IMG/VR virus record: IMGVR_UViG_2548876700_000016
Source: a virus
Lineage: Duplodnaviria > Heunggongvirae > Uroviricota > Caudoviricetes
Reading direction: 5' to 3' (one strand)
DNA length: 6,933 nt
In this document: in pieces, positions 1 through 6,933 of the stretch
How the letters are laid out: each line of letters begins with the position of its first letter
Position numbering within the stretch: position 1 is the first letter of the stretch
Position numbers and translations under genes: made by a program
Notes under the pieces: generated by a model
Told to the model about the DNA's origin: nothing
Databases searched by the model: none
The model's input: the letters and a program-made list of their open reading frames with translations, nothing else

Positions 1-183
1 CCGGAACTGATAAACAGGCATCACGCAATCATATTCGTAACCTTCACGGCGGTAAGTTACGCACCGTCCCGCCACGCCCTTAATCATTACCGTGCCGCCG
101 TACTGGTCGCGGTAAATATCACCGCGCGTAAATTTAGGGTGAGTGTTGCCACTGGCAGTTAAGCCAGAATATTTAAGTTTCAT
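1..183 (-). CDS. Hypothetical small protein, 5' part only (61 codons open to the window edge; 3' end lies beyond position 1)
   Basis: ATG at 183-181 on the minus strand with GGAGA about 9 nt upstream; starts 5 nt after the stop of the 189-422 gene; no stop codon through to the window edge. N-terminus reads MKLKYSGLTASGNTHPKFTRGDIYRDQYGG... Not on the ORF track because it is truncated. Confidence 0.4.
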   Translation of the reverse strand, partial: MKLKYSGLTASGNTHPKFTRGDIYRDQYGGTVMIKGVAGRCVTYRREGYEYDCVMPVYQFR

Positions 184-188
184 TATTT

Positions 189-422
189 TTATTCTCCGGT
201 GTGCTGTTCGTTATATCTGTCGTGCAATGTCTCTATTTCCTGCAACTCATTTATTACAGGCTCAAGAAGCGTTATTAATGATGTAATAATCCGCGTTTTT
301 TTTGCATTACGTTCATTATCGCCAAAGGATTCAAGGCACATCCGCAATATTTCGTACATACCTTCAGCGTAAGCAAGGGCACTAAATGCGCGGTCTATTG
401 TTTCAAGATAAATATCACGCAT
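189..422 (-). CDS. Hypothetical small protein (77 aa)
   Basis: ORF-track ORF. The upstream gene's stop (TAA, 426-424) is 1 nt from this ATG (422-420), and a GGGGA Shine-Dalgarno lies inside the upstream gene's 3' end: classic translational coupling. No recognisable family. Confidence 0.5.
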   Translation of the reverse strand: MRDIYLETIDRAFSALAYAEGMYEILRMCLESFGDNERNAKKTRIITSLITLLEPVINELQEIETLHDRYNEQHTGE

Positions 423-423
423 A

Positions 424-645
424 TTAATCCCCGTCCGTTGTTTTTCTTAAAACAGCTTCTGTCACGAAATCAGCATAGTTAGCGGCAATATCAAGAATAT
501 TTAGCCCTGTACCTCTGTGCTCATCAGTGCAAAGAAAGAAAAAAGCCACCCGCATAATTTCAGATATTGACGAAAGCGCATCAGCCGCATCATCAGGAAC
601 GCCGGAAAATTCTTGTTTCAGGGAATTAAAACGATCATCACGCAT
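424..645 (-). CDS. Hypothetical small protein (73 aa)
   Basis: ORF-track ORF. ATG at 645-643 preceded by GGGAGGGGGGG with about 7 nt spacing; its start overlaps the 3' end of the upstream 618-863 gene by 28 nt in another frame. No recognisable family. Confidence 0.5.
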   Translation of the reverse strand: MRDDRFNSLKQEFSGVPDDAADALSSISEIMRVAFFFLCTDEHRGTGLNILDIAANYADFVTEAVLRKTTDGD

Positions 646-863
646 AACCCCCCCTCCCCATTTTCACAATCAGCAACAAGAATATTTTTAGCGTCATTCA
701 GCGACCGCGTGGCGGTGTATCGGATGCATTCCAGGGCGAACAATGTGTATTCTTCCCGTTCTTCCTTTTGTGCAAGCCCTGCTGTGCATTCAATATCAAT
801 AAGCGCATGCATCAGCGTAGTGAGCGCGGCGGCGGCTGCGTCCGGCGTGGTTTTATTGTGCAT
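618..863 (-). CDS. Hypothetical small protein (81 aa from the internal Met; the track ORF extends to 893)
   Basis: ATG at 863-861 with GGGGGA 5 nt upstream; this start overlaps the last codons of the 853-1320 gene by 8 nt. The same stop/SD/ATG arrangement is repeated at 1313-1320 for the paralogous upstream gene. The first Met of the track ORF (893) has no SD. Confidence 0.35.
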   Translation of the reverse strand: MHNKTTPDAAAAALTTLMHALIDIECTAGLAQKEEREEYTLFALECIRYTATRSLNDAKNILVADCENGEGGLCVMIVLIP

Positions 864-1320
864 AGGTTTCCCCCTGACGAATACGGGCGACAAAAATCAG
901 ATGTGCGTGCGGCAGCTGGGCGCGGGCTTCGCGTTCTGTTGCTGCCGTGACGGTAAAGAGTGAGGTTTGTTTTTCCTGGCACTGCATAAAGCGCCAGACA
1001 AAATAAGGGCGTGCGGATACAGCCATGTGAAAGGCTCCCAGATGAATTTTAAGGAGTCTCGCTACTACGCTGTCAAACATGGTGGCGAGACGTAACAGGG
1101 TTGACAGACTGGTCATCTGGAAACCAGCGAGCACAAAGGCTCCCCCGTTACGCCCCGCCATAATGCGGGTATGGGTAGGTTTACGGACACAAAAAAACCG
1201 CTTATCGGATGTGGGCGGCTGTCCGCCAGATGTATTCAGGCTGTCAAACCCGGTCGCCATGTGGGCGACGGGGGAAGCATACAGCCCCGTGATAATTTTT
1301 TGCAAGCGGTTTTTACGCAT
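853..1320 (-). CDS. Hypothetical protein (155 aa) whose C-terminal 57 aa are paralogous to the 67-aa protein at 1313-1516; may alternatively be expressed as a standalone 57-aa protein from the internal ATG at 1026
   Basis: Continuous ORF. ATG at 1320-1318 overlaps the upstream gene's stop by 8 nt with a GGGG SD. The internal ATG at 1026-1024 has its own GGGAG SD about 8 nt upstream. The C-terminal segment ...YFVWRFMQ...ATEREARAQ...LIFVARIRQG aligns with ...YIWRFIAL...ATSEQEARQQ...VFAARIRQG of the 1313-1516 protein, with synonymous codon differences (cgc/cgt, gcc/gca) that support this frame. Confidence 0.45.
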   Translation of the reverse strand: MRKNRLQKIITGLYASPVAHMATGFDSLNTSGGQPPTSDKRFFCVRKPTHTRIMAGRNGGAFVLAGFQMTSLSTLLRLATMFDSVVARLLKIHLGAFHMAVSARPYFVWRFMQCQEKQTSLFTVTAATEREARAQLPHAHLIFVARIRQGETYAQ

Positions 1321-1516
1321 GATGTGACCCCTGACGAATACGGGCAGCGAATACCATCACGCAGCCAGCCGGAGATTGCTGGCGTGCTTCCTGTTCGCTG
1401 GTGGCCTCAATGGTAATCACGCGCGGTTGTGCCGTGCTCAGGGCGATAAAACGCCAGATGTATTTATTCAGGTTGTGCGAGTCCCGCCCTTGCGGGTGTG
1501 TGGTATGATTTCTCAT
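1313..1516 (-). CDS. Hypothetical small protein (67 aa), first gene of the minus-strand small-gene operon
   Basis: ATG at 1516-1514 with GAGGT 4 nt upstream. It is the C-terminal 67 codons of the 354-aa track ORF. Paralogous to the C-terminus of the 853-1320 protein. Sits directly downstream of the divergent control region. Confidence 0.55.
   Translation of the reverse strand: MRNHTTHPQGRDSHNLNKYIWRFIALSTAQPRVITIEATSEQEARQQSPAGCVMVFAARIRQGSHHA
1501..1509 (+). promoter_or_regulatory. Candidate extended -10 promoter element (TGgTATGAT) on the plus strand
   Basis: Sequence tggtatgat fits the extended -10 consensus TGnTATAAT with one mismatch. It lies about 45 nt upstream of the terminator hairpin at 1553-1597 and inside the first codons of the minus-strand gene. 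No convincing -35, which is common for extended -10 promoters. Confidence 0.3.
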
Positions 1517-1552
1517 AGCTACCTCGATACGCTTTCTATCGTTGGTGGTTAG

Positions 1553-1597
1553 AAGCCCTGCGAGTGGTAACGACACTTGCGGGGCTTTGCTTTTTAC
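1553..1597 (+). terminator. Rho-independent terminator-like hairpin, plus-strand specific
   Basis: AAGCCCTGCGAGTG (1553-1566) pairs with CACTTGCGGGGCTT (1574-1587): 14 bp with two G-U wobbles that would be A-C mismatches in the minus-strand RNA. 7-nt loop, followed by TGCTTTTTA. Confidence 0.5.
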
Positions 1598-1612
1598 TGT
1601 ACCTACTGATAT

Positions 1613-1656
1613 TGTACGTACGTAACAGCAATGATAATAGGAGTTACGTACGTACA
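1613..1656. promoter_or_regulatory. Perfect 14-bp inverted repeat, candidate operator for the Arc-like repressor
   Basis: TGTACGTACGTAAC (1613-1626) and GTTACGTACGTACA (1643-1656), separated by 16 bp. The spacer contains the AGGAG Shine-Dalgarno (1639-1643) and the right arm abuts the ATG at 1656. A candidate minus-strand promoter (TACAAT / TTATCA) overlaps the arms. Confidence 0.55.
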
Positions 1657-1847
1657 TGTCAACATTAAAGCGCGATAAATCGCCACGCGGTGAGGGATGG
1701 TCTCCAACCTTCCAAATCAGAATCAGTAAAGAGCTACGCCAACAAGTAAATGAGGCGGCAACTTCTGACGGTCTAACCCTTGGTAACTGGTTTAAAGAAT
1801 TAGCTAGGGCAGAACTAAAGCGGCGCGGCATAGAGCCAAAAGGTTGA
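1656..1847 (+). CDS. Arc/Mnt-family ribbon-helix-helix DNA-binding protein (63 aa)
   Basis: PTFQIRISKELRQQVNEAATSDGLTLGNWFKELARAELKRRG aligns position by position with the P22 Arc core PQFNLRWPREVLDLVRKVAEENGRSVNSEIYQRVMESFKKEG (beta-strand F-x-L/I-R, then two helices). AGGAG SD at 1639-1643, 12 nt from the ATG. Confidence 0.75.
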   Translation: MSTLKRDKSPRGEGWSPTFQIRISKELRQQVNEAATSDGLTLGNWFKELARAELKRRGIEPKG

Positions 1848-1868
1848 ATTTCAGAAGGAGATAAAATA

Positions 1869-2021
1869 ATGAACTGGCTGTTACATACCCTCCCAGGTCG
1901 CATTCTCATTGCACTAATTATTTTATGGATTTTGTACCAATTCGGTTTTTTCGATTCGCTTTGGAAGCCTGACTGTTCCGTTAACCCTGGCGATGTACTG
2001 AAAGGCTGTAAAAATGGCTGA
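1869..2021 (+). CDS. Small single-pass membrane peptide (50 aa), below the ORF-track size cutoff
   Basis: AAGGAG (1855-1860) 8 nt upstream of ATG at 1869. Translates to MNWLLHTLPGRILIALIILWILYQFGFFDSLWKPDCSVNPGDVLKGCKNG, with a hydrophobic helix ILIALIILWILYQFGFF and a short tail with two Cys. Stop TGA at 2019-2021. Starts 21 nt after the Arc-like gene's stop. Confidence 0.55.
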   Translation: MNWLLHTLPGRILIALIILWILYQFGFFDSLWKPDCSVNPGDVLKGCKNG

Positions 2022-2052
2022 TCAGGGTTACTCCCTGTAATGCCTTTAACTG

Positions 2053-2080
2053 GCCCTCTTAAAGAGGGTTGGTTATCTTC
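2053..2080 (+). terminator. Weak terminator-like hairpin downstream of the RHH/membrane-peptide bicistron
   Basis: CCCTC (2054-2058) / GAGGG (2064-2068) with loop TTAAA, followed by a T-rich but interrupted tract TTGGTTATCTT. Confidence 0.3.
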
Positions 2081-2330
2081 GCAGCTCTCTACGTTTTTCG
2101 TCGGAACCTCTGAACCTAAGCAGTGTTGATGTTCAGGAGAACCCGAATACTGTTCGTGTTCGTTGCTCGCCAATTCTCGCGTTTCGCGATAATCAAAATG
2201 ATTCAATGGGTTGAGATGTCCGTACGTTAAACGTACGCGGTTAATTTGTACGTGCGAATTTCGTCGGCTCAAATTCTGCGCAACCCTGATTGAGTTATGC
2301 AAATAGCACGCGGCTAACTCACAAGGATTT

Positions 2331-2362
2331 GAGCGCCCCCAAACGGGGGAGCGCAAAATTTT
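2331..2362. terminator. GC-rich hairpin between the convergent operons, possible terminator for either strand
   Basis: CCCCC (2336-2340) / GGGGG (2345-2349) with loop AAAC, extended by 2-3 flanking base pairs with one mismatch, followed by AAAATTTT. Lies 15-45 nt downstream of the Rha-like stop on the minus strand. Neither strand has a clean U-run immediately after the stem. Confidence 0.3.
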
Positions 2363-2376
2363 AGGCATAAGACGCA

Positions 2377-3087
2377 TCAGCGAATCTCCAACACTGACGA
2401 TGAAGTGATCAGGCTGGCGAACGCATCCATACGGCGGGCAACCTCACGCACCGCATCGCCTGGACTCATGTCATTACGCACCGCCTCATTAAAGGCCGCC
2501 TGTTCGATTTTCTGCATCACTACCAACAGCCCCAATTGCTGTTCGTCTGCGGTACCGCGTTCACCATCAGACAAACCAGCCACGCGGTTTTCAGCGCGGG
2601 CCAGATTGATGTAATGGTGCCGTTGTGCGCCCAGAGCTTTTAATCTGTCGCGGCTTTCGTGATAGCCAGGCAGGTACTCACGGCGGATAGGTTCTGCGGC
2701 GCGGCGCTTAGTGAATGCCTTCGTAACATCCAGTTTGAACTGGTTAATACGCTCAGGATCACGCCCTCGGGTGATACGCAGCAGATAGTCGAGCTGCGGC
2801 TCATTCAGCAGATAACTAATCTCAGGACGCCCACGCTTTCGGCCGGATTTTCCCGATTTCAAATCGGTTAATTCCTTGAGTGACTGACGAGGCAGTGATC
2901 CCAGCTCGCGCAATCTGCTCTGGTGCGATTTAATCGTCGCGCTTAGGCTTTCATGTTGTATTCCGGCTCGCTCTGAAATAACGCGGGAATCGATACGCGG
3001 CTCCGATTTGTGATTAATTAAAATATCGCTCTGGCTGGCTTCAGGGTGAGCGAATCCCTGCCCGTTGAGGGCATTAATCTTTTTCAT
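2377..3087 (-). CDS. Rha-family phage regulatory protein (236 aa)
   Basis: N-terminal region IDSRVISERAGIQHESLSATIKSHQSRLRELG matches the Rha-domain signature D-S-R-x-I-x-E-x-x-G-x-x-H-x-x-L-x-x-x-I as I recall it. Starts 20 nt after the alpA-like stop, so probably co-transcribed. C-terminal region not recognised. Confidence 0.6.
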   Translation of the reverse strand: MKKINALNGQGFAHPEASQSDILINHKSEPRIDSRVISERAGIQHESLSATIKSHQSRLRELGSLPRQSLKELTDLKSGKSGRKRGRPEISYLLNEPQLDYLLRITRGRDPERINQFKLDVTKAFTKRRAAEPIRREYLPGYHESRDRLKALGAQRHHYINLARAENRVAGLSDGERGTADEQQLGLLVVMQKIEQAAFNEAVRNDMSPGDAVREVARRMDAFASLITSSSVLEIR

Positions 3088-3107
3088 CTCTGATTACCTG
3101 TAGTTAA

Positions 3108-3392
3108 TTAAGCAGATTTGCGGCTGTATGGGTTATTGACGTTCTCTACTACAGGCGGATTACGAACCCACCAGAGCACATCAGAAAGAAGCCAGGCACA
3201 GCTATTGCGGCCGAAGTGGCAGCGTGGCGGAAATCGTCCTTGCTGCTCCATTTTCCAACGGCTGGAACGGGAAAGGCTGGTGATCTCGCTACATTCTTCT
3301 TCACGGATTCGACGATCGAACTTAAAGCCGTACTCTTCTAAAAGGGTGCGGCGCTGTTCAGGATTAGGCGGGGTAAAAATGGGGTTTTGCAT
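3108..3392 (-). CDS. alpA: AlpA-family (Xis/MerR-like HTH) prophage transcriptional regulator (94 aa from the internal Met; the track ORF extends to 3434)
   Basis: EITSLSRSSRWKMEQQGRFPPRCHFGRNSCAWLLSDVLWWV follows the AlpA pattern (T-G/S-L-S-R-S-T-I-Y...G-x-F-P-x-P...W...E-V/I-x-x-W). GGAGG lies 4 nt upstream of the ATG at 3392-3390; the first Met of the track ORF (3434) has no SD. Confidence 0.75.
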   Translation of the reverse strand: MQNPIFTPPNPEQRRTLLEEYGFKFDRRIREEECSEITSLSRSSRWKMEQQGRFPPRCHFGRNSCAWLLSDVLWWVRNPPVVENVNNPYSRKSA

Positions 3393-3472
3393 GTTGCCTC
3401 CACTGTTTCTAAGTTTGTGGAGGCTAGTTTGCAACCGTTAACACTGGATAGAAATACAGTTGTAAGCATAGA

Positions 3473-3509
3473 AGCATACTGATAATGCTTATAAATATAT
3501 CAGTATGCT
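3473..3509. promoter_or_regulatory. Perfect 12-bp inverted repeat between the orphan gene and alpA; candidate operator or terminator
   Basis: AGCATACTGATA (3473-3484) and TATCAGTATGCT (3498-3509), separated by a 13-nt AT-rich spacer. Lies 22-58 nt downstream of the 309-aa gene's stop and about 80 nt upstream of the alpA start. Confidence 0.45.
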
Positions 3510-3530
3510 ATAGGAGTATATGAGTAAGGC

Positions 3531-4460
3531 TTACTGTGTTCTTTCGCTCGGCCTCTTATGCGCATTGTTTAATATTGCTGCTATTTTCGTTTCTGTTTTT
3601 ATTGGCAATTCACCATTGATGAACCAGTCAGGTCTGGCGATCAACTCACGGGCCCAGGCAGAATAGTTAATAGTTCCATCTGTTTTTCTGCAACTCTCAT
3701 TAAAAGCATTTTGCTGCTCTTCTTTGAAGCGCATGGCTACCATTAAAATTTGCTCTCGATTTCTTGCATGTCTTTCAGCAGAATGATGAACAATTTCATT
3801 GCCATTCATCTTATGAGGTTCTACAAATTCAATATCATCTGTCAGCGTGAAATAATCGCCACCACAGTCAAGGAGCCGCCTTATATCCTGAGCAGTAATC
3901 CACAAATCGTTTATAGAGATTTTATTTTTGAATACTTGATCGTCTTCTTCATCATAATCGCTATCTTCGCCAACCATTAAAAGCTGTACGGCGGGATTAT
4001 CAGTTTCTGGATGGCACGGGGTTAATTCAAAACCACTTAGGGCATACTCTCCAAAATTTTGTAGCTCTTCTAATCCGCTCCAAAGACGCCACAACCCATA
4101 AGCCTTACCAATAGAACTGAAACACCCATTTTCTGTATCTTGACCAAATAAAGGCACGTGAATCGTTTCTTCCGTTTCCTCATTGTAATCGCATCTGTAG
4201 AGATGAAGCCTGGAAAATTCAGTAATATTGTTTCCCATCATGGATGTGGTGGAGTTTGCCTTTCTGGTATCGAACCAGTCGCATGCAGATTTGCTGTCAG
4301 TTCTCATATATAAAACAGCGCGAGCATCAAACAAATTTAGACATAAAGATATTTTTTTAGTAACACCTAAATTAATCAGGTCGCTAATCTCACAACCCAG
4401 CAATCTCGACGCACGTTCAATATTGCAGTATTGAAAAGGTATTTTAATGTCGTTAGCCAT
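3531..4460 (-). CDS. Hypothetical protein (309 aa), AT-rich orphan cargo gene of unknown function
   Basis: ORF-track ORF with GAGGG SD 7 nt upstream of ATG at 4460-4458. Visibly more AT-rich than the flanking int and alpA/rha genes. N-terminal stretch IERASRLLGCEISDLINLG looks HTH-like; central acidic stretch EDSDYDEEDD. No P-loop, nuclease or other catalytic motif recognised by eye. Confidence 0.7.
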   Translation of the reverse strand: MANDIKIPFQYCNIERASRLLGCEISDLINLGVTKKISLCLNLFDARAVLYMRTDSKSACDWFDTRKANSTTSMMGNNITEFSRLHLYRCDYNEETEETIHVPLFGQDTENGCFSSIGKAYGLWRLWSGLEELQNFGEYALSGFELTPCHPETDNPAVQLLMVGEDSDYDEEDDQVFKNKISINDLWITAQDIRRLLDCGGDYFTLTDDIEFVEPHKMNGNEIVHHSAERHARNREQILMVAMRFKEEQQNAFNESCRKTDGTINYSAWARELIARPDWFINGELPIKTETKIAAILNNAHKRPSERTQ

Positions 4461-4497
4461 TGCGCTGCCCTCAACGCCCCTAAATTAATTTGCGAGC

Positions 4498-4522
4498 CAA
4501 GCGGGTAGGGTTTCCCGCTTTT
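4498..4522. other. Short hairpin in the int/orphan intergenic region, weak terminator candidate
   Basis: AAGCGGG (4499-4505) / CCCGCTT (4514-4520) with an 8-nt loop. The plus-strand tail is TTTTCGG; the minus-strand tail has no T-run. Confidence 0.25.
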
Positions 4523-4553
4523 CGGTTGGCCGACCTAGGCCCGCAATATCAGT

Positions 4554-5780
4554 TTAATCTCTATTCATTACAGGTAACAGAACCACATTTTGATGATTAC
4601 CCGCAAGAAGTTCTAATCGTTCATACCACTTATTCAGCGCGTCCAGCTTCTCAGGCAAGTACAGACTACGGTTATAAATCGCCATAACTCCCGGCATTGA
4701 GTGCCCCAACAACTGTTCGACAACGTGTGGTGCTATACCCATATTATTCATATGCGTTGCTAAAGTTCGTCTTAGATCGTGCAGTGTCCATGGTTCAGAA
4801 TGCCCCAGCTTTTTATAAACGCTACGGCCCCACTGGCTTACCGCTTCACTGCCTTTAACCGACCCAAGCAAAAGACCGGATAGTTTCGTTTCATCATGCA
4901 GTATTTCAATGAATTTGCGCATGGCATCCGGCACAGGTCTTACAATCTTCTCGCCGCCCTTGCTGTGCTCTTTGGGAACTGTCCAGACCCAGGCATCCAT
5001 ATCCCATTCACTCCACTCTGATAGTCTGGCCTCCTGCGTTCGGCACCCAAACACCATTAAGATTGTCAGTAGCCTGGTGTAGTAAGGCATGAAGCAAGTG
5101 CTAGAGGTAATGGCAGTCCATAAATCGCCAGCCTCTTTATCGTTTAATACCCGATCTTTTTTTGCCTGTTTTTTACCGACATCTGGAATTGTTAAATCTT
5201 CAAGCGCGGTACTCACAGCATAGCGACGAACCCGGCAGAATTTCAGGGCTTGTTTGCACATCTGGAACACATAACCTGCGGCGACTGGCGTTTTCTTTTT
5301 CATCCTGTCAAAGCAGTCAAGCCAGTATCGGGTTTCGCAGTCAGCGAGCGCCATTTTTCCAATGTAAGGGTAAATATGTTTGCGTAGCTCCGCTTTATGC
5401 CGCTCAACATTCGCGCGATTCTCTTCTGCATATTCACGTATCCAGTATTCGATAGCTTCCTGCACCGTGACCGGTTTAAGCGTTTCCTGAGTAGTTAGCG
5501 CCAACTGGTGCTTTGGGTCTTTACCTGAGGCCAGCCACTGGCGGCATTTATCACGCGAGGAACGGGCCTCTTTGAGGCTCATATCCGGGTATCGTCCCAG
5601 AGTAAGACGATGCAACTTCTGCCCGTCGAGTCGGTAAGTAAACACCCAGCTAATACCACCAGCTTTCGTTACCTTGGCACTCAGCCCGGCACCATCAGCA
5701 TAGAACTCAATCTTACTGGCCGGGATGCCATGTAATCCCTTTAACTTCCTGTCGCTCAGTTTGTTAAGTTCGCCAGCCAT
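4554..5780 (-). CDS. int: Tyrosine recombinase/integrase, P4-type with an N-terminal arm-binding domain (408 aa from Met at 5780; the track ORF extends to 5864)
   Basis: C-terminal catalytic signature HDLRRT ... LLGHS ... AIYNRS (R, H-x-x-R, H, Y). N-terminal pattern L-x-D-x-K...DG-x-GL...W...YR...G-K...LG-x-YP-x-x-SL-x-x-AR typical of P4/CP4-type integrases. The Mets at 5864 and 5840 lack an SD; the Met at 5780 has a weak GGTGG. Confidence 0.85.
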   Translation of the reverse strand: MAGELNKLSDRKLKGLHGIPASKIEFYADGAGLSAKVTKAGGISWVFTYRLDGQKLHRLTLGRYPDMSLKEARSSRDKCRQWLASGKDPKHQLALTTQETLKPVTVQEAIEYWIREYAEENRANVERHKAELRKHIYPYIGKMALADCETRYWLDCFDRMKKKTPVAAGYVFQMCKQALKFCRVRRYAVSTALEDLTIPDVGKKQAKKDRVLNDKEAGDLWTAITSSTCFMPYYTRLLTILMVFGCRTQEARLSEWSEWDMDAWVWTVPKEHSKGGEKIVRPVPDAMRKFIEILHDETKLSGLLLGSVKGSEAVSQWGRSVYKKLGHSEPWTLHDLRRTLATHMNNMGIAPHVVEQLLGHSMPGVMAIYNRSLYLPEKLDALNKWYERLELLAGNHQNVVLLPVMNRD

Positions 5781-5797
5781 AGACCACCAGCCCAAAG

Positions 5798-5819
5798 TGT
5801 TTATACAAATGTTTATACA
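5798..5819. repeat. Tandem direct repeat TGTTTATACA x2 (12-bp period) upstream of the int start
   Basis: tgtttatacaaa / tgtttatacag at 5798-5819, about 20 nt upstream of the int ATG in an AT-rich junction-proximal region. The position fits integrase arm-type or IHF-like sites; this is inference. Confidence 0.3.
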
Positions 5820-5947
5820 GAATTGCTTGCATAATAGCATAAACAAAGAAAAACACTGGAACAATATACAGGCATAAATTTAAATAAGCCATTGATTATT
5901 ATATAAATACTAAAATCACCTAAAAGCATGAAAACAGCTAATCTGAC

Positions 5948-5964
5948 AGTACGGCATGAACTAA
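5948..5964 (+). other. fis: Displaced 3'-terminal fragment of fis (..YGMN-stop): candidate att core and right boundary of the integrated element
   Basis: TAC GGC ATG AAC TAA at 5950-5964 encodes YGMN-stop, the C-terminus of Fis as I recall it. An in-frame TGA at 5944-5946 and unrelated upstream sequence show that the rest of fis is not here. Downstream is the native-looking terminator and yhdJ. Confidence 0.5.
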
Positions 5965-5990
5965 TTCAGGTTAGCTAATTGCTTGATTAA

Positions 5991-6026
5991 AAGGCGCTAC
6001 TCGGCATGGGGAAGCGCCTTTTTTAT
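5991..6026 (+). terminator. Rho-independent terminator (the native fis terminator in its chromosomal context)
   Basis: AAGGCGCT (5991-5998) / AGCGCCTT (6013-6020), 8-bp perfect stem with a 14-nt loop, followed by TTTTTTAT. Confidence 0.7.
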
Positions 6027-6048
6027 AGGTGTCACAAAGGGAGTGACC

Positions 6049-6933
6049 ATGAGAACAGGATGTGAACCGACCCGGTTTGGTAATGAAGCTAAGACCATTA
6101 TTCACGGTGATGCCCTTGCCGAACTTAAAAAGCTACCTACTGAAAGCGTCGATCTGATCTTTGCCGACCCACCGTATAACATCGGTAAAAATTTTGATGG
6201 TCTGATCGAAGCCTGGAAAGAAGATCTGTTTATCGACTGGCTGTTAGAAGTGATTGCAGAGTGCCACCGCGTTCTGAAAAAGCAGGGCAGCATGTACATC
6301 ATGAACAGTACGGAAAACATGCCCTTTATCGATCTCCAGTGCCGCAAGCTTTTTACCATCAAAAGTCGCATCGTCTGGTCATATGACAGTTCTGGAGTGC
6401 AGGCGAAAAAACACTACGGCTCCATGTACGAACCCATCCTGATGATGGTGAAAGACGCAAAGAACTACACATTCAACGGTGATGCTATTCTGGTAGAAGC
6501 CAAAACCGGATCGCAGCGCGCGTTGATCGATTATCGCAAAAATCCTCCACAGCCTTACAATCATCAAAAAGTACCGGGTAACGTCTGGGATTTTCCGCGC
6601 GTGCGTTATTTGATGGATGAATATGAAAACCACCCGACGCAAAAACCGGAAGCCTTACTGAAACGCATTATTCTCGCCTCTTCCAACCCAGGCGATATCG
6701 TTCTCGACCCGTTTGCTGGTAGCTTTACTACCGGTGCCGTAGCCATCGCCAGCGGACGAAAATTCATTGGTATTGAGATCAACAGCGAGTACATCAAAAT
6801 GGGGCTTCGACGGCTGGATGTCGCGTCGCATTACTCTGCGGAAGAACTGGCGAAAGTGAAAAAAAGAAAGACCGGCAACCTGTCAAAACGAAGCCGGTTA
6901 AGCGAAGTTGACCCCGATCTCATTACAAAGTAA
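6049..6933 (+). CDS. yhdJ: DNA N6-adenine methyltransferase YhdJ (294 aa)
   Basis: Recognised as YhdJ from MRTGCEPTRFGNEAKTIIHGDALAELKK... and the DPPY motif (LIFADPPYNIG). AAGGGAG SD 7 nt upstream of ATG at 6049. The track ORF (5983-6933) adds an N-terminal extension that runs through the upstream terminator and is not credible. Confidence 0.9.
   Translation: MRTGCEPTRFGNEAKTIIHGDALAELKKLPTESVDLIFADPPYNIGKNFDGLIEAWKEDLFIDWLLEVIAECHRVLKKQGSMYIMNSTENMPFIDLQCRKLFTIKSRIVWSYDSSGVQAKKHYGSMYEPILMMVKDAKNYTFNGDAILVEAKTGSQRALIDYRKNPPQPYNHQKVPGNVWDFPRVRYLMDEYENHPTQKPEALLKRIILASSNPGDIVLDPFAGSFTTGAVAIASGRKFIGIEINSEYIKMGLRRLDVASHYSAEELAKVKKRKTGNLSKRSRLSEVDPDLITK

Follow-up and report, generated by a model that had tools for sequence, protein, structure and literature searches.

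The closest described relatives of the locus studied here are two immunity systems. That of P4 comprises PLE/PLL, seqA, the CI RNA, seqC and eta/kil, and sets translation of eta against immunity termination, as summarised in PMC10111431, which also reports killing by Kil. The immI region of P1 and P7 runs through P51, a1 b1, c4, a2 b2, icd and ant1/2, and its Icd product is a cell-division inhibitor according to the P1 annotation. A further relative is the isrK-orf45-anrP region of Gifsy-1, in which a short RNA activates and the output is an antirepressor; translation of a leader ORF, conserved in nucleotides and variable in peptide, is needed there for the downstream gene (PMC4825925). The fis-integrated PICIs were defined by Barth et al. 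(2023; PMC10111431), who also recorded, at survey level only, Bro genes of Gram-negative PICIs with C4 and isrK matches in them.

We analysed a 6933-nt stretch of DNA (the window) from a Caudoviricetes virus record, IMGVR_UViG_2548876700_000016. Its first 1516 positions carry a minus-strand string of small genes. A preliminary description had counted six of unknown function, likened them to phage early or anti-host operons and called the operon the element's unexplained payload. That reading had to be revised: two of the genes are Icd-like, one carries a C4/CI-type antisense (immunity) RNA, and the operon leads into replication genes. We consider it likely that a fis-integrated PICI satellite has, in positions 1–1516, the immunity region and early leader of its replication operon.

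Satellite context and early genes

The fis PICI features given in PMC10111431 (att block, yhdJ, inward int and alpA) are all present here, in agreement with the fis-locus setting proposed earlier. The att identity block TACGGCATGAACT, the 3′ end of fis, lies on the plus strand at 5950–5962, matches the published consensus exactly and marks the int-proximal satellite end. The int gene (4554–5864, minus strand) points inward beside it, yhdJ begins at 5983 across the att junction, and an alpA-type ORF occupies 3108–3434. The same int/att/yhdJ arrangement is annotated in relative L084. The P4 core genes (epsilon, alpha primase and sid/delta/psu) have no match in the window; relatives carry instead an AAA_25 helicase or primase and HK97-type capsid genes. 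The window does not reach the replication and late zones, which are seen only in relatives; there (L066, L001 and L085–L088) the string continues past its last gene, and a DUF4222 gene is followed by an AAA_25/RepA-type helicase, SSB and then capsid genes. For a fis-integrated PICI, helper-dependent induction and packaging would be expected. Of 5426 complete E. coli genomes, 1767 contain DNA similar to positions 1–2400, a count of similarity and not of C4 modules.

The gene string itself is real. On the minus strand, ORFs run head to tail in the order icd1 (1313–1516, 67 aa), ORF155 (853–1320, 155 aa), g3 (618–863, 81 aa counted from its ATG), g4 (424–645, 73 aa), g5 (189–422, 77 aa) and g6 (1–183, at least 61 aa, cut at the window edge). 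Neighbours overlap by 8 nt at icd1/ORF155 (1313–1320), 11 nt at ORF155/g3 (853–863) and 28 nt at g3/g4 (618–645), or are separated by 1 nt at g4/g5 (position 423) and 5 nt at g5/g6 (184–188); the 11-nt overlap and the 5-nt gap add to the junctions already described. Every start has a G-rich Shine-Dalgarno sequence within the preceding gene. The proposal of a single operon of tightly coupled genes is supported. The two proteins noted as beginning with MRD are those of g4 and g5, and the pair noted as paralogous is icd1 and the C-terminus of ORF155, about 41% identical and both members of NF033153. In related elements the frames are kept and evolve as coding sequence, with in-frame pN/pS of 0.60 in icd1, 0.34 in icd2 (the Icd-like gene nested in ORF155), 0.40 in g3, 0.38 in g4, 0.34 in g5 and 0.40 in g6. 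Read in the remaining two minus-strand frames, icd1, icd2 and g3–g5 yield about 1.0–1.5, and g6 yields 1.06 and 0.85. The minus strand is the coding strand, as had been assumed.

The earlier statement that none of the genes resembles a nameable family fails for three of them. The icd1 product matches NF033153 with E 1.4e-19 and 69.8 bits, and the C-terminus of ORF155 with E 4e-14 and 52.3 bits; both pass the curated cut-off of 25 bits. The 5′ part of g6 belongs to DUF4222 (PF13973, E 2.9e-20, 72 bits against a gathering score of 27; 82 bits for the full-length L066 homologue), and in relatives the full-length protein of 99 aa overlaps the start of the AAA_25/RepA-type helicase gene by 4 nt. 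Homology of icd1 reaches 16 residues upstream of the called start, making an alternative start possible. It also matches phrog_6196 (E 1e-45), a family labelled ‘transcriptional repressor’, a label that probably derives from the old ‘cI’ ORF annotation of P4.

Upstream of icd1, the control region named before holds a strong minus-strand promoter match and an operator-like repeat, adjoining a divergent RHH gene. The promoter (1634–1662; TTGACA, 17 nt, TATTAT) is of the sigma-70 type and agrees at 11 of 12 positions. Around it, in the region 1614–1662, lie 13-nt inverted repeats, GTACGTACGTAAC at 1643–1655 and GTTACGTACGTAC at 1614–1626, which we presume to form the RHH operator. The RHH regulator gene (1656–1847, plus strand) gives weak family matches, YlcI/YnfO or HicB-like, at E 3e-4 to 2e-3, and its homologues in L001 and L084 carry PGAP names. 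The icd1 leader contains a 15-bp hairpin (1552–1588) that scores as terminator-like on the plus strand.

Profile and structure searches, which the preliminary description had suggested, yielded nameable families for icd1, icd2 and g6 and none for g3–g5. Their PHROGs families, all of ‘unknown function’, are phrog_5146 for g3 (E 2e-13), phrog_24341 for g4 (E 2e-42) and phrog_2196 for g5 (E 1e-30). The g3 alignment starts at residue 1, as do tblastn matches in relatives, placing the start at the ATG at 863 and not at the TTG upstream. Homologues of g4 fall into 75 clusters from E. coli and Shigella, and a scan of genome contigs with g4 yielded two loci; the AF2 model is too poor for a structure search (pLDDT 62). 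All 440 clusters of g5 homologues are named hypothetical; its AF2 model (pLDDT 92) predicts a two-helix hairpin, for which Foldseek against the PDB returned only generic helical hairpins, none significant (best E 0.3). Family profile scans of g3–g6 gave no ANT, KilA or Bro match. At the g3/g4 junction a G-rich tract, GGGGAGGGGGGG (648–659), serves as the g4 Shine-Dalgarno sequence, and its length, which differs among relatives, fixes the g3 stop or fuses g3 to g4: G7 gives an in-frame fusion (L062), G8 an 8-nt overlap, and G9 or GGGGAGGGGGGG the 28-nt overlap. Fused g3-g4 proteins exist (P0179 and P0187), and phrog_2512 spans both halves.

A rival reading is a payload of six independent anti-host or anti-defence proteins, driven only from the RHH-controlled promoter. 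As real genes lacking an assigned function, g3–g5 vary in presence between elements as accessory cassettes would, and they occupy the position of P4 epsilon, the helper-derepression gene; the strong promoter and the repeat at 1614–1662 would suit such a payload as well. But two of the six genes are Icd-like, a third is mostly RNA module, and the operon runs unbroken into replication genes. Neither Pfam, NCBIfam nor PADLOC matches g3–g5 (the PADLOC defence-system models match none of nine window proteins at E <= 0.01), and the fold predicted for g5 is generic. We regard such a payload as improbable; g3–g5 by themselves may yet act on the host or the helper.

The C4 RNA and the frame across it

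Within ORF155 lies a C4/CI-type RNA (1078–1165, minus strand, like all features of this section). It matches Rfam RF01695 over the full length of the model (positions 1–87) with 72.6 bits and E 3.5e-13, against a gathering score of 45, and its minimum free energy fold has −47 kcal/mol. Over 1068–1257 the DNA is 76–80% identical to c4 sequence of P1, P7 and D6. The a′ segment of the RNA, CUGUCAA (1101–1107), pairs with a1 and a2, and its b′ loop, CCAGAUG (1114–1120), with b1 and b2. Upstream of the RNA, the a1/b1 target region (1226–1282) contains b1, CAUCUGG (1226–1232), a1, UUUGACAG (1241–1248), and a hairpin (1253–1269); RF03163 (c4-a1b1) matches at 1233–1282, passing marginally with 46.8 bits against a gathering score of 46.7. 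The a1/b1 stem shows a compensatory change from GTCGCC/GGCGAC to GTCACC/GGTGAC in two loci (L029 and L036). Downstream, a2 (again UUUGACAG, 1070–1077) directly follows the 3′ end of C4 and matches the annotated P1 a2 site, and b2 (CAUCUGG, 1038–1044) overlaps the icd2 Shine-Dalgarno sequence GGGAG at 1035–1039. In all 70 of 70 loci a1 equals a2, b1 equals b2 and all are complementary to C4, across two a-variants and at least 12 b-variants. The 3′ end of C4, GCCACCA, is what we take to be an RNase P-substrate-like sequence.

The base-by-base alignment to annotated P1 immI covers −35, −10, a1, b1, c4, a2 and b2. By this homology we place a candidate internal promoter at 1276–1305 (TTGCAA, 18 nt, TATGCT), which agrees with the consensus at 8 of 12 positions and scores below the scan threshold. 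It aligns with the annotated P1 promoter P1c4 (P51b), both hexamers are kept in satellite loci, and its −10 lies opposite a TATAGT in P4, at the 5′ end of the match. Across 750–1350 the transcript has an excess of C over G, which is compatible with Rho loading.

Between a1/b1 and C4, a short hairpin followed by U7 (1191–1220) occupies the position of the IsrK-type terminator and is kept in P1. A rival reading is activation of the IsrK type: a short a1/b1 transcript ending at the U-run (1191–1269) would act in trans on the read-through mRNA, open its ribosome-binding site and activate the downstream genes, with no repression by C4. The isrK model does match at 1191–1269, a full-score isrK element is present in relatives that have two modules, and the mechanism has been demonstrated for IsrK/orf45/anrP in Gifsy-1 (PMC4825925). 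The match here, however, scores 35 bits, short of the gathering score of 50, and a full C4 RNA with loops complementary to both target pairs stands between a1/b1 and the regulated gene. We think IsrK-type activation improbable at this locus. A type I toxin-antitoxin pair was also considered and rejected: the RNA is a sense, cis-encoded one that precedes its target and is processed from the transcript they share, and it is no overlapping antisense gene.

ORF155 begins 8 nt inside the end of icd1, at an ATG (1320) whose Shine-Dalgarno sequence is in place and which overlaps the icd1 stop; it traverses a1/b1, the hairpin and U-run, C4 and a2/b2 in turn, and ends as icd2. It had been taken for an ordinary protein gene, which it is not: its first 98 codons overlie the RNA module and show no constraint as protein (pN/pS 1.1–1.5). 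Calling the 152–155-aa ORF just ‘Icd-like protein’, as at least 120 protein clusters from NCBI-derived records do, is a recurrent annotation error, corrected here; the RefSeq record L001 annotates no RNA at the C4 module. The nested gene icd2 (853–1026, 57 aa) has its own start, with GGGAG, 8 nt and ATG at 1026; its NF033153 domain lies on ORF155 residues 107–149, and the beginning MAVSARPYF is kept in 27 loci. As Icd-like family members, icd1 and icd2 are putative cell-division inhibitors by analogy.

Whether the open frame matters bears on a rival, a purely P1-style module, in which C4 would repress icd2 translation, and the downstream genes through coupling and polarity. The 98-codon extension of ORF155 would then serve no purpose by being translated, and its openness would be a by-product of strong conservation at the RNA level. 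The lack of protein constraint suits it, as do the strong conservation of the region at the nucleotide level, a 37-codon segment that six loci read in another frame, and a change in a T-run that breaks the frame in L070; P1-type loci function without such an ORF. Yet 29 of 30 loci keep the frame open; in P1-type phages the extension is lacking in 39 of 45 cases. All 27 stop-triplet events, 25 of them polymorphic, avoid phase 0; three indel configurations always add up to the same length and restore the frame, and the indels between L001 and L083, which share a b type, do likewise. The ATG and Shine-Dalgarno sequence over the icd1 stop point the same way, P4 eta is a precedent, and in Gifsy-1 the orf45 peptide varies, its nucleotides are conserved and its translation is nonetheless required (PMC4825925). 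RNA-level conservation could partly account for the openness; as a full explanation we judge the P1-style module unlikely.

A model for the switch

In our preferred reading, an immunity region at the head of the replication operon, C4 probably keeps the satellite operon shut off, most likely by blocking translation of icd2 and therefore silencing the replication operon. In a quiescent island, a short transcript would start at the internal promoter homologous to P1 P51b, and C4 would be processed out of it. Its a′ and b′ segments would then pair with a2 and b2, covering the icd2 ribosome-binding site; the untranslated icd2 mRNA would end prematurely, by what may be Rho-type termination, and g3–g6 and the replication genes would therefore stay silent. 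Induction would come from transcription starting further upstream, at the RHH-controlled promoter or by read-through from alpA/rha. Ribosomes that complete icd1 could start again at the ATG over its end (1320) and read ORF155 through the RNA module, keeping C4 and termination from acting in the way that translating eta does in P4, and the Icd-like products may briefly block host division. We infer this translational override of C4 by upstream ribosomes from the P4 analogy, in which ORF155 would correspond to eta, and icd2 to P4 kil and P1 icd. Pairwise BLASTP gives no significant match between ORF155 and P4 Eta; what ties the two together is the RNA, the Icd domain and the layout.

The BLASTP result tells against the preferred reading, as do the marginal c4-a1b1 and sub-threshold isrK scores, the imperfect internal promoter, and the absence downstream of a P1-like ant antirepressor and of P4 epsilon or alpha primase. 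The broken frame of L070, and an openness that may partly reflect RNA-level conservation, count on the same side. The module is, moreover, optional: PICIs with identical g5, DUF4222 and helicase exist without it.

The long frames permit a broader reading. A second one, ORF354 (1313–2377, minus strand, 354 codons), has its start on the rha-like gene's stop codon, passes antisense through the RHH gene and the promoter, and ends as icd1. Over its span its own frame has no stops and the other five have 10–22, a chance of about 1e-6 by stop-frequency estimates; it is still open in L084 despite in-frame indels of 27 and 54 nt, and comparable bridging ORFs are present in most relatives. A codon-position test of the RHH gene against ORF354 cannot discriminate, since the two strands share their third codon positions. 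A coupled chain from the rha-like gene through ORF354 and ORF155 to g3 onward might be kept open by selection, its peptides unconstrained; upstream ribosomes would pass antisense through the repressor gene and in sense through the immunity RNA, overriding both. The open ORFs would then be a translation-only anti-termination device, and a/b pairing a combinatorial address code, with two a-variants and at least seven b-variants in satellites, and with the two modules of a double-module element differing in code. If so, co-resident satellites and P1-type plasmids would stay mutually non-immune. When two elements co-resident in one genome (L086 and L087) were examined for orthogonality of their codes, the C4 module was absent from both. 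We put forward this device and code together only tentatively, at somewhat less than an even chance.

Under the preferred reading itself, fis-type and capsid-forming PICIs open their replication operon with the RNA-based immunity logic known from P1 and P4, and the C4 module becomes a concrete candidate switch for satellite induction. Natural orthogonal a/b pairs may also find use as RNA-regulator parts.

Comparison with known systems

The P4 immunity region shares most of the layout. Its CI RNA scores 74.9 bits with the C4-family model, against 72.6 here; an a1b1/isrK-type element lies upstream and a target downstream at the ribosome-binding site of an Icd-like gene; and eta (8168–8812 in L079), like ORF155, spans the c4-a1b1/isrK element and C4 and ends in an Icd-like domain. 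In both cases the long ORF is coupled to an upstream gene, in a satellite with int and alpA, and the C-terminus of P4 Eta (the Kil part), P1 Icd, icd1 and icd2 all match NF033153. Differences lie upstream of the long ORF, where P4 has vis/alpA and our locus a second Icd-like gene, and downstream, where epsilon, orf151, orf106 and the alpha primase of P4 are replaced by g3–g5, DUF4222 and the AAA_25 helicase. Protein similarity outside the Icd domain is not significant in pairwise comparison, and the a1b1 element here belongs with the P1 type (RF03163) and not with the full isrK type.

To P1 and P7 immI the likeness extends to DNA identity over 1068–1257 and to the order −35/−10, a1, b1, hairpin and U-run, C4, a2, b2, Shine-Dalgarno sequence and Icd-like gene, with b2 at the ribosome-binding site of the Icd-like ORF directly after a2/b2, as in P1. 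The a′ and b′ segments set specificity, as in P1 versus P7 heteroimmunity; among the loci sampled, b specificities of the P1 type do not overlap with those of satellites. In P1 the coupled antirepressor ant1/ant2 follows icd, whereas DUF4222 and the helicase follow here; upstream, our locus has one more Icd-like gene and a long ORF that overlaps, and it has no C1 operator.

Gifsy-1 shares the a1b1/isrK-like element with its terminator and a leader ORF of conserved nucleotides and variable peptide, but there a short RNA activates and the output is an antirepressor, whereas here isrK is sub-threshold and a C4 RNA is present. The fis and capsid-forming PICIs (PMC10111431) share the inward int by the att block, with yhdJ on the far side of the junction, as well as alpA, a gene of the Rha/Bro type and genes of the Icd/ASH type that carry C4/isrK matches, followed in relatives by replication and late genes. 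The whole arrangement is a further example of a known system, whose biology it extends without a new principle.

Coding status of the minus-strand gene string

Window 1-1516 is tiled on the minus strand by six small ORFs, as the preliminary description had proposed and as ORF calls bear out: icd1 (1313-1516, 67 aa), ORF155 (853-1320, 155 aa), g3 (618-863, 81 aa counted from ATG), g4 (424-645, 73 aa), g5 (189-422, 77 aa) and g6 (1-183, truncated by the window edge). The junctions, in icd1-to-g6 order, are overlaps of 8, 11 and 28 nt followed by gaps of 1 and 5 nt. A G-rich sequence was found for each start, agreeing with the proposed Shine-Dalgarno placement inside the preceding gene; the two MRD starts are those of g4 and g5, and the paralogous pair is icd1 and the ORF155 C-terminus.

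Across approximately 30 related loci taken from IMG/VR and from E. coli genomes, in-frame pN/pS was 0.60 for icd1, 0.34 for icd2 (a 57-codon gene nested at the 3′ end of ORF155), 0.40 for g3, 0.38 for g4, 0.34 for g5 and 0.40 for g6. The remaining two same-strand frames gave values of about 1.0-1.5, with the exception of g6 (1.06 and 0.85). Icd1, icd2, g3, g4, g5 and g6 are genuine minus-strand protein genes. The gene string, which the preliminary description would have given up had its frames lacked conservation in related elements or had the plus strand been coding, therefore stands, pN/pS upholding both conservation and the minus coding strand.

The accompanying statement that no protein resembles a nameable family must be withdrawn, since family scans name three of the six genes. 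Icd1 matches NCBIfam NF033153, "host cell division inhibitor Icd-like" (E 1.4e-19), as do residues 107-149 in the C-terminal part of ORF155 (E 4.2e-14), and g6 is DUF4222 (E 2.9e-20). Clusters of 152-155-aa proteins number at least 120, and NCBI names them "Icd-like" or "ash family". The PHROG matches of g3-g5 are of 'unknown function' only, and these genes had no PADLOC match. The g5 structure model is a confident two-helix hairpin, for which structure search returned no informative neighbour, while the g4 model is unreliable. Genes g3-g5 sit in the slot that epsilon/orf151/orf106 occupy in P4, and may have a helper-directed role.

The cassette from icd2 to DUF4222 is mosaic, with g3, g4 and g5 individually present or absent across elements. 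A G-rich tract at the g3/g4 junction (648-659) has length variants in relatives (G7, G8, G9, GGGGTGGG and GGGGAGGGGGGG) that switch the junction among in-frame fusion, 8-nt overlap and 28-nt overlap. Fused g3-g4 proteins occur in databases (P0179, P0187), and phrog_2512 covers both halves. Another database protein, P0172, is an in-frame g4-g5 chimera joined at the MRD start of g5 (g4/g5 occupying window 189-645). Chimera and fusions together show that the small genes recombine as modules.

An antisense RNA module within ORF155

The preliminary description overlooked an RNA module contained in codons 1-98 of ORF155. Rfam places there a C4 antisense RNA, the P1/P4-type immunity RNA, at 1078-1165 (72.6 bits, gathering score 45), an a1/b1 target element at 1233-1282 (46.8 bits versus 46.7) and a sub-threshold isrK match at 1191-1269. 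The region 1068-1257 has 76-80% identity to the c4 region in phages P1, P7 and D6. Two segments of C4 each have complementary sites upstream and downstream: for a′ (CUGUCAA, 1101-1107) these are a1 (1241-1248) and a2 (1070-1077), for the b′ loop (CCAGAUG, 1114-1120) they are b1 (1226-1232) and b2 (1038-1044). The b2 segment extends into GGGAG, the Shine-Dalgarno of the nested Icd-like icd2, whose ATG is at 1026. The alignment to annotated P1 immI runs element by element through the -35/-10 of P1c4, a1, b1, a hairpin with U-run, c4, a2, b2, the Shine-Dalgarno and icd.

A conserved 18-mer was used to retrieve 74 IMG/VR loci, and from these, the window, P1 and ST130 we drew 70 module instances. 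In all 70, a1 equals a2 and b1 equals b2, each complementary to the matching C4 segment, and this co-variation spans two a-variants (GACAG, AGCAG) and at least twelve b-variants. The b complementarity reaches into the Shine-Dalgarno, and loci L029 and L036 carry a compensatory double change in the a1/b1 hairpin. Such three-way co-variation is strong evidence for a functional module whose specificity is set by a and b, as for P1 versus P7. No b sequence was common to satellite-type and P1-type loci in this sample.

The C4 module is optional among relatives. Of 12 related satellites scanned, 5 (L009, L014, L022, L031 and L041) have a pair of immunity modules in tandem, spaced by about 480 nt, in the order isrK-type element with C4, icd1, c4-a1b1 with C4, icd2; within one element the a and b sequences differ between modules. 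In L064, unrelated sequence breaks C4 after about 25 nt, an apparent insertion disrupting the immunity RNA. Within the window, the b1 region (CTGAATACATCTGGCG, 1224-1239, minus) matches the icd1 codons that encode LNKYIWR (CTGAATAAATACATCTGGCG, 1451-1470) exactly, save for a gap of 4 nt, such that the b sequence CAUCUGG recurs inside icd1 at 1454-1460. This copy may have arisen by chance, may be a third target or may reflect how the module originated.

Open frames in ORF155 and ORF354

Twenty-nine of 30 loci keep the ORF155 frame open, although own-frame pN/pS of its 98-codon extension is 1.1-1.5. None of the 27 stop-triplet events in this 294-nt extension is in phase 0, and 25 of them are polymorphic. 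In six loci the reading frame differs over 37 codons between b1 and b′, the nucleotides there being nearly unchanged, and the extension peptide is therefore not conserved. Indel configurations (lengths of b1, hairpin loop and C4 loop) are 8/13/10, 7/14/10 and 7/13/11, the total always being equal, and the same b type occurs in two different configurations in L001 (ST130) and L083. ATG 1320, where ORF155 starts, overlaps the stop codon of icd1 and is served by its own Shine-Dalgarno. The extension is absent from 39 of 45 P1-type phage loci.

The icd1 frame is open for a further 287 codons, forming the 354-codon ORF354 (1313-2377, minus). This ORF begins on the rha-like gene's stop codon and crosses, in antisense, the divergent RHH regulator gene (1656-1847, plus), orf50 and the strong promoter. 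It has no stops, versus 10-22 in the other five frames (chance about 1e-6), and in L084 it stays open across in-frame indels (27 and 54 nt). Most relatives likewise have a long ORF on this strand that links the upstream gene with icd1. ORF354 may encode a genuine protein, or it may be a second frame of the translation-only kind.

Two further features were observed in this upstream region. A 15-bp hairpin at 1552-1588, in the leader between the promoter at 1634-1662 and icd1, scores as a terminator on the plus strand, and its 5′ arm, read ...KSKAP..., recurs in leaders of satellites with different icd1 types. The segment 2055-2272 lies between the rha-like gene and orf50, in a place without any ordinary gene call, and its DNA is 90% identical to a region labelled "hypothetical protein" in Escherichia phage vB_KppS-Ant (an induced prophage of 16.5 kb).

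Satellite context and known immunity systems

The att block TACGGCATGAACT at 5950-5962, adjoining yhdJ, together with an int that points inward, an alpA-type ORF and a Rha-like gene, identifies the element as a fis-integrated Gram-negative phage-inducible chromosomal island (PICI), as defined in PMC10111431; that paper already noted that Bro/ASH genes of such islands contain matches to the C4 and isrK models of Rfam. The operon in relatives runs on through DUF4222 (4-nt overlap), an AAA_25/RepA-type helicase, SSB, PerC and capsid/packaging genes; the gene for the PerC-family transcriptional activator follows SSB in L066, L085, L087 and L088, beyond the window's left edge. DNA similar to window 1-2400 is present in 1767 of 5426 complete E. 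coli genomes. Elsewhere in the element, an Rfam int-alpA RNA (RF02996) lies at 4477-4545 (minus), between int and a 309-aa ORF (61.2 bits, gathering score 35.8). This ORF (3531-4460, minus), between int and alpA, has phrog_7144 (unknown function) as its sole match (E 7e-40), and PGAP calls its L084 homologue hypothetical.

From the parts, complementarities, co-variation, coding status and context observed, a mechanism can be proposed. We infer an internal promoter (TTGCAA, 18 nt, TATGCT) at 1276-1305 from its homology with P1 and with the -10 found where the P4 match has its 5′ end. C4 made from this promoter would occlude the icd2 ribosome-binding site, and polarity or termination would then silence g3-g6 and the replication genes. 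The strong operator-flanked promoter match at 1634-1662 agrees at 11 of 12 positions; its transcripts, or read-through from alpA/rha, would bring ribosomes from icd1 into ORF155, and ribosomes crossing the RNA module in this way may override immunity.

P4 (L079) has an ORF at 8168-8812 that spans c4-a1b1/isrK (8615-8705) and the CI RNA (8420-8507); the CI RNA scores as C4 (74.9 bits) and the C-terminus of the ORF matches NF033153 (E 1.4e-20). This ORF is eta, with kil nested within, a layout that ORF155/icd2 reproduces. P4 immunity reportedly blocks kil translation, allowing Rho-dependent termination. A frame that is open but unconstrained, like that of ORF155, is the prediction of the eta/kil mechanism, which Barth et al. 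2023 (PMC10111431) summarise with reference to Forti et al. 1999. The isrK/orf45/anrP system of Gifsy-1 is a further case of this theme: translation of its leader ORF is required, although the peptide varies while the nucleotides are conserved (PMC4825925). The gene string as first described is thus partly confirmed, and its earlier interpretation as a phage early or anti-host operon is partly supported: window 1-1516 most probably holds an RNA immunity system of the P1 immI/P4 type, already known, heading the early operon of a PICI.

What the first reader, a model, noticed from the sequence alone, without database searches (positions are those of the whole stretch)
853..1516. Paralogous small-protein pair, one copy fused in frame to an upstream 98-aa segment, sharing an 18-bp perfectly identical block
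The 67-aa protein (1313-1516) and the C-terminal 57 aa of the 853-1320 ORF align (W-R-F, A-T-x-E-x-E-A-R, F-x-A-R-I-R-Q-G) and show synonymous codon differences, so both are probably coding. Yet the 18 nt CCCCTGACGAATACGGGC (871-888 and 1329-1346) is perfectly identical amid otherwise diverged DNA. That block encodes ARIRQG and also supplies the Shine-Dalgarno for the overlapping downstream gene, so it is under dual constraint. The second copy has its own good SD and ATG (1026) in frame inside the longer ORF, raising the possibility of two protein isoforms (155 aa and 57 aa) from one frame.
Basis: seen in the sequence. Interest (0 to 1): 0.5.

Follow-up and report, generated by a model that had tools for sequence, protein, structure and literature searches.

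The report
Satellite-phage immunity switch with nested genes
The two small look-alike genes are cell-division-inhibitor (Icd/Kil) genes flanking a known antisense-RNA "immunity" gene of a phage satellite in E. coli, so the finding is a well-preserved example of a known switch, not a new protein fusion.

Summary
All features lie on the minus strand, and the second copy of the 18-nt block is 1328-1345, not 1329-1346. Both small ORFs belong to the Icd/Kil family.

The "98-aa upstream segment" is not a protein domain. It carries an internal promoter, the a1/b1 target and IsrK-like terminator, the C4/CI antisense RNA gene, and the a2/b2 target that abuts the icd#2 Shine-Dalgarno. The C4 loops co-vary with both targets across relatives.

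The locus is the early-operon immunity region of a fis-integrated P4-like satellite (PICI) in E. coli. Its layout matches phage P4 kil/eta, where a short Icd-like gene sits nested in a long frame that runs through the RNA gene.

- **Long frame:** it stays open in 26 of 27 distinct relatives and in 68 of 71 P4-like loci. It is closed in all 34 P1-like phage loci. Its amino-acid sequence is not conserved.
- **Two products from one frame:** this is plausible, with translation itself as the likely function rather than the protein.
- **18-nt block:** it encodes the family motif ARIRQG plus the Shine-Dalgarno of the overlapping downstream gene. Relatives show only synonymous variants in it, so exact identity is not required.

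This is a new member of a known kind, of modest interest.

The parts
1634..1662 (-). Strong sigma-70-type promoter (TTGACA-17-TATTAT) for the minus-strand operon. Proposed regulated upstream promoter, playing the role of P4 PLL.
   Evidence: 11 of 12 consensus matches. Its function as a promoter is inferred.
1613..1656 (.). Perfect 14-nt inverted repeat, TGTACGTACGTAAC / GTTACGTACGTACA, bracketing the -10 of that promoter. Probable operator.
   Evidence: repeat I3: 100% complementary, 16 nt between the arms. The operator role is inferred.
1313..1516 (-). icd#1, a 67-aa Icd/Kil-family ORF with its own Shine-Dalgarno (GAGG, 1525-1522). No C4 gene or a/b target lies upstream of it.
   Evidence: NF033153, 69.8 bits against a cut-off of 25; phrog_6196, 1e-45. 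pN/pS is 0.48 among 38 distinct orthologues.
1328..1345 (-). 18-nt block, copy 1. On the mRNA it reads GCCCGUAUUCGUCAGGGG, encoding ARIRQG of icd#1. Its 3' CAGGGG is the Shine-Dalgarno for ATG 1320.
   Evidence: The junction CAGGGGTCACATCATGCGTAA is conserved in relatives.
853..1320 (-). Long eta-like ORF of 155 codons. Its ATG overlaps the icd#1 stop (ATGCGTAA). It runs through the internal promoter, a1/b1, the terminator, C4 and a2/b2, and ends as icd#2.
   Evidence: Zero stops in this frame against 4 and 7 in the other two; only 3.1% of dinucleotide shuffles are open. Open in 26 of 27 distinct relatives, with compensated -1/+1 indels. PGAP annotates a 153-aa orthologue.
1276..1305 (-). Internal promoter TTGCAA-18-TATGCT. 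Positional homologue of P1 promoter P1c4 (formerly P51b) and of P4 PLE.
   Evidence: The sequence aligns with the annotated P1 -10 TATAGT directly upstream of a1b1. Largely conserved across relatives: both hexamers are nearly invariant, while spacer positions vary. Only 8 of 12 consensus matches, so the scan did not list it. Inferred.
1233..1282 (-). c4-a1b1 motif. a1 is TTGACAG at 1247..1241; b1 is CATCTGG at 1232..1226.
   Evidence: RF03163, 46.8 bits against a gathering score of 46.7. Co-variation of a1 and b1 with the C4 loops.
1191..1269 (-). IsrK/SeqA-like leader RNA ending in a hairpin plus a U7 terminator (U run at 1197..1191).
   Evidence: RF01394, 35.2 bits, below the gathering score of 50. 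Same position as in P1 and P4.
1078..1165 (-). C4/CI-type antisense RNA gene. Loop b' is CCAGAUGA (1120..1113); a' is CUGUCAA (1107..1101).
   Evidence: RF01695, 72.6 bits against a gathering score of 45; own covariance model, 102 bits. Fold of -47 kcal/mol.
1035..1076 (-). a2 (TTGACAG, 1076..1070) and b2 (TCATCTGG, 1045..1038). b2 overlaps the icd#2 Shine-Dalgarno GGGAG (1039..1035).
   Evidence: D2, I7. Predicted C4:b2 duplex is -22 kcal/mol over 13 bp and covers the Shine-Dalgarno. Pairing is kept in 99.3% of cells, with 68 double-change cells, and 0 of 500 shuffles reach this.
853..1026 (-). icd#2, a 57-aa Icd/Kil-family ORF and the equivalent of P4 kil. It is the first translatable gene on transcripts from the internal promoter and the presumed target of C4 repression.
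   Evidence: NF033153, 56 bits. pN/pS is 0.33 among orthologues. The Shine-Dalgarno is overlapped by b2.
871..888 (-). 18-nt block, copy 2. Encodes ARIRQG of icd#2 and of the long ORF. Its 3' CAGGGG(G) is the Shine-Dalgarno for ATG 863.
618..863 (-). Downstream 81-aa ORF. Its start overlaps the icd#2 end by 11 nt. It is the first of a chain of overlapping small ORFs (645..424, 422..189) leading towards replication genes in relatives.
   Evidence: (phrog_5146 / phrog_2512). In strains ST130 and RM14516 the same chain runs into DUF4222 and a RepA-family helicase.

Best explanation
Window 600-1700 (minus strand) is the immunity and early-operon control region of a P4-like phage satellite (PICI) integrated at the 3' end of fis in E. 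coli.

Gene order on the mRNA:
1. An operator-flanked strong promoter.
2. A leader, then icd#1 (67 aa, Icd/Kil family).
3. A long ORF whose ATG overlaps the icd#1 stop.
4. Inside that ORF, in order: a constitutive-type internal promoter, the a1/b1 target with an IsrK/SeqA-like terminator, the C4/CI antisense RNA, and the a2/b2 target with b2 on the Shine-Dalgarno of icd#2.
5. icd#2 (57 aa), the last third of the long ORF.
6. A chain of overlapping small ORFs that leads to replication genes.

Proposed mechanism, by analogy with P1 immI and P4 immunity:
- In the quiescent island, the internal promoter makes a transcript from which C4 RNA is processed.
- C4 pairs through its a' and b' loops with a2/b2 and blocks icd#2 translation.
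- The untranslated RNA is then terminated, so the replication genes stay off.
- When the upstream promoter fires, ribosomes translate icd#1 and re-initiate at ATG 1320.
- They read through the terminator hairpin, C4 and a2/b2. This prevents both RNA pairing and termination, and the whole operon is expressed.
- The 155-aa product is therefore a by-product of a translated leader, like P4 eta. The 57-aa product corresponds to P4 kil.

The 18-nt block is the conserved Icd C-terminal motif ARIRQG. Its last six bases, CAGGGG, are the Shine-Dalgarno for whichever gene is translationally coupled downstream.

Shown here: the identity of all parts, the antisense co-variation, conservation of the open frame, and the coupling junctions. 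Inferred: promoter activity, RNA processing, termination, and actual translation of the long frame.
For: Parts and their identity:
- Rfam hits above gathering score for C4 and c4-a1b1 lie inside the 98-codon segment.
- The a', b', a1, b1, a2 and b2 sites were located by homology with the annotated P1 sites.
- b2 overlaps the icd#2 Shine-Dalgarno, with a predicted duplex of -22 kcal/mol.

Antisense function:
- Across 20 distinct relatives, b':b2 and a':a2 stay paired in 99.3% of cells, with 68 double-change cells. No shuffle of 500 reaches this, and slid controls pair in only 29-52%. b1 and a1 behave the same way.
- At least 8 b specificities and 2 a alleles are present.

Match to P4:
- P4 has the same layout. 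Its 214-codon frame holding eta (8812..8168; eta proper is 197-199 aa) contains a1b1/isrK and CI/C4 and ends in Kil.
- Kil is Icd-like, at 76 bits.
- PMC10111431 summarises the P4 mechanism: an internal constitutive promoter, Kil as a truncated Eta, Eta coupled to the upstream gene, and Eta translation preventing termination.

Open frame:
- It has 0 stops against 4 and 7 in the other frames, and only 3.1% of shuffles are open.
- It is open in 26 of 27 distinct relatives despite indels, which are always compensated.
- It is open in 68 of 71 distinct P4-like loci and in the second C4 cassettes of relatives.
- It is closed in 34 of 34 P1-like loci and in 3 of 3 other loci from larger contigs (27-55 kb).
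- An ATG overlapping the icd stop is present in 26 of 27 relatives (all but L026) and in about half of the distant Icd genes whose junction was printed.

Context:
- Integrase, AlpA and the fis att block TACGGCATGAACTAA at 5950-5964 lie beside yhdJ, which is 100% identical to E. coli.
Against: - No expression data exist for this locus.
- The relatives with open frames fall into only about three independent lineages, so the counts overstate independence.
- One relative, L026, has the frame broken by a 1-nt deletion in the T7 run.
- PGAP calls the ST130 copy 'frameshifted'.
- The long frame shows no amino-acid conservation. That fits translation-only function but equally fits no function.
- The N-terminal part does not match Pfam Phage_ASH, unlike P4 Eta.
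- The internal promoter is a weak consensus match, 8 of 12.
- The primary P4 paper (Forti et al. 1999) could not be read here. Its content comes from the summary in PMC10111431 and from my memory.
Confidence: 0.8

Rival explanations
1. P1-like reading. Only the 57-aa icd#2 and the 67-aa icd#1 are made. The 155-codon frame is open by descent and chance, ATG 1320 is a vestigial coupled start, and translation of the RNA region has no role.
For: - In P1 the same RNA elements carry in-frame stops and the system works without a long ORF.
- The long frame has pN/pS of 1 or more and no third-position excess.
- Relatives are only 88-100% identical in this stretch, so ORF retention is weak evidence.
- L026 has the frame broken.
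Against: - The frame is open in three separate satellite lineages and closed in both non-satellite lineages (P1-like, and the larger-contig loci L051/L055/L056).
- Two different compensated -1/+1 indel pairs restore the frame.
- Only 3.1% of shuffles are open.
- The ATG-over-stop junction is conserved even where the intervening bases differ, as in L020 and L042.
- P4 eta translation is reported to be functional (PMC10111431).
Confidence: 0.3
2. The 155-aa product is a true two-domain fusion protein whose 98-aa N-terminal part has a function of its own as a protein.
For: - The frame is open and conserved.
- PGAP annotates a 153-aa protein in strain RM14516.
- Pfam holds an 'Ash protein family' built on equivalent P4-type translations.
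Against: - The segment is fully accounted for by RNA and promoter elements.
- Variation sits in the antisense specificity sites, not at third codon positions.
- pN/pS in this frame is 1.2-3.6, higher than in the other two frames.
- Relatives read about 7 to 37 codons of it in a shifted frame.
- No Pfam or PHROG family matches residues 1-98.
Confidence: 0.05
3. The 18-nt identity is maintained at the nucleic-acid level. It would act as a short homology 'linker' at the 3' edge of Icd cassettes, where recombination or gene conversion shuffles cassettes and downstream modules, rather than reflecting coding plus Shine-Dalgarno constraint alone.
For:
- It sits at the end of three diverged Icd paralogue types and is followed by at least 14 different continuations.
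- In relatives, similarity to icd#1 often begins only 42 nt before its stop.
- Chimeric icd#1/icd#2 genes (L043, L044) and tandem C4-icd cassettes exist.
- Outside the block the paralogues are saturated at synonymous sites.
Against: - The scan selected for exact matches, so it cannot measure conservation.
- In the sets not selected on the block, both copies show synonymous variants and often differ from each other.
- Eighteen nucleotides is short for RecA-dependent exchange.
- The block shows no special complementarity to C4: -13.5 kcal/mol against a shuffled mean of -15.8.
Confidence: 0.3

Closest known systems
Phage P4 immunity region (PLL/PLE promoters, seqA, CI RNA, seqC, nested kil/eta genes)
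   Same: - The order is the same: a1b1/isrK-like element, then C4/CI RNA, then an Icd-like gene, all inside one long frame.
- The short product, Kil, belongs to the same family, NF033153.
- The promoter equivalent to P4 PLE lies inside the long frame.
- The long-frame start overlaps the stop of the upstream gene.
- The downstream gene overlaps the end of kil.
- Both are satellite elements with a P4-type integrase and AlpA.
   Different: - The gene coupled upstream is a second Icd-like ORF, not the AlpA/Vis homologue ORF88.
- The RNA is closer to P1 C4 than to P4 CI: 78% DNA identity to P1, and the a' loop is identical to P1's.
- The N-terminal translation does not match Pfam Phage_ASH.
- The long frame is 155 codons here against 197-199 in P4.
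- The replication module is a RepA-family helicase in relatives, not the alpha primase.
Phage P1/P7 immI operon (c4-icd-ant)
   Same: - The C4 RNA is homologous, with a'/b' loops, a1b1 and a2b2 targets, and b2 at the icd ribosome-binding site.
- icd overlaps the next gene.
- Immunity types differ through loop and target co-variation, as between P1 and P7.
   Different: - P1 has in-frame stops inside c4, so it has no long nested ORF.
- P1 has no icd copy upstream of a1b1.
- The downstream gene in P1 is the antirepressor Ant. Here small ORFs of unknown function lead to replication genes.
Gifsy-1 isrK-orf45-anrP locus of Salmonella (PMC4825925)
   Same: - An IsrK/SeqA-like leader sRNA with its own terminator.
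- An ORF (orf45) whose nucleotide sequence is conserved while its amino-acid sequence is not (the paper's own statement).
- Translational coupling to the downstream gene through overlapping stop and start codons.
   Different: - In Gifsy-1 the sRNA activates translation.
- The isrK match here is below the Rfam gathering score (35.2 against 50).
- No Icd-like gene is described there.
fis-integrated Gram-negative PICIs (PMC10111431)
   Same: - The att identity block TACGGCATGAACTAA lies next to yhdJ.
- The integrase, AlpA and 'Bro zone' come in the same order.
- That paper notes C4 and isrK Rfam hits in such zones.
   Different: The paper does not describe the tandem Icd arrangement, the nested frame in these PICIs, or the range of C4 specificities, as far as the passages I read show.

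Membership tests
Icd/Kil family (NCBIfam NF033153, host cell division inhibitor Icd-like) | Profile score above the curated cut-off of 25 bits | tested here: met
   icd#1 scores 69.8 bits, icd#2 56 bits, and the 155-aa ORF 52.3 bits over residues 107-149. P1 Icd scores 52.6 and P4 Kil 76.1 with the same model.
Icd/Kil family (NCBIfam NF033153, host cell division inhibitor Icd-like) | The C-terminal tail encodes the Shine-Dalgarno and the overlapping start of a translationally coupled downstream gene | tested here: met
   Both copies show it: CAGGGG-N7-ATG overlapping the stop at 1320, and CAGGGGG-N6-ATG at 863. The same pattern appears in distant homologues from other genera.
Icd/Kil family (NCBIfam NF033153, host cell division inhibitor Icd-like) | Inhibits host cell division, or kills when over-expressed | not testable with these tools
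The activity is known for P1 Icd and P4 Kil from the literature (annotation; PMC10111431).
C4/CI antisense-RNA immunity module (P1 immI, P4 immunity) | C4 RNA with the conserved three-way fold | tested here: met
   RF01695 scores 72.6 bits against a gathering score of 45, matching the full model. Minimum free energy is -47 kcal/mol.
C4/CI antisense-RNA immunity module (P1 immI, P4 immunity) | Upstream a1/b1 and downstream a2/b2 targets complementary to loops a' and b', with b2 at the ribosome-binding site of the first gene | tested here: met
   All sites were located. RF03163 scores 46.8 against a gathering score of 46.7. Co-variation was never reached by any of 500 shuffles for either target pair. 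b2 overlaps the GGGAG Shine-Dalgarno.
C4/CI antisense-RNA immunity module (P1 immI, P4 immunity) | C4 is processed from the leader of the transcript it controls, and repression leads to premature termination | not testable with these tools
   This needs RNA mapping and termination assays.
P4-type nested kil/eta genes | The short Icd-like gene is the 3' part of a longer frame that spans the a1b1 and C4 DNA | tested here: met
   The P4 layout was confirmed.
P4-type nested kil/eta genes | The long frame is kept open among relatives | tested here: met
   Open in 26 of 27 distinct relatives with compensated indels, and in 68 of 71 P4-like loci. The P1-like contrast is 0 of 34.
P4-type nested kil/eta genes | [quoted passage not shown] | tested here: inconclusive
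   The ATG overlaps the icd#1 stop (ATGCGTAA) behind a Shine-Dalgarno. TTGCAA-18-TATGCT aligns with the annotated P1 promoter. Actual coupling and promoter activity were not measured. The upstream partner is Icd-like, not AlpA-like as in P4.
P4-type nested kil/eta genes | The N-terminal part matches Pfam PF10554 (Phage_ASH), as P4 Eta does | tested here: not met
   The 155-aa ORF has no Pfam hit at E <= 0.1. P4 Eta scores 82 bits and a relative's 185-aa ORF 43 bits. The difference reflects a P1-type rather than P4-type RNA sequence.
P4-type nested kil/eta genes | Translation of the long frame suppresses immunity-specific termination | not testable with these tools
   This needs nonsense and suppressor experiments of the kind reported for P4.
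fis-integrated PICI | att identity block TACGGCATGAACTAA at the fis terminus, with yhdJ on the far side, plus a tyrosine integrase and AlpA | tested here: met
   The block is at 5950-5964 (consensus quoted in PMC10111431). yhdJ is 100% identical to E. coli. The integrase matches PF00589 and PF13356, and AlpA matches PF05930.

The most novel reading that the evidence does not exclude
icd#1 may not be just a spare paralogue. It could be a toxin-like Icd gene that escapes C4 control and is instead governed by its own cis-antisense small RNA.

- A strong intrinsic terminator on the plus strand (1552-1598) sits in the icd#1 leader.
- It is more stable on the plus strand in 48 of 49 distinct homologous leaders and is kept through compensatory changes.
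- A candidate extended -10, TGGTATGAT (1501-1509), would give an RNA of about 85 nt complementary to the icd#1 Shine-Dalgarno and start codon.

The locus would then hold two different RNA regulators over two Icd paralogues. The conserved 18-nt cassette edge would allow such units to be shuffled among satellites.
Probability: 0.18. Interest if true: 0.5.

Novelty: new member of a known kind. Interest (0 to 1): 0.27.

Why it matters
The result turns an apparent "fusion protein" into a correctly parsed regulatory switch. It has three practical consequences:

- **Annotation:** genome pipelines label the long frame as a 153-155-aa "Icd-like protein", or as a frameshifted pseudogene. They also maintain an "Ash" protein family that is largely the translation of RNA genes.
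- **Generality of the P4 device:** the nested-frame arrangement of P4 (kil inside eta) extends to fis-integrated PICIs that carry a P1-type C4 RNA.
- **Immunity types:** these islands carry many C4 loop and target specificities, which probably define mutually compatible immunity types among co-resident satellites and phages.

None of this changes the known principle.

Tried and rejected
- **The single genome-contig scan, using icd#1:** it gave only 10 loci from other genera. None had a C4 hit, so they were useless for the nested-frame question but useful for codon comparison.
- **18-mer as a C4 target or structured element:** rejected. The duplex with C4 is -13.5 kcal/mol against a shuffled mean of -15.8, and the local folds are unremarkable.
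- **icd#1 site AAUACAUCUGGCG as a co-varying third C4 target:** not supported. Relatives with other b' loops keep the same YIW residues (codons not read).
- **Protein similarity between the 155-aa ORF and P4 Eta outside the Icd part:** BLASTP found none. The Pfam search of the 155-aa ORF found nothing.
- **Primary P4 paper (PMC94026):** not held in the library.
- **Literature search for tandem Icd/C4 arrangements:** nothing beyond PMC10111431.
- **Tools left unused:** structure prediction and the large protein-database searches were not run, because family membership was already clear.
Full report
**1. The observation**

All features lie on the minus strand. ORFs 1516..1313 (67 aa, here icd#1) and 1320..853 (155 aa) exist. 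No dinucleotide shuffle out of 200 gives a match even with two mismatches allowed.

The 67-aa protein aligns with the last 49 residues of the long ORF with score 98. Shuffles gave 22.6 +/- 4.4, and 0 of 2000 reached that score. Both hit NCBIfam NF033153, "host cell division inhibitor Icd-like".

In a codon alignment the block is GCC CGT ATT CGT CAG GGG (A R I R Q G), with every synonymous site identical. Outside it, synonymous sites are saturated (pS 0.75) and pN is 0.46. Both genes behave as coding sequences among their orthologues, with pN/pS of 0.33 for the 57-aa unit (icd#2) and 0.48 for icd#1.

**2. What the "98-aa segment" is**

A scan against Rfam places known RNA elements inside it:
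- the C4 antisense RNA (RF01695, 72.6 bits against a gathering score of 45) at 1165..1078;
- the c4-a1b1 target motif (RF03163, 46.8 against 46.7) at 1282..1233;
- an IsrK-like match (35 bits, below threshold) at 1269..1191, ending in a hairpin and a U7 run.

Comparison with the annotated P1 immI region located the individual sites:

| Site | Sequence on the RNA | Window position |
|---|---|---|
| a1 | TTGACAG | 1247..1241 |
| b1 | CATCTGG | 1232..1226 |
| b' loop of C4 | CCAGAUGA | 1120..1113 |
| a' loop of C4 | CUGUCAA | 1107..1101 |
| a2 | TTGACAG | 1076..1070 |
| b2 | TCATCTGG | 1045..1038 |

b2 runs into the GGGAG Shine-Dalgarno of ATG 1026. The predicted C4:b2 duplex is 13 bp, -22 kcal/mol, and covers that Shine-Dalgarno.

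The sequence TTGCAA-18-TATGCT (1305..1276) aligns with the P1 promoter P1c4 (formerly P51b), directly upstream of a1b1. The segment therefore consists of an internal promoter, a leader with terminator, an antisense RNA gene and its targets.

**3. Is the RNA system functional?**

A viral-contig scan with icd#2 returned 48 loci. Twenty-seven distinct relatives share the a1b1-C4-icd#2 unit at 88-100% identity. In an alignment of these nearly all variation falls in the six specificity sites. I count at least 8 b specificities and 2 a alleles, each matched at b1, b' and b2 or at a1, a' and a2.

Formal counts for b':b2 plus a':a2:
- 99.3% of cells are paired;
- 68 cells have changes on both sides;
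- 0 of 500 shuffles reach these values;
- controls with the partner slid by 1-3 columns pair in only 29-52% of cells.

The b1 and a1 pairs behave the same way. This is the pattern expected for P1/P7-type heteroimmune antisense systems.

**4. The long frame**

Phage P4 has the same anatomy. ORF 8812..8168 (214 codons, the frame holding eta) contains a1b1/isrK and CI/C4 and ends with Kil. Kil scores 76 bits on the Icd-like model.

PMC10111431 summarises the P4 mechanism, citing Forti et al. 1999:
- a constitutive promoter lies inside eta;
- CI is processed from its transcript;
- Kil is a truncated Eta;
- Eta translation prevents termination.

I could not read the primary paper.

In the window the long frame has 0 stops, against 4 and 7 in the other two frames. 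Only 3.1% of dinucleotide shuffles are open. Its ATG overlaps the icd#1 stop (ATGCGTAA) behind AGGGG. The frame is open in 26 of 27 distinct relatives.

Two different indel combinations each restore the frame: -1 at b1 with +1 twenty bases later, or -1 at b1 with +1 in the b' loop. The second combination is why PGAP calls the ST130 copy "frameshifted". Only L026 is broken, by a 1-nt deletion in the T7 run.

Counts in other lineages:

| Lineage | Long frame open |
|---|---|
| This PICI family | 26 of 27 distinct |
| Second C4 cassettes in relatives (185-aa and longer ORFs) | open |
| P4-like loci | 68 of 71 distinct |
| P1-like phage loci | 0 of 34 |
| Other loci from larger contigs, 27-55 kb (L051, L055, L056) | 0 of 3 |

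Against a protein role, variable sites in the 98 codons fall 22/26/16 by codon position, and pN/pS in that frame is 1.2-3.6, higher than in the other two frames. No family matches residues 1-98.

My reading is that the frame is kept open for translation, not for the protein. The Gifsy-1 orf45 case is a second precedent for that kind of ORF (PMC4825925).

**5. The 18-nt block**

Across the wider Icd family the C-terminal tail ...Q-E/G-V-x-H-A* encodes CAGGAG or CAGGGG followed by CATGnnTAA. That is the Shine-Dalgarno and overlapping start of the next gene.

The first twelve bases are not constrained at the nucleotide level:
- distant homologues use different codons or residues there;
- close relatives show CGT/CGC, ATT/ATC and GCC/GCT/GCG variants in either copy, all synonymous;
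- the two copies often differ by 1-2 nt in those relatives.

The block is not complementary to C4.

The exact 18-mer is nevertheless common. It closes three diverged Icd paralogue types and is followed by at least 14 different continuations. In many relatives, similarity to icd#1 starts only 42 nt before its stop. The block therefore marks a mosaic boundary. Homogenisation by recombination is a live secondary explanation for the exact identity. I could not test it properly.

**6. Context and model**

The island carries a tyrosine integrase, AlpA, a Rha-like regulator and a small ribbon-helix-helix gene. It ends at the fis att block TACGGCATGAACTAA (5950-5964) beside yhdJ, which is 100% identical to E. 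coli. It is a fis-integrated PICI.

A strong promoter, TTGACA-17-TATTAT (1662..1634), is bracketed by a perfect 14-nt inverted repeat and faces icd#1. Downstream of icd#2 a chain of overlapping small ORFs leads, in relatives, to DUF4222 and a RepA-family helicase.

The model has two states:
- **Quiescent.** The internal promoter supplies C4. C4 blocks icd#2 translation, and the untranslated RNA terminates.
- **Induced.** The upstream promoter drives icd#1. Ribosomes re-initiate at 1320 and translate through the terminator hairpin, C4 and a2/b2. This overrides immunity and opens the replication operon.

The parts, the co-variation, the coupling junctions and the frame conservation are shown here. 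Promoter activity, RNA processing, termination and translation of the long frame are inferred.

**7. Comparison and novelty**

The locus works like P4 immunity while using a P1-type C4 RNA. It differs from P4 in four ways:
- the upstream coupling partner is a second Icd-like gene rather than an AlpA homologue;
- it lacks the Phage_ASH signature;
- its replication genes are different;
- in relatives, whole C4-icd cassettes occur in tandem or collapse into chimeric icd genes (L043 and L044).

PGAP already names both genes Icd-like, and Rfam finds the RNAs. I rate this a new member of a known kind, of modest interest.

**8. Side observation**

The icd#1 leader contains a plus-strand terminator-like hairpin (1552-1588, with a U-rich tail to about 1598).
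- It is far more stable on the plus strand: -28.4 against -16.3 kcal/mol, z = -5.8.
- The plus orientation is the more stable one in 48 of 49 distinct homologous leaders, and the helix is kept through many compensatory variants.

This suggests an unannotated plus-strand RNA antisense to the icd#1 start. It is the basis of the "novel case" and remains untested.

Noticed in passing
window 1552-1598 (+), with a possible -10 at 1501-1509 (+): A plus-strand intrinsic-terminator-like hairpin (15 bp, including 3 G.U pairs, then UUUGCUUUUU) lies inside the leader of the minus-strand icd operon. It is more stable on the plus strand in 48 of 49 distinct homologous leaders, and the helix is kept through compensatory changes. 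A plus-strand RNA of about 85 nt starting near 1516 would be antisense to the icd#1 Shine-Dalgarno and start codon. There is no Rfam match.
   Followed up: partly
window 1224-1236 and 1452-1464 (flanks 1230-1244 and 1462-1476): A 13-nt exact repeat, CGCCAGATGTATT, is shared by the b1 target and icd#1 codons K-Y-I-W-R. With one 3-nt indel the similarity extends to about 21 of 22 bases, so the 5' part of icd#1 resembles an a1-b1 leader. It does not appear to co-vary with b' in relatives, so it is more likely a trace of a past recombination than a third C4 target.
   Followed up: partly
L020, L021, L023, L028, L030, L032, L039, L042 (C4 hits at about 1884-1971 and 2362-2449); L043 and L044: Some relatives carry two complete C4-icd cassettes in tandem. 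There the upstream long ORF (185 aa or more) itself begins with an Icd-like N-terminus. Other relatives have a single chimeric icd made of the icd#1 5' part and the icd#2 3' part, with no C4.
   Followed up: partly
alignment A4 (window 1014-1326 and 21 relatives): At least eight different b'-loop specificities and two a' alleles are present, each perfectly matched at both target sites. This implies many immunity types among otherwise near-identical islands.
   Followed up: yes
L004 (phage P4) 8168-8812; L030 31-588: Pfam PF10554, the 'Ash protein family', matches P4 Eta residues 37-161. This is the eta-frame translation of the a1b1/isrK and CI RNA genes, so much of that protein family is a translation of RNA genes.
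   Followed up: partly
L001 (E. coli ST130) 3480-3941: The orthologue that PGAP flags as a 'frameshifted' Icd-like pseudogene has a -1 indel at b1 and a +1 indel in the C4 b' loop. The frame is restored about 37 codons later and has no stop, so the pseudogene call is probably an artefact of changes in antisense specificity.
   Followed up: partly
window 4477-4545 (-): An int-alpA RNA (RF02996, 61.2 bits against a gathering score of 35.8) lies between the integrase gene and the 309-aa ORF.
   Followed up: no
window 1613-1656 and 2221-2237: GTACGTACGTAAC-type palindromes flank the strong operon promoter. A related near-palindrome, CGTACGTTAAACGTACG, lies about 600 bp away, downstream of the small plus-strand genes. 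These are possible operator sites for the ribbon-helix-helix (YlcI/YnfO-like) protein or the Rha-like protein.
   Followed up: no
window 5950-5964 and 5983-6024: The fis-PICI att identity block TACGGCATGAACTAA is followed by the fis terminator and yhdJ. yhdJ is 100% identical to several E. coli genomes, so the host is E. coli, although no complete genome in the collection carries this exact island (best hit 95% identity over 88% of the query).
   Followed up: partly
L005-L014 and L045-L062: Icd-like genes of other genera (Cedecea, Edwardsiella, Rahnella, Enterobacter and others) end in ...Q-E-V-x-H-A*, encoding AGGAGG. In most of those whose junction was printed, a start codon overlaps the end of the gene. 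The icd#1-type genes among them (L005-L014) have no C4 gene within 2.5 kb.
   Followed up: yes

Follow-up and report, generated by a model that had tools for sequence, protein, structure and literature searches.

A predicted cis-antisense small RNA gene opposite the ribosome binding site of an Icd-like leader ORF in enterobacterial PICI-type phage satellites

We propose that positions 1462-1597 of the DNA analysed here (6,933 nucleotides, hereafter the window) hold a self-contained gene for a cis-antisense small RNA (sRNA) that would block translation of the Icd-like ORF on the opposite strand, damping the early operon; the probability of this reading is put at about 0.7. The original prediction had a plus-strand RNA of about 1516-1597 running antisense to the leader and Shine-Dalgarno sequence of this ORF, and the comparison with relatives argues for it through a conserved -10 element, a covarying terminator that forms on the plus strand only and the discreteness of the cassette that carries both (Table 1).

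Table 1. Features of the window that bear on the predicted antisense sRNA gene and its surroundings.
Feature	Position	Strand	Remarks
Conserved cassette, ~130 bp	1462-1590	+	promoter, sRNA region and first ~18 codons of the opposite ORF
Extended -10 TGgTATGAT (TGGTATGAT)	1501-1509	+	hexamer 1504-1509
Predicted antisense sRNA, ~80 nt	1516-1597	+	5' end from the -10 position (1515-1517), 3' end from the T-run
Stem-loop 1	1516-1551	+	anti-Shine-Dalgarno CCUC at 1522-1525 in the 5' arm; 7-nt loop
Stem-loop 2, predicted intrinsic terminator stem	1552-1588	+
T-rich tail TTTGCTTTTT	1586-1595	+	first three T also close the stem
Icd-like leader ORF, 67 aa	1313-1516	-	NCBIfam NF033153, E = 1.4e-19
GAGG Shine-Dalgarno of the Icd-like ORF	1525..1522	-
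Predicted leftward sigma-70 promoter TTGACA-17-TATTAT	1662..1634	-	11/12 matches; predicted start near 1627
Operator-like perfect 14-nt inverted repeat TGTACGTACGTAAC / GTTACGTACGTACA	1613-1626 / 1643-1656		flanks the leftward -10
Candidate RHH promoter TGaTATTGT	1607-1615	+	by eye, weak
RHH-like, YlcI/YnfO-like small protein	1656-1847	+	presumed repressor at the operators; weak HicB and YlcI_YnfO_N matches
C4 RNA (RF01695, clan CL00128)	1078-1165	-	cmscan, 72.6 bits
isrK-like match	1191-1269	-	sub-threshold
c4-a1b1 target motif	1233-1282	-	46.8 bits
Rha-like gene	2377-3087	-
AlpA homologue	3108-3434	-
int-alpA RNA	4477-4545	-	Rfam RF02996, 61.2 bits
Integrase (tyrosine)	4554-5864	-
DNA methyltransferase gene	5983-6933		chromosomal, beside the integrative element

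The window (6.9 kb) covers one end of an integrative element whose layout, judged by sequence, is that of an enterobacterial PICI-type phage satellite. The first gene of its leftward operon is the 67-aa Icd-like ORF, whose 204-nt coding sequence is also annotated in RefSeq relatives, where the operon continues with DUF4222, a DUF927 or primase gene and SSB. Rightward genes comprise only the 63-aa RHH/YlcI-like protein and a 50-aa ORF (1869-2021), and no plus-strand gene lies 5' of the sRNA region in the satellite elements inspected. In one relative (L003, 2496-2846) RefSeq gives the Icd-like CDS as 351 nt, spanning the sRNA region, against 204 nt in the other relatives; its start is probably over-extended, and the 354-aa ORF at 1313-2377 in the mechanical ORF list of the window is the same artefact. 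A plus-strand ORF at 1376-1552 (58 aa, TTG start), which ends at the hairpin, was considered as a coding explanation and rejected: the gene on the strand opposite has good support, and the RNA start predicted near 1516 falls inside the ORF. At the far side of the element the int-alpA RNA lies directly 3' of the integrase gene and before an ORF on the same strand (3531-4460).

Relatives were collected by megablast of 1300-1900 against 5426 complete E. coli genomes, by an exact-pattern scan of viral contigs (120 loci, L004-L123) and by a protein-seeded scan of one genome per species (10 loci, L124-L133); filtering left 99 family loci with 83 unique upstream, 68 unique hairpin and 72 unique sRNA-region sequences. 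Megablast matched 1400 of the 5426 genomes, with homology typically stopping at 1588-1599 or near 1558, and in comparison with locus L017 it starts sharply near 1462 and stops at the hairpin, the DNA on both sides being unrelated. The same hairpin is joined to differing tails and differing downstream modules among relatives. By these borders the region 1462-1590 is a discrete cassette. Queried by itself (136 bp), the cassette is found in 1101 of the 5426 complete E. coli genomes (734 match 80% or more of its length), and in up to six copies per genome, all chromosomal; carriers include E. coli TUM1881 (NZ_CP128979, near 1,851,840-1,851,975) and an O157:H7 F8798-type element near cspD. A blastn search of 50,697 phage records gave matches to the C4 region and to one unrelated stretch of the window only, and none to 1500-1600. 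A covariance model (R1), built from the 72-sequence alignment, scores 87 bits in the window and 39-92 bits in the nine loci of the genome collection that have upstream DNA (from Cedecea, Edwardsiella, Rahnella, Intestinirhabdus, Superficieibacter, Rosenbergiella, Enterobacter, Tenebrionibacter and E. ruysiae); in all nine species the motif is antisense to, and immediately 5' of, an Icd-like gene.

Folding of the plus-strand RNA 1516-1600 gives two hairpins, with an energy of -40.1 kcal/mol that none of 200 shuffles reaches (z = -6.6). The structure of minimum free energy coincides with the centroid and makes up 0.44 of the ensemble. Stem-loop 2 is the strongest terminator-like site of the whole window, with 15 pairs (8 G-C and 3 G.U), a 7-nt loop and then GCTTTTTACT; this G+C-rich stem-loop with a U-rich tract directly 3' predicts an intrinsic terminator. 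The strong plus-strand hairpin and its T-run had been described correctly at the outset, while the 14-bp stem is in fact one of 15 pairs and the gap of about 45 nt from the -10 element one of 43 nt. Folding the plus against the minus transcript, which had been suggested as a check, yields two stable hairpins on plus, whereas the minus-strand version of hairpin 2 is interrupted by mismatches, folds more weakly and has no U-run after it. In relatives the tail is likewise T-rich on the plus strand only, is interrupted in many of them and has a mean of 5 U per 10 nt after the full stem; where the U-tract is interrupted, termination may be partial.

The target of this RNA would be the leader of the leftward operon. 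The site at 1662..1634 is the best promoter-like site in the window, and because it lies beyond the hairpin, the predicted Icd-like mRNA leader of about 110 nt holds the full complement of 1516-1597, including the GAGG; by this geometry the perfect complementarity to the 5' leader and Shine-Dalgarno sequence that was originally claimed is correct. A strict leftward promoter (TTGACN-16..18-TAnnnT) is present in 58 of 84 unique relatives, giving 5' UTRs of 101-120 nt. The window thus has what a cis-antisense gene is recognised by: a discrete short unit on the opposite strand, with predicted promoter and terminator about 90 bp apart and conserved together, and a complement that includes the Shine-Dalgarno sequence within the target mRNA. 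The inverted repeat flanking the leftward -10 gives seven matches against 1.1 expected, and relatives each have their own element-specific palindrome at the same position by this -10. Together the RHH gene and the repeat look like an exchangeable repressor/operator immunity module. In all RHH-type relatives, as in the window, the complement of the RHH gene start (ATGTCAAC, 1656-1662) is the -35 element TTGACA of the leftward promoter.

In nearly all relatives a small co-oriented DNA-binding gene follows 3' of the terminator, either of the RHH type (MST..KRDK, about 60 nt away, as in the window) or of the YlcI/YnfO type (MATKAVNAKSQ, about 120 nt away). The promoter at 1501-1509 could then mainly serve this gene, the hairpin being a partial terminator that sets read-through and the short RNA a by-product; attenuation of the RHH operon had been offered as an alternative from the start. 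Promoter, terminator and co-oriented gene are all present, the many imperfect U-tracts make read-through plausible, and the only promoter seen for the RHH gene of the window itself is a weak candidate. However, YlcI-type loci have a good separate promoter between terminator and gene (e.g. TTGAAT-16-TATAGT), and RHH-type relatives also have candidates, most type-A relatives showing TGnTAAnnT at the place of the candidate RHH promoter; with such plausible separate promoters downstream, the hairpin need not be a leader attenuator. The homology border between hairpin and gene implies that the two are exchanged independently, and no competing antiterminator fold is apparent in the RNA 1516-1600, in which one structure is both optimum and centroid. 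We therefore consider attenuation the weaker reading and an unlikely one, although it is compatible with the sRNA model and does not exclude it.

Whether the cassette has a dedicated promoter at all turns on the -10 element, which lies exactly where the original prediction placed it. It has no recognisable -35 element, and TGNTATNAT is expected by chance 1.15 times per window, so that a lone match is not significant; the weight of the match comes from its conservation in relatives and not from the single window. Among the 83 unique upstream sequences, anchored on the start codon, the hexamer has T in 82, A in 82, T in 81, a variable fourth base, A in 77 and T in 83, and the G of the TG motif is kept in 81. 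It accordingly has the marks of a sigma-70 extended -10 element, a TGn motif ahead of a hexamer that resembles TATAAT and keeps -12 T, -11 A and -7 T, and these three bases are invariant or nearly so even in clades whose coding sequence is otherwise unalignable. The distance from -10 to start codon is fixed within clades. In a second Icd-like clade (MAELQHTQT...) the -10 element is found at a shifted place, with GGTATGCT ten bases before the start codon, and the predicted RNA of this clade would extend over the AUG as well.

Since the promoter overlaps codons 3-6 of the opposite-strand Icd-like gene, its conserved bases are also read in codons 3-5, and a terminator without a dedicated promoter could be imagined here that does no more than shield the control region from stray antisense transcription, its -10 look-alike being kept by the N-terminal N-H-T motif of the protein. 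The insignificance of the -10 in one window and the partial conservation of residues 3-5 would fit such an insulator, and protein constraint on the N/Q-H/Y-T residues over the -10 may indeed contribute to the conservation. The codons speak against it as the main cause. Codon 4 encodes His, Tyr, Asn or Ser, yet its third base is T (the -11 A) in 56 of 56 sequences, the synonymous C-ending forms being found in none; codon 5 encodes Thr, Ile or Asn with a first base that is always A (the -12 T), and codon 3 encodes Asn, Gln, Asp or Lys with a middle base that is always A (the -7 T). The amino-acid change falls at the weakly constrained fourth hexamer position, so that non-synonymous changes are tolerated exactly where the hexamer matters least. 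We conclude from this pattern of substitutions that the -10 element is under nucleotide-level constraint. The fixed spacing within clades and the shifted -10 of the second clade likewise disfavour the insulator, as does the lack of upstream plus-strand genes in these elements, and we judge it quite improbable, below attenuation.

Two further observations concern the DNA just 5' of the promoter. A small hairpin, CCCGC-CCTT-GCGGG (CCCGCCCTTGCGGG), lies at 1483-1496, where the opposite strand encodes residues 7-11 of the Icd-like protein; the main clade conserves it, and no compensatory changes were seen in the upstream sequences of relatives. The A/T-rich stretch TTTATTCAGG (1462-1471) falls on the left border of the cassette, at about -55 to -45 relative to where the sRNA is predicted to start, and might, speculatively, be an UP-like element.

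The hairpins themselves indicate which strand is selected. Stem-loop 2 occurs in at least 41 sequence variants among relatives, and in the alignment of 72 unique sequences compensatory changes are seen in 12 of the 23 predicted pairs, 11 of them among the 13 of stem-loop 2. Paired cells amount to 97.1%, compared with 88.7% in shuffles (0 of 500 reach the observed value) and 33-55% when the 3' partners are slid. Of the 68 unique hairpin versions 66 are more stable on the plus strand, the means being -26.3 kcal/mol for plus and -18.6 for minus. The original claim that G-U wobbles confine the pairing to the plus transcript is borne out by the relatives, whose plus folds contain 121 G.U pairs and 0 A.C 1x1 mismatches, against 11 G.U and 41 A.C in the minus folds; symmetric mutation could not produce such a bias, which means that the structure is selected in the plus-strand transcript. 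In stem-loop 1 an invariant G.U at columns 3/34 also pairs on plus only, and the 3' arm is non-coding and yet nearly invariant. The loops are hypervariable (26 variants in stem-loop 1 among the 72 sequences, and 19 in stem-loop 2) and the stems are kept, as expected if the loops make the first contact between antisense RNA and target. A role on the minus strand or as DNA, be it a hairpin in the mRNA leader (for RNase III or antitermination, for example) or an inverted repeat bound by a protein, is very improbable in the face of this bias. The complement in the operon 5' UTR does still fold, if more weakly, and other systems are described that have AlpA-type regulators and leader terminators. 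But the wobbles are almost all on plus, A.C mismatches break the minus hairpin in most variants, no U-run follows it there, and a binding site would keep its sequence and not take 41 different stems.

We propose the following course of events for the antisense sRNA. Transcription from the extended -10 would start near 1516, opposite the Icd-like start codon, and the RNA of about 80 nt would fold into two stem-loops and end at its own intrinsic terminator (1552-1595). The sRNA would pair with the mRNA leader, probably first at the loops, and the pairing would occlude the ribosome binding site, so that the Icd-like ORF would go untranslated. Early and replication genes farther down the operon would in turn be expressed less, through polarity or decay, by analogy with icd-ant of P1. 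Together with the adjacent RHH/YlcI-type repressor, the sRNA would prevent expression of the early operon, and of a potentially toxic inhibitor of cell division, until induction, and the face-to-face promoters, about 110 bp apart, may add transcriptional interference. It fits the model, in our own view of the strand bias, that G.U pairs would keep the sRNA well folded while the matching A.C positions would leave the Shine-Dalgarno region of the mRNA more open.

The predicted RNA does not belong to a curated family. A cmscan of the window with Rfam 15, which we take to include sar, FinP, CopA and RNA-OUT, gave no match at 1501-1597 with E <= 1, and in 12 related loci nothing reached the gathering score at the homologous place; C4/CI, isrK, sar, FinP and other curated families are thereby ruled out, in keeping with the original remark that the element is homologous neither to sar nor to P4 CI. 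Several known systems are nevertheless close in design. RNA-OUT of IS10/Tn10 is transcribed from a promoter inside the 5' end of its target gene, facing the target promoter; this stable, structured RNA has about 70-80 nt and is complementary to the region of its target (RNA-IN) where ribosomes bind. The predicted sRNA resembles it in promoter placement, in being a stable antisense RNA of about 80 nt and in the control expected at translation initiation; it differs in having two hairpins with a separate terminator and a satellite leader ORF as target, where RNA-OUT has a single long stem-loop and acts on the transposase, and the two share no homology of sequence or structure. In the immI region of P22, sar is a short antisense RNA opposite a strong promoter, over the ribosome site of the first regulated gene, in the company of the RHH repressors Arc and Mnt. 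All of this is predicted here as well, including a small RHH/YlcI-type repressor beside the RNA, but the sar target is the antirepressor, whereas here it would be an Icd-like ORF in a PICI-type satellite, and the two are not homologous. The likeness to sar that had been drawn originally is apt as regards mechanism, and that to P4 CI is not: a C4/CI-type RNA is present elsewhere in the window.

FinP of F-like plasmids measures about 80 nt, forms two stem-loops ahead of a U tail and is antisense to the gene that heads its cascade, over the 5' UTR and ribosome site; finO lies further along the tra operon. Size, the two stem-loops, the U tail and the target site agree with those predicted here, and in 16 of 77 related elements with enough sequence a ProQ/FinO-family gene lies about 4 kb down the Icd-like operon (e.g. 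L134, 1707-2123, minus strand); the RNAs are not homologous, and most relatives lack a FinO-like gene. Such a ProQ/FinO-family protein may serve the antisense RNA as a chaperone, in the way that FinO serves FinP. In plasmid R1 a promoter repressor (CopB) and an antisense RNA to the leader (CopA) control an operon that runs into replication genes, the RNA acting on a small leader ORF. The same combination of repressor and antisense RNA on a small leader ORF ahead of replication genes is predicted here, in another type of element and with no homology.

In P1, C4 blocks translation of icd and the downstream gene is shut off. The C4 RNAs of P1/P7 and CI of P4 (RF01695) are similar in their setting, an immunity or early operon with an icd-type leader ORF under RNA control; they are cut from the sense transcript and pair through short loops, unlike the true antisense transcript predicted here. 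The window has matches to this system as well, and the C4, a1/b1 and isrK-like matches sit between two Icd-like ORFs (1313-1516 and 853-1071). The operon seems from these matches to carry two successive RNA controls, each before an Icd-like ORF; the C4 module was found in one of 12 related loci scanned (L017).

Searches of the literature on PICIs, AlpA, Icd-like proteins and small RNAs found no description of this antisense RNA family, and a full-text search for a conserved 16-mer, on either strand and as DNA or RNA, returned no papers. The founding paper on Gram-negative PICIs, in which AlpA is an activator and the global repressor is described as unclear (PMC6092414), does not mention such an antisense RNA, nor does the EcCIMP1 paper; the HE-PICI paper reports only C4 and isrK RNA matches in PICIs (PMC10111431), and a preprint on Pas sRNAs concerns lambdoid prophages. 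Among the Hfq-bound sRNAs of O157 Sakai (Tree 2014, Table S2), none of those that could be placed from the part of the source available maps to such an element, which was itself not located in Sakai; of the two EcOnc candidate sites checked there, one lies in a lambdoid prophage (Sp4) and the other in an effector island (SpLE3), and neither in a PICI. The cassette RNA is unannotated in the RefSeq records inspected. The type of mechanism, a cis-antisense sRNA, would be ordinary, and the RNA family itself appears new as far as searched.

The silencing and switching of PICI-type satellites are poorly understood, and this control region makes three components accessible to mutation: a leftward promoter under operator control, a small repressor gene that is exchangeable and a conserved predicted antisense RNA gene. 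The RNA would act at the ribosome site of the operon's first gene, whose Icd-like product is a putative cell-division inhibitor. About 20% of complete E. coli genomes carry the cassette, often more than once, and it also occurs in other enterobacterial genera; with a covariance model it could be annotated, and a single synonymous mutation would probe its function. A wider idea, which we hold as doubtful, is that the antisense RNA and the swappable RHH/YlcI repressor form an immunity or maintenance switch of Gram-negative PICI-type satellites, with loops that define specificity classes as in plasmid incompatibility and a FinOP-like pair in the roughly 20% that have a ProQ/FinO-family protein. 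If this were true, satellites with shared loops would cross-silence, which would matter since a genome can hold up to six copies.

A further palindrome, CGTACGTTAAACGTACG, lies at 2221-2237 on the plus strand, about 200 nt 3' of the 50-aa ORF, and is followed by T-rich sequence. It resembles the operator half-site GTCCGTACGTTAA, from which it differs at 3 positions, and could serve as a terminator or as a third operator.

Follow-up and report, generated by a model that had tools for sequence, protein, structure and literature searches.

A candidate divergent repressor switch with an optional membrane-peptide gene in a phage satellite of the PICI/cf-PICI type

We analysed a 6,933-nt stretch of viral DNA (IMG/VR record IMGVR_UViG_2548876700_000016; hereafter, the window) and propose that it contains the divergent control switch of a Gram-negative PICI/cf-PICI, in which a small Arc-like ribbon-helix-helix (RHH) protein would be the repressor and the gene for a 50-aa membrane peptide behind it would be optional cargo. 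We put the probability of this reading, which is drawn from sequence comparison, at roughly 0.65. RHH dimers would bind two copies of a palindromic operator (core GTACGTAC) lying 34 bp apart, centre to centre, one (O2) in the -35/-10 spacer and the other (O1) over the start site of a leftward promoter, and the bound repressor would shut off the replication operon. The transcript from this promoter is predicted to cover an Icd-like gene, a C4 RNA module, and then the DUF4222/primase replication genes. Because O1 also overlaps the likely weak promoter of the RHH gene, the repressor probably restrains its own synthesis as well.

Gene context of the satellite

The window is part of an E. coli phage satellite of the PICI/cf-PICI type, inserted beside yhdJ. 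Both int and alpA are present in it, and a metagenome contig (L005) in which the RHH gene, the intergenic region, and the peptide gene are identical to those of the window continues through DUF4222, D5 primase, SSB, PerC, capsid, protease, and portal genes. The order is int-alpA-rha / RHH / icd...DUF4222-primase-SSB-PerC-capsid-protease-portal (Table 1). This fits the Gram-negative PICI layout, which is defined by co-oriented int and alpA followed by pri/rep genes, by capsid, protease, and portal genes in the cf-PICIs, and by a lack of tail and lysis genes.

The minus-strand operon encodes two Icd-like domains and contains a C4 antisense RNA with its a1/b1 targets. These are the elements of a P1-type immI, in which C4 and its targets precede an icd-like gene, and they lie here within the operon that we propose the RHH protein controls. 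No C4 RNA was detected at the gathering threshold in 16 sister loci, indicating that it lies outside the core switch and is an add-on in this element.

Table 1. Features of the window discussed in the text, in order of position
Feature	Position	Strand	Remarks
C4 antisense RNA	1078-1165	-	Rfam C4, 72.6 bits (gathering 45); further down the Icd-like operon
C4 a1/b1 targets	1233-1282	-	Rfam c4-a1b1, 46.8 bits (gathering 46.7); further down the Icd-like operon
Icd-like gene	1313-1516	-	First gene downstream of the operator-covered promoter; NF033153, 69.8 bits; annotated by PGAP in L001-L003
Stop-free bridging frame	1313-2377 (open 1316-2443)	-	First ATG shares bases with the rha stop codon (TGATG); closes at the icd stop
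Strong terminator-like hairpin with T run	1552-1597	+	Between the icd start and the RHH promoter; -28.4 kcal/mol, z -5.8; kept across loci
Putative weak RHH promoter	1587-1615	+	-35 TTGCTT (1587-1592), 17 nt, TG-extended -10 TGaTATTGT (1607-1615); predicted from sequence
Candidate operator O1 (distal)	1613-1626		TGTACGTACGTAAC; self-palindromic core GTACGTAC; spans roughly +1 to +14 relative to the minus-strand promoter and part of the putative -10/start of the RHH promoter
Near-consensus sigma-70 promoter, leftward	1634-1662	-	-35 TTGACA (1662-1657), 17-nt spacer, -10 TATTAT (1639-1634); 11/12 consensus
Candidate operator O2 (proximal)	1643-1656		GTTACGTACGTACA; fills the -35/-10 spacer of the minus-strand promoter; abuts the RHH start codon
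Predicted Arc-like RHH repressor, 63 aa	1656-1847	+	Beta-strand PTFQIRI, helices 25-37 and 42-56, conserved tail ELKRRGIEPKG
Exact 174-nt (58-codon) cargo cassette	1849-2022	+	Shine-Dalgarno AAGGAG (1855-1860) plus peptide gene; missing from the closest island (L077), at the same yhdJ site
50-aa peptide gene	1869-2021	+	Predicted transmembrane helix ~12-28; tail DSLWKPDCSVNPGDVLKGCKNG
Hairpin after the peptide stop codon	2047-2075	+	May terminate the RHH-peptide transcript, though its U tract is weak; 2018-2100 folds at -26.1 kcal/mol, z -3.3
Secondary related palindrome	2221-2237		CGTACGTTAAACGTACG; kept in L077
Rha-like gene	2377-3087	-	Upstream context
alpA	3108-3434	-	Upstream context

The RHH protein

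Both reading frames described in an earlier note on this DNA, of 63 and 50 aa, are present, and its assignment of the first to an Arc-like RHH protein holds up. The best PDB profile matches are Arc, SvtR, HP0222, AmrZ, and Mnt; the alignment spans Arc residues 2-49, places PTFQIRI over PQFNLRW, and pairs Arc Q9/N11/R13 with T18/Q20/R22. An AF2 model has an extended N-terminal segment followed by the two helices (pLDDT ~85-90), in line with the RHH fold, which has a strand with alternating polar residues and two helices within ~45 residues. The best Foldseek matches are all Arc (TM-score on target 0.72-0.85), ahead of PutA, AmrZ, CopG, and ParG; the domain is tiny and the E-values are weak (0.05-1), while the ranking is unanimous. 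The frame is under purifying selection (pN/pS 0.13-0.35).

In several genomes PGAP labels the protein "HicB family antitoxin"; another usual annotation is "hypothetical". We rejected the HicB assignment: the Pfam HicB match scores 18.2 bits against a cutoff of 21 and covers the RHH part alone, the 63-aa protein lacks the RNase-H-like HicA-binding domain, and no hicA-like ORF is adjacent.

Two palindromic sites over a divergent promoter

The 14-bp perfect inverted repeat reported earlier was recovered, with arms that are 100% complementary and 16 nt apart. The spacer contains AGGAG (1639-1643), the Shine-Dalgarno sequence of the RHH gene 12 nt from its ATG, and the right arm ends at the A of that ATG (1656). 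Each arm is itself palindromic (GTACGTAC), so the inverted repeat amounts to a single palindromic site present twice; the O1 and O2 positions of other alleles hold direct repeats. With up to one mismatch, GTACGTAC has 9 matches against 1.4 expected (0/200 shuffles) and GTACGTACGT has 6 against 0.18 expected. Across the ~14 kb of the element that was searched, the only other occurrence of the operator motif is a weaker site at 2218. The related palindrome there was considered as an extra operator, but its count is only marginally above chance (3 against 0.39 expected; 4/200 shuffles), and it is unaltered in L001, which has a different RHH allele.

The leftward promoter beneath these sites is predicted to drive the Icd-like/C4/primase operon. 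The exact TTGACA over the RHH start codon (ATGTCAAC) is kept in nearly all non-Pantoea loci, and a -10 element follows 16-18 nt from it, giving promoter scores of 9-11/12 across these loci. The promoter of the RHH gene itself is weak and poorly defined: similar elements just upstream of O1 are found in some loci with weak support, and automated detection is noisy.

In 65 Enterobacterales loci we found ~11 variants of the RHH beta-strand, and the operator pair, always in the same two places, is particular to each variant. PTFQIRI occurs with GTACGTAC, PQYQMRL and PPYQMRL with GGTAATTACC, PPFQFRL with GTGTAATTACAC, DQYQIRL with TTGTAATTACAA, PAFQIRM with GTGTACCT/AGGTACAC, PMLPIRI with GTATATGCC/GGCATATAC, PQFKMRI with AGGTGGCCAC, PIFSVRL with GTATGGACC/GGTCCATAC, and KQIAFRV with GTGTCAGACAC. 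Since the site sequence co-varies with the beta-strand, the repeats appear to behave as the RHH operator, as had been suggested, and the allele-specific pairs at fixed positions make the RHH protein most likely the repressor of the divergent switch. Counting against this, a Pantoea/Erwinia subgroup has the RHH gene without the operators or the promoter. The allelic operator types may correspond to immunity or incompatibility groups.

The repeat had been interpreted as an arrangement for RHH autoregulation across the ribosome-binding site. It does cover that site, but the main feature beneath it is the 11/12 promoter of the opposite strand, and autoregulation could explain no more than half of the arrangement. 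A protein that controls its own RHH-cargo transcript alone, with the opposite-strand promoter incidental or outside RHH regulation, would agree with the position of the Shine-Dalgarno sequence between the arms and of the right arm against the ATG, and RHH autoregulation is common (Arc, CopG, antitoxins). We nevertheless regard this alternative as improbable: the minus-strand TTGACA is invariant in ~11 divergent allele groups despite forcing the first codons to ATG/GTG-TCA-AC, the -10 lies at 16-18 nt in every group, operators in the spacer and at +1 of the leftward promoter occupy classic repressing positions, and the plus-strand promoter is much weaker.

Still less probable is that the repeat works chiefly in the mRNA, as a hairpin masking the RHH start codon for translational control or as a processing site, and not as a DNA operator. 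The region does fold stably (-21.3 kcal/mol, z -5.7), placing the Shine-Dalgarno sequence in the loop and the AUG at the foot of the stem. The predicted transcription start of the RHH gene (~1622) falls inside the left arm, however, which would leave part of the stem out of the transcript; several allele groups have the palindrome as direct repeats, and the sequence of the sites follows the DNA-reading beta-strand. The leftward promoter could also be constitutive, with control exerted later through the C4 RNA, but the absence of a detectable C4 RNA from the 16 other loci argues against this.

The 50-aa peptide is optional cargo

The second ORF is a real gene, as the earlier note had supposed: it is under selection, is predicted to encode a transmembrane helix, and is positioned for co-transcription with the RHH gene. 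Its Shine-Dalgarno sequence, 8 nt upstream of the ATG, is conserved, and homology stops at the stop codon. Between the window and L078, pS is 0.97 and pN 0.28; against L004, dN/dS is 0.34; and the last 17 codons contain 3 synonymous and 0 non-synonymous changes. The described membrane helix with a cysteine-containing tail was likewise borne out, with a hydropathy peak of 2.46 over residues 12-28 and a conserved cysteine pair in DSLWKPDCSVNPGDVLKGCKNG. The product is probably a single-pass inner-membrane peptide, N-in/C-out with a disulfide-bonded periplasmic tail; the positive-inside signal for this topology is weak.

Three clusters of the peptide (100%, 84%, and 53% identity) were found, each directly behind an RHH gene of the same family; a word-indexed protein search gave two, and an exhaustive phmmer search added the third, at 53%. 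The peptide has no match in Pfam, NCBIfam, PHROGs, or PADLOC, and tblastn against 50,697 phage records found nothing. Together with the lack of a hok/sok match in Rfam at E values up to 1, this agrees with the earlier statement that it is not Hok. Family searches with other cargo in the slot gave only a SWIM domain, plus insignificant matches.

The earlier suggestion that repressor and peptide form a toxin-regulator pair fared poorly, and we consider it very unlikely, slightly more so than an RNA hairpin. In such a pair the RHH protein would be an antitoxin or dedicated regulator and the membrane peptide the toxin; the order of the two genes, RHH first and small membrane protein second, does resemble type II toxin-antitoxin operons, and the sub-threshold Pfam HicB match and the PGAP name point the same way. 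The two are, however, far from obligate partners, as 879 of 5,426 E. coli genomes carry the RHH region and a single one carries the peptide. Elsewhere the RHH allele of the window lacks a second gene (L002, L077) or is accompanied by a 58-aa basic protein (L003) or a SWIM protein (L073); conversely, five different RHH alleles precede the peptide. The RHH protein lacks any toxin-binding or RNase-H-like HicB domain, its gene has no hicA neighbor, and its C-terminal tail is conserved with or without the peptide. This pattern of co-occurrence largely refutes the toxin-antitoxin reading, and a rare, optional cassette of exactly 174 nt, missing from the closest island, is not an obligate toxin partner. 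The idea of a lysis-related role found no support.

As the cassette sits directly behind the repressor gene, the peptide would be made while the island is quiescent. Our leading guess, by analogy, is that it exerts an envelope-level effect on incoming phage, that is, superinfection exclusion.

A stop-free frame on the opposite strand

Antisense to the cargo, the RHH gene, and the operators runs a minus-strand frame of 376 codons without a stop, which bridges from alpA/rha to icd. Of 48 unique loci, 30 keep it open. We rejected the explanation that such an antisense frame is stop-poor by nature, since the corresponding frame of ten control genes contains 2.8 stops per 100 codons. That the frame is itself the gene, with the RHH and peptide ORFs as chance overprints, is hardly credible despite its length, its prevalence, and an ATG that overlaps the rha stop codon, because its translated sequence lacks conservation and, apart from the C-terminal Icd-like domain, resembles no family, pN/pS is lower in the RHH frame in 14 of 15 pairs, the RHH fold is confident, and the peptide frame is under more constraint than its own antisense frame.

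A tentative explanation, which we hold to be possible and give clearly less weight than the switch itself, is that the RHH-cargo cassette lies antisense within a frame kept translatable, linking the AlpA-activated alpA/rha genes to icd and the replication genes and creating two routes to the replication operon. In the first, the local consensus promoter would be kept shut by the allele-specific RHH protein, which would define immunity or incompatibility types in Gram-negative PICIs. In the second, an AlpA-driven read-through transcript would be covered by ribosomes throughout and so escape Rho termination; running across the repressor gene, it would also silence RHH. The slot would then admit cargo solely as in-frame, stop-free insertions, as the 58 codons of the peptide cassette would be.

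Comparison with known systems

The closest parallel to the proposed switch is the immI region of P22, where Mnt and Arc act at the divergent, overlapping Pant/Pmnt promoters. In both, a small RHH repressor is divergent from the operon that it shuts off (predicted here), palindromic operators (candidates here) occupy the core of a strong promoter, and the genes belong to a mobile element, in P22 as part of its secondary immunity system; Arc is also the best match to the RHH protein in sequence and fold, although sequence identity is only ~20%. P22 has a single 21-bp operator for Arc and a single 17-bp operator for Mnt, whereas here two palindromic sites stand 34 bp apart. The controlled operon, moreover, encodes Icd-like and replication proteins in place of an antirepressor and contains no second RHH gene.

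The Gram-negative PICI and cf-PICI prototypes EcCICFT073 and EcCIEDL933 have the same architecture (int, alpA, Icd-like, DUF4222, primase, SSB, PerC, and capsid genes). Upstream of the same Icd-like gene, EcCICFT073 has an analogous divergent small RHH-like gene (YlcI/YnfO family) with another small ORF and an operator that is likewise repeated; the regulator is of a different RHH-like family, the operator is 2x AGGTGTGGCCCAC with a different spacing, and the second ORF encodes a basic 57-aa protein in place of a membrane peptide.

The C4 antisense RNA, its a1/b1 targets, and the Icd-like genes of the operator-covered operon resemble P1 immI (c4-icd-ant) and the P4 CI RNA, immunity systems that depend on the coupling of translation to Rho-dependent termination. 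In P1, however, the promoter is under C1 and not an RHH protein, and the sister loci of the present switch have no detectable C4 RNA.

Repressor-linked exclusion genes are known from temperate phages, as in lambda cI-rexAB and the small membrane Sie proteins such as HK97 gp15. The peptide shares no sequence similarity with these proteins; the likeness is that a small membrane protein gene directly behind a maintenance repressor would be expected to be expressed in the quiescent state.

In SaPIs, which are Gram-positive PICIs, the gene of the Stl/Rpr master repressor likewise sits on the int side and is transcribed away from the xis/pri/rep operon (PMC6092414), and the predicted role of the RHH protein, holding the island quiescent, is that of Stl. 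The Stl proteins are large HTH proteins unrelated to the RHH family, and derepression by a helper-phage protein has been shown for them, whereas the likeness of the RHH protein is positional. Induction of Gram-negative PICIs differs in that it has been shown to need AlpA (PMC6092414).

Implications

PICIs and cf-PICIs are widespread in Gram-negative bacteria, where they transfer genes and interfere with phages. Their induction has been attributed to the activator AlpA, with no repressor required; the founding paper calls a global repressor "unclear" and describes the islands as transcribed unidirectionally (PMC6092414). Our literature searches found no description of an RHH repressor in PICIs, and the present comparison points to a small, usually mis-annotated RHH gene as the candidate for the missing one. 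The region supplies concrete candidate operators, a target promoter, and ~11 natural specificity variants for swaps. If the stop-free antisense frame is selected for translation, a gene of the opposite strand would be accommodated within a Rho-sensitive operon in an unusual manner. The cargo slot, which would be expressed in the silent island, holds a previously unannotated family of small membrane peptides together with other uncharacterised small proteins, and is a place to seek exclusion or defence functions.

Putative operator sites and a predicted divergent promoter

The 14-bp perfect inverted repeat that the earlier note had described ahead of the RHH gene is present as claimed: two arms of perfect complementarity lie 16 nt apart, with an AGGAG Shine-Dalgarno sequence in the spacer between them and the A of the RHH start codon as the last base of the right arm. 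Each arm (O1, distal; O2, proximal) is self-palindromic when taken singly, and one palindromic site present twice is therefore a more apt description of the structure. Allowing one mismatch, GTACGTAC is found nine times where 1.4 occurrences are expected, a count reached in none of 200 shuffles, and GTACGTACGT six times where 0.18 are expected, frequencies that are far above chance. Elsewhere in the element the operator motif is absent, except for one weaker site at 2218.

A promoter scan of the window returned a single strong match, on the minus strand, with 11 of 12 consensus positions. Its spacer is filled by O2, O1 spans approximately +1 to +14, and its -35 element and the RHH start codon share bases (ATGTCAAC being GTTGACAT in reverse complement). 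Downstream are the Icd-like gene and, further on, the replication genes. The earlier reading of an RHH gene with its own operator stands, but it missed what would be the major target of RHH, the promoter that points the opposite way into the replication genes of a phage satellite. On the plus strand we find only a putative weak promoter for RHH.

A very stable hairpin with a T run behind it, in the orientation of a terminator for the plus strand, separates the icd start from the RHH promoter and is conserved in most loci; no plus-strand gene lies upstream of it, and the region matches no Rfam family. An extended -10-like sequence, TGGTATGAT, could give rise to an antisense RNA of ~80 nt over the icd ribosome-binding site. 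A second palindrome, CGTACGTTAAACGTACG, and the nearby TTGTACGTGCG, both like the RHH operator core, are placed between the cargo and the rha gene. L077, the closest E. coli island, retains this palindrome, and the region around it is 98.8% identical in locus L001, which has a different RHH allele; the palindrome could be an auxiliary operator, roadblock, terminator or relic.

Coordinates of features in the window and in comparison loci
Feature	Position	Strand	Detail
155-codon ORF	853-1320	-	
C4 antisense RNA	1078-1165	-	72.6 bits
C4 a1/b1 target element	1233-1282	-	46.8 bits
Icd-like gene	1313-1516	-	
Open icd frame	1316-2443	-	376 codons; feature region 1313-2443
TGGTATGAT	1501-1509		extended -10-like
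Hairpin and T run	1552-1597	+	-28.4 kcal/mol, z -5.8
Putative weak RHH promoter	-35 1587-1592; -10 1607-1615	+	TG-extended -10
O1	1613-1626		14-nt repeat arm
O2	1643-1656		14-nt repeat arm
AGGAG	1639-1643	+	
Leftward promoter	-35 1662-1657; -10 1639-1634	-	TTGACA, 17-nt spacer, TATTAT
RHH gene	1656-1847	+	63 codons
Insertion	1849-2022		174 nt
Peptide gene	1869-2021	+	50 codons
Second palindrome	2221-2237		region 2217-2256
309-aa ORF	3531-4460	-	
int-alpA RNA	4477-4545	-	Rfam RF02996, 61.2 bits
L073 slot	3376-3735		119-aa SWIM protein
L040 slot	4175-4360		second RHH, 61 aa
L053 slot	4154-4315		45-53-aa class
L058 slot	4154-4297		45-53-aa class
L070 slot	4145-4297		45-53-aa class
L062 slot	~4175-4312		45-53-aa class

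Co-variation of RHH alleles and operators

A pattern search of GTDB genomes yielded 65 Enterobacterales loci, whose upstream regions we sorted by RHH beta-strand sequence. They fall into about 11 groups. In every group a distinct pair of palindromic sites occupies the same positions, one against the start codon and the other ~34 bp upstream. Constant across the groups are the RHH C-terminal helix and tail (ELKRRGIEPKG) as well as the TTGACA on the minus strand, spaced 16-18 nt from a -10. Co-variation of beta-strand and operator, together with a constant promoter, is the pattern that would be expected for a repressor/operator immunity region, and this comparative evidence supports the proposal that the repeat is the operator of RHH. 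In a Pantoea/Erwinia subgroup (L025-L036, L044-L047, L057, L060, L061), RHH homologues (S.AFQLRIH) adjoin an RND efflux adaptor gene and have neither palindromic operators nor a TTGACA over the start codon; they look like remnants left stranded, or like a copy put to new use.

RHH beta-strand sequences and the operators found with them
Beta-strand	Operator
PTFQIRI	GTACGTAC
PQYQMRL / PPYQMRL	GGTAATTACC
PPFQFRL	GTGTAATTACAC
DQYQIRL	TTGTAATTACAA
PAFQIRM	GTGTACCT / AGGTACAC
PPFHMRI	GGTGTACACC
PMLPIRI	GTATATGCC / GGCATATAC
PQFKMRI	AGGTGGCCAC
PIFSVRL	GTATGGACC / GGTCCATAC
KQIALRV	CACCTG..TGATTAC / GTAATCAGGTG
KQIAFRV	GTGTCAGACAC

Single-sequence family scores for RHH were all below threshold (YlcI/YnfO, 20.7 bits; HicB, 18.2 bits; Arc, 12.4 bits; and the PHROG 'Arc-like repressor'). 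When 35 homologues were combined into a profile and searched against the PDB, the matches were Arc, aligned over residues 2-49, SvtR, HP0222, AmrZ and Mnt, all of them RHH proteins. With the AlphaFold model (mean pLDDT 75.6; helices ~85-90), the best Foldseek matches were Arc structures (TM-score on target 0.72-0.85, rmsd 1.3-1.6 Å), followed by other RHH domains; the identification as an Arc-like RHH protein is therefore right. The gene is under purifying selection (pN/pS 0.13-0.35). Its PGAP name, 'HicB family antitoxin', is wrong, because the HicB N-terminal domain is absent and there is no hicA gene.

A cargo slot behind the RHH gene

The 50-codon ORF with a strong Shine-Dalgarno sequence that had been noticed behind RHH is present, beginning 21 nt past the RHH ORF with AAGGAG 8 nt ahead of its ATG. 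A hydropathy check agrees with one transmembrane helix and a Cys-containing tail: residues 12-28 are strongly hydrophobic (Kyte-Doolittle 2.46), and the C-terminal tail holds a conserved Cys pair. We infer an N-in/C-out orientation with a periplasmic disulfide, for which the supporting charge bias is weak. Homology searches placed the peptide in no known family, with no match in any family library or among phage genomes, but found a family of three clusters among 15 billion proteins (one with the window sequence, the others variants at 84% and 53% identity). All members lie directly behind an RHH of the window's family, in the same kind of island and with five different RHH alleles in total, and share a length of 49-50 aa, the Shine-Dalgarno sequence and the motif FDSL..PDCS.NPGD..K.C. 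Selection on the gene is clear: pS is 0.97 and pN 0.28 between the window and locus L078, dN/dS is 0.34 between the window and locus L004, and the last 17 codons have three synonymous and no non-synonymous changes. Homology between the window and L004 stops at the peptide stop codon. The peptide represents a new family of small, predicted membrane peptides, carried as cargo.

Relative to L077, which occupies the same site, the window has an exact insertion between the RHH stop codon and CAGGGTTACTC. The peptide is found in 1 of 5,426 complete E. coli genomes, the RHH region in 879. In other loci the slot is empty or has different content: a 58-aa basic protein, membrane proteins of 123-166 aa, a SWIM zinc-finger protein behind the same RHH allele as in the window (L073, E. 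coli FDAARGOS_943), in one locus (L040) a further, divergent RHH gene that ends ...QEIEPKG and follows the first directly, or other peptides of 45-53 aa. This distribution contradicts the suggestion that repressor and peptide form a toxin-antitoxin or toxin-regulator pair, and argues that the peptide is optional cargo, in a slot that seems placed for co-transcription with the repressor, and not an obligate partner. The 45-53-aa ORFs begin at or just past the RHH stop codon, have an N-terminal transmembrane or hydrophobic segment and a Cys-rich tail, and have the tail pattern C-x2-N-x2-D-x-[LM]-x3-4-C in common with the window peptide; they may be its distant relatives or functional analogues. 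Some carry a lipobox-like ...KSC. The SWIM protein weakly matches the PADLOC candidate defence model PDC-S62 (E 2e-4).

Island setting

The window is an island inserted adjoining yhdJ. Minus-strand genes on one side (a P4-type integrase, a 309-aa protein, alpA and a Rha-like gene) are followed by two plus-strand ORFs, beyond which the minus strand resumes with the Icd-like gene, a C4 antisense RNA with its a1/b1 targets and a second Icd-like domain, a layout common to E. coli loci L001-L003, L073, L074 and L077. The C4 RNA, a1/b1 and second Icd-like domain are a P1 immI-like module within the satellite operon; the RNA/target module was not detected in the 16 sister loci searched. The second Icd-like domain ends a 155-codon ORF that crosses the whole C4 RNA gene. 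In the metagenome contig L005, RHH, intergenic region and peptide gene are identical to the window, and the contig runs on into DUF4222, D5-type primase, SSB, PerC, capsid, protease and portal genes; this element is a capsid-forming PICI. An int-alpA RNA, also found in L008, L022 and L070, lies directly downstream of the integrase gene. The 309-aa ORF between int and alpA has PHROG 7144 (unknown function, E 7e-40) as its sole match, with none in Pfam, NCBIfam or PADLOC; accessory or defence cargo of satellites typically sits at such a place.

A stop-free antisense frame

On the minus strand, no stop codon interrupts the reading frame of the Icd-like gene across a 'non-coding' stretch, the peptide cassette, RHH and the operators, which it crosses antisense. 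The first ATG of this frame shares bases with the rha stop codon (TGATG). Over the 927 nt upstream of icd, the ORF spans 309 codons, compared with a mean longest ORF of 94 ± 22 and a maximum of 236 in 2,000 shuffles. Of 48 unique loci, 30 have no stop in the icd frame over a stretch made up of the RHH gene and 140 nt more, and neither of the two remaining minus frames is free of stops in any locus (mean stops 0.9 versus 7.1 and 8.1). It is stop-free in the window, L001, L002, L004, L051, L053, L058, L063, L070, L073, L076 (EcCICFT073), L077 and L078. The frame is open through the SWIM cargo gene (488 codons) and likewise in L002, L077 and L078, in all four starting at or just past the alpA/rha stop and ending at the icd stop codon. 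In EcCICFT073, where the antisense genes are unrelated, it runs open for 367 codons, and the other frames contain 19-28 stops. In ten ordinary genes from these elements, stops occur in the corresponding antisense frame at 2.8 per 100 codons; stop-freeness is therefore not intrinsic to that frame. The translation of the icd-frame extension has no family match and is not conserved, and the RHH frame is more constrained than the opposing one. Speculatively, the frame may be maintained as translatable to let transcripts driven by AlpA pass the cassette on the opposite strand without being terminated by Rho; a length of exactly 58 codons for the peptide cassette fits this.

Proposed switch and known systems

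We infer DNA binding by RHH, repression and the manner of relief from it. RHH dimers on O1 and O2 would block the strong leftward promoter, and probably also the putative weak RHH promoter, thereby silencing the Icd-like/replication operon in the integrated island, a state in which cargo encoded behind RHH would be made. The closest parallel to such a switch is P22 Mnt/Arc at Pant/Pmnt and, by position, Stl of SaPIs. In the prototype PICI EcCICFT073 (E. coli CFT073, NC_004431, 28243-28853), the RefSeq annotation places two small ORFs between alpA and the same Icd-like gene, which has the same leader hairpin as in the window: a divergent RHH-like gene of the YlcI/YnfO family (59 aa) and a basic second ORF (57 aa). 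Two copies of AGGTGTGGCCCAC lie upstream.

The study that defined Gram-negative PICIs describes the islands as 'transcribed unidirectionally' and calls it unclear if a global repressor exists in them (PMC6092414), and the cf-PICI paper makes no mention of a repressor. A 2026 survey names 'HicB' and 'YlcI/YnfO' solely among the accessory genes of satellites, and in open-access text we found no paper giving such satellite genes a repressor role. The switch proposed here would be of a known kind, and new in a class of elements without any described repressor.

Follow-up and report, generated by a model that had tools for sequence, protein, structure and literature searches.

What does a phage satellite keep in the 355 bp (2022-2376) that standard annotation either leaves blank or calls as fragments? 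The region, hereafter the gap, lies within a window of 6,933 nt, the whole stretch of viral DNA that was analysed (IMG/VR record IMGVR_UViG_2548876700_000016). Comparison with related elements indicates that the gap is probably read by ribosomes on the strand opposite to the repressor gene. With a probability of about 0.68, it would be the first third of a long reading frame whose translation, and not whose product, matters, much like eta/kil of P4, and the region would act as a one-way valve.

The window holds a phage satellite of the PICI type that is related to P4 and sits next to yhdJ, at the fis site. Its capsid-forming character follows from near-identical copies in E. coli, which extend into primase/helicase genes and into HK97-type genes for capsid and protease. 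The features needed to follow the argument are these.

853-1320, minus strand: 155-codon ORF, the second nested pair, starting 8 nt before the stop of the bridge ORF
1078-1165: C4 antisense RNA (Rfam)
1233-1282: a1b1 targets of C4 (Rfam)
1313-2377, minus strand: bridge ORF, 354 codons with an ATG start (ORF list; the same frame is open in related loci)
1613-1626 and 1643-1656: operator inverted repeat, 14 of 14 positions complementary
1662-1634, minus strand: predicted sigma-70-like promoter, TTGACA-17-TATTAT, directed leftward and overlapping the operator repeat (an 11/12 consensus match only)
1656-1847, plus strand: RHH (Arc/HicB/YlcI-like) repressor gene, wholly antisense within the bridge ORF (weak Pfam, PHROG and NCBIfam matches)
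1869-2021, plus strand: 50-aa hydrophobic ORF, found only in the window and in the relative L001, with the bridge frame open antisense to it
2022-2376, minus strand: the gap, codons 1-118 of the bridge ORF
2375-2389, minus strand: predicted coupled start, in which the ATG (2377-2375) shares one base with the Rha-like TGA (2379-2377)
2377-3087, minus strand: Rha-like gene (Pfam Phage_pRha, E = 1.6e-5, short of the gathering score), with a stop apparently coupled to the start of the bridge ORF
About 3108-3391, minus strand: AlpA-like gene
Between the AlpA-like gene and the int-alpA RNA, minus strand: 309-aa ORF
4477-4545, minus strand: int-alpA RNA (Rfam)
4554-5780, minus strand: integrase
Right end of the window: chromosomal methylase gene yhdJ

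The identity of the Rha-like gene is also backed by the way RefSeq annotates near-identical copies. The RHH gene and the 50-aa ORF are transcribed from the divergent promoter/operator region at 1516-1655. Downstream of the gap on the minus strand, two Icd-like genes flank the C4 RNA and its a1b1 targets; ORF 853-1320 spans both RNA elements and ends as Icd-like copy 2 (853-1026). According to the ORF list, the minus-strand ORFs overlap or closely abut in an unbroken chain from alpA to the left edge of the window. The initial annotation had placed the gap between convergent operons, a description that is half right: the minus-strand chain continues past the Rha-like gene and through the gap by overlapping starts and stops.

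No tRNAs were found in the window, and its Rfam matches (C4, c4-a1b1, isrK-like and int-alpA) all lie outside 2022-2376. No plus-strand ORF of at least 36 aa was found within the gap. A plus-strand protein gene was considered and rejected, as the 81-97-aa ORF seen in some relatives is broken in the window and is not conserved. The AlpA-like protein gave a weak match to one solved AlpA-family chain (E = 0.003). The AlpA of Pseudomonas is a processive antiterminator (PMC7969949); from a structural match as weak as this one, nothing can be claimed about such an activity here.

The bridge ORF begins at the Rha-like stop and crosses the gap. It then passes, on the antisense side, the gene for the small membrane protein, the RHH gene and the divergent promoter/operator before finishing in frame as Icd-like copy 1. 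The 354-codon minus-strand frame from 2377 to 1313 and its TGATG overlap, both reported in the initial annotation, were confirmed in the ORF list and in the sequence. The same annotation held that the region has no ORF with a credible start. This proved incorrect: the minus-strand ATG sits on the upstream stop codon, a Shine-Dalgarno GGAG at 2389-2386 is separated from it by an 8-nt spacer, and the junction recurs in relatives. An in-frame start overlaps the stop of the upstream gene in all 34 of the 34 related loci that have an upstream gene. The overlap takes the form TGATG, ATGA or GTGA, with one locus having ATGA where its kin have GTGA, and GGAG or GGAGG lies 6-8 nt upstream of the bridge start in every surveyed junction (34 loci). 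The upstream genes are of four unrelated kinds, namely the Rha-like gene, a gene for a 232-aa protein, an AntA/B-like gene and a fourth kind in Erwinia. These junctions suggest that the bridge frame starts by translational coupling to the Rha-like stop codon.

The relatives were drawn from E. coli genomes, from an induced-prophage record, from species-representative genomes by way of a conserved 18-mer and from IMG/VR contigs by way of the palindrome described below. In essentially all intact relatives a stop-free minus-strand frame of 265-493 codons begins where the upstream gene ends and lasts until the Icd-like gene ends. The segment equivalent to the gap was measured from the bridge start to a conserved landmark, GAGTAACCCTG, just past the plus-strand gene; the landmark sits within the open frame in 31 of 31 loci. 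There were 25 unique variants of this segment in 15 lengths (286-829 nt), and every length equals 1 mod 3. Cassette-like insertions, 9 to about 52 codons long, account for the different lengths, and inserted cassettes of up to about 470 nt are free of stops in the bridge frame. Over the 25 variants the bridge frame has no stops at all, and nearly all other frames have 1-16. The antisense part of the frame behaves similarly, as none of 17 distinct RHH/YlcI alleles places a stop in it. Given the RHH/YlcI protein sequences, the probability of antisense openness is 0.15-0.86 per allele, with a product of 4e-8 over the 17 alleles.

The window was also evaluated by itself. Its gap was stop-free in the bridge frame in 0.3% of dinucleotide shuffles (P = 0.003) and stop-free in any of the six frames in 2.1%, and the other five frames of the gap hold 4-10 stops each. 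For the window alone, the shuffle result is suggestive and not decisive.

Satellites that do not have this core also have the frame (L055-L057), and in most of 80 viral contigs that carry a close Icd copy 1 the frame stays open over 130-411 codons ahead of Icd. However, about 16 of the 80 Icd-linked loci have only 30-91 open codons upstream, which counts against the bridge model. In these loci either the frame is dispensable or the copies have decayed. Overall, the frame has the features by which translated frames are recognized, that is, indels in multiples of three, no in-frame stops across diverged homologues and a conserved Shine-Dalgarno start. We infer that the bridge frame is translated and is under strong selection to stay open and coupled.

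The opposite strand of the gap is rich in hairpins. The palindromes, the repeat, the GC hairpin, the operator and the antisense frame listed in the initial annotation are all present where it had put them. The elements within the gap are as follows.

2054-2079, plus strand: hairpin CCCTCTTAAAGAGGG, then TTGGTTATCTT, the first terminator-like element past the RHH/small-gene operon
2139-2162: GAACCCGAATACTGTTCGTGTTCG, the most conserved 24-mer of the core, which can form a hairpin
2172-2194: small hairpin AATTCTCGCG-TTT-CGCGATAATC, three pairs of which switch across alleles (CG/GC/AU vs. AU/AU/GC)
2221-2237, plus strand: 17-bp palindrome CGTACGTTAAACGTACG, a terminator-like hairpin with the tail CGGTTAATTT; the minus strand encodes RVRLTYG
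2247-2254: TGTACGTG
2254-2261 and 2271-2281: imperfect repeat GCGAATTT / AAATTCTGCGC
2333-2362, plus strand: terminator-like GC hairpin GCGCCCCC-AAAC-GGGGGAGCGC (2333-2354), then AAAATTTT
2336-2349: core of the GC hairpin, CCCCCAAACGGGGG

In a motif scan, every terminator-like site of the window, and every one in the bridge regions of two relatives, fell on the plus strand; the palindrome of the window was among these sites. Over the 25 variants, 65 terminator-like hairpins were counted on the plus strand vs. 10 on the ORF strand, and shuffled sequences gave 11.0 and 3.3, respectively. The element at 2054-2079 was scored as terminator-like in relatives too, where it occurs in 1-3 copies, and relatives of the L004/L005 type have a canonical plus-strand terminator, GGCGGCCCGGCATGGCCGCC+TTTGTTTT, at the place equivalent to the GC hairpin. 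The plus-strand excess and the canonical terminators of the relatives thus indicate that the plus-strand role of the region is most likely the halting of repressor-operon transcripts. The terminator array probably keeps transcripts of the RHH operon from running antisense into Rha, alpA and int. The array resembles the intrinsic terminators of convergent transcription units in having plus-strand hairpins with T-rich tails (2054-2079, 2221-2245 and 2333-2362). It differs from them in that several weak-to-moderate hairpins take the place of a single bidirectional terminator, and in that the hairpins are embedded in an opposite-strand reading frame. On the minus strand the GC hairpin (2333-2362) makes up codons 8-15 of the bridge ORF; a GC hairpin just 23 nt into the ORF is a point against the bridge model.

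These hairpins raise the question of whether the core is in fact a structured plus-strand RNA, either the 3' UTR of the RHH operon or a small RNA, that would serve as an antisense regulator of the read-through transcript or act on a helper-phage target. Folding is stronger on the plus strand (z = -4.5) than on the minus strand (z = -3.1), the insertions of the relatives fall within predicted loops, and the hairpin at 2172-2194 has three compensatory pairs. It is, however, the only helix with compensatory changes on both sides: double changes occur in one of six helices and are absent from the other five, a tally drawn from 11 sequences with few independent events. Many G-U pairs are found on the plus strand only, but this asymmetry is expected, because the structure was predicted on that strand. 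A further point for such an RNA is that the 24-mer at 2139-2162 recurs without change in Bro-N antirepressor genes, but the Bro-N family bearing it is rare in E. coli (27 of 5426 genomes). Bro-N genes, read in the same frame (EHEQYSGS), were hit unexpectedly by the 18-mer scan in Pseudomonas, Citrobacter, Erwinia and other bacteria. A relic of a Bro-N gene, or an antisense target in one, was considered separately and rejected, as the identity covers only 23-24 nt and the flanks are dissimilar in both DNA and protein. Moreover, no Rfam match was obtained within 2022-2376 at E up to 1, no promoter-like site was seen inside the region, and an RNA on the plus strand leaves the conserved phase and the absence of stops on the opposite strand unexplained. 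As the explanation of the region a structured RNA is therefore unlikely, although such an RNA could coexist with translation of the other strand.

Pairwise dN/dS of the gap-equivalent segment was 0.5-1.2 with a mean of about 0.85, and substitutions fell almost evenly on the three codon positions (105/86/102). As controls, most comparisons of upstream and neighbouring genes gave 0.02-0.4 and pairs of Icd-like genes gave 0.1-0.7. The segment had neither a dN/dS well below 1 nor an excess of third-position changes, the usual signs of purifying selection. Its amino-acid sequence thus appears to evolve nearly neutrally and to be essentially unconstrained. The remark in the initial annotation that the antisense frame looks non-protein in composition was apt as regards the product, which is essentially unconstrained, and the dN/dS analysis that it proposed was the appropriate test; the frame nonetheless appears to be under strong selection to stay open and coupled.

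Searches of Pfam, PHROG and NCBIfam with the 118-aa gap peptide gave no match, and in a set of 5.8 billion proteins it hit just 32 clusters, all unnamed. PADLOC gave no match for the bridge ORF, the Rha-like protein, the small ORF or the 309-aa ORF. The end of the frame is different in kind. The NCBIfam model phage_ICD_like (NF033153) matches residues 306-349 of the 354-aa bridge ORF, and an internal ATG at 1515, in frame with it, opens a 66-aa Icd-like protein (copy 1).

The in-frame fusion to a real Icd-like domain is one argument for a functional protein, namely a long Icd/Kil isoform with a fast-evolving and probably disordered N-terminal extension whose sequence or composition is important. 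Some pairwise dN/dS values of 0.5-0.6 leave room for weak constraint at the protein level, and the induced-prophage record, a phage entry, annotates the bridge frame as a CDS. Short peptide blocks also recur (NRVRLTYGH, HEQYSGS and NQPSLRG), but the recurring motifs PSLRG, RVRLTYG and RSPVWGRS are DNA palindromes and hairpins read in frame. Furthermore, the even spread of substitutions and the mean dN/dS of about 0.85, as opposed to about 0.2-0.4 in neighbours, do not fit a constrained protein, nor do the gain and loss of whole cassettes of 9-52 codons and the lack of any family match. L003 and L029 lack the fusion to Icd altogether: their frame ends on the Icd start codon in an ATGA overlap, which suits the delivery of ribosomes better than a fusion protein. 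A functional protein is accordingly quite unlikely. The bridge frame appears instead to be selected for its translatability and not for its product.

The palindromes themselves could be sites at which a protein binds, whether secondary RHH operators, sites of another conserved DNA-binding protein, or an origin or partition site. Compared with Arc/Mnt/CopG-type RHH operators, the 17-bp palindrome is a short GTACG-containing site that does resemble the true operator of the window at 1613-1656, and 16 of the 18 bases at window positions 2210-2227 agree with the operator/-35 segment at 1646-1663. The window has 18 copies of GTACG vs. 8.1 expected, a count reached in 1 of 200 shuffles, and all four copies of CGTACG are in the operator or the palindrome. 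In some relatives a second copy of the ACGTTTAACGT core is found about 100 bp away. The initial annotation had suggested that the GTACG elements might be additional sites for the same RHH protein. This idea did not survive comparison, because the palindrome is kept where the RHH/YlcI allele and its operator differ entirely. Operators of the relatives are diverse (GGTAATTACC in L001, the CTTCAAGGTG type in L003 and L005, GTTGACAATG in L004) and change together with the RHH alleles; the palindrome at 2221-2237 does not, and is conserved in all relatives whatever their RHH type. RHH binding therefore cannot explain its conservation, which, unlike that of a true operator, does not track RHH specificity. 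Conservation among related elements extends to the 17-bp palindrome and not to its neighbours, since the nearby GTACG copy TGTACGTG and the GCGAATTT/AAATTC repeat were not conserved in relatives.

The earlier proposal of an origin or partition-like site was likewise not borne out: no tandem repeats (score of at least 30) or iterons were found, and at a GC content of 0.45-0.49 the region has no AT-rich stretch. A packaging site in the gap was also rejected, because the linear genome of the related induced-prophage record has its ends beside the terminase genes. Binding of a protein to the palindromes is thus a quite improbable basis for the region as a whole. The RHH protein of the window may nevertheless make a secondary contact in the area of the palindrome, judging from the operator-like match. 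Kept as they are across mosaic elements, the palindrome and several core blocks could also serve a further function as DNA or RNA.

Finally, that the region is a plain spacer between convergent genes and its open frame a functionless by-product of chance or inheritance is hardly credible: the any-frame result for the single window is modest (P about 0.02), related elements share ancestry and about 20% of Icd-linked loci do without the long extension, but all 15 length classes are in phase with insertions of up to about 470 nt stop-free, four independent junction types each place a Shine-Dalgarno and a start on the upstream stop, and the antisense frame is open in all 17 repressor alleles.

A frame translated for its own sake has a precedent in P4. 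According to the summary of Forti et al. 1999 (J Bacteriol 181:5225) in PMC10111431, P4 eta contains a constitutive promoter and is coupled to an alpA homologue, and its translation prevents the termination of upstream late-promoter transcripts. In the P4 sequence, eta (8168-8812) starts on the vis stop in an ATGA overlap and reads across both a1b1 and the C4/CI RNA; its last part, kil, is the same phage_ICD_like domain (eta residues 161-208 match the model). The bridge ORF is alike in three respects. It begins on the stop of an upstream regulator (ATGA in P4; TGATG, ATGA or GTGA here), it has a promoter inside it (predicted at 1662-1634, like PLE in eta), and it ends in frame as an Icd/Kil-like protein of about 65 aa with its own start. 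It differs in that the C4/CI RNA and the a1b1 targets lie outside it, in the downstream pair at 853-1320, and in that it is longer (265-493 open codons vs. 214 codons for eta). Moreover, unlike eta, it runs antisense through a complete RHH gene and operator, is built of cassettes that are gained and lost, and is conserved in relatives that have no C4 RNA. By this comparison of sequences, ORF 853-1320 is the strict counterpart of P4 eta, and the bridge ORF is an additional nested pair placed upstream of it.

The immI operon of P1 offers a second parallel, as translation of its Icd-like reading frame controls the expression of downstream genes. The immI arrangement of P1/P7 (c4 RNA - icd - ant) shares with the window the C4 antisense RNA, the a/b targets and the Icd-like frame. 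However, P1 has neither a long upstream frame coupled to the preceding operon nor an antisense repressor gene. The part of the window that resembles immI is at 853-1320, outside 2022-2376.

Translation of the bridge frame would work as follows, by analogy with these systems. Once the alpA-side operon is activated by a helper and transcribed, ribosomes would stay on the read-through RNA from Rha onward. After the gap they would travel over the antisense RHH gene and the operator until they reach Icd-like copy 1; start and stop codons that overlap would then hand them on to the eta homologue that contains C4 and to the replication genes. Covered in this way, the long transcript may be spared Rho-dependent polarity and the formation of hairpins, and the read-through would override the resident RHH/C4 immunity. 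The C-over-G bias typical of Rho loading was not found in the minus-strand RNA of the gap, which is a point against the model. With a terminator array on the plus strand and read-through on the minus strand, the region would pass transcription in one direction only. At the Rfam threshold, C4 RNA was absent from most of the core-containing relatives (L001-L005); a bypass of C4 immunity is therefore not the general reason for the frame, and its role must be broader. A general role in anti-polarity and ribosome delivery would be the most economical reading and would fit all relatives.

A more specific form of this model may be put forward tentatively, in which the induction switch of the satellite is set by a one-way transcriptional valve made up of the bridge frame, the gap and the antisense RHH gene. 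This is possible but the less probable outcome. Repressor transcripts on the plus strand would be stopped by terminators that work in one direction. Helper-induced transcription on the minus strand would be covered by ribosomes for about 1 kb and would therefore read through the same hairpins, silencing the repressor by convergent transcription or collision and by antisense RNA, and delivering ribosomes to Icd and the replication genes. Were this true, a frame of several hundred codons would be maintained purely as a track for ribosomes across a gene on the opposite strand.

Translation-dependent read-through of the P4 eta/kil type is already known; what would be new is its extension across an antisense repressor gene and a plus-strand terminator array. 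Existing annotation misses a continuous chain of coupled frames that joins the alpA-side operon to the replication operon. If the model is right, the bridge frame would be a clear example from nature of a sequence selected for being translated and not for what it encodes, and it would have a measurable signature, that is, conserved phase and stop avoidance together with a dN/dS near 1. The frame would also limit which codons the repressor gene of the other strand can use. Furthermore, the model proposes a concrete mechanism by which satellites may override their own RHH/C4 immunity when a helper phage arrives, and it would extend the logic of eta/kil to a much larger group of fis-site and related PICIs. 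The putative ribosome-track design appears to be widespread in enterobacterial satellites.

In the window, the long frame is the 354-codon minus-strand ORF that runs from 2377 to 1313 and ends as Icd-like copy 1 (the bridge ORF). In two related loci (L057, 2981-4435; L058, 2470-4020), RefSeq labels pieces of the long frame as pseudogenes, named either 'ash family protein' or 'hypothetical protein'. These pseudogenes are marked 'missing C-terminus'; therefore, automatic annotation detects the long frame but cannot place it. The L058 copy is genuinely frameshifted. Only 30-91 codons are open upstream of a near-identical Icd copy 1 in about 16 of the 80 viral contigs, the short-frame contigs being L069, L079 (7 copies), L116, L138, L120, L070, L102 and L122; these may be decayed elements or have another architecture. 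Three features lie along the frame.

1552-1588: 5'-leader hairpin of Icd-like copy 1, strong and conserved, GAAGCCCTGCGAGTG...CACTTGCGGGGCTT and TGCTTTTT
1869-2021, plus strand: hydrophobic 50-aa ORF with a good Shine-Dalgarno sequence
2139-2162: most conserved 24-mer of the core (the conserved part of 2022-2376), GAACCCGAATACTGTTCGTGTTCG

The hairpin is kept, with changes in the stem, in all relatives examined. It scores as a plus-strand terminator, and no obvious plus-strand transcript reaches it. The 50-aa ORF, found in the window and the related locus L001 only, is inserted after the RHH repressor gene and before the conserved post-gene hairpin, and the antisense bridge frame remains open across it.

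The 24-mer is identical across 23-24 nt to Bro-N/KilAC antirepressor genes of Citrobacter, Erwinia, Pseudomonas, Paenibacillus and others (match entries for loci L009-L013, L015, L021-L023, L026 and L028). The match is in the same reading frame (EHEQYSGS), and its flanks show no similarity between the core and the Bro-N/KilAC genes. A relic, a recombination scar and an antisense target are possible explanations of the identity, as is chance.

Three more features lie further right in the window.

3531-4460, minus strand: 309-aa ORF between int and alpA, phrog_7144, unknown function
4477-4545, minus strand: int-alpA RNA (Rfam RF02996, 61 bits)
5983-6933: chromosomal yhdJ, at the end of the window

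The int-alpA RNA has the integrase gene on one side and the 309-aa ORF, which had no match in Pfam or PADLOC searches, on the other. The slot of this ORF holds other genes in relatives, e.g. those for 217-aa proteins or for DUF6387 proteins, and such a variable position between int and alpA is typical of satellite cargo. Because the window ends in chromosomal yhdJ, the element is placed at the fis/yhdJ site. In the related locus L035, a broken core fragment of 151 codons (10473-10769) directly adjoins fis with a prophage alongside, and looks like a decayed satellite remnant.

Comparison of window 1613-1656 with the promoter regions of L001, L003, L004 and L005 showed two repressor allele families, the RHH-type MST...GIEPKG and the YlcI-type MAT...KKARSE(S/P)ES. 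Each allele is paired with its own operator palindromes, e.g. GTACGTAC, GGTAATTACC, GTTGACAATG and CTTCAAGGTG; together they are a module-swapped set of immunity types. A second nested pair begins 8 nt ahead of the bridge ORF stop.

853-1320, minus strand: ORF of 155 codons
853-1026: second Icd-like copy, the C-terminal end of this ORF
1078-1165: C4 RNA, within this ORF
1233-1282: c4-a1b1 targets, within this ORF

An isrK-like match also lies inside it. This pair is more like P4 eta, the long phage P4 ORF that ends as an Icd/Kil-like protein, than the bridge ORF pair is. With the second Icd-like copy and the C4 RNA, the element therefore carries a pair of Icd-like paralogues and combines RHH immunity with C4-RNA immunity.

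What the first reader, a model, noticed from the sequence alone, without database searches (positions are those of the whole stretch)
2377..5780. int-orphan-alpA-rha same-strand block: a minimal regulatory core resembling CP4-57 or PICI-type elements
A P4-type integrase followed by an AlpA-family regulator is the signature of CP4-57-like cryptic prophages and Gram-negative phage-inducible islands, where AlpA controls int expression and excision. Here all four genes are co-oriented and there is no replication, capsid or packaging gene in nearly 6 kb from the junction. The element may therefore be a small satellite or defence-island-type element that depends on a helper phage, with the Rha-like protein as a sensor or antirepressor.
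Basis: partly seen in the sequence, partly recalled or inferred. Interest (0 to 1): 0.45.

Follow-up and report, generated by a model that had tools for sequence, protein, structure and literature searches.

The report
Control end of a capsid-forming phage satellite
The four same-strand genes are real, but they are the integrase-side control module of a known kind of phage satellite (a capsid-forming PICI inserted at the end of the E. coli fis gene), not a minimal element, and the unnamed gene with its RNA leader is a conserved but uncharacterised part of that module.

Summary
On the minus strand lie int (4554-5780), an unnamed 309-aa gene I call X (3531-4460), alpA (3108-3392) and a Rha-like gene (2377-3087).

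The block is PICI-type. The lack of replication, capsid and packaging genes only reflects where the window ends. A 99.64% identical copy (L012) continues into a DUF4222 gene, a RepA-type helicase, SSB, an HK97 capsid, protease, portal and connectors. The closest complete relative of that half ends with HNH, TerS and TerL and has no tail or lysis genes. This is a capsid-forming PICI (cf-PICI) of about 15.5 kb, inserted at the 3' end and terminator of fis, next to yhdJ.

New details:
- X is always found as int-X-long AlpA, down to 36% identity.
- The Rfam "int-alpA RNA" motif lies in the int-to-X spacer in all 10 lineages that have it.
- A hairpin sequesters the alpA ribosome-binding site.
- The Rha position is a swappable cassette (Rha, AntA, Bro-N or ORF6N).
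- An unexplained open frame runs from the rha stop codon, antisense through a small repressor gene, into an Icd-like domain.

Verdict: a new member of a known kind, of modest interest.

The parts
5950..6026 (.). attR: a copy of the last 15 nt of fis plus the fis terminator. This is the right border of the element. The 25-nt stretch CGGCATGGGGAAGCGCCTTTTTTAT is identical to the left-end copy in L001.
   Evidence: Homology to the empty K-12 fis-yhdJ site starts at window 5950 (98.8% identity). L001 carries the diverged second copy directly after fis.
5798..5818 (+). Two direct TGTTTATAC repeats 12 nt apart, just upstream of the int start codon. They are probably arm-type Int-binding sites.
   Evidence: In the 45-kb locus L001 the 9-mer occurs exactly four times, two at each end of the element (0.19 expected). 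The window copies were found.
4554..5780 (-). int: a tyrosine recombinase with a P4-type arm-binding N-terminus (408 aa).
   Evidence: Pfam PF13356, PF00589 and PF22022; phrog_1. It is 100% identical to the L012 protein. The catalytic motifs are conserved in the alignment with IntA.
4477..4545 (-). Rfam 'int-alpA RNA' motif (RF02996): a three-helix structure in the 93-nt spacer between the int stop and the X start, ending 16 nt before the X ATG.
   Evidence: 61.2 bits against a gathering score of 35.8. The same position holds in 10 lineages. Nine of 16 pairs change on both sides, and 88% of cells are paired against 28-46% in slid controls.
3531..4460 (-). X: the 309-aa 'orphan'. It is a conserved, uncharacterised protein with MerR/Xis-type winged-helix elements, a beta-rich middle domain and a conserved helical C-terminus.
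3473..3509 (-). A perfect 12-bp inverted repeat (AGCATACTGATA / TATCAGTATGCT, 13-nt spacer) just after the X stop codon. It is either a terminator-like hairpin or an operator.
   Evidence: A hairpin occupies the equivalent position in Photorhabdus and Xenorhabdus relatives.
3396..3424 (-). A hairpin whose 3' arm GUGGAGGC contains the alpA Shine-Dalgarno sequence.
   Evidence: MFE -17 kcal/mol, z -5.1, 0 of 200 shuffles fold as well. The same hairpin is present in L025 and L028. The same topology, with different arm sequences and no significant stability, appears in L024, L021 and L029.
3108..3392 (-). alpA: the long (94-aa) AlpA-family regulator.
   Evidence: PF05930, 39.4 bits; phrog_2790 'excisionase and transcriptional regulator', 131 bits. 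It is 45-49% identical to the 62-aa AlpA of the tqsA-type PICIs.
2377..3087 (-). Rha-like protein (236 aa), occupying a swappable cassette position downstream of alpA.
   Evidence: PF09669 below threshold; phrog_2657. Relatives carry AntA, Bro-N, ORF6N or unknown proteins at this position, all sharing the first ~22 residues, MKKINALNGQGFAHPEASQSDI.
1313..2377 (-). An uninterrupted 354-codon frame. Its ATG overlaps the rha stop codon (TGATG). It runs antisense through the RHH gene and the early promoter and ends as an Icd-like domain (about 1313-1519).
   Evidence: (NF033153, 68.8 bits). See Noticed in passing.
1656..1847 (+). A small divergent ribbon-helix-helix-type gene (63 aa; YlcI/YnfO, HicB or Arc-like). 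It is the candidate repressor of the early promoter.
   Evidence: PF05534, E 0.0024; phrog_228 Arc-like repressor; NF041551 below threshold. RefSeq annotates it in relatives as YlcI/YnfO or HicB antitoxin.
1613..1662 (-). Leftward early promoter TTGACA-17-TATTAT, bracketed by a perfect 14-bp inverted repeat (TGTACGTACGTAAC / GTTACGTACGTACA).
   Evidence: 11 of 12 promoter positions match. The inverted repeat was found. The -35 hexamer and first arm are invariant in 19 diverse elements, read as the DMYVRN columns of alignment A3.
1078..1282 (-). P1/P4-type immunity RNA module: the a1b1 target sites (1233-1282) and the C4 antisense RNA (1078-1165).
   Evidence: RF01695 at 72.6 bits and RF03163 at 46.8 bits.
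853..1081 (-). Second Icd-like ORF (76 aa). A b2-like copy of the C4 target (GTTTGACAGC, 1069-1078) lies immediately after its start codon (1079-1081).
   Evidence: Read from the sequence. NF033153 at 52.3 bits.
1..863 (-). Early-operon small ORFs (618-863, 424-645, 189-422) and the 5' part of a DUF4222 gene (1-183, cut by the window edge). They lead into the replication module outside the window.
   Evidence: phrog_5146, phrog_24341 and phrog_2196; PF13973 at 72 bits; the L012 gene order.
6049..6933 (+). Host flank: yhdJ, a DNA adenine methyltransferase. It is not part of the element.
   Evidence: PF01555 at 217 bits; annotated as yhdJ in all E. coli hits.

Best explanation
The block is the integrase-proximal control module of a capsid-forming phage-inducible chromosomal island (cf-PICI) of about 15.5 kb. 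The element sits at the 3' end and terminator of fis, next to yhdJ, in an E. coli-type chromosome.

Shown here:
- Int, with its arm-type repeats and an att duplication, defines the right end of the element.
- The genes int, X, alpA and rha are co-oriented with the rest of the element.
- A near-identical copy continues into replication genes (a RepA-like helicase, SSB) and a head-and-packaging module (HK97 capsid, protease, portal, head closure, connector). In the closest relative of that half, HNH, TerS and TerL follow, and no tail or lysis genes are annotated.

Inferred from published work on E. coli PICIs and cf-PICIs:
- The island stays integrated until a helper phage raises alpA expression.
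- AlpA then activates itself and the island's excision, replication and packaging programme.
- Int carries out excision and re-integration.
- The island builds its own small capsids, packages itself, and takes only tails and lysis from phages.

Inferred from anatomy in this study (untested):
- alpA is also gated after transcription, because its ribosome-binding site is locked in a stable hairpin.
- X is a conserved partner of int and the long AlpA. It is preceded by the structured 'int-alpA' RNA. It is most likely a DNA-binding regulatory or recombination-accessory protein rather than random cargo.
- The Rha-like gene occupies a cassette that different islands fill with Rha, AntA, Bro-N or ORF6N proteins. 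This fits an antirepressor-like interface with resident or helper phages.
- A small divergent RHH protein probably represses the strong early promoter through a 14-bp palindrome.
- In this island a P1/P4-type C4 antisense RNA adds a second brake on the downstream Icd-like and replication operon.
For: Identity and borders:
- The window is 99.64% identical over all 6933 nt to L012, and all four block proteins are 100% identical.
- L012 continues with DUF4222, AAA_25 helicase, SSB, PerC, Phage_capsid, Peptidase_S78, Phage_portal, Phage_HCP and Phage_connect_1.
- That half is 99.1% identical to L034, which ends HNH, TerS(P27), TerL and a 93-aa ORF, with no tail or lysis genes annotated.
- L001 (94.7% identical) shows a 15.7-kb element bounded by fis and yhdJ.
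- The empty K-12 site and the att duplication were mapped. Arm repeats lie at both ends.

Published definition and AlpA dependence of cf-PICIs:
- bioRxiv 10.1101/2022.09.08.507074, PMC10085698, PMC11773190.

Anatomy:
- X synteny holds in more than 9 independent contexts, down to 36% identity.
- RF02996 lies only in int-to-X spacers, and its structure covaries.
- alpA SD hairpin.
- Slot-2 cassette.
- Early promoter and palindrome.
- C4 RNA and a1b1 sites.
Against: - The far end of this particular element lies outside the window, so the capsid module is inferred from a 99.64% identical copy, not seen.
- The same early-operon genes (p77, DUF4222) also occur in classical PICIs without portal or TerL (L005, L006, L008), so modules do recombine.
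- No helper phage, induction, excision or transfer was or could be tested here.
- X is replaced by unrelated proteins (DUF6387, or a 216-aa hypothetical) in otherwise homologous islands at the same att site. That fits an accessory hotspot as well as a regulator.
- The SD hairpin is statistically strong only in the close relatives.
- The Rha Pfam match is below the gathering threshold.
Confidence: 0.85

Rival explanations
1. A classical, non-capsid-forming PICI or a truly minimal satellite. The element would carry only int, regulators, replication genes and at most a TerS or capsid-redirection gene, and would depend on the helper for capsids as well.
For: Inside the window there is no structural gene. 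The same p77-DUF4222 early genes are linked in L005, L006 and L008 to classical PICI packaging modules (Phage_Nu1 TerS, HDPD, Phage_cap_E) that lack portal and TerL. This shows that the left and right halves recombine.
Against: L012 matches the whole window at 99.64%, right up to the window edge, and carries the full head module. All 8 loci retrieved through the exact X protein have HK97 capsid modules.
Confidence: 0.08
2. A CP4-57-like cryptic prophage remnant, in which AlpA simply raises int expression and causes excision, with no satellite life cycle.
For: It has the same two Pfam families, a P4-type Int and AlpA. In CP4-57 a roughly 318-aa gene (yfjH) also lies between intA and alpA.
Against: Int is only 25% identical to IntA. 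AlpA aligns over 23 residues at E 0.004. YfjH is on the opposite strand and is unrelated to X (hhalign probability 0.2%). CP4-57 sits at ssrA, not at fis. All genes here are intact, and the block is conserved at 97-100% protein identity across elements at two att sites with different replication modules, which argues for an active mobile element.
Confidence: 0.03
3. A P4-like satellite. It would have a P4-type Int, an AlpA/Vis-like regulator and CI/C4-type immunity RNA, and would hijack P2-like helper capsids through Sid, Psu and Delta.
For: A C4-family RNA and its a1b1 targets are present, along with an Arm-DNA-bind_3 integrase and AlpA. PMC10085698 notes that AlpA is found in all P4-like elements.
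Against: No sid, psu or delta gene is annotated in any complete relative. Those relatives encode their own HK97 capsid, portal and TerL, which P4 lacks.
Confidence: 0.02
4. For the orphan X only: it is accessory cargo, for example an unrecognised anti-phage or host-adaptive gene, sitting in the known PICI hotspot between int and the regulator. On this reading it is not part of the control circuit.
For: [quoted passage not shown] The slot holds unrelated proteins (X, DUF6387, a 216-aa ORF) in homologous islands at the same att site.
Against: There is no PADLOC hit. X keeps the same position between int and a 93-94-aa AlpA from Escherichia to Xenorhabdus and Arsenophonus at 36-45% identity, and it carries a conserved structured RNA leader. 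The model contains MerR/Xis-like winged-helix elements. Such deep synteny is unusual for hotspot cargo.
Confidence: 0.35

Closest known systems
Capsid-forming PICIs (cf-PICI), prototype EcCIEDL933; also EcCIGN02175 and KpCIDSM30104 (Alqurainy et al., bioRxiv 10.1101/2022.09.08.507074; Moura de Sousa et al., PMC10085698; bioRxiv 10.1101/2025.02.11.637232)
   Same: It has int at one end, followed by alpA on the same strand. Then come a replication module, an HK97-type capsid, protease, portal, head-closure and connector genes, HNH, TerS and TerL. It is about 15 kb, has no tail or lysis genes, and has a dedicated att site. Near-identical modules are shared between Escherichia and other enterobacterial hosts.
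   Different: This island uses a 94-aa AlpA that is only 45-49% identical to the 62-aa AlpA of the tqsA-type islands. It carries the X gene with the RF02996 leader between int and alpA. It uses a RepA-type helicase rather than a primase, carries a C4/Icd immunity insert, and sits at the fis 3' end. I could not check whether that site is among the six published attB sites, because the tables are held only as images. I could not compare sequences with EcCIEDL933 or EcCIGN02175 directly.
Classical Gram-negative PICIs (EcCICFT073, EcCIED1a, EcCIMP1; PMC11773190)
   Same: The order int, alpA, antirepressor-like gene, Icd/Ash-type small genes, then primase or helicase is shared. AlpA is the helper-induced, self-activating master regulator, needed for excision and transfer. 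The early-operon genes p77 and DUF4222 are shared with L005, L006 and L008.
   Different: Classical PICIs lack portal, connectors and TerL and use helper capsids. The near-identical copy of this island has them.
Phage P1/P7 immI (c4 antisense RNA, icd, ant) and the P4 CI RNA immunity system (Rfam clan CL00128)
   Same: The order a1b1 sites, then C4 RNA, then a b2-like site at the start codon of an Icd-like ORF is the P1 immI layout.
   Different: Here the module is an insert found in only some of these islands (window, L002, L007). It sits upstream of replication genes rather than an ant gene. Regulation by the RNA was not tested.
CP4-57 cryptic prophage (intA, yfjH, alpA at ssrA)
   Same: It has a P4-type integrase and an AlpA-family regulator a short distance apart.
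   Different: Int is 25% identical, and AlpA similarity is marginal. The intervening gene is unrelated and on the other strand. The att site and the remainder of the element differ.
SaPI Stl master repressors (by analogy only; from my own knowledge)
   Same: Highly divergent, island-specific proteins next to int control the island's activation and sense helper proteins. The non-homologous occupants of the slot between int and alpA would fit such a role.
   Different: There is no sequence or fold similarity, X is co-directional with int, and no repression or helper-binding data exist.

Membership tests
cf-PICI (capsid-forming PICI) | Integrase at one end of an element of about 10-18 kb | tested here: met
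   int lies at 4554-5780, 170 nt from attR. The homologous element in L001 spans about 15.7 kb between fis and yhdJ.
cf-PICI (capsid-forming PICI) | AlpA, MerR or Stl-type regulator next to int | tested here: met
   PF05930 at 39.4 bits, above the cutoff of 21; phrog_2790 at 131 bits.
cf-PICI (capsid-forming PICI) | Replication module (primase or replicase) | tested here: inconclusive
   It is not inside the window. The 99.64% identical L012 has a 466-aa AAA_25 RepA-like helicase plus SSB directly after the DUF4222 gene that the window cuts.
cf-PICI (capsid-forming PICI) | Own capsid, protease, portal, head-tail adaptor and connector, HNH, TerS and TerL | tested here: inconclusive
   These are not inside the window. 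L012 has them as far as the connector. The 99.1% identical L034 adds HNH, TerS and TerL.
cf-PICI (capsid-forming PICI) | No tail and no holin or lysis genes | tested here: inconclusive
   None is annotated in the complete relatives L034, L003 and L025. L001 has one sub-threshold lambda tail-I-like ORF (19.2 bits against a cutoff of 23.8). The far end of this exact element was not seen.
cf-PICI (capsid-forming PICI) | Induction by a helper phage through alpA, small island-made capsids, transfer with phage tails | not testable with these tools
   This is experimental. Published for EcCIEDL933.
Classical Gram-negative PICI | int-alpA-rep core WITHOUT portal, connector or TerL | tested here: inconclusive
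   The core is present, but the near-identical copy carries portal and connector genes. These are 'forbidden' components in the PICI model of PMC10085698.
P4-like satellite | psu, delta and sid capsid-hijack genes together with alpha primase and epsilon | tested here: not met
   None is annotated in any complete relative, and no such Pfam or PHROG hit occurs among the window proteins.
CP4-57-like cryptic prophage | Close homology to IntA and AlpA of CP4-57, and insertion at ssrA | tested here: not met
   Int is 25% identical and AlpA aligns at E 0.004. No tRNA or tmRNA is in the window. The insertion is at fis.
Rha family (PF09669) | Score at or above the Pfam gathering threshold | tested here: not met
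   25.8 bits against 29.9. The resemblance is supported by phrog_2657 and by the RefSeq naming of a protein 98.7% identical over residues 1-228. 'Rha-like' is the safe wording.
int-alpA RNA (Rfam RF02996) | Covariance-model score at or above the gathering score, and helices that covary | tested here: met
   61.2 bits against 35.8. Nine of 16 pairs change on both sides, and 0 of 500 shuffles reach the observed pairing.
C4 antisense RNA system (RF01695 / RF03163) | C4 RNA with upstream a1b1 targets and a downstream target at the start of icd | tested here: met
   72.6 bits against 45, and 46.8 bits against 46.7. GTTTGACAGC is repeated at 1069-1078, directly after the ATG (1079-1081) of the second Icd-like ORF.

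The most novel reading that the evidence does not exclude
In this PICI lineage, induction may be a layered post-transcriptional switch rather than plain AlpA autoactivation. On this reading X, with its structured 'int-alpA' RNA leader, acts as the island-specific sensor or repressor, playing a role like Stl. The alpA ribosome-binding site is held shut by a hairpin until a helper signal arrives. AlpA-driven transcription is then carried by a deliberately stop-free, translationally coupled frame from rha, antisense across the RHH repressor gene and its promoter, into the Icd-like and replication operon. That would override repression and escape Rho termination.
Probability: 0.12. Interest if true: 0.65.

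Novelty: new member of a known kind. Interest (0 to 1): 0.3.

Why it matters
cf-PICIs are abundant in Enterobacteriaceae; PMC10085698 reports them in 13% of genomes. They move between genera by borrowing tails from unrelated phages, so how they are switched on is of practical interest for gene flow in clinical strains.

This window adds no new kind of element. It does show that one sub-lineage has a conserved, wholly uncharacterised partner gene (X) between int and alpA. It also shows that an orphan Rfam motif is in fact the leader of that gene, and that alpA carries a hairpin sequestering its ribosome-binding site. How the helper phage turns on alpA in Gram-negative PICIs is still described only as 'activated by the helper phage'. 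These features give concrete, testable handles on that step.

Tried and rejected
- **Defence-system reading of the block.** PADLOC found nothing for X, the Rha-like protein, AlpA or the RHH protein.
- **X related to DUF6387 or to CP4-57 YfjH.** These occupy the same slot in other elements. hhalign gave probabilities of 0.1-0.2%, so they are unrelated.
- **Solved-structure sequence search for the Rha-like protein.** No hit.
- **tRNA-linked integration.** There is no tRNA or tmRNA in the window. The site is the fis 3' end.
- **Scan of species-representative genomes for X.** Only five Xenorhabdus loci were found.
- **Ordinary coding gene for the stretch between rha and the RHH gene.** A codon-position test showed no third-position excess of substitutions, so normal purifying selection on a protein is not supported even though the frame stays open.
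- **The 50-aa hydrophobic ORF at 1869-2021 (+).** It was found only in near-identical copies, so there is no evidence either way.
- **Published attB lists and accession numbers for cf-PICIs.** The tables are held only as images, so I could not compare att sites or identify this island with a named one.

Full report
**1. What is in the window**

All element genes but one lie on the minus strand. Read in their direction of transcription, from the yhdJ side, the features are:
- attR, a 77-bp copy of the fis 3' end and terminator (5950-6026).
- Two TGTTTATAC repeats (5798-5818).
- int (5780-4554).
- A 93-nt spacer holding the Rfam int-alpA RNA motif (4545-4477).
- The 309-aa orphan, which I call X (4460-3531).
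- A 138-nt spacer with two hairpins.
- alpA (3392-3108).
- A Rha-like gene (3087-2377).
- A 354-codon open frame (2377-1313) that ends as an Icd-like domain.
- Embedded in that frame on the plus strand, a 63-aa ribbon-helix-helix-type gene (1656-1847).
- Overlapping that gene's start, a near-consensus leftward promoter with a perfect 14-bp palindrome (1613-1662).
- The a1b1 target sites and the C4 antisense RNA (1282-1078).
- A second Icd-like ORF (1081-853).
- Three small ORFs and the first 61 codons of a DUF4222 gene, cut by the window edge.

yhdJ (6049-6933, plus strand) is host DNA. No tRNA is present.

**2.

The four genes are at the coordinates given. Int and AlpA pass the Pfam thresholds. 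The 'Rha' match is below threshold (25.8 against 29.9 bits), but PHROGs supports it, and RefSeq names a protein 98.7% identical over residues 1-228 as a Rha family regulator. The orphan has no curated family.

**3. What the element is**

Megablast against complete E. coli genomes places the block between fis and yhdJ. There, a 94.7% identical relative (L001) shows a 15.7-kb island. Its gene order is int, hypothetical, HTH, hypothetical, HicB-like, Icd-like, primase, major capsid, HK97 protease, portal, head closure, connector, HNH, TerS and TerL.

A look-up by the exact X protein returned L012. It matches the whole window at 99.64% and all four block proteins at 100%. L012 continues past the window edge with DUF4222, a RepA-like AAA_25 helicase, SSB, PerC, Phage_capsid, Peptidase_S78, portal, head-closure and connector genes. 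That half is 99.1% identical to an E. coli island (L034) that ends HNH, TerS(P27), TerL and a 93-aa ORF. No tail or lysis gene is annotated there.

This is the published architecture of capsid-forming PICIs. Such elements are about 15 kb and carry int, alpA and rep plus a complete head-and-packaging module but no tails. They are induced through alpA by a helper phage. 'Minimal, without replication, capsid or packaging genes' is an effect of where the window ends.

One caveat applies. The same early genes also occur in classical PICIs (L005, L006 and L008). I therefore leave about 8% for a non-capsid-forming right half in this exact genome.

**4. Integration site**

The empty site in K-12 is the 85-bp fis-yhdJ spacer. 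K-12 homology resumes at window 5950, inside the last 15 nt of fis, at 98.8% identity. In L001 a diverged second copy of the fis end and terminator directly follows the intact fis gene. The island therefore inserts into the fis 3' end and terminator and supplies its own replacement, as tRNA-targeting islands do. The 9-mer TGTTTATAC occurs four times in the 45 kb of L001, twice just inside each end (0.19 expected). The window has the int-proximal pair. These are probably the arm-type sites for the Arm-DNA-bind_3 domain.

**5. The orphan X**

X has no Pfam, NCBIfam or PADLOC hit. Its only match is phrog_7144, of unknown function. A word-seeded search found 20 clusters, from Enterobacter, Photorhabdus and Arsenophonus. 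An exhaustive profile search found 332 representatives of similar length. Ten remote members scanned against Pfam also had no family.

The informative evidence is context. Every context I could retrieve has the order int, X, a 93-94-aa AlpA, then a variable gene. This holds at 100% identity with two different integrases and att sites, and with three different replication modules. It also holds at 36-45% identity in Photorhabdus, Arsenophonus, Xenorhabdus and metagenomes.

X is essentially absent from 50,697 phage records. The single hit sits in a PICI-like segment of one Klebsiella phage record. It is also rare in E. coli, present in 12 of 5,426 complete genomes.

Against a core role, homologous islands at the same fis or gcd sites with the same long AlpA carry an unrelated DUF6387 protein or a 216-aa ORF in this slot. 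The literature names this position as a PICI accessory-gene site. I therefore rate 'regulatory or recombination partner' only somewhat above 'cargo'.

**6. RNA-level features of the block**

*The int-alpA RNA motif.* RF02996 scores 61 bits in the window. Across all loci examined it was found in 10 lineages. In each it lies in the 89-97-nt spacer between the int stop and the X start, ending 14-18 nt before the ATG. It was absent from eight related islands that lack X, and from X-bearing islands where int and X abut. In an alignment of seven diverse copies, 9 of 16 pairs change on both sides. Pairing is 88%, against 28-46% for slid controls. The motif is thus better described as the X leader or the int 3' UTR. 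Its invariant loop ACCCUA is complementary to the invariant UAGGG that follows the outer helix. A pseudoknot is therefore possible, but because both are invariant there is no covariation to support it.

*The hairpin after X.* A perfect 12-bp inverted repeat follows the X stop codon.

*The alpA ribosome-binding site.* The alpA GGAGG lies in the 3' arm of an 8-bp hairpin (-17 kcal/mol, z -5.1, 0 of 200 shuffles). The hairpin is present in islands whose upstream gene is X or DUF6387. Distant relatives show the same SD-pairing topology with different arm sequences, although it is not statistically significant there. This suggests that alpA is gated at translation as well as transcription. Published work says only that the helper phage activates alpA expression and that AlpA autoactivates.

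**7. The Rha-like gene is a cassette**

In relatives this position holds Rha-like, AntA, Bro-N, ORF6N or unknown proteins. All share the first ~22 residues and then diverge completely. The DNA downstream is conserved again. Function was not tested, and no solved relative exists.

**8. Downstream control region (outside the finding, but part of the same circuit)**

A strong leftward promoter (11 of 12 consensus positions) is bracketed by a perfect 14-bp palindrome. It overlaps the start codon of the divergent RHH gene. The -35 hexamer and the first arm are invariant in 19 diverse islands. The RHH protein is the obvious candidate repressor.

This island also carries a P1 immI-like insert. It consists of a1b1 sites, the C4 RNA, and a b2-like repeat (GTTTGACAGC) directly after the ATG of a second Icd-like ORF. 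The insert is present in only some relatives.

**9. An unexplained feature**

The stretch between the rha stop and the Icd-like domain is partly left unannotated in RefSeq relatives. It is nevertheless one stop-free frame of 354 codons, and its ATG overlaps the rha stop (TGATG).

Equivalent open frames of 200-404 codons start at the stop codon of whichever cassette gene is present in 13 of 15 islands checked. One of these is a distant island (L024) with no sequence similarity in that region. The other two frames carry 8-16 stops per ~500 nt. Indels between islands are 27, 48, 54 and 102 nt, all multiples of three. Yet substitutions show no third-position bias. The most 'conserved' protein columns are those that are antisense to the RHH gene or that spell the promoter. 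Protein databases hold 402 clusters of such long ORFs, some named 'Icd-like' by NCBI.

Two readings remain. One is a long Icd-like protein with a disordered N-terminus. The other is a frame kept open so that translation accompanies read-through transcription from the alpA-rha unit across the repressor gene into the early operon. I could not discriminate between them.

**10. Comparison and verdict**

[quoted passage not shown] The left-end features were tested here. The right-end features were seen only in a 99.64% identical copy.

It is not P4-like, because no sid, psu or delta gene is annotated in any relative. It is not CP4-57-like beyond Pfam families: Int is 25% identical, AlpA aligns at E 0.004, and the intervening gene is unrelated and on the other strand. 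No known defence system lies in the block.

The kind is known and near-identical sequences are already public, so novelty is 'new member of a known kind' and interest is modest (0.3). The parts worth a specialist's attention are the X / RF02996 / long-AlpA module, the alpA SD hairpin, and the stop-free bridge across the repressor gene.

Noticed in passing
window 1313-2377 (-); also L001, L003, L013, L014, L016-L018, L024-L028: A stop-free frame of 200-404 codons runs from the stop codon of the cassette gene (TGATG or GTGA overlap). It passes antisense through the RHH gene and the early promoter and ends in the Icd-like domain. Indels between islands are all multiples of 3, but there is no third-position substitution bias. 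RefSeq annotates only the short Icd-like part in most relatives, and protein databases hold 402 clusters of the long form.
   Followed up: partly
window 1078-1282 and 853-1081 (-): A P1 immI-type module: a1b1 target sites, the C4 antisense RNA, and a b2-like copy (GTTTGACAGC, 1069-1078) directly after the start codon of a second Icd-like ORF. It is present in only some related islands (window, L012, L002, L007).
   Followed up: partly
window 1613-1662 (-) and 1656-1847 (+): A near-consensus promoter (TTGACA-17-TATTAT) is flanked by a perfect 14-bp palindrome, TGTACGTACGTAAC. The start codon of the divergent 63-aa RHH (YlcI/YnfO, HicB or Arc-like) gene lies inside the -35 region. The -35 hexamer and first arm are invariant in 19 diverse islands.
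   Followed up: partly
window 3396-3424 (-): The alpA Shine-Dalgarno sequence is sequestered in an 8-bp hairpin (-17 kcal/mol, z -5.1). The hairpin is conserved whether the upstream gene is X or DUF6387.
   Followed up: partly
window 5950-6026 and 5798-5818; L001 8650-8750 and 24270-24430: The island integrates into the 3' end and terminator of fis and brings a diverged replacement copy. Paired TGTTTATAC repeats lie just inside both ends.
   Followed up: yes
window 3021-3087 (-); alignment A4: The cassette proteins downstream of alpA (Rha-like, AntA, ORF6N, Bro-N, unknown) share an N-terminal stretch of about 22 residues (MKKINALNGQGFAHPEASQSDI) before diverging into unrelated domains. This is either a recombination anchor or a functional leader peptide.
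   Followed up: partly
window 1869-2021 (+): A 50-aa ORF with a hydrophobic helix (ILIALIILWILYQFGFF) lies directly downstream of the RHH gene. It was found only in near-identical copies (L003, L012), so whether it is real is unknown.
   Followed up: partly
L001 16209-17054 (-) and the same protein in L025: Related fis-site islands carry a protein with two 'pPIWI-associating nuclease' domains (PF18165, PF18166) between the primase and capsid genes. It may be defence cargo. It is not present in the window.
   Followed up: no
L001 9008-9607 (-): One related island has a lone ORF after TerL annotated as 'tail assembly protein'. Its match to lambda tail protein I is below threshold (19.2 bits against 23.8).
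   Followed up: partly
L012 14039-14270: The 77-aa early-operon ORF that is intact in the window (189-422) is split by a frameshift in the otherwise 99.64% identical L012 copy.
   Followed up: no
L036 (PQ569648.1, Klebsiella phage P12620-1) 7670-18924: A 106-kb record deposited as a phage contains a PICI-like segment (int, RF02996, X homologue and further genes, all annotated 'hypothetical protein'). It may be a chimeric assembly or a co-purified satellite.
   Followed up: no
L021 (Photorhabdus) 14101-16650: Immediately downstream of the X-bearing island there are STAXI and EFASI RNA motifs, followed by a second integrase, AlpA and a C4 RNA. This looks like a tandem array of islands.
   Followed up: no
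window 2055-2310 (-); alignment A2: The conserved stretch after the cassette gene is built from short palindromic units (CCCTCTTTAAGAGGG, CGTACGTTTAACGTACG, CGCGAAACGCG). Their number varies between islands.
   Followed up: partly

Follow-up and report, generated by a model that had tools for sequence, protein, structure and literature searches.

In the islands EcCICFT073 and EcCIMP1, induction of alpA is reported to depend on a helper phage and to be independent of the SOS response, and AlpA positively autoregulates (PMC6092414; PMC11773190). Over-expression of AlpA leads to uncontrolled replication of the island and is harmful to the host (PMC6092414), so a gene that lies upstream of alpA and is read in the same direction has to be insulated from it. 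Gram-negative PICIs have been described as being without a master repressor of the kind found in Gram-positive PICIs, such as Stl or Rpr. On the question of how alpA is silenced and switched in Gram-negative phage-inducible islands, published work reports induction that depends on a helper phage and not on the SOS response, and no repressor.

Here we analyze a window of 6,933 nucleotides, the whole stretch of DNA under study, which holds a PICI-like satellite island of Enterobacter/E. coli. The same gene layout has been reported for classical Gram-negative PICIs, including those of Enterobacter (PMC6092414; PMC13612085). Our focus is the spacer between an orphan gene and alpA, which contains a perfect inverted repeat and which probably carries the sequences that control alpA in one family of islands.

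The island and its genes

On the minus strand, the order is int, the int-alpA RNA motif, the 309-aa orphan gene, a 138-nt spacer, and alpA (Table 1). The GC content is about 0.38-0.42 for the orphan gene versus about 0.52 for alpA. The best protein match bears the name Enterobacter hormaechei. Of 5426 complete E. coli genomes, 32 carry nearly identical or related islands, which lie beside yhdJ or gcd and have Icd-like, DUF4222, and primase genes downstream. E. coli FDAARGOS_1283 and ATCC 43886 are examples of strains with the island.

Table 1. Features of the 6,933-nt window, with the sequences of the spacer elements.
Feature	Positions	Strand	Details
yhdJ	5983 onward	+	chromosomal flank
Tyrosine integrase (int)	4554-5780	minus	
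int-alpA RNA motif, Rfam RF02996	4477-4545	minus	61 bits; between int and orphan gene
Orphan gene, 309 aa	3531-4460	minus	phrog_7144; no Pfam or PADLOC match
Stop-codon palindrome, AGTAAGGCTTACT / gene strand AGTAAGCCTTACT	3523-3535		overlaps orphan-gene stop; conserved columns in alignment
Second palindrome arm, + strand TATCAGTATGCT	3498-3509	minus	5' arm of minus-strand hairpin
Spacer/loop, + strand ATGCTTATAAATA, gene strand TATTTATAAGCAT	3485-3497	minus	13 nt, A/T 11/13
Palindrome arm, + strand AGCATACTGATA	3473-3484	minus	3' arm of hairpin on transcribed minus strand
LexA/SOS-box-like site, gene strand AACTGTATTTCTATCCAGTG	3442-3461	minus	CTG-N10-CAG
Putative -35, gene strand TTTCTA	3449-3454	minus	inside LexA-like box; 17-nt spacer to -10
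Putative -10, gene strand CAAACT	3426-3431	minus	tentative assignment
Shine-Dalgarno (SD) palindrome, GCCTCCAC-N13-GTGGAGGC	3396-3424	minus	downstream arm holds alpA Shine-Dalgarno
alpA, 94 aa	3108-3392	minus	Phage_AlpA PF05930; phrog_2790
Rha-like gene	2377-3087	minus	
C4-type RNA module (antisense RNA, targets, isrK-like)	1078-1165, 1233-1282, 1191-1269	minus	Rfam; adjoins Icd-like gene

The RF02996 motif is multi-stem and is followed by a U/A-rich run and AGGGG right before the orphan-gene ATG; it is also found in L001-L004 and L020-L022. The elements at 1078-1282 are a P1/P4-type RNA immunity module of the island. They comprise a C4 antisense RNA (RF01695, 73 bits), its a1/b1 target element (RF03163), and, below threshold, an isrK-like match, all on the minus strand. 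Further along, a 14-bp inverted repeat, TGTACGTACGTAAC-N16-GTTACGTACGTACA (1613-1656), overlaps a near-consensus minus-strand promoter, TTGACA-17-TATTAT (11/12 matches, 1634-1662), and lies directly next to the start of a + strand gene for a 63-aa Arc/RHH-like protein (1656-1847), an arrangement suggestive of an operator among divergent promoters. A 354-aa minus-strand open reading frame (1313-2377) overlaps this opposite-strand RHH gene. At that place the 98.5%-identical E. coli island L001 has only short minus-strand genes (at the 3' end) and an opposite-strand HicB-like gene annotated, and the 354-aa frame is probably spurious. We likewise discount as a gene a 48-aa + strand frame with AGGAG upstream (3520-3666), which is cut to 13 codons in L002.

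A perfect inverted repeat between the orphan gene and alpA

The original prediction made from this DNA described a perfect 12-bp inverted repeat with a 13-nt AT-rich spacer between the orphan gene and alpA, and both the sequence and an exhaustive scan agree with that description. The scan finds two perfect inverted repeats of at least 12 bp with a spacer of at most 30 nt in the window, namely this one (3473-3509) and the 14-bp repeat at 1613-1656, and the symmetries of the two are distinct, as had also been claimed. The orphan reading frame ends at 3531-3533 and the alpA ATG lies at 3392-3390, which confirms the placement of the repeat between them. On the minus strand the predicted hairpin starts 21 nt after the orphan-gene TAA (3533-3531), and its arms are complementary at 12 of 12 positions. 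When the window is shuffled 2000 times with its dinucleotides preserved, only 0.9% of the shuffles hold any perfect 12-bp repeat with a spacer of 3-30 nt, and such a repeat arises in 0.025% of 20000 shuffles when the 138-nt intergenic stretch is shuffled alone. The 12-bp repeat is real and non-random.

The repeat is present in 12 of the 5426 E. coli genomes, each time at one place, and is single-copy in the island, and searches of phage and plasmid collections for it returned no significant matches. A repeated mobile element (REP, MITE, or IS end) was rejected on the basis of its single place per genome. No Rfam family matches 3435-3530 at E <=1, and the covariance model of the int-alpA RNA (RF02996) matches 4477-4545 only, so the repeat is not a copy of that RNA. 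Nor is the repeat itself a LexA box, since CATACTGATA-N13-TATCAGTATG does not match the CTG-N10-CAG consensus. Likenesses to a Fur box (14/19 by eye) and to the IHF consensus (WATCAR-N4-TTR) were set aside for poor spacing or matches. A third near half-site of the repeat, CCTACTGATA, at 1602-1611 in the window was attributed to chance, being missing in L001.

We also scanned viral contigs with a loose pattern of 14 specified bases and a strict pattern of 20 bases. The loose scan gave chance matches alone, and the strict scan returned the same islands and one unrelated contig, L182, which is within chance expectation. In this A/T-rich viral contig, CATACTGATA-N11-TATCAGTATG lies at 850-880, where it directly follows the stop codon of an integrase gene and precedes a gene of the XRE-type HTH kind, a position that resembles that of the window repeat.

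Conservation of the repeat among related loci

Relatives of the orphan protein fall into 20 clusters from Enterobacter, Photorhabdus, Xenorhabdus, and Arsenophonus, and about 45 related loci drawn from genome, metagenome, and viral collections were compared; the 90% cluster of the 309-aa gene has 143 member sequences. The homologues sit between int and alpA in every locus found, and the order int, homologue, 137-153-nt spacer, and alpA is seen in every locus long enough to show both neighbors. The original prediction named absence or degeneration of the repeat in close relatives with this gene order as part of what would refute it, and the comparison shows this in part: the repeat is intact only at 90% or greater orphan-protein identity, degenerate at 86%, and gone at 66% or below.

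Within this range the repeat is unchanged in loci with 95-99% orphan-protein identity. It is also unchanged in L015, which encodes a mosaic protein whose last 84 residues are 100% identical and whose remainder is 43-71% identical, with the junction near residue 225. Loci of the L002/L029 type (90-95% identity) keep a 10-bp core, and one change in them turns a G-C pair of the sense RNA into G.U. The only substitution seen in the arms of about 20 close loci is a C to U on the sense strand; the pair survives there as G.U, where the opposite strand would have A.C. The loop is invariant in the loci with an intact repeat except L042, which has one change, and its TTATAAGCAT part is kept even in L013. 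In L013 (86% cargo identity), the arms are AGCATATTTATA and TATACATATGTA; two of the arm changes are double and preserve the pair (C-G to U-A and G-C to U-A), and the others break one pair, turn another into a wobble, and break a terminal pair.

Other clades have other palindromes in the same interval. In L016 this is AAGGTTACA-N29-TGTAACCTT, of which L017 has a 13-bp version; in L019, L020, and their relatives it is ATACAAAGG-N20/21-CCTTTGTAT; and in the Xenorhabdus locus L021 it is GGGYTGT-N8-ACARCCC, followed by CCTTTCT. Every clade retains some palindrome there, and family-wide pairing at the repeat amounts to 59.6% of cells versus 32-44% in slid controls. RNAalifold, applied across the family, gives essentially no consensus helix at the repeat. 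Given the loss of the repeat at 66% identity or below, the different palindromes found instead, and the lack of a family-wide helix, the repeat is specific to one clade.

The sole family-wide helix that RNAalifold reports pairs columns 17-27 with 48-58 (window about 3488-3498 with 3518-3528), that is, the stop-codon-side box with the TATAAG region of the repeat loop. It has five compensatory pairs and negligible energy, and it would compete with or cross the repeat hairpin. The stop-codon palindrome at 3523-3535 belongs to a set of GTAAGC..TAC boxes, of which all relatives have copies in their spacers.

The clade-restricted distribution raises the possibility that the repeat has no dedicated function. 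It would then be a perfect palindrome of one lineage that arose when template switching corrected a quasi-palindrome in an A/T-rich spacer, where several palindromic boxes of the GTAAGC/CTTAC type were already present, and that was kept through recent divergence alone. Template switching is an established mutational mechanism that also yields "compensatory" changes without selection. Such an origin fits the confinement of the intact repeat to loci with at least 90% cargo identity, and it fits the alignment with other clades, in which the left arm aligns with the conserved box TA-AGC..TAC and the right arm with non-complementary sequence. The repeat is 93-97% identical to that of L002, which is barely above the 88-93% of the adjoining coding sequence. 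However, a 12/12 repeat is rare by chance, some palindrome is kept by all clades, and a non-coding stretch that is at least as conserved as the neighboring gene suggests constraint. We regard an origin without function as unlikely. Across the 66 nt of spacer beside the cargo stop codon, the window and L002 have 2 differences.

Identity to L002 is 88-97% in the orphan gene and on to about 3460, and 62-93% in the alpA segment. Mosaic junctions are found on both sides of the repeat, at about 3427 (L004-L007), at about 3460 (L002), and within the cargo gene (L015).

A predicted hairpin at the end of the orphan gene

The explanation that we favor, and hold tentatively, is that the repeat is a hairpin at the 3' end of the orphan-gene transcript, or a leaky insulator before an apparently SOS-controlled alpA promoter. 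The repeat sits between the stop codon of a co-directional gene and the alpA promoter elements described below. In vivo, the minus-strand transcript would fold into a stem-loop of 12 bp with a 13-nt loop and a calculated energy of about -15.6 kcal/mol (z = -3.9 against shuffles; z = -5.5 for the whole spacer). This stem-loop may mark the 3' end of the orphan-gene transcription unit, acting as a weak or leaky terminator, as an end-protecting hairpin, or as both, and it would help shield the alpA promoter immediately downstream from transcription out of int and the orphan gene.

An intrinsic terminator insulating alpA was among the options that the original prediction had listed, and it survives with respect to position and stability but not with respect to the stem, the loop, or the U-tail. 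Like a terminator, the repeat follows a stop codon at a short distance and on the strand that is transcribed. However, only 4 of its 12 pairs are G-C, its loop is 13 nt rather than 3-8 nt, and its crude hairpin score is -5.4. By an approximate scoring, with attenuators as controls, the U-tract of the window tail, UCUAUGCUU, scores 1.8 compared to 4.7-5.1 for the control terminators. A consensus terminator scan of 3300-3700 found no terminator-like site. We therefore reject a canonical intrinsic terminator, given the AU-rich stem, the 13-nt loop, and the weak U-tail. In L002-type loci, if the stem is read as 10 bp, its tail is UUUCUAUGAUU, which scores 3.2, and a complementary AAG stands upstream of the stem, a terminator-like arrangement. 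More distant relatives in which the gene order is unchanged have unrelated hairpins in this interval, and some of these hairpins (L021, L008, L022) are GC-rich and run into CUUUCU.

The double pair-preserving changes in L013 and the substitution in close loci that keeps a G.U pair count in favor of a hairpin. Against a purely structural hairpin, conservation in the loop and in the 21 nt of upstream flank equals that of the stem. Folding energies of the sense and antisense strands do not differ consistently, and L013 no longer has the hairpin as its minimum-energy fold (z = -0.8). The limited pairing across the family, the missing consensus helix, and the lack of terminator-like hairpins in other cassette types also weigh against a hairpin.

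A LexA-like box and a putative alpA promoter

Read on the gene strand, the 138-nt spacer contains, in order, the stop-codon palindrome, the repeat, a conserved CTTACAA block, a LexA-like box, CAAACT, the SD palindrome, and the ATG at 3392. The original prediction, drawn for 3435-3530, was correct in that the repeat lies inside this region, but it overlooked the LexA-like box, which is also inside the region and would mark the alpA promoter.

The E. coli consensus for a LexA box is TACTG(TA)5CAGTA, and the site in the spacer matches it at 15 of 20 positions. Our weight matrix, built from 20 E. coli SOS boxes, gives approximate scores; the training boxes range from 16.5 to 28.3. With this matrix the site scores 19 bits and is the top match in the window, and the maximum over 300 shuffles is 18.8. 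A LexA-like site is found at the same place in about 40 related loci, where it scores 18-23 bits, even at about 40% cargo identity, and perfect boxes are found at this place in L016 (TACTGTATTCCCATACAGTA) and L013 (CTGTATTTCTATACAG). Matches of at least 18 bits outside the spacer are rare, amounting to one site in L037, which is repeated in L051, and a match in L039 that is unplaced. Islands with other int-alpA cassettes have no convincing LexA box upstream of alpA.

In relatives, the hexamer at the putative -10 position is TAAACT, TACAAT, or TAGAAT. Its positions 2 and 6 are invariant (A104 and T108) in a 13-sequence spacer alignment and position 4 is nearly so (A106), which is the pattern expected of a -10 element. 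The LexA-like box, this -10-like hexamer, and a -35 inside the box together point to an alpA promoter that LexA could repress, with its start predicted near 3418. The box suggests direct SOS control of alpA in this island family, in contrast to EcCICFT073 and EcCIMP1. Under the hairpin explanation, the promoter that is shielded from upstream transcription would be the one controlled by LexA.

The SD palindrome is kept across cassette types, with 73.5% of cells paired and compensatory changes at two pairs, and the putative -10 abuts its anti-SD arm at 3417-3424. It may provide a second safeguard, as the predicted alpA start (about 3418) would fall inside the anti-Shine-Dalgarno arm: transcripts born at the alpA promoter would have a free ribosome-binding site, while in read-through transcripts the site would be paired. 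The SD palindrome could in this way keep read-through transcripts untranslated. Alternatively, it could be a shared AlpA auto-activation site.

A second, weaker LexA-like site, GCCTGTATATTGTTCCAGTG (5854-5873, 12.4 bits), precedes the int ATG (5780) by about 75 nt. It repeats part of the alpA-side box in direct orientation, and several loci have it ahead of int as well. Inside the repeat, a scan of either strand for a sigma-70 promoter finds none; the best + strand promoter candidate found by eye, TTGTAA-15-GATAAT, was rejected for its short spacer.

Other cassettes between int and alpA

The interval between int and alpA holds other genes in other islands: a 272-aa protein in L004, DUF6387 in L005, and a 216-aa protein in L006 and L007, for which L006 has a faint AlpA-like match at the C-terminus. 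These four loci share the window sequence only to about 3427, a homology break that is about 47 bp from the repeat, and they do not have the repeat. Upstream of alpA they have motifs of their own, namely the palindrome AATTTTCCGGAAAATT and ATTTTCC repeats in L004 (about 3630-3690), three copies of TTTTTCTAT in L005 (about 3640-3760), and four copies of ATTCCAT in L006/L007 (L006 about 3640-3740). We found no gene-strand terminator-like hairpins in these other cassette types. By this comparison, the DNA upstream of alpA is seen to swap together with the int-proximal gene.

These loci bear on a cassette boundary, which the original prediction had offered as another option and which an alignment of related elements was to reveal through different cargo genes beside a conserved repeat. 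The alignment contradicts it: the cargo differs in L004-L007 and the repeat is not conserved there. A recombination scar or attC-like recognition site at the edge of a cargo cassette would be in keeping with the variability of the int-alpA slot, which holds at least four unrelated cargo types, and with the shift in base composition near the repeat. However, the repeat is set about 47 bp into the variable segment and is absent from other cassette types, no matching repeat is found at the int-proximal edge, and mosaic junctions fall on either side of it. A single copy per genome and the absence from phage and plasmid collections argue in the same direction, and we find the scar explanation scarcely credible.

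The same loci speak to the idea that the repeat is an AlpA auto-activation site of the alpA promoter. The repeat is upstream of that promoter and AlpA autoregulation is known in characterized PICIs, as would be expected under this idea. However, L004-L006 encode AlpA proteins that are 94-97% identical, with an identical DNA-binding (helix-turn-helix) region, and yet they have no repeat and share only 3393-3426. This makes an AlpA site very unlikely. On these sequence comparisons, we consider an AlpA site and a cassette scar to be effectively excluded.

The 309-aa protein as a candidate partner of the repeat

The original prediction had also proposed an operator for alpA control. The repeat-less islands remove AlpA as the binder, and the 309-aa protein, which always co-occurs with the repeat, takes its place as the candidate. 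The repeat would then be a dyad-symmetric operator for a dimeric DNA-binding protein, most likely the 309-aa protein acting through a putative N-terminal winged helix. Relative to the predicted start near 3418, the repeat spans about -55 to -91 with its center near -73, and binding about 73 bp upstream of the start could tune (activate or repress) the alpA promoter or the protein's own 3' region. The int-alpA cassette would thereby be a swappable regulator-plus-operator module. With the alpA start taken as predicted, a site near -73 would suit the geometry of a class I activator.

Several lines of evidence favor an operator. The dyad is perfect, beyond chance, and its loop and flanks are conserved together with its arms. 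Among the proteins that the island encodes, the 309-aa protein alone always co-occurs with the repeat, and the repeat never occurs with other cassettes; L002 and L003 have different Rha-like and RHH genes or none, int varies, and islands without the repeat share AlpA. In addition, each of the other cassette types carries its own repeated motif upstream of alpA. Against these stand the repeat's degeneration at 86% protein identity and its loss at 66%, without clear co-variation with the putative recognition helix. The putative operator is single-copy both in the island and in each genome, and its arm centers are 25 bp apart, a non-integral number of helical turns. An unbiased 6-mer test of a motif array in the spacer gives the observed maximum in 24% of shuffles; we accordingly dropped a five-copy AAGCATA(C) array, and the GTAAGC..TAC boxes stay a family-level observation.

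An AF2 model of the 309-aa protein is confident, with a pLDDT of 82, and an N-terminal beta-alpha-alpha-beta unit weakly resembles the winged helices of MerR, Xis, and AlpA. Foldseek searches of the model against PDB and BFVD gave no significant full-length match, Pfam searches of the isolated N- and C-terminal domains gave nothing meaningful, and no Pfam HTH was detected even at E = 10. The weakness of these structural matches also weighs against an operator for this protein. The C-terminal 84 residues are the most conserved, with 74% identity even where the rest is 15-35% identical. Considering both sides, we see an operator for the 309-aa protein as somewhat less likely than the hairpin and as its main rival.

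A broader version of this idea is that the int-alpA slot is a swappable induction-control module, in which a DNA-binding protein, its own operator DNA, and a LexA box decide when AlpA fires. In this island family a Xis/MerR-like N-terminal domain of the 309-aa protein, as suggested by the model, could be paired with the 12-bp dyad and the GTAAGC..TAC boxes. We consider such a module a long shot.

Discussion

We return to the hairpin explanation, under which the palindrome is probably an ordinary insulating hairpin. The LexA-like box beside the repeat is more informative than the repeat, and the by-products of this analysis may be worth more than the palindrome itself: a conserved LexA-like box, a layout that would sequester the Shine-Dalgarno sequence, and regulatory DNA that swaps with the upstream gene. 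All three lead to concrete, testable hypotheses for the trigger of induction and for the neutralization of read-through from the int-proximal gene. If the swappable-module reading were true, the cassette would be a functional counterpart of Stl, which is thought to be missing in Gram-negative PICIs, and this island family would be wired directly to the SOS response.

Among known systems, intrinsic terminators and 3'-end hairpins resemble the repeat in being a stable stem-loop on the transcribed strand, tens of nucleotides past a stop codon and before the next promoter, and the L002-type relatives additionally share their U-rich tail and complementary A-rich 5' flank. The repeat in the window differs from them in its AU-rich stem, its long loop, and its lack of a real U-tract. 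The int-alpA RNA, RF02996, is similar in being a structured element found between int and alpA in islands of this kind. It differs in sequence and in having multiple stems, and its place is on the upstream side of the orphan gene, about 1 kb away from the repeat. The neighboring box resembles known LexA boxes, both in its CTG-N10-CAG form and in a score within their range.

The Stl/Rpr operators of Gram-positive PICIs resemble the repeat in being a perfect dyad beside the promoter of a master regulator, a comparison of function and not of sequence. A variable gene between int and the regulatory module occupies the place that stl has in SaPIs (PMC6092414). Unlike in the Stl/Rpr systems, however, the orphan gene is co-directional rather than divergent, it has no recognized repressor domain, and the putative site is located upstream of the promoter rather than over it.

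Follow-up and report, generated by a model that had tools for sequence, protein, structure and literature searches.

A hypervariable gene cassette between integrase and alpA in PICI and capsid-forming PICI satellites and its possible role in genetic conflict

The stretch of DNA analyzed here (the window; 6,933 nucleotides of the Caudoviricetes record IMGVR_UViG_2548876700_000016) carries, between the genes for an integrase and AlpA, a gene for a 309-aa protein (positions 3531–4460, minus strand) to which the name X is given. As a cassette of the int-proximal 5′ accessory hotspot, X is hypervariable and optional, and PICIs generally can do without it. The explanation of its function that we consider best, and which is put forward tentatively, is that X is a conflict factor of a binding type, by which the satellite would provide immunity to phages or competing elements or interfere with them. 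Such a factor would be expressed within the integrase transcription unit, behind an int-alpA RNA leader. Its variable body would recognize a phage-encoded target, and its conserved head would bind nucleic acid or a protein and in this way supply the shared output. The location of X in a hotspot, its dispensability, its turnover and its AT-rich composition all support this explanation.

The island and the coding status of X

The host gene seen next to the island, whose far end lies outside the window, is yhdJ, which encodes a host-type adenine methyltransferase (5983–6933, plus strand; NF008572, 587 bits). The cassette is flanked on the left by the gene for a P4-type tyrosine integrase (4554–5780, minus strand, the start being taken from the annotation of relatives; Pfam domains Arm-DNA-bind_3 and Phage_integrase) and on the right by alpA (94 aa; 3108–3392, minus strand; Pfam Phage_AlpA, E=5.5e-10; phrog_2790). 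Past alpA, reading along the minus strand, a Rha-like gene (2377–3087) is found, and the region beyond it contains Icd-like genes and a C4 antisense RNA. In the closest relative, the island of Escherichia coli FDAARGOS_1283, the order is yhdJ, int, X, alpA, a hypothetical gene, a HicB-like gene, an Icd-like gene and primase, followed by a module for major capsid, prohead protease, portal, head closure, connector, HNH, TerS and TerL proteins. This layout is that of a capsid-forming PICI (cf-PICI; bioRxiv 10.1101/2022.09.08.507074), and in Klebsiella and Morganella these genes also form a ring, in circular records of 16–25 kb that are labelled as a 'plasmid'. Judged by gene content, the X-bearing island beside yhdJ is a capsid-forming PICI satellite. 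[quoted passage not shown]

The open reading frame called in the window for X comprises exactly 309 codons for amino acids on the minus strand. Its GC content is 39.6%, as compared to 48.3% for int, 51.2% for alpA and 53.3% for the Rha-like gene, and at third codon positions it is 35.8% versus 50–55% in the neighbours. Against the copy from E. coli FDAARGOS_1283, which is 92% identical, dN/dS is 0.05, and X is therefore a genuine coding gene under purifying selection. An initial annotation, made from the DNA letters alone, had described a 309-aa reading frame between integrase and alpA that is more AT-rich than the genes around it; both statements were confirmed, and its suggestion of a separate acquisition agrees with the composition as well as with the cassette boundaries described below.

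The family to which X belongs

The same annotation regarded X as an orphan, which proved wrong. Over its full length X matches phrog_7144, a PHROGs family of unknown function (E=7.2e-40; residues 3–298 against profile positions 4–308 of 313), and an exhaustive HMMER profile search with X retrieved 333 cluster representatives at E≤1e-3, 100 of them at E≤1e-10. Nearly all of these representatives measure 270–340 aa, and in the contexts examined the superfamily was always at the int–alpA position. A word-indexed search gave 20 close clusters, all from Enterobacterales, with an Enterobacter hormaechei protein at 99% and further members in Photorhabdus and Arsenophonus. Every named relative that was checked comes from Enterobacterales, and all of the named members checked (from Xenorhabdus, Salmonella and Raoultella) are recorded as 'hypothetical protein'. 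A scan of genome contigs detected four Xenorhabdus loci only, and a single record with an X relative was present in the phage collection. The divergence within the broad superfamily alignment is too great for pattern scanning.

The statement that X resembles no characterized family was upheld: searches against Pfam, NCBIfam and the sequences of the PDB produced no match, and none of the PADLOC-DB v2 defence models matched at E≤1. Likewise, no Pfam domain was found among 65 diverse members of the superfamily. The lack of a PADLOC match, as well as the lack of any effector-type domain in X, argues against a conflict factor.

A swappable slot between int and alpA

Loci with X were collected from E. 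coli islands at yhdJ and gcd, from Photorhabdus, Arsenophonus, Xenorhabdus, Salmonella, Klebsiella and Morganella, and from metagenome contigs, including members with profile E values of about 1e-9 to 1e-10. The elements that carry them are cf-PICIs, PICI- or P4-like islands with AntA, Bro, Ash and primase genes, and other integrase islands. At every locus examined that had enough flanking DNA, int and X were co-directional, and a gene for a small HTH protein of the AlpA type followed X at all loci but one decayed island.

What lies between the two flanking genes varies strongly. The window and the E. coli island of PE15 share 98% amino acid identity in Int and 97% in AlpA, and their slot proteins, both X, are only 22% identical. 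In the pair KFu015 and 873.10 (Int 100%, AlpA 99%) the occupants are unrelated, one being X and the other a DUF6387 protein, and in the pair VG1046 and 1368KP (Int 99%, AlpA 74%) two X proteins are 27% identical. The slot proteins of PE15, KFu015, VG1046 and 1368KP are full-length, very distant members of the X superfamily. Among islands at yhdJ that have different slot genes, Int is 96–99% identical, and AlpA is 96–98% identical across islands that differ in the slot. In all, slot proteins share just 15–33% identity, or are unrelated, between islands with Int 96–100% and AlpA 96–99% identical; islands in which both flanking proteins are 96–100% identical contain X alleles of 22–33% identity, or instead an unrelated DUF6387 protein or a protein of 216 aa. 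The idea that all slot proteins form a single superfamily was rejected, as DUF6387 and the 216-aa protein of OW1E2 fall outside the X superfamily. When the X profile was aligned with a 16-sequence profile of DUF6387 (PF19924), hhalign gave a probability of 0.9%. This alternative occupant, too, always adjoins alpA.

The slot may also be empty. In EcCICFT073, a functional PICI that is helper-inducible via AlpA (PMC6092414), only a 365-bp gap separates int and alpA. Junctions of this type (covered for at least 80%) occur in 877 of the 5,426 complete E. coli genomes and are far commoner than the X allele of the window, which was found in 12. Since divergent X proteins, unrelated proteins or nothing at all may be located between near-identical Int and AlpA, X is optional cargo and not a core gene, which also bears out the earlier expectation that the int-proximal slot would vary across related islands. 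EcCIMP1_002 was considered as an experimentally studied X and rejected, the int–alpA gap of EcCIMP1 being 427 bp and giving no match to the X profile.

These comparisons bear on the notion that X is an accessory factor of the integrase or a recombination-directionality factor, or else a homolog of YfjH of the E. coli K-12 element CP4-57. Adjacency to int could point to the former, and similar size (318 aa for YfjH) and a location between intA and alpA to the latter. However, Int proteins that are 98–100% identical are accompanied by X proteins sharing 15–33% identity, by unrelated proteins or by none. X thus shows no co-evolution with Int and, for this reason, is no accessory factor specific to the integrase. 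The homology check with YfjH that the initial annotation had called for was negative: the best BLASTP alignment had E=0.16 over 14 aa, hhalign with a 65-sequence X profile gave a probability of 0.7%, yfjH has the strand opposite to intA and alpA, unlike X, which is co-directional with both of its neighbours, and the RNA motif described in the next section is missing from CP4-57. Homology to YfjH is effectively refuted, and both versions of this notion can be considered extremely unlikely.

Earlier work has identified the 5′ end of PICIs as a hotspot of accessory and immune genes (PMC10085698, PMC11364771). X is similar to the accessory (immune) genes of the PICI and cf-PICI hotspot in its position between int and the regulatory region, its variability, its dispensability and its AT-richness, and both X and these genes are apparently expressed apart from the alpA-driven operon. 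It differs from the immune genes in that it matches no defence model and in that its family occurs at one position only. The latter difference weighs against a conflict factor, as in the contexts examined the superfamily was found solely in the order int, X, alpA, and linkage as strict as this would suit a role intrinsic to the element just as well. Genuine defence genes, by comparison, are usually encountered in other hotspots too.

An RNA motif in front of the slot gene

The 93-nt spacer between int and X contains the int-alpA RNA motif (Rfam RF02996; 4477–4545, minus strand), a three-helix junction that the initial annotation passed over even though it lies directly upstream of X and is part of the module. 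The cmscan match has a score of 61.2 bits, as compared to a gathering score of 35.8, and covers the full length of the model (1–71); the minimum free energy fold of the RNA motif has a z-score of -2.8. Across 13 lineages, 10 of the 18 base pairs change on both sides, which was matched by none of 500 shuffles, and controls with slid partners gave 0.03–0.11 against an observed value of 0.385.

The motif is found directly 5′ of the slot gene in 11 lineages of X and in front of one DUF6387 gene. In all intact loci that bear it, the distance from the end of the motif to the start codon of the slot gene is constant at 15–18 nt; in the window this interval is the conserved spacer CGTTGAGGGCAGCGCA (4461–4476, minus strand), in which the leader alignment reveals a Shine-Dalgarno-like GAGGG. 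The motif is absent from loci in which int and the slot gene overlap or directly adjoin each other (L003, L004, L029 and Xenorhabdus), from L028, from CP4-57 and from the slot-less EcCICFT073. Sampling that started from the RNA detected it in 25 E. coli genomes, and it was followed by an X allele in five distinct cases and by DUF6387 in one. Rfam files RF02996 as a candidate sRNA gene, whereas here it is located at a fixed distance 5′ of the slot gene. Because of this fixed distance to the start codon, and because the motif is present only where a slot gene follows, we infer that RF02996 may act in cis on the slot gene, as its leader or as a processing element. The constant spacing of 15–18 nt could partly stem from a shared recombination junction. 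A structured RNA leader such as that of X has no earlier description for the PICI 5′ hotspot.

A perfect 11-nt complementarity between the ribosome-binding region of X (4466–4476) and the 5′ end of the Rha-like gene (3063–3073) is attributed to chance, as it is not kept in FDAARGOS_1283. In the decayed island of Ec1120, the RNA of the RF02996 type is followed by an IS insertion and then by a BREX-1 system. This locus was considered as proof of slot-borne defence and downgraded, since IS remnants flank the BREX genes and nothing else of the satellite remains. That the sole bona fide defence system behind int and the RNA is IS-flanked and situated in a decayed island counts against the conflict factor explanation.

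The right end of the cassette and the question of regulation

Starting 21 nt past the stop codon of X, the X–alpA spacer contains a perfect 12-bp inverted repeat, AGCATACTGATA-N13-TATCAGTATGCT (3473–3509), and the fold of this spacer has a z-score of -5.8. This stem is rich in A and T and has no T-run, and terminator prediction did not call it. Each X allele has a hairpin of its own after the stop codon; those of the other alleles differ from the repeat in the window and are GC-rich, terminator-like stems. The repeat is most likely an allele-specific 3′ hairpin or terminator of the cassette, and could conceivably act as an operator; the former is favoured over a set of operators because the half-site has no second copy within the window, and for the same reason a multi-site operator was rejected. 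Further downstream, conservation between islands returns about 35 nt 5′ of alpA, at a leader hairpin (CCUCCAC...GUGGAGG; 3393–3425, minus strand) in which, according to spacer comparison and folding, the alpA Shine-Dalgarno sequence is paired. This alpA leader hairpin marks the right-hand boundary of the cassette.

No sigma-70-like promoter was found in the int–X spacer or in the X–alpA spacer, and in other lineages the junctions between int and the slot gene are 7–12 nt long or overlapping. Together with the hairpin that X has after its stop codon, these observations suggest that int and X probably share a transcript, distinct from that of the operon which AlpA activates.

The position and variability of X also invite comparison with Stl of SaPIs and Rpr of Gram-positive PICIs, with which X has in common a size of about 250–300 aa, a predicted N-terminal HTH, a divergent remainder, adjacency to int and differences between alleles. 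As an analogue of Stl, X would regulate the satellite, or act as its sensor, in an allele-specific way: its head would bind the leader RNA or island DNA (e.g. close to the promoter of alpA), and its variable body would sense a helper-phage protein and thereby set which helpers induce alpA. Next to the combination of an HTH head, a variable body and int adjacency, such a role is consistent with the int–X–alpA synteny that is strict throughout the superfamily, with the constant proximity of DUF6387 to alpA, and with the allele-specific palindromes in the X–alpA spacer (3473–3509 in the window, AATTTTCCGGAAAATT in PE15). [quoted passage not shown] However, X has no sequence relation to Stl or Rpr, it is co-directional with alpA while stl is divergent, its head is not basic and no repeated operators were found; the half-site of the palindrome is single, and at the same position other alleles have terminator-like GC hairpins. 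Moreover, Gram-negative PICIs function without X: EcCICFT073 is induced by a helper via AlpA without a slot gene (PMC6092414), junctions of its type, which in CFT073 contain no gene, greatly outnumber X, and in near-identical islands X is replaced by unrelated proteins. The idea of a master repressor, which the initial annotation had thought plausible beside an abortive-infection-type defence, is weakened because islands without a slot gene or with DUF6387 exist and because a slot-less PICI is helper-inducible (PMC6092414); for the defence idea, direct support comes from location only. On balance, a regulatory role of the Stl type is rather unlikely.

By analogy with Stl, it has also been considered that X and the int-alpA RNA together could form the missing helper-sensing module of Gram-negative PICIs and cf-PICIs. 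In such a module, the Stl-like head of X would bind the leader, as RNA or DNA, or the control region of alpA, a helper-phage protein would titrate the body, and the X allele would decide which phages induce. This reading is disfavoured because PICIs without a slot gene are inducible, and we regard it as quite improbable.

Predicted structure and what it implies for function

An AlphaFold2 (AF2) model of X was built from the family alignment and has a mean pLDDT of 81.8. It predicts a putative winged-helix head of the MerR/Xis type (residues ~11–52; strand, helix, helix, long hairpin), an acidic beta-rich domain (~53–162), a disordered acidic linker (~163–178) that holds the run EDSDYDEEDD (166–177), a second small HTH-like unit (about 179–205) and a helical C-terminal domain (about 225–300). 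The best motif of the X family, HHSAERHAxNRE...CRK.DG.INYSAWARE, belongs to the C-terminal domain. The head is the most conserved part, with a mean pairwise identity in the superfamily of 37%; the beta-domain reaches 16% and the C-terminal part 21%. Neither the overall fold nor any of the domains beyond the head gave a structural match, and X has no recognizable enzymatic or effector-type domain.

The Pfam models MerR, HTH_17 and Phage_AlpA did not match X or the 65 superfamily members, and a relationship between the head and AlpA was rejected at the sequence level, the hhalign probability being 0.1%. As compared to winged-helix proteins of the MerR, Xis, AlpA or BldC type, including CbpM, X is far larger and has extra domains that are structurally unmatched. 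X is acidic (pI 4.9, net charge -17), with a head that is about neutral and a mildly basic C-terminal domain, whereas the pI exceeds 9 in AlpA, in Int and in the Rha-like protein. DNA binding by X, which is suggested by the fold of the head only, is uncertain as the head is not basic, and a role of the head in protein binding, as for the MerR-fold protein CbpM, would be equally possible. The acidity of X and its non-basic head also count against a conflict factor. An abortive-infection protein of the BstA type has a KilA-N head and is encoded in prophage immunity regions, and shares with X the architecture of a single protein of about 300 aa, carried by a mobile element, with an N-terminal domain of the DNA-binding type, an uncharacterized remainder and no enzymatic motif. 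The resemblance of X to BstA is one of architecture only, and X has no PADLOC or Pfam match.

The charge of X may also be read differently, namely as that of a counter-defence or establishment factor, for example an acidic decoy or a protein of the anti-restriction type, that would be made together with the integrase just after entry into a new cell and would shield the satellite DNA from host defences. The net charge of -17 and the acidic disordered run would suit a decoy, and the apparent coupling to int (tight spacing, overlap in the case of other slot genes, and a promoter-free spacer) would suit early production. Hypervariability and exchange for unrelated families are as in arms-race loci, and cf-PICIs cross genera, where restriction barriers count. 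On the other hand, X is unlike any known anti-restriction or anti-defence protein, and the acidity of the family is moderate, with a median pI of 5.5 and values up to 8.1. A role in counter-defence therefore has, in our view, a fairly low probability.

The predicted HTH-type fold and the nature of X as optional cargo would also be compatible with a host-directed transcription factor or another 'moron' that alters host physiology or virulence, as regulators of the PerC family do. PerC-type regulators are carried by PICIs (PMC11773190), and PerC genes are present in loci L024 and L028. However, extreme allelic divergence among near-identical islands of one species is unexpected for a regulator of conserved host genes, X is acidic, and no result suggests a host target. 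Such a function is very unlikely.

Implications

Variable cargo at the int-proximal end of satellites is a feature of an already known kind. New are the sizeable, structurally unmatched and uncharacterized X superfamily, which is restricted to satellites, the behaviour of X as a cassette between defined boundaries, and the link between the slot and the orphan int-alpA RNA, which seems to act as a fixed-distance leader.

If X is a conflict factor, as we tentatively prefer, it would represent a new non-enzymatic family without a match among solved structures, present on satellites that cross genera, and a candidate for anti-phage or counter-defence activity. If it is a regulator instead, it would bear on how Gram-negative PICIs are silenced and how they sense helper phages. 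Whatever X does, the orphan Rfam int-alpA motif gains a concrete context, as an apparent leader of the slot rather than a free-standing sRNA, and a site of cassette exchange is now bounded, by the RNA leader at its left and the alpA leader hairpin at its right, which can be mined for new cargo.

Exchangeable positions around alpA

The position between int and alpA, which in the window is taken by the 309-aa protein X, holds DUF6387 proteins as an alternative occupant in comparison loci L003 and L018. Proteins of this family also lie directly beside an AlpA-family gene in the gene tables of ICEKp258.2 (PMC10763509) and of a Serratia genomic island (PMC9964261), from which it follows that a second, unrelated family obeys the same positional rule. 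In E. coli OW1E2 (L004), the 216-aa slot gene is separated from alpA by a 600-bp spacer containing tandem short repeats, with CATTCAACAG occurring about six times and several repeats of a GTTCATC type; they look iteron-like. At the gcd site of E. coli Ec1120 (L030, 18774-37000), the integrase and the int-alpA RNA (the RF02996 motif that precedes the slot gene) are followed by IS remnants and then by a complete BREX-1 system including a WYL (BrxR-like) gene, and the remainder of the satellite is absent.

The gene after alpA (window 2377-3087, minus strand; equivalents in L003-L005, L017-L021 and L025-L027) varies among near-identical islands, the occupants being Rha-like, AntA/AntB or KilAC antirepressor-type proteins. 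This is a second swappable position, and its pairing with the X allele is not fixed. Over 11 nt, the ribosome-binding region of X (window 4466-4476) is perfectly complementary to the Rha-like gene at its 5' end (3063-3073), but since about 0.3 such matches are expected by chance and the complementarity is not kept in the closest relative, FDAARGOS_1283, it is probably fortuitous.

RNA elements

A hairpin in the alpA leader (CCUCCAC...GUGGAGG; window 3393-3425, minus strand) sequesters the Shine-Dalgarno sequence of alpA. This hairpin is kept across the E. coli islands regardless of the slot gene, and in other lineages it is built on the same plan but longer. It may exert translational control over the master activator.

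A C4 antisense RNA (RF01695, 72.6 bits) is encoded at window 1078-1165 (minus strand), accompanied by its a1/b1 target element (1233-1282, minus strand; RF03163, 46.8 bits, barely over threshold) and a below-threshold isrK-like match (1191-1269, minus strand). All three lie between two Icd-like coding ends, which points to a P1/P7-type, immI-like C4-icd module within the satellite; C4/isrK pairs are present in L005, L006 and L027 as well. A second Icd-like C-terminus is located at the end of the ORF at 853-1320. The 354-aa ORF that mechanical ORF calling places at 1313-2377 (minus strand) is probably spurious: Icd-like profile matches are confined to its final ~50-80 residues, relatives have a 62-aa gene annotated at this position, and a 63-aa HicB/YlcI-like gene lies within it on the plus strand (1656-1847).

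Circular forms and possible spread

E. coli GN02050 (NZ_CP095505.1; hits H2 and H79) carries both an EcCICFT073-type PICI and an X-bearing cf-PICI at yhdJ in one genome. Two sequences deposited as small non-mobilizable plasmids, from K. pneumoniae (L025; NZ_CP069874.1, 15,995 bp) and Morganella (L026; NZ_CP070523.1), are circular cf-PICIs with the order TerS-TerL-int-X-alpA-...-capsid, and probably represent excised satellites. The AlpA of the Klebsiella element is identical to that of the E. coli island KFu015, a sequence identity that fits spread of these satellites across genera.

Follow-up and report, generated by a model that had tools for sequence, protein, structure and literature searches.

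The window, by which we mean the whole 6,933-nucleotide stretch of DNA analysed here, carries the integrase end of a mobile element on one side of position 5950, and on the other the final codons of fis, the fis terminator and yhdJ. The features on which the argument draws are as follows.

about 853-1020, minus strand: icd-like ORF downstream of the C4 antisense RNA and its targets
1078-1165, minus strand: C4 antisense RNA (Rfam RF01695, 72.6 bits)
1233-1282, minus strand: a1/b1 targets of the C4 RNA (Rfam RF03163)
1613-1656, no strand assigned: perfect 14-nt inverted repeat TGTACGTACGTAAC / GTTACGTACGTACA with a 16-nt spacer, ending at the start codon of a 63-aa Arc/HicB-like gene
3108-3392, minus strand: alpA-family regulator / excisionase gene (PF05930, E = 4e-10, match 3111-3392; PHROG 2790, E = 3e-38)
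3531-4460, minus strand: 309-aa ORF between int and alpA, with PHROG 7144 (unknown function) as its sole match
4477-4545, minus strand: int-alpA RNA motif (Rfam RF02996), directly 3' of int, full length, 61.2 bits against a gathering score of 35.8
4554-5780, minus strand: integrase gene, a 408-aa tyrosine recombinase with an N-terminal arm-DNA-binding domain (Pfam, PHROG and structure matches)
5781-5949, no strand assigned: element-side arm of attR, equal to the int-proximal arm of attP, with no similarity to fis or to empty-site chromosomes
5799-5819, plus strand: doubled motif GTTTATACA-aat-GTTTATACA, two exact copies 12 bp apart, containing TTTATACA-N4-TTTATACA at 5800-5819
5854-5871, plus strand: conserved arm block CACTGGAACAATATACAG, at least 93% kept in 15 attR sequences from distant genera
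5885-5897, minus strand: match (AATCAATGGCTTA) to the IHF consensus WATCAANNNNTTR, its TTGATT part kept across genera
5950-5962, plus strand: att core TACGGCATGAACT, the last 13 nt of fis through the first base of the stop codon
5962-6026, plus strand: native fis stop codon (5962-5964), 3' UTR and rho-independent terminator, equal to the empty-site sequence (L002)
6049-6933, plus strand: yhdJ, adenine-specific DNA methyltransferase and the normal chromosomal neighbour of fis (NCBIfam PRK11524 equivalog, residues 1-294)

Element genes in the window

Both domains of the integrase score above the Pfam cut-offs (Arm-DNA-bind_3, PF13356, E = 6e-19; Phage_integrase, PF00589, E = 2e-17). The protein also matches the PHROG 1 integrases (E = 2e-70), its N-terminal domain matches structures 3ju0 and 3jtz of CP4-like integrases, and the strings GCRTQEAR, HDLRRT, LLGH and AIYNRS are legible in the translation. 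As predicted from its sequence, the integrase is of the P4/CP4 type, with an arm-binding domain followed by a C-terminal catalytic domain that holds the R...HxxR...Y residues. An identical protein adjoins yhdJ in many E. coli assemblies, and integrases 96.5% identical to it lie beside fis cores in K. pneumoniae ATCC 13883 and E. hormaechei. A promoter scan found no consensus in 5781-5949, where the int promoter presumably lies.

The alpA-family gene matches a PHROG annotated as excisionase and transcriptional regulator, and the int-alpA RNA motif follows the stop codon of int and precedes the 309-aa ORF. That ORF has no match in Pfam, NCBIfam or PADLOC, and four further ORFs of the window have none in PADLOC. 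Since related islands carry different genes in the slot between int and alpA (DUF6387 and other hypothetical proteins), we regard it as a variable cargo position, and the 309-aa ORF is possibly an anti-phage gene.

To the left of alpA we identified a Rha-like regulator, the small Arc/HicB-like gene, the C4 antisense RNA with its targets, the icd-like gene and several small ORFs. The C4 RNA, its targets and the icd-like ORF form a P1/P7-type immunity cassette within the satellite, and a called 155-aa ORF that overlaps the RNA and its targets (853-1320) is probably over-extended. More GTACGT-containing copies occur at 2217-2256; judged by sequence, these copies and the inverted repeat at 1613-1656 are likely operators of a divergent regulatory region. 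A 354-aa ORF called at 1313-2377 on the minus strand was rejected as spurious, as it covers an intergenic region in which small genes of opposite orientation lie. The ORFs of the window are all intact.

The fis tail and the chromosomal breakpoint

The five codons TAC GGC ATG AAC TAA (TACGGCATGAACTAA) at 5950-5964 are the final 15 nt of fis. When the complete fis gene (297 nt) was compared with the window by short-word BLAST, fis nt 283-297 at this position was the sole match, and the base immediately 5' of 5950 was not identical to fis in that search. From base 5950 onward the fis 3' UTR, terminator and yhdJ are exactly those of uninterrupted E. coli chromosomes, with 539 consecutive bases identical to an O157:H7 chromosome downstream from the breakpoint. 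When 5,426 complete E. coli genomes were compared with the window, over 5,000 gave a chromosomal match whose first base is 5950; it overlies annotated fis and yhdJ, and a yhdJ annotation is present in all matched genomes.

These results bear out what the original prediction had described, namely terminal fis codons separated from the rest of the gene, an in-frame TGA (5944-5946) and unrelated sequence just upstream of them, and an intact terminator and yhdJ following in chromosomal order. It had proposed alignment to an E. coli K-12 fis-yhdJ reference and had named normal fis sequence upstream as a finding that would overturn it; alignment to uninterrupted chromosomes places the breakpoint at 5950 and gives a core of 13 nt, and fis similarity ends at 5950.

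The native terminator (5989-6026) consists of a hairpin at 5989-6022 and a U run; it has a folding energy of -18.8 kcal/mol (z = -4.1) and is identical to that of the empty site. A simple terminator scan missed this hairpin because of the loop-length limit of the scan. The ORF that follows encodes full-length YhdJ, scoring 587 bits against the PRK11524 cut-off of 292. In O157:H7 strain PV15-279 (L002, 1600-3306) yhdJ is interrupted by IS1203; the copy in the window is intact.

Both junctions in related complete genomes

In 19 complete E. coli genomes a related int lies beside yhdJ; over the junction the nucleotide identity is 94-97.6%, and six of these genomes were examined. All six have an intact fis followed by an island of 15.1-16.4 kb and then yhdJ, and the core TACGGCATGAAC (12-13 nt) is present at both ends of every island. 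The second copy of the core at the far end, for which the original prediction had suggested looking, is thus found throughout this set, as is the regenerated fis terminus that it had expected there, with an identical Fis protein (WP_000462905.1) in all six genomes. The islands encode terminase, HNH, connectors, portal, protease, capsid, primase, icd, alpA and int. Two related loci hold left-end cargo genes whose annotation names are unexpected for a tail-less satellite, namely a "tail assembly protein" in L019 (3008-3607) and a "tail length tape measure protein" of about 765 aa in LR881103.1 (2036-4333).

At the fis-side junction of all six relatives, a short 3' UTR and a terminator hairpin borne by the element stand directly after the core. 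The element-borne stop codon is TGA at four loci and TAA at two. Two of the element-borne hairpins were folded, giving -17.5 and -20.5 kcal/mol against the -18.8 kcal/mol of the native one; the hairpin of L021 is wholly different in sequence, and L022 has about 70 bp in common with the native sequence. Because the element supplies its own stop codon and hairpin after the core, fis keeps a terminator, and the change to fis in these genomes amounts to a swap of about 65 nt of 3' UTR sequence. The suggestion that the element separates fis from its terminator and may disturb termination is therefore not supported by the relatives, where the two folded replacements are of similar strength to the native hairpin.

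Two loci have mosaic attachment sites. In L019, attR (18427-18470) contains element-type bases (TGA, GTGTTTG) within an otherwise chromosomal fis 3' UTR, and in L022 attL (4475-4545) is E. coli-like for about 70 bp. Such mosaics suggest that crossover or gene conversion occasionally extends past the 13-bp core.

The same element in other assemblies

A draft contig (L005, GCA_000446095.2) ends in sequence that agrees with the window at 100% identity, and part of a complete chromosome (L003, CP182026.1) agrees with it at 99.64%. Beyond the stretch covered by the window, L003 continues with DUF4222, an AAA_25 replication protein, SSB, PerC, and an HK97-type capsid, prohead protease and portal (PF05065, PF04586 and PF04860, respectively); the 10 kb of L003 analysed end within the portal gene. 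The source contig of the window ends inside the element. None of the complete RefSeq E. coli genomes covers at least 80% of window positions 1-5949. The neighbourhoods of the 77-aa protein, the outermost complete one of the window, taken with 10-kb flanks, are only those of other PICIs at unrelated chromosomal sites. The left module of the window (small ORFs, DUF4222 and the AAA_25 gene) is 90-98% identical in PICIs with different integrases at other sites (L013-L018), and draft assemblies probably break inside the element because this module is common to PICIs elsewhere.

The attachment-site arm and candidate binding sites

The arm at 5781-5949 is kept beside related integrases in 14 Enterobacterales species and is contiguous with the far arm in contigs of the attP form. 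On this int-side arm the doubled TTTATACA motif has the same offsets from the core, -150/-138, in the window and at all six related E. coli loci. A second, co-oriented TTTATACA pair occupies the far arm of the six loci at +83/+95 (+82/+94 in L021). In L001, for example, the doubled motifs are at 4178-4197 and 20202-20221. Three records of the attP form also contain the doubled motif.

We scanned one genome per species for the motif and obtained 14 representatives, from Proteus, Providencia, Xenorhabdus, Rahnella, Pectobacterium, Brenneria, Erwinia, Klebsiella, Enterobacter, Pluralibacter and an unclassified Enterobacteriaceae MAG. The spacing from motif to core is 162 nt in 13 of the 14 matches, and each representative has an integrase alongside that is 68-96.5% identical to that of the window; as the scan was conditioned on the motif itself, these figures describe breadth and not frequency. 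We regard the doubled TTTATACA motif as probably a pair of candidate arm-type integrase binding sites, judging from its position and conservation.

An alignment of attR sequences identified CACTGGAACAATATACAG, TTGATT and AGCATGA as conserved blocks outside the search pattern. The IHF consensus is matched twice in the window against 0.42 expected, each time within the att region: in the element arm (5885-5897, minus strand) and in the native fis 3' UTR (5976-5988, minus strand). This weakly suggests a putative IHF site. A CAGT/ACTG inverted repeat around the core was considered as core-type Int sites and rejected, its left half not being kept across genera.

The excised form

A search pattern that requires both arms around the core can match only attP or a tandem pair of elements. 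It matches two IMG/VR viral contigs (L038 and L039); in the larger, of 15.5 kb, the att site falls between the terL side and int, as in a circular permutation of the integrated map. An attP also lies at 4850-5102 of GenBank LR881103.1 (L040), a phage record of 16,548 bp described as from an "induced prophage". The integrase of LR881103.1 is 96.5% identical to that of the window, and the identity is 96-98% across the attP-form records. Judged by these records, close relatives of the element excise by recombination at this core.

Interpretation and alternatives

We consider it very probable that at 5781-6048 the window holds the attR junction of a phage satellite that has integrated here, belongs to the published "fis PICI" group and is of the capsid-forming (cfPICI) type. 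In the proposed mechanism, the circular element would carry an attP in which a 13-bp core equal to the end of fis is flanked by two arms, each with a doubled TTTATACA motif, and the tyrosine integrase would recombine this core with the same 13 bp at the chromosomal fis 3' end, the crossover presumably falling within the core. Integration would yield attL on the fis side, where the body of fis is joined to the stop codon, short 3' UTR and terminator of the element and fis stays intact and terminated, and attR on the int side, in the window, where the int-proximal arm is joined to the displaced fis tail, the native terminator and yhdJ. Upon induction, Int and the AlpA-family protein would reverse integration, and the excised element of about 16 kb would then replicate and be packaged. 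The comparisons above are our basis for inferring where in the core crossover falls, which roles the arm motifs and AlpA play, and what state the far end has in this genome.

Other readings of the locus account for less of the evidence. Were the fis tail a chance match, or the scar of a local duplication or deletion that involved no site-specific integration, its brevity would be the main point in favour, as a 15-base match taken alone reaches only E = 0.002 in the short-word BLAST. Yet identity extends over 539 bases, through the fis 3' UTR and terminator into yhdJ, the same breakpoint recurs in thousands of genomes with an integrase gene adjoining it here, the core bounds both ends of the islands of relatives, and attP forms exist. 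We give this account almost no credence, and it is effectively refuted already. A decayed, immobile remnant, in which attR, int and the regulators survive, the far end or late genes are lost, and neither excision nor transfer occurs, would be consistent with a source contig that stops inside the element, short of its far end. Against such decay, all ORFs of the window are intact, the 99.64% identical copy in a complete chromosome runs on through replication genes, capsid, protease and portal, and all six complete relatives have both ends; moreover, the contig breaks in sequence 90-98% identical to that of other PICIs elsewhere in E. coli genomes, a typical cause of assembly breaks. We therefore judge a remnant to be improbable.

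Another reading would make the element neither PICI nor cfPICI but a small temperate prophage or P4-like satellite with its att site in fis. The P4/CP4-like architecture of the integrase is compatible with it, as are the C4-type antisense RNA and icd-like immunity elements, which occur in P1, P7 and P4, and the genes annotated as tail-related in some relatives. However, neither the window nor L003 nor the annotated relatives contain psu, delta, sid, epsilon or alpha-type P4 genes; specifically, the psu-delta-sid operon, epsilon and the alpha primase have no Pfam or PHROG match in the window and are not among the gene calls of L003. The relatives, at 15-16.5 kb, have a full head and packaging module and no annotated tail or lysis module, the tail-related gene names in L019 and LR881103.1 aside. 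This assignment is highly improbable in our estimation, more so than decay. The original prediction of a P4-type-integrase element in the fis 3' end, with its near junction beside int, thus stands in its account of the integration; a P4-like satellite class does not, and we assign the element to the cfPICIs instead.

Comparison with known systems

P4 and the CP4-57-type islands have in common with the present element an arm-binding integrase architecture, an AlpA-family regulator and regeneration of the 3' end of the target. They differ in using tRNA or tmRNA genes as targets, where this element uses fis. P4 also takes over whole P2 capsids and carries psu-delta-sid and an alpha primase, genes that are absent here.

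The cfPICI family and its core genes were defined by de Sousa et al. (2023, PMC10085698), and near-identical cfPICIs have been described across genera (bioRxiv 10.1101/2025.02.11.637232). The components in the SatelliteFinder definition (PMC10085698) are found here as an integrase, regulator and replicase module (int and alpA in the window, AAA_25 in L003) and as the element's own capsid, prohead protease and portal (L003). A head-tail adaptor/connector, HNH, terS and terL are annotated in all six complete relatives. The gene order agrees with that of cfPICIs, namely int, accessory gene, alpA, regulators, replication, capsid, protease, portal, connectors, HNH, terS and terL, with the order in this element itself read from int through portal (window and L003) and the later genes taken from the six complete relatives. 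Size (15-16.5 kb) and the near-identity of integrases across genera, here 96.5% with Klebsiella and Enterobacter, are likewise in common. The replication module differs, consisting of the AAA_25 protein, SSB and PerC in L003 and of primase modules in the six complete relatives.

According to PMC10111431, the integrases of helper-embedded PICIs (e.g. 11capE) are close relatives of those of fis PICIs, and the attPs of fis PICIs lack the doubled motif that helper-embedded PICIs carry, TGTATTGC, at 81 and 132 bp from the centre of attP. We found no report in the literature of the doubled TTTATACA motif in fis PICI arms. The two motifs have in common a 12-bp period, a TGTAT start on the int-sense strand and a place on both attP arms, at 81/132 bp in helper-embedded PICIs and at about 87/146 bp from the core centre here. 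They differ in the half-site, which on the int-sense strand is TGTATTGC in helper-embedded PICIs and TGTATAAAC here, and the elements differ in target, helper-embedded PICIs integrating into prophage late genes and this one into fis. By analogy, TTTATACA may play in the arms of the fis clade the part that the doubled motif plays in helper-embedded PICIs. Separately, the swap of about 65 nt of fis 3' UTR and the mostly TAA-to-TGA change of stop codon might measurably alter the stability, termination efficiency or post-transcriptional control of fis mRNA. We regard these further-reaching readings as speculative and unlikely. If they were true, carriage of the satellite would retune host physiology through the global regulator fis, and the counterpart motif would point to co-divergence of integrase arm domains and arm sites.

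The closest system is the fis PICI group itself. Mageeney, Tran and Williams (2023, NAR Genom Bioinform 5:lqad036; PMC10111431) catalogued 2,642 and then 3,565 "fis" genomic islands and classed them as PICIs, with TACGGCATGAACTAA as the consensus identity block at the fis terminus and yhdJ as the downstream gene. They cite earlier experiments in which the Klebsiella island Kpn47.16.fis excised and replicated after mitomycin C, with crossover within TACGGCATGAACTGATAC. In the portion of their supplement available to us, the attL sequences of E. coli fis PICIs match those found here (e.g. Eco254.16.fis and L021), and this exact strain does not appear among the members in that portion. The identity block TACGGCATGAACT(AA) is present at the attR of the window (5950-5964) and at both junctions in the six relatives, and the integration zone contains an AlpA-family gene (PF05930, E = 4e-10). 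With the same fis 3'-terminal target, an identity block beginning TACGGCATGAACT, a terminator and then yhdJ, AlpA and a size of about 16 kb, fis PICIs show no substantive difference from this element, and both the element class and its attachment site were already described in 2023. The value of the present analysis lies in annotation, assigning int, alpA and the att arm to the satellite and the fis tail, terminator and yhdJ to the chromosome, and the junction is a routine case of a published, abundant element class.
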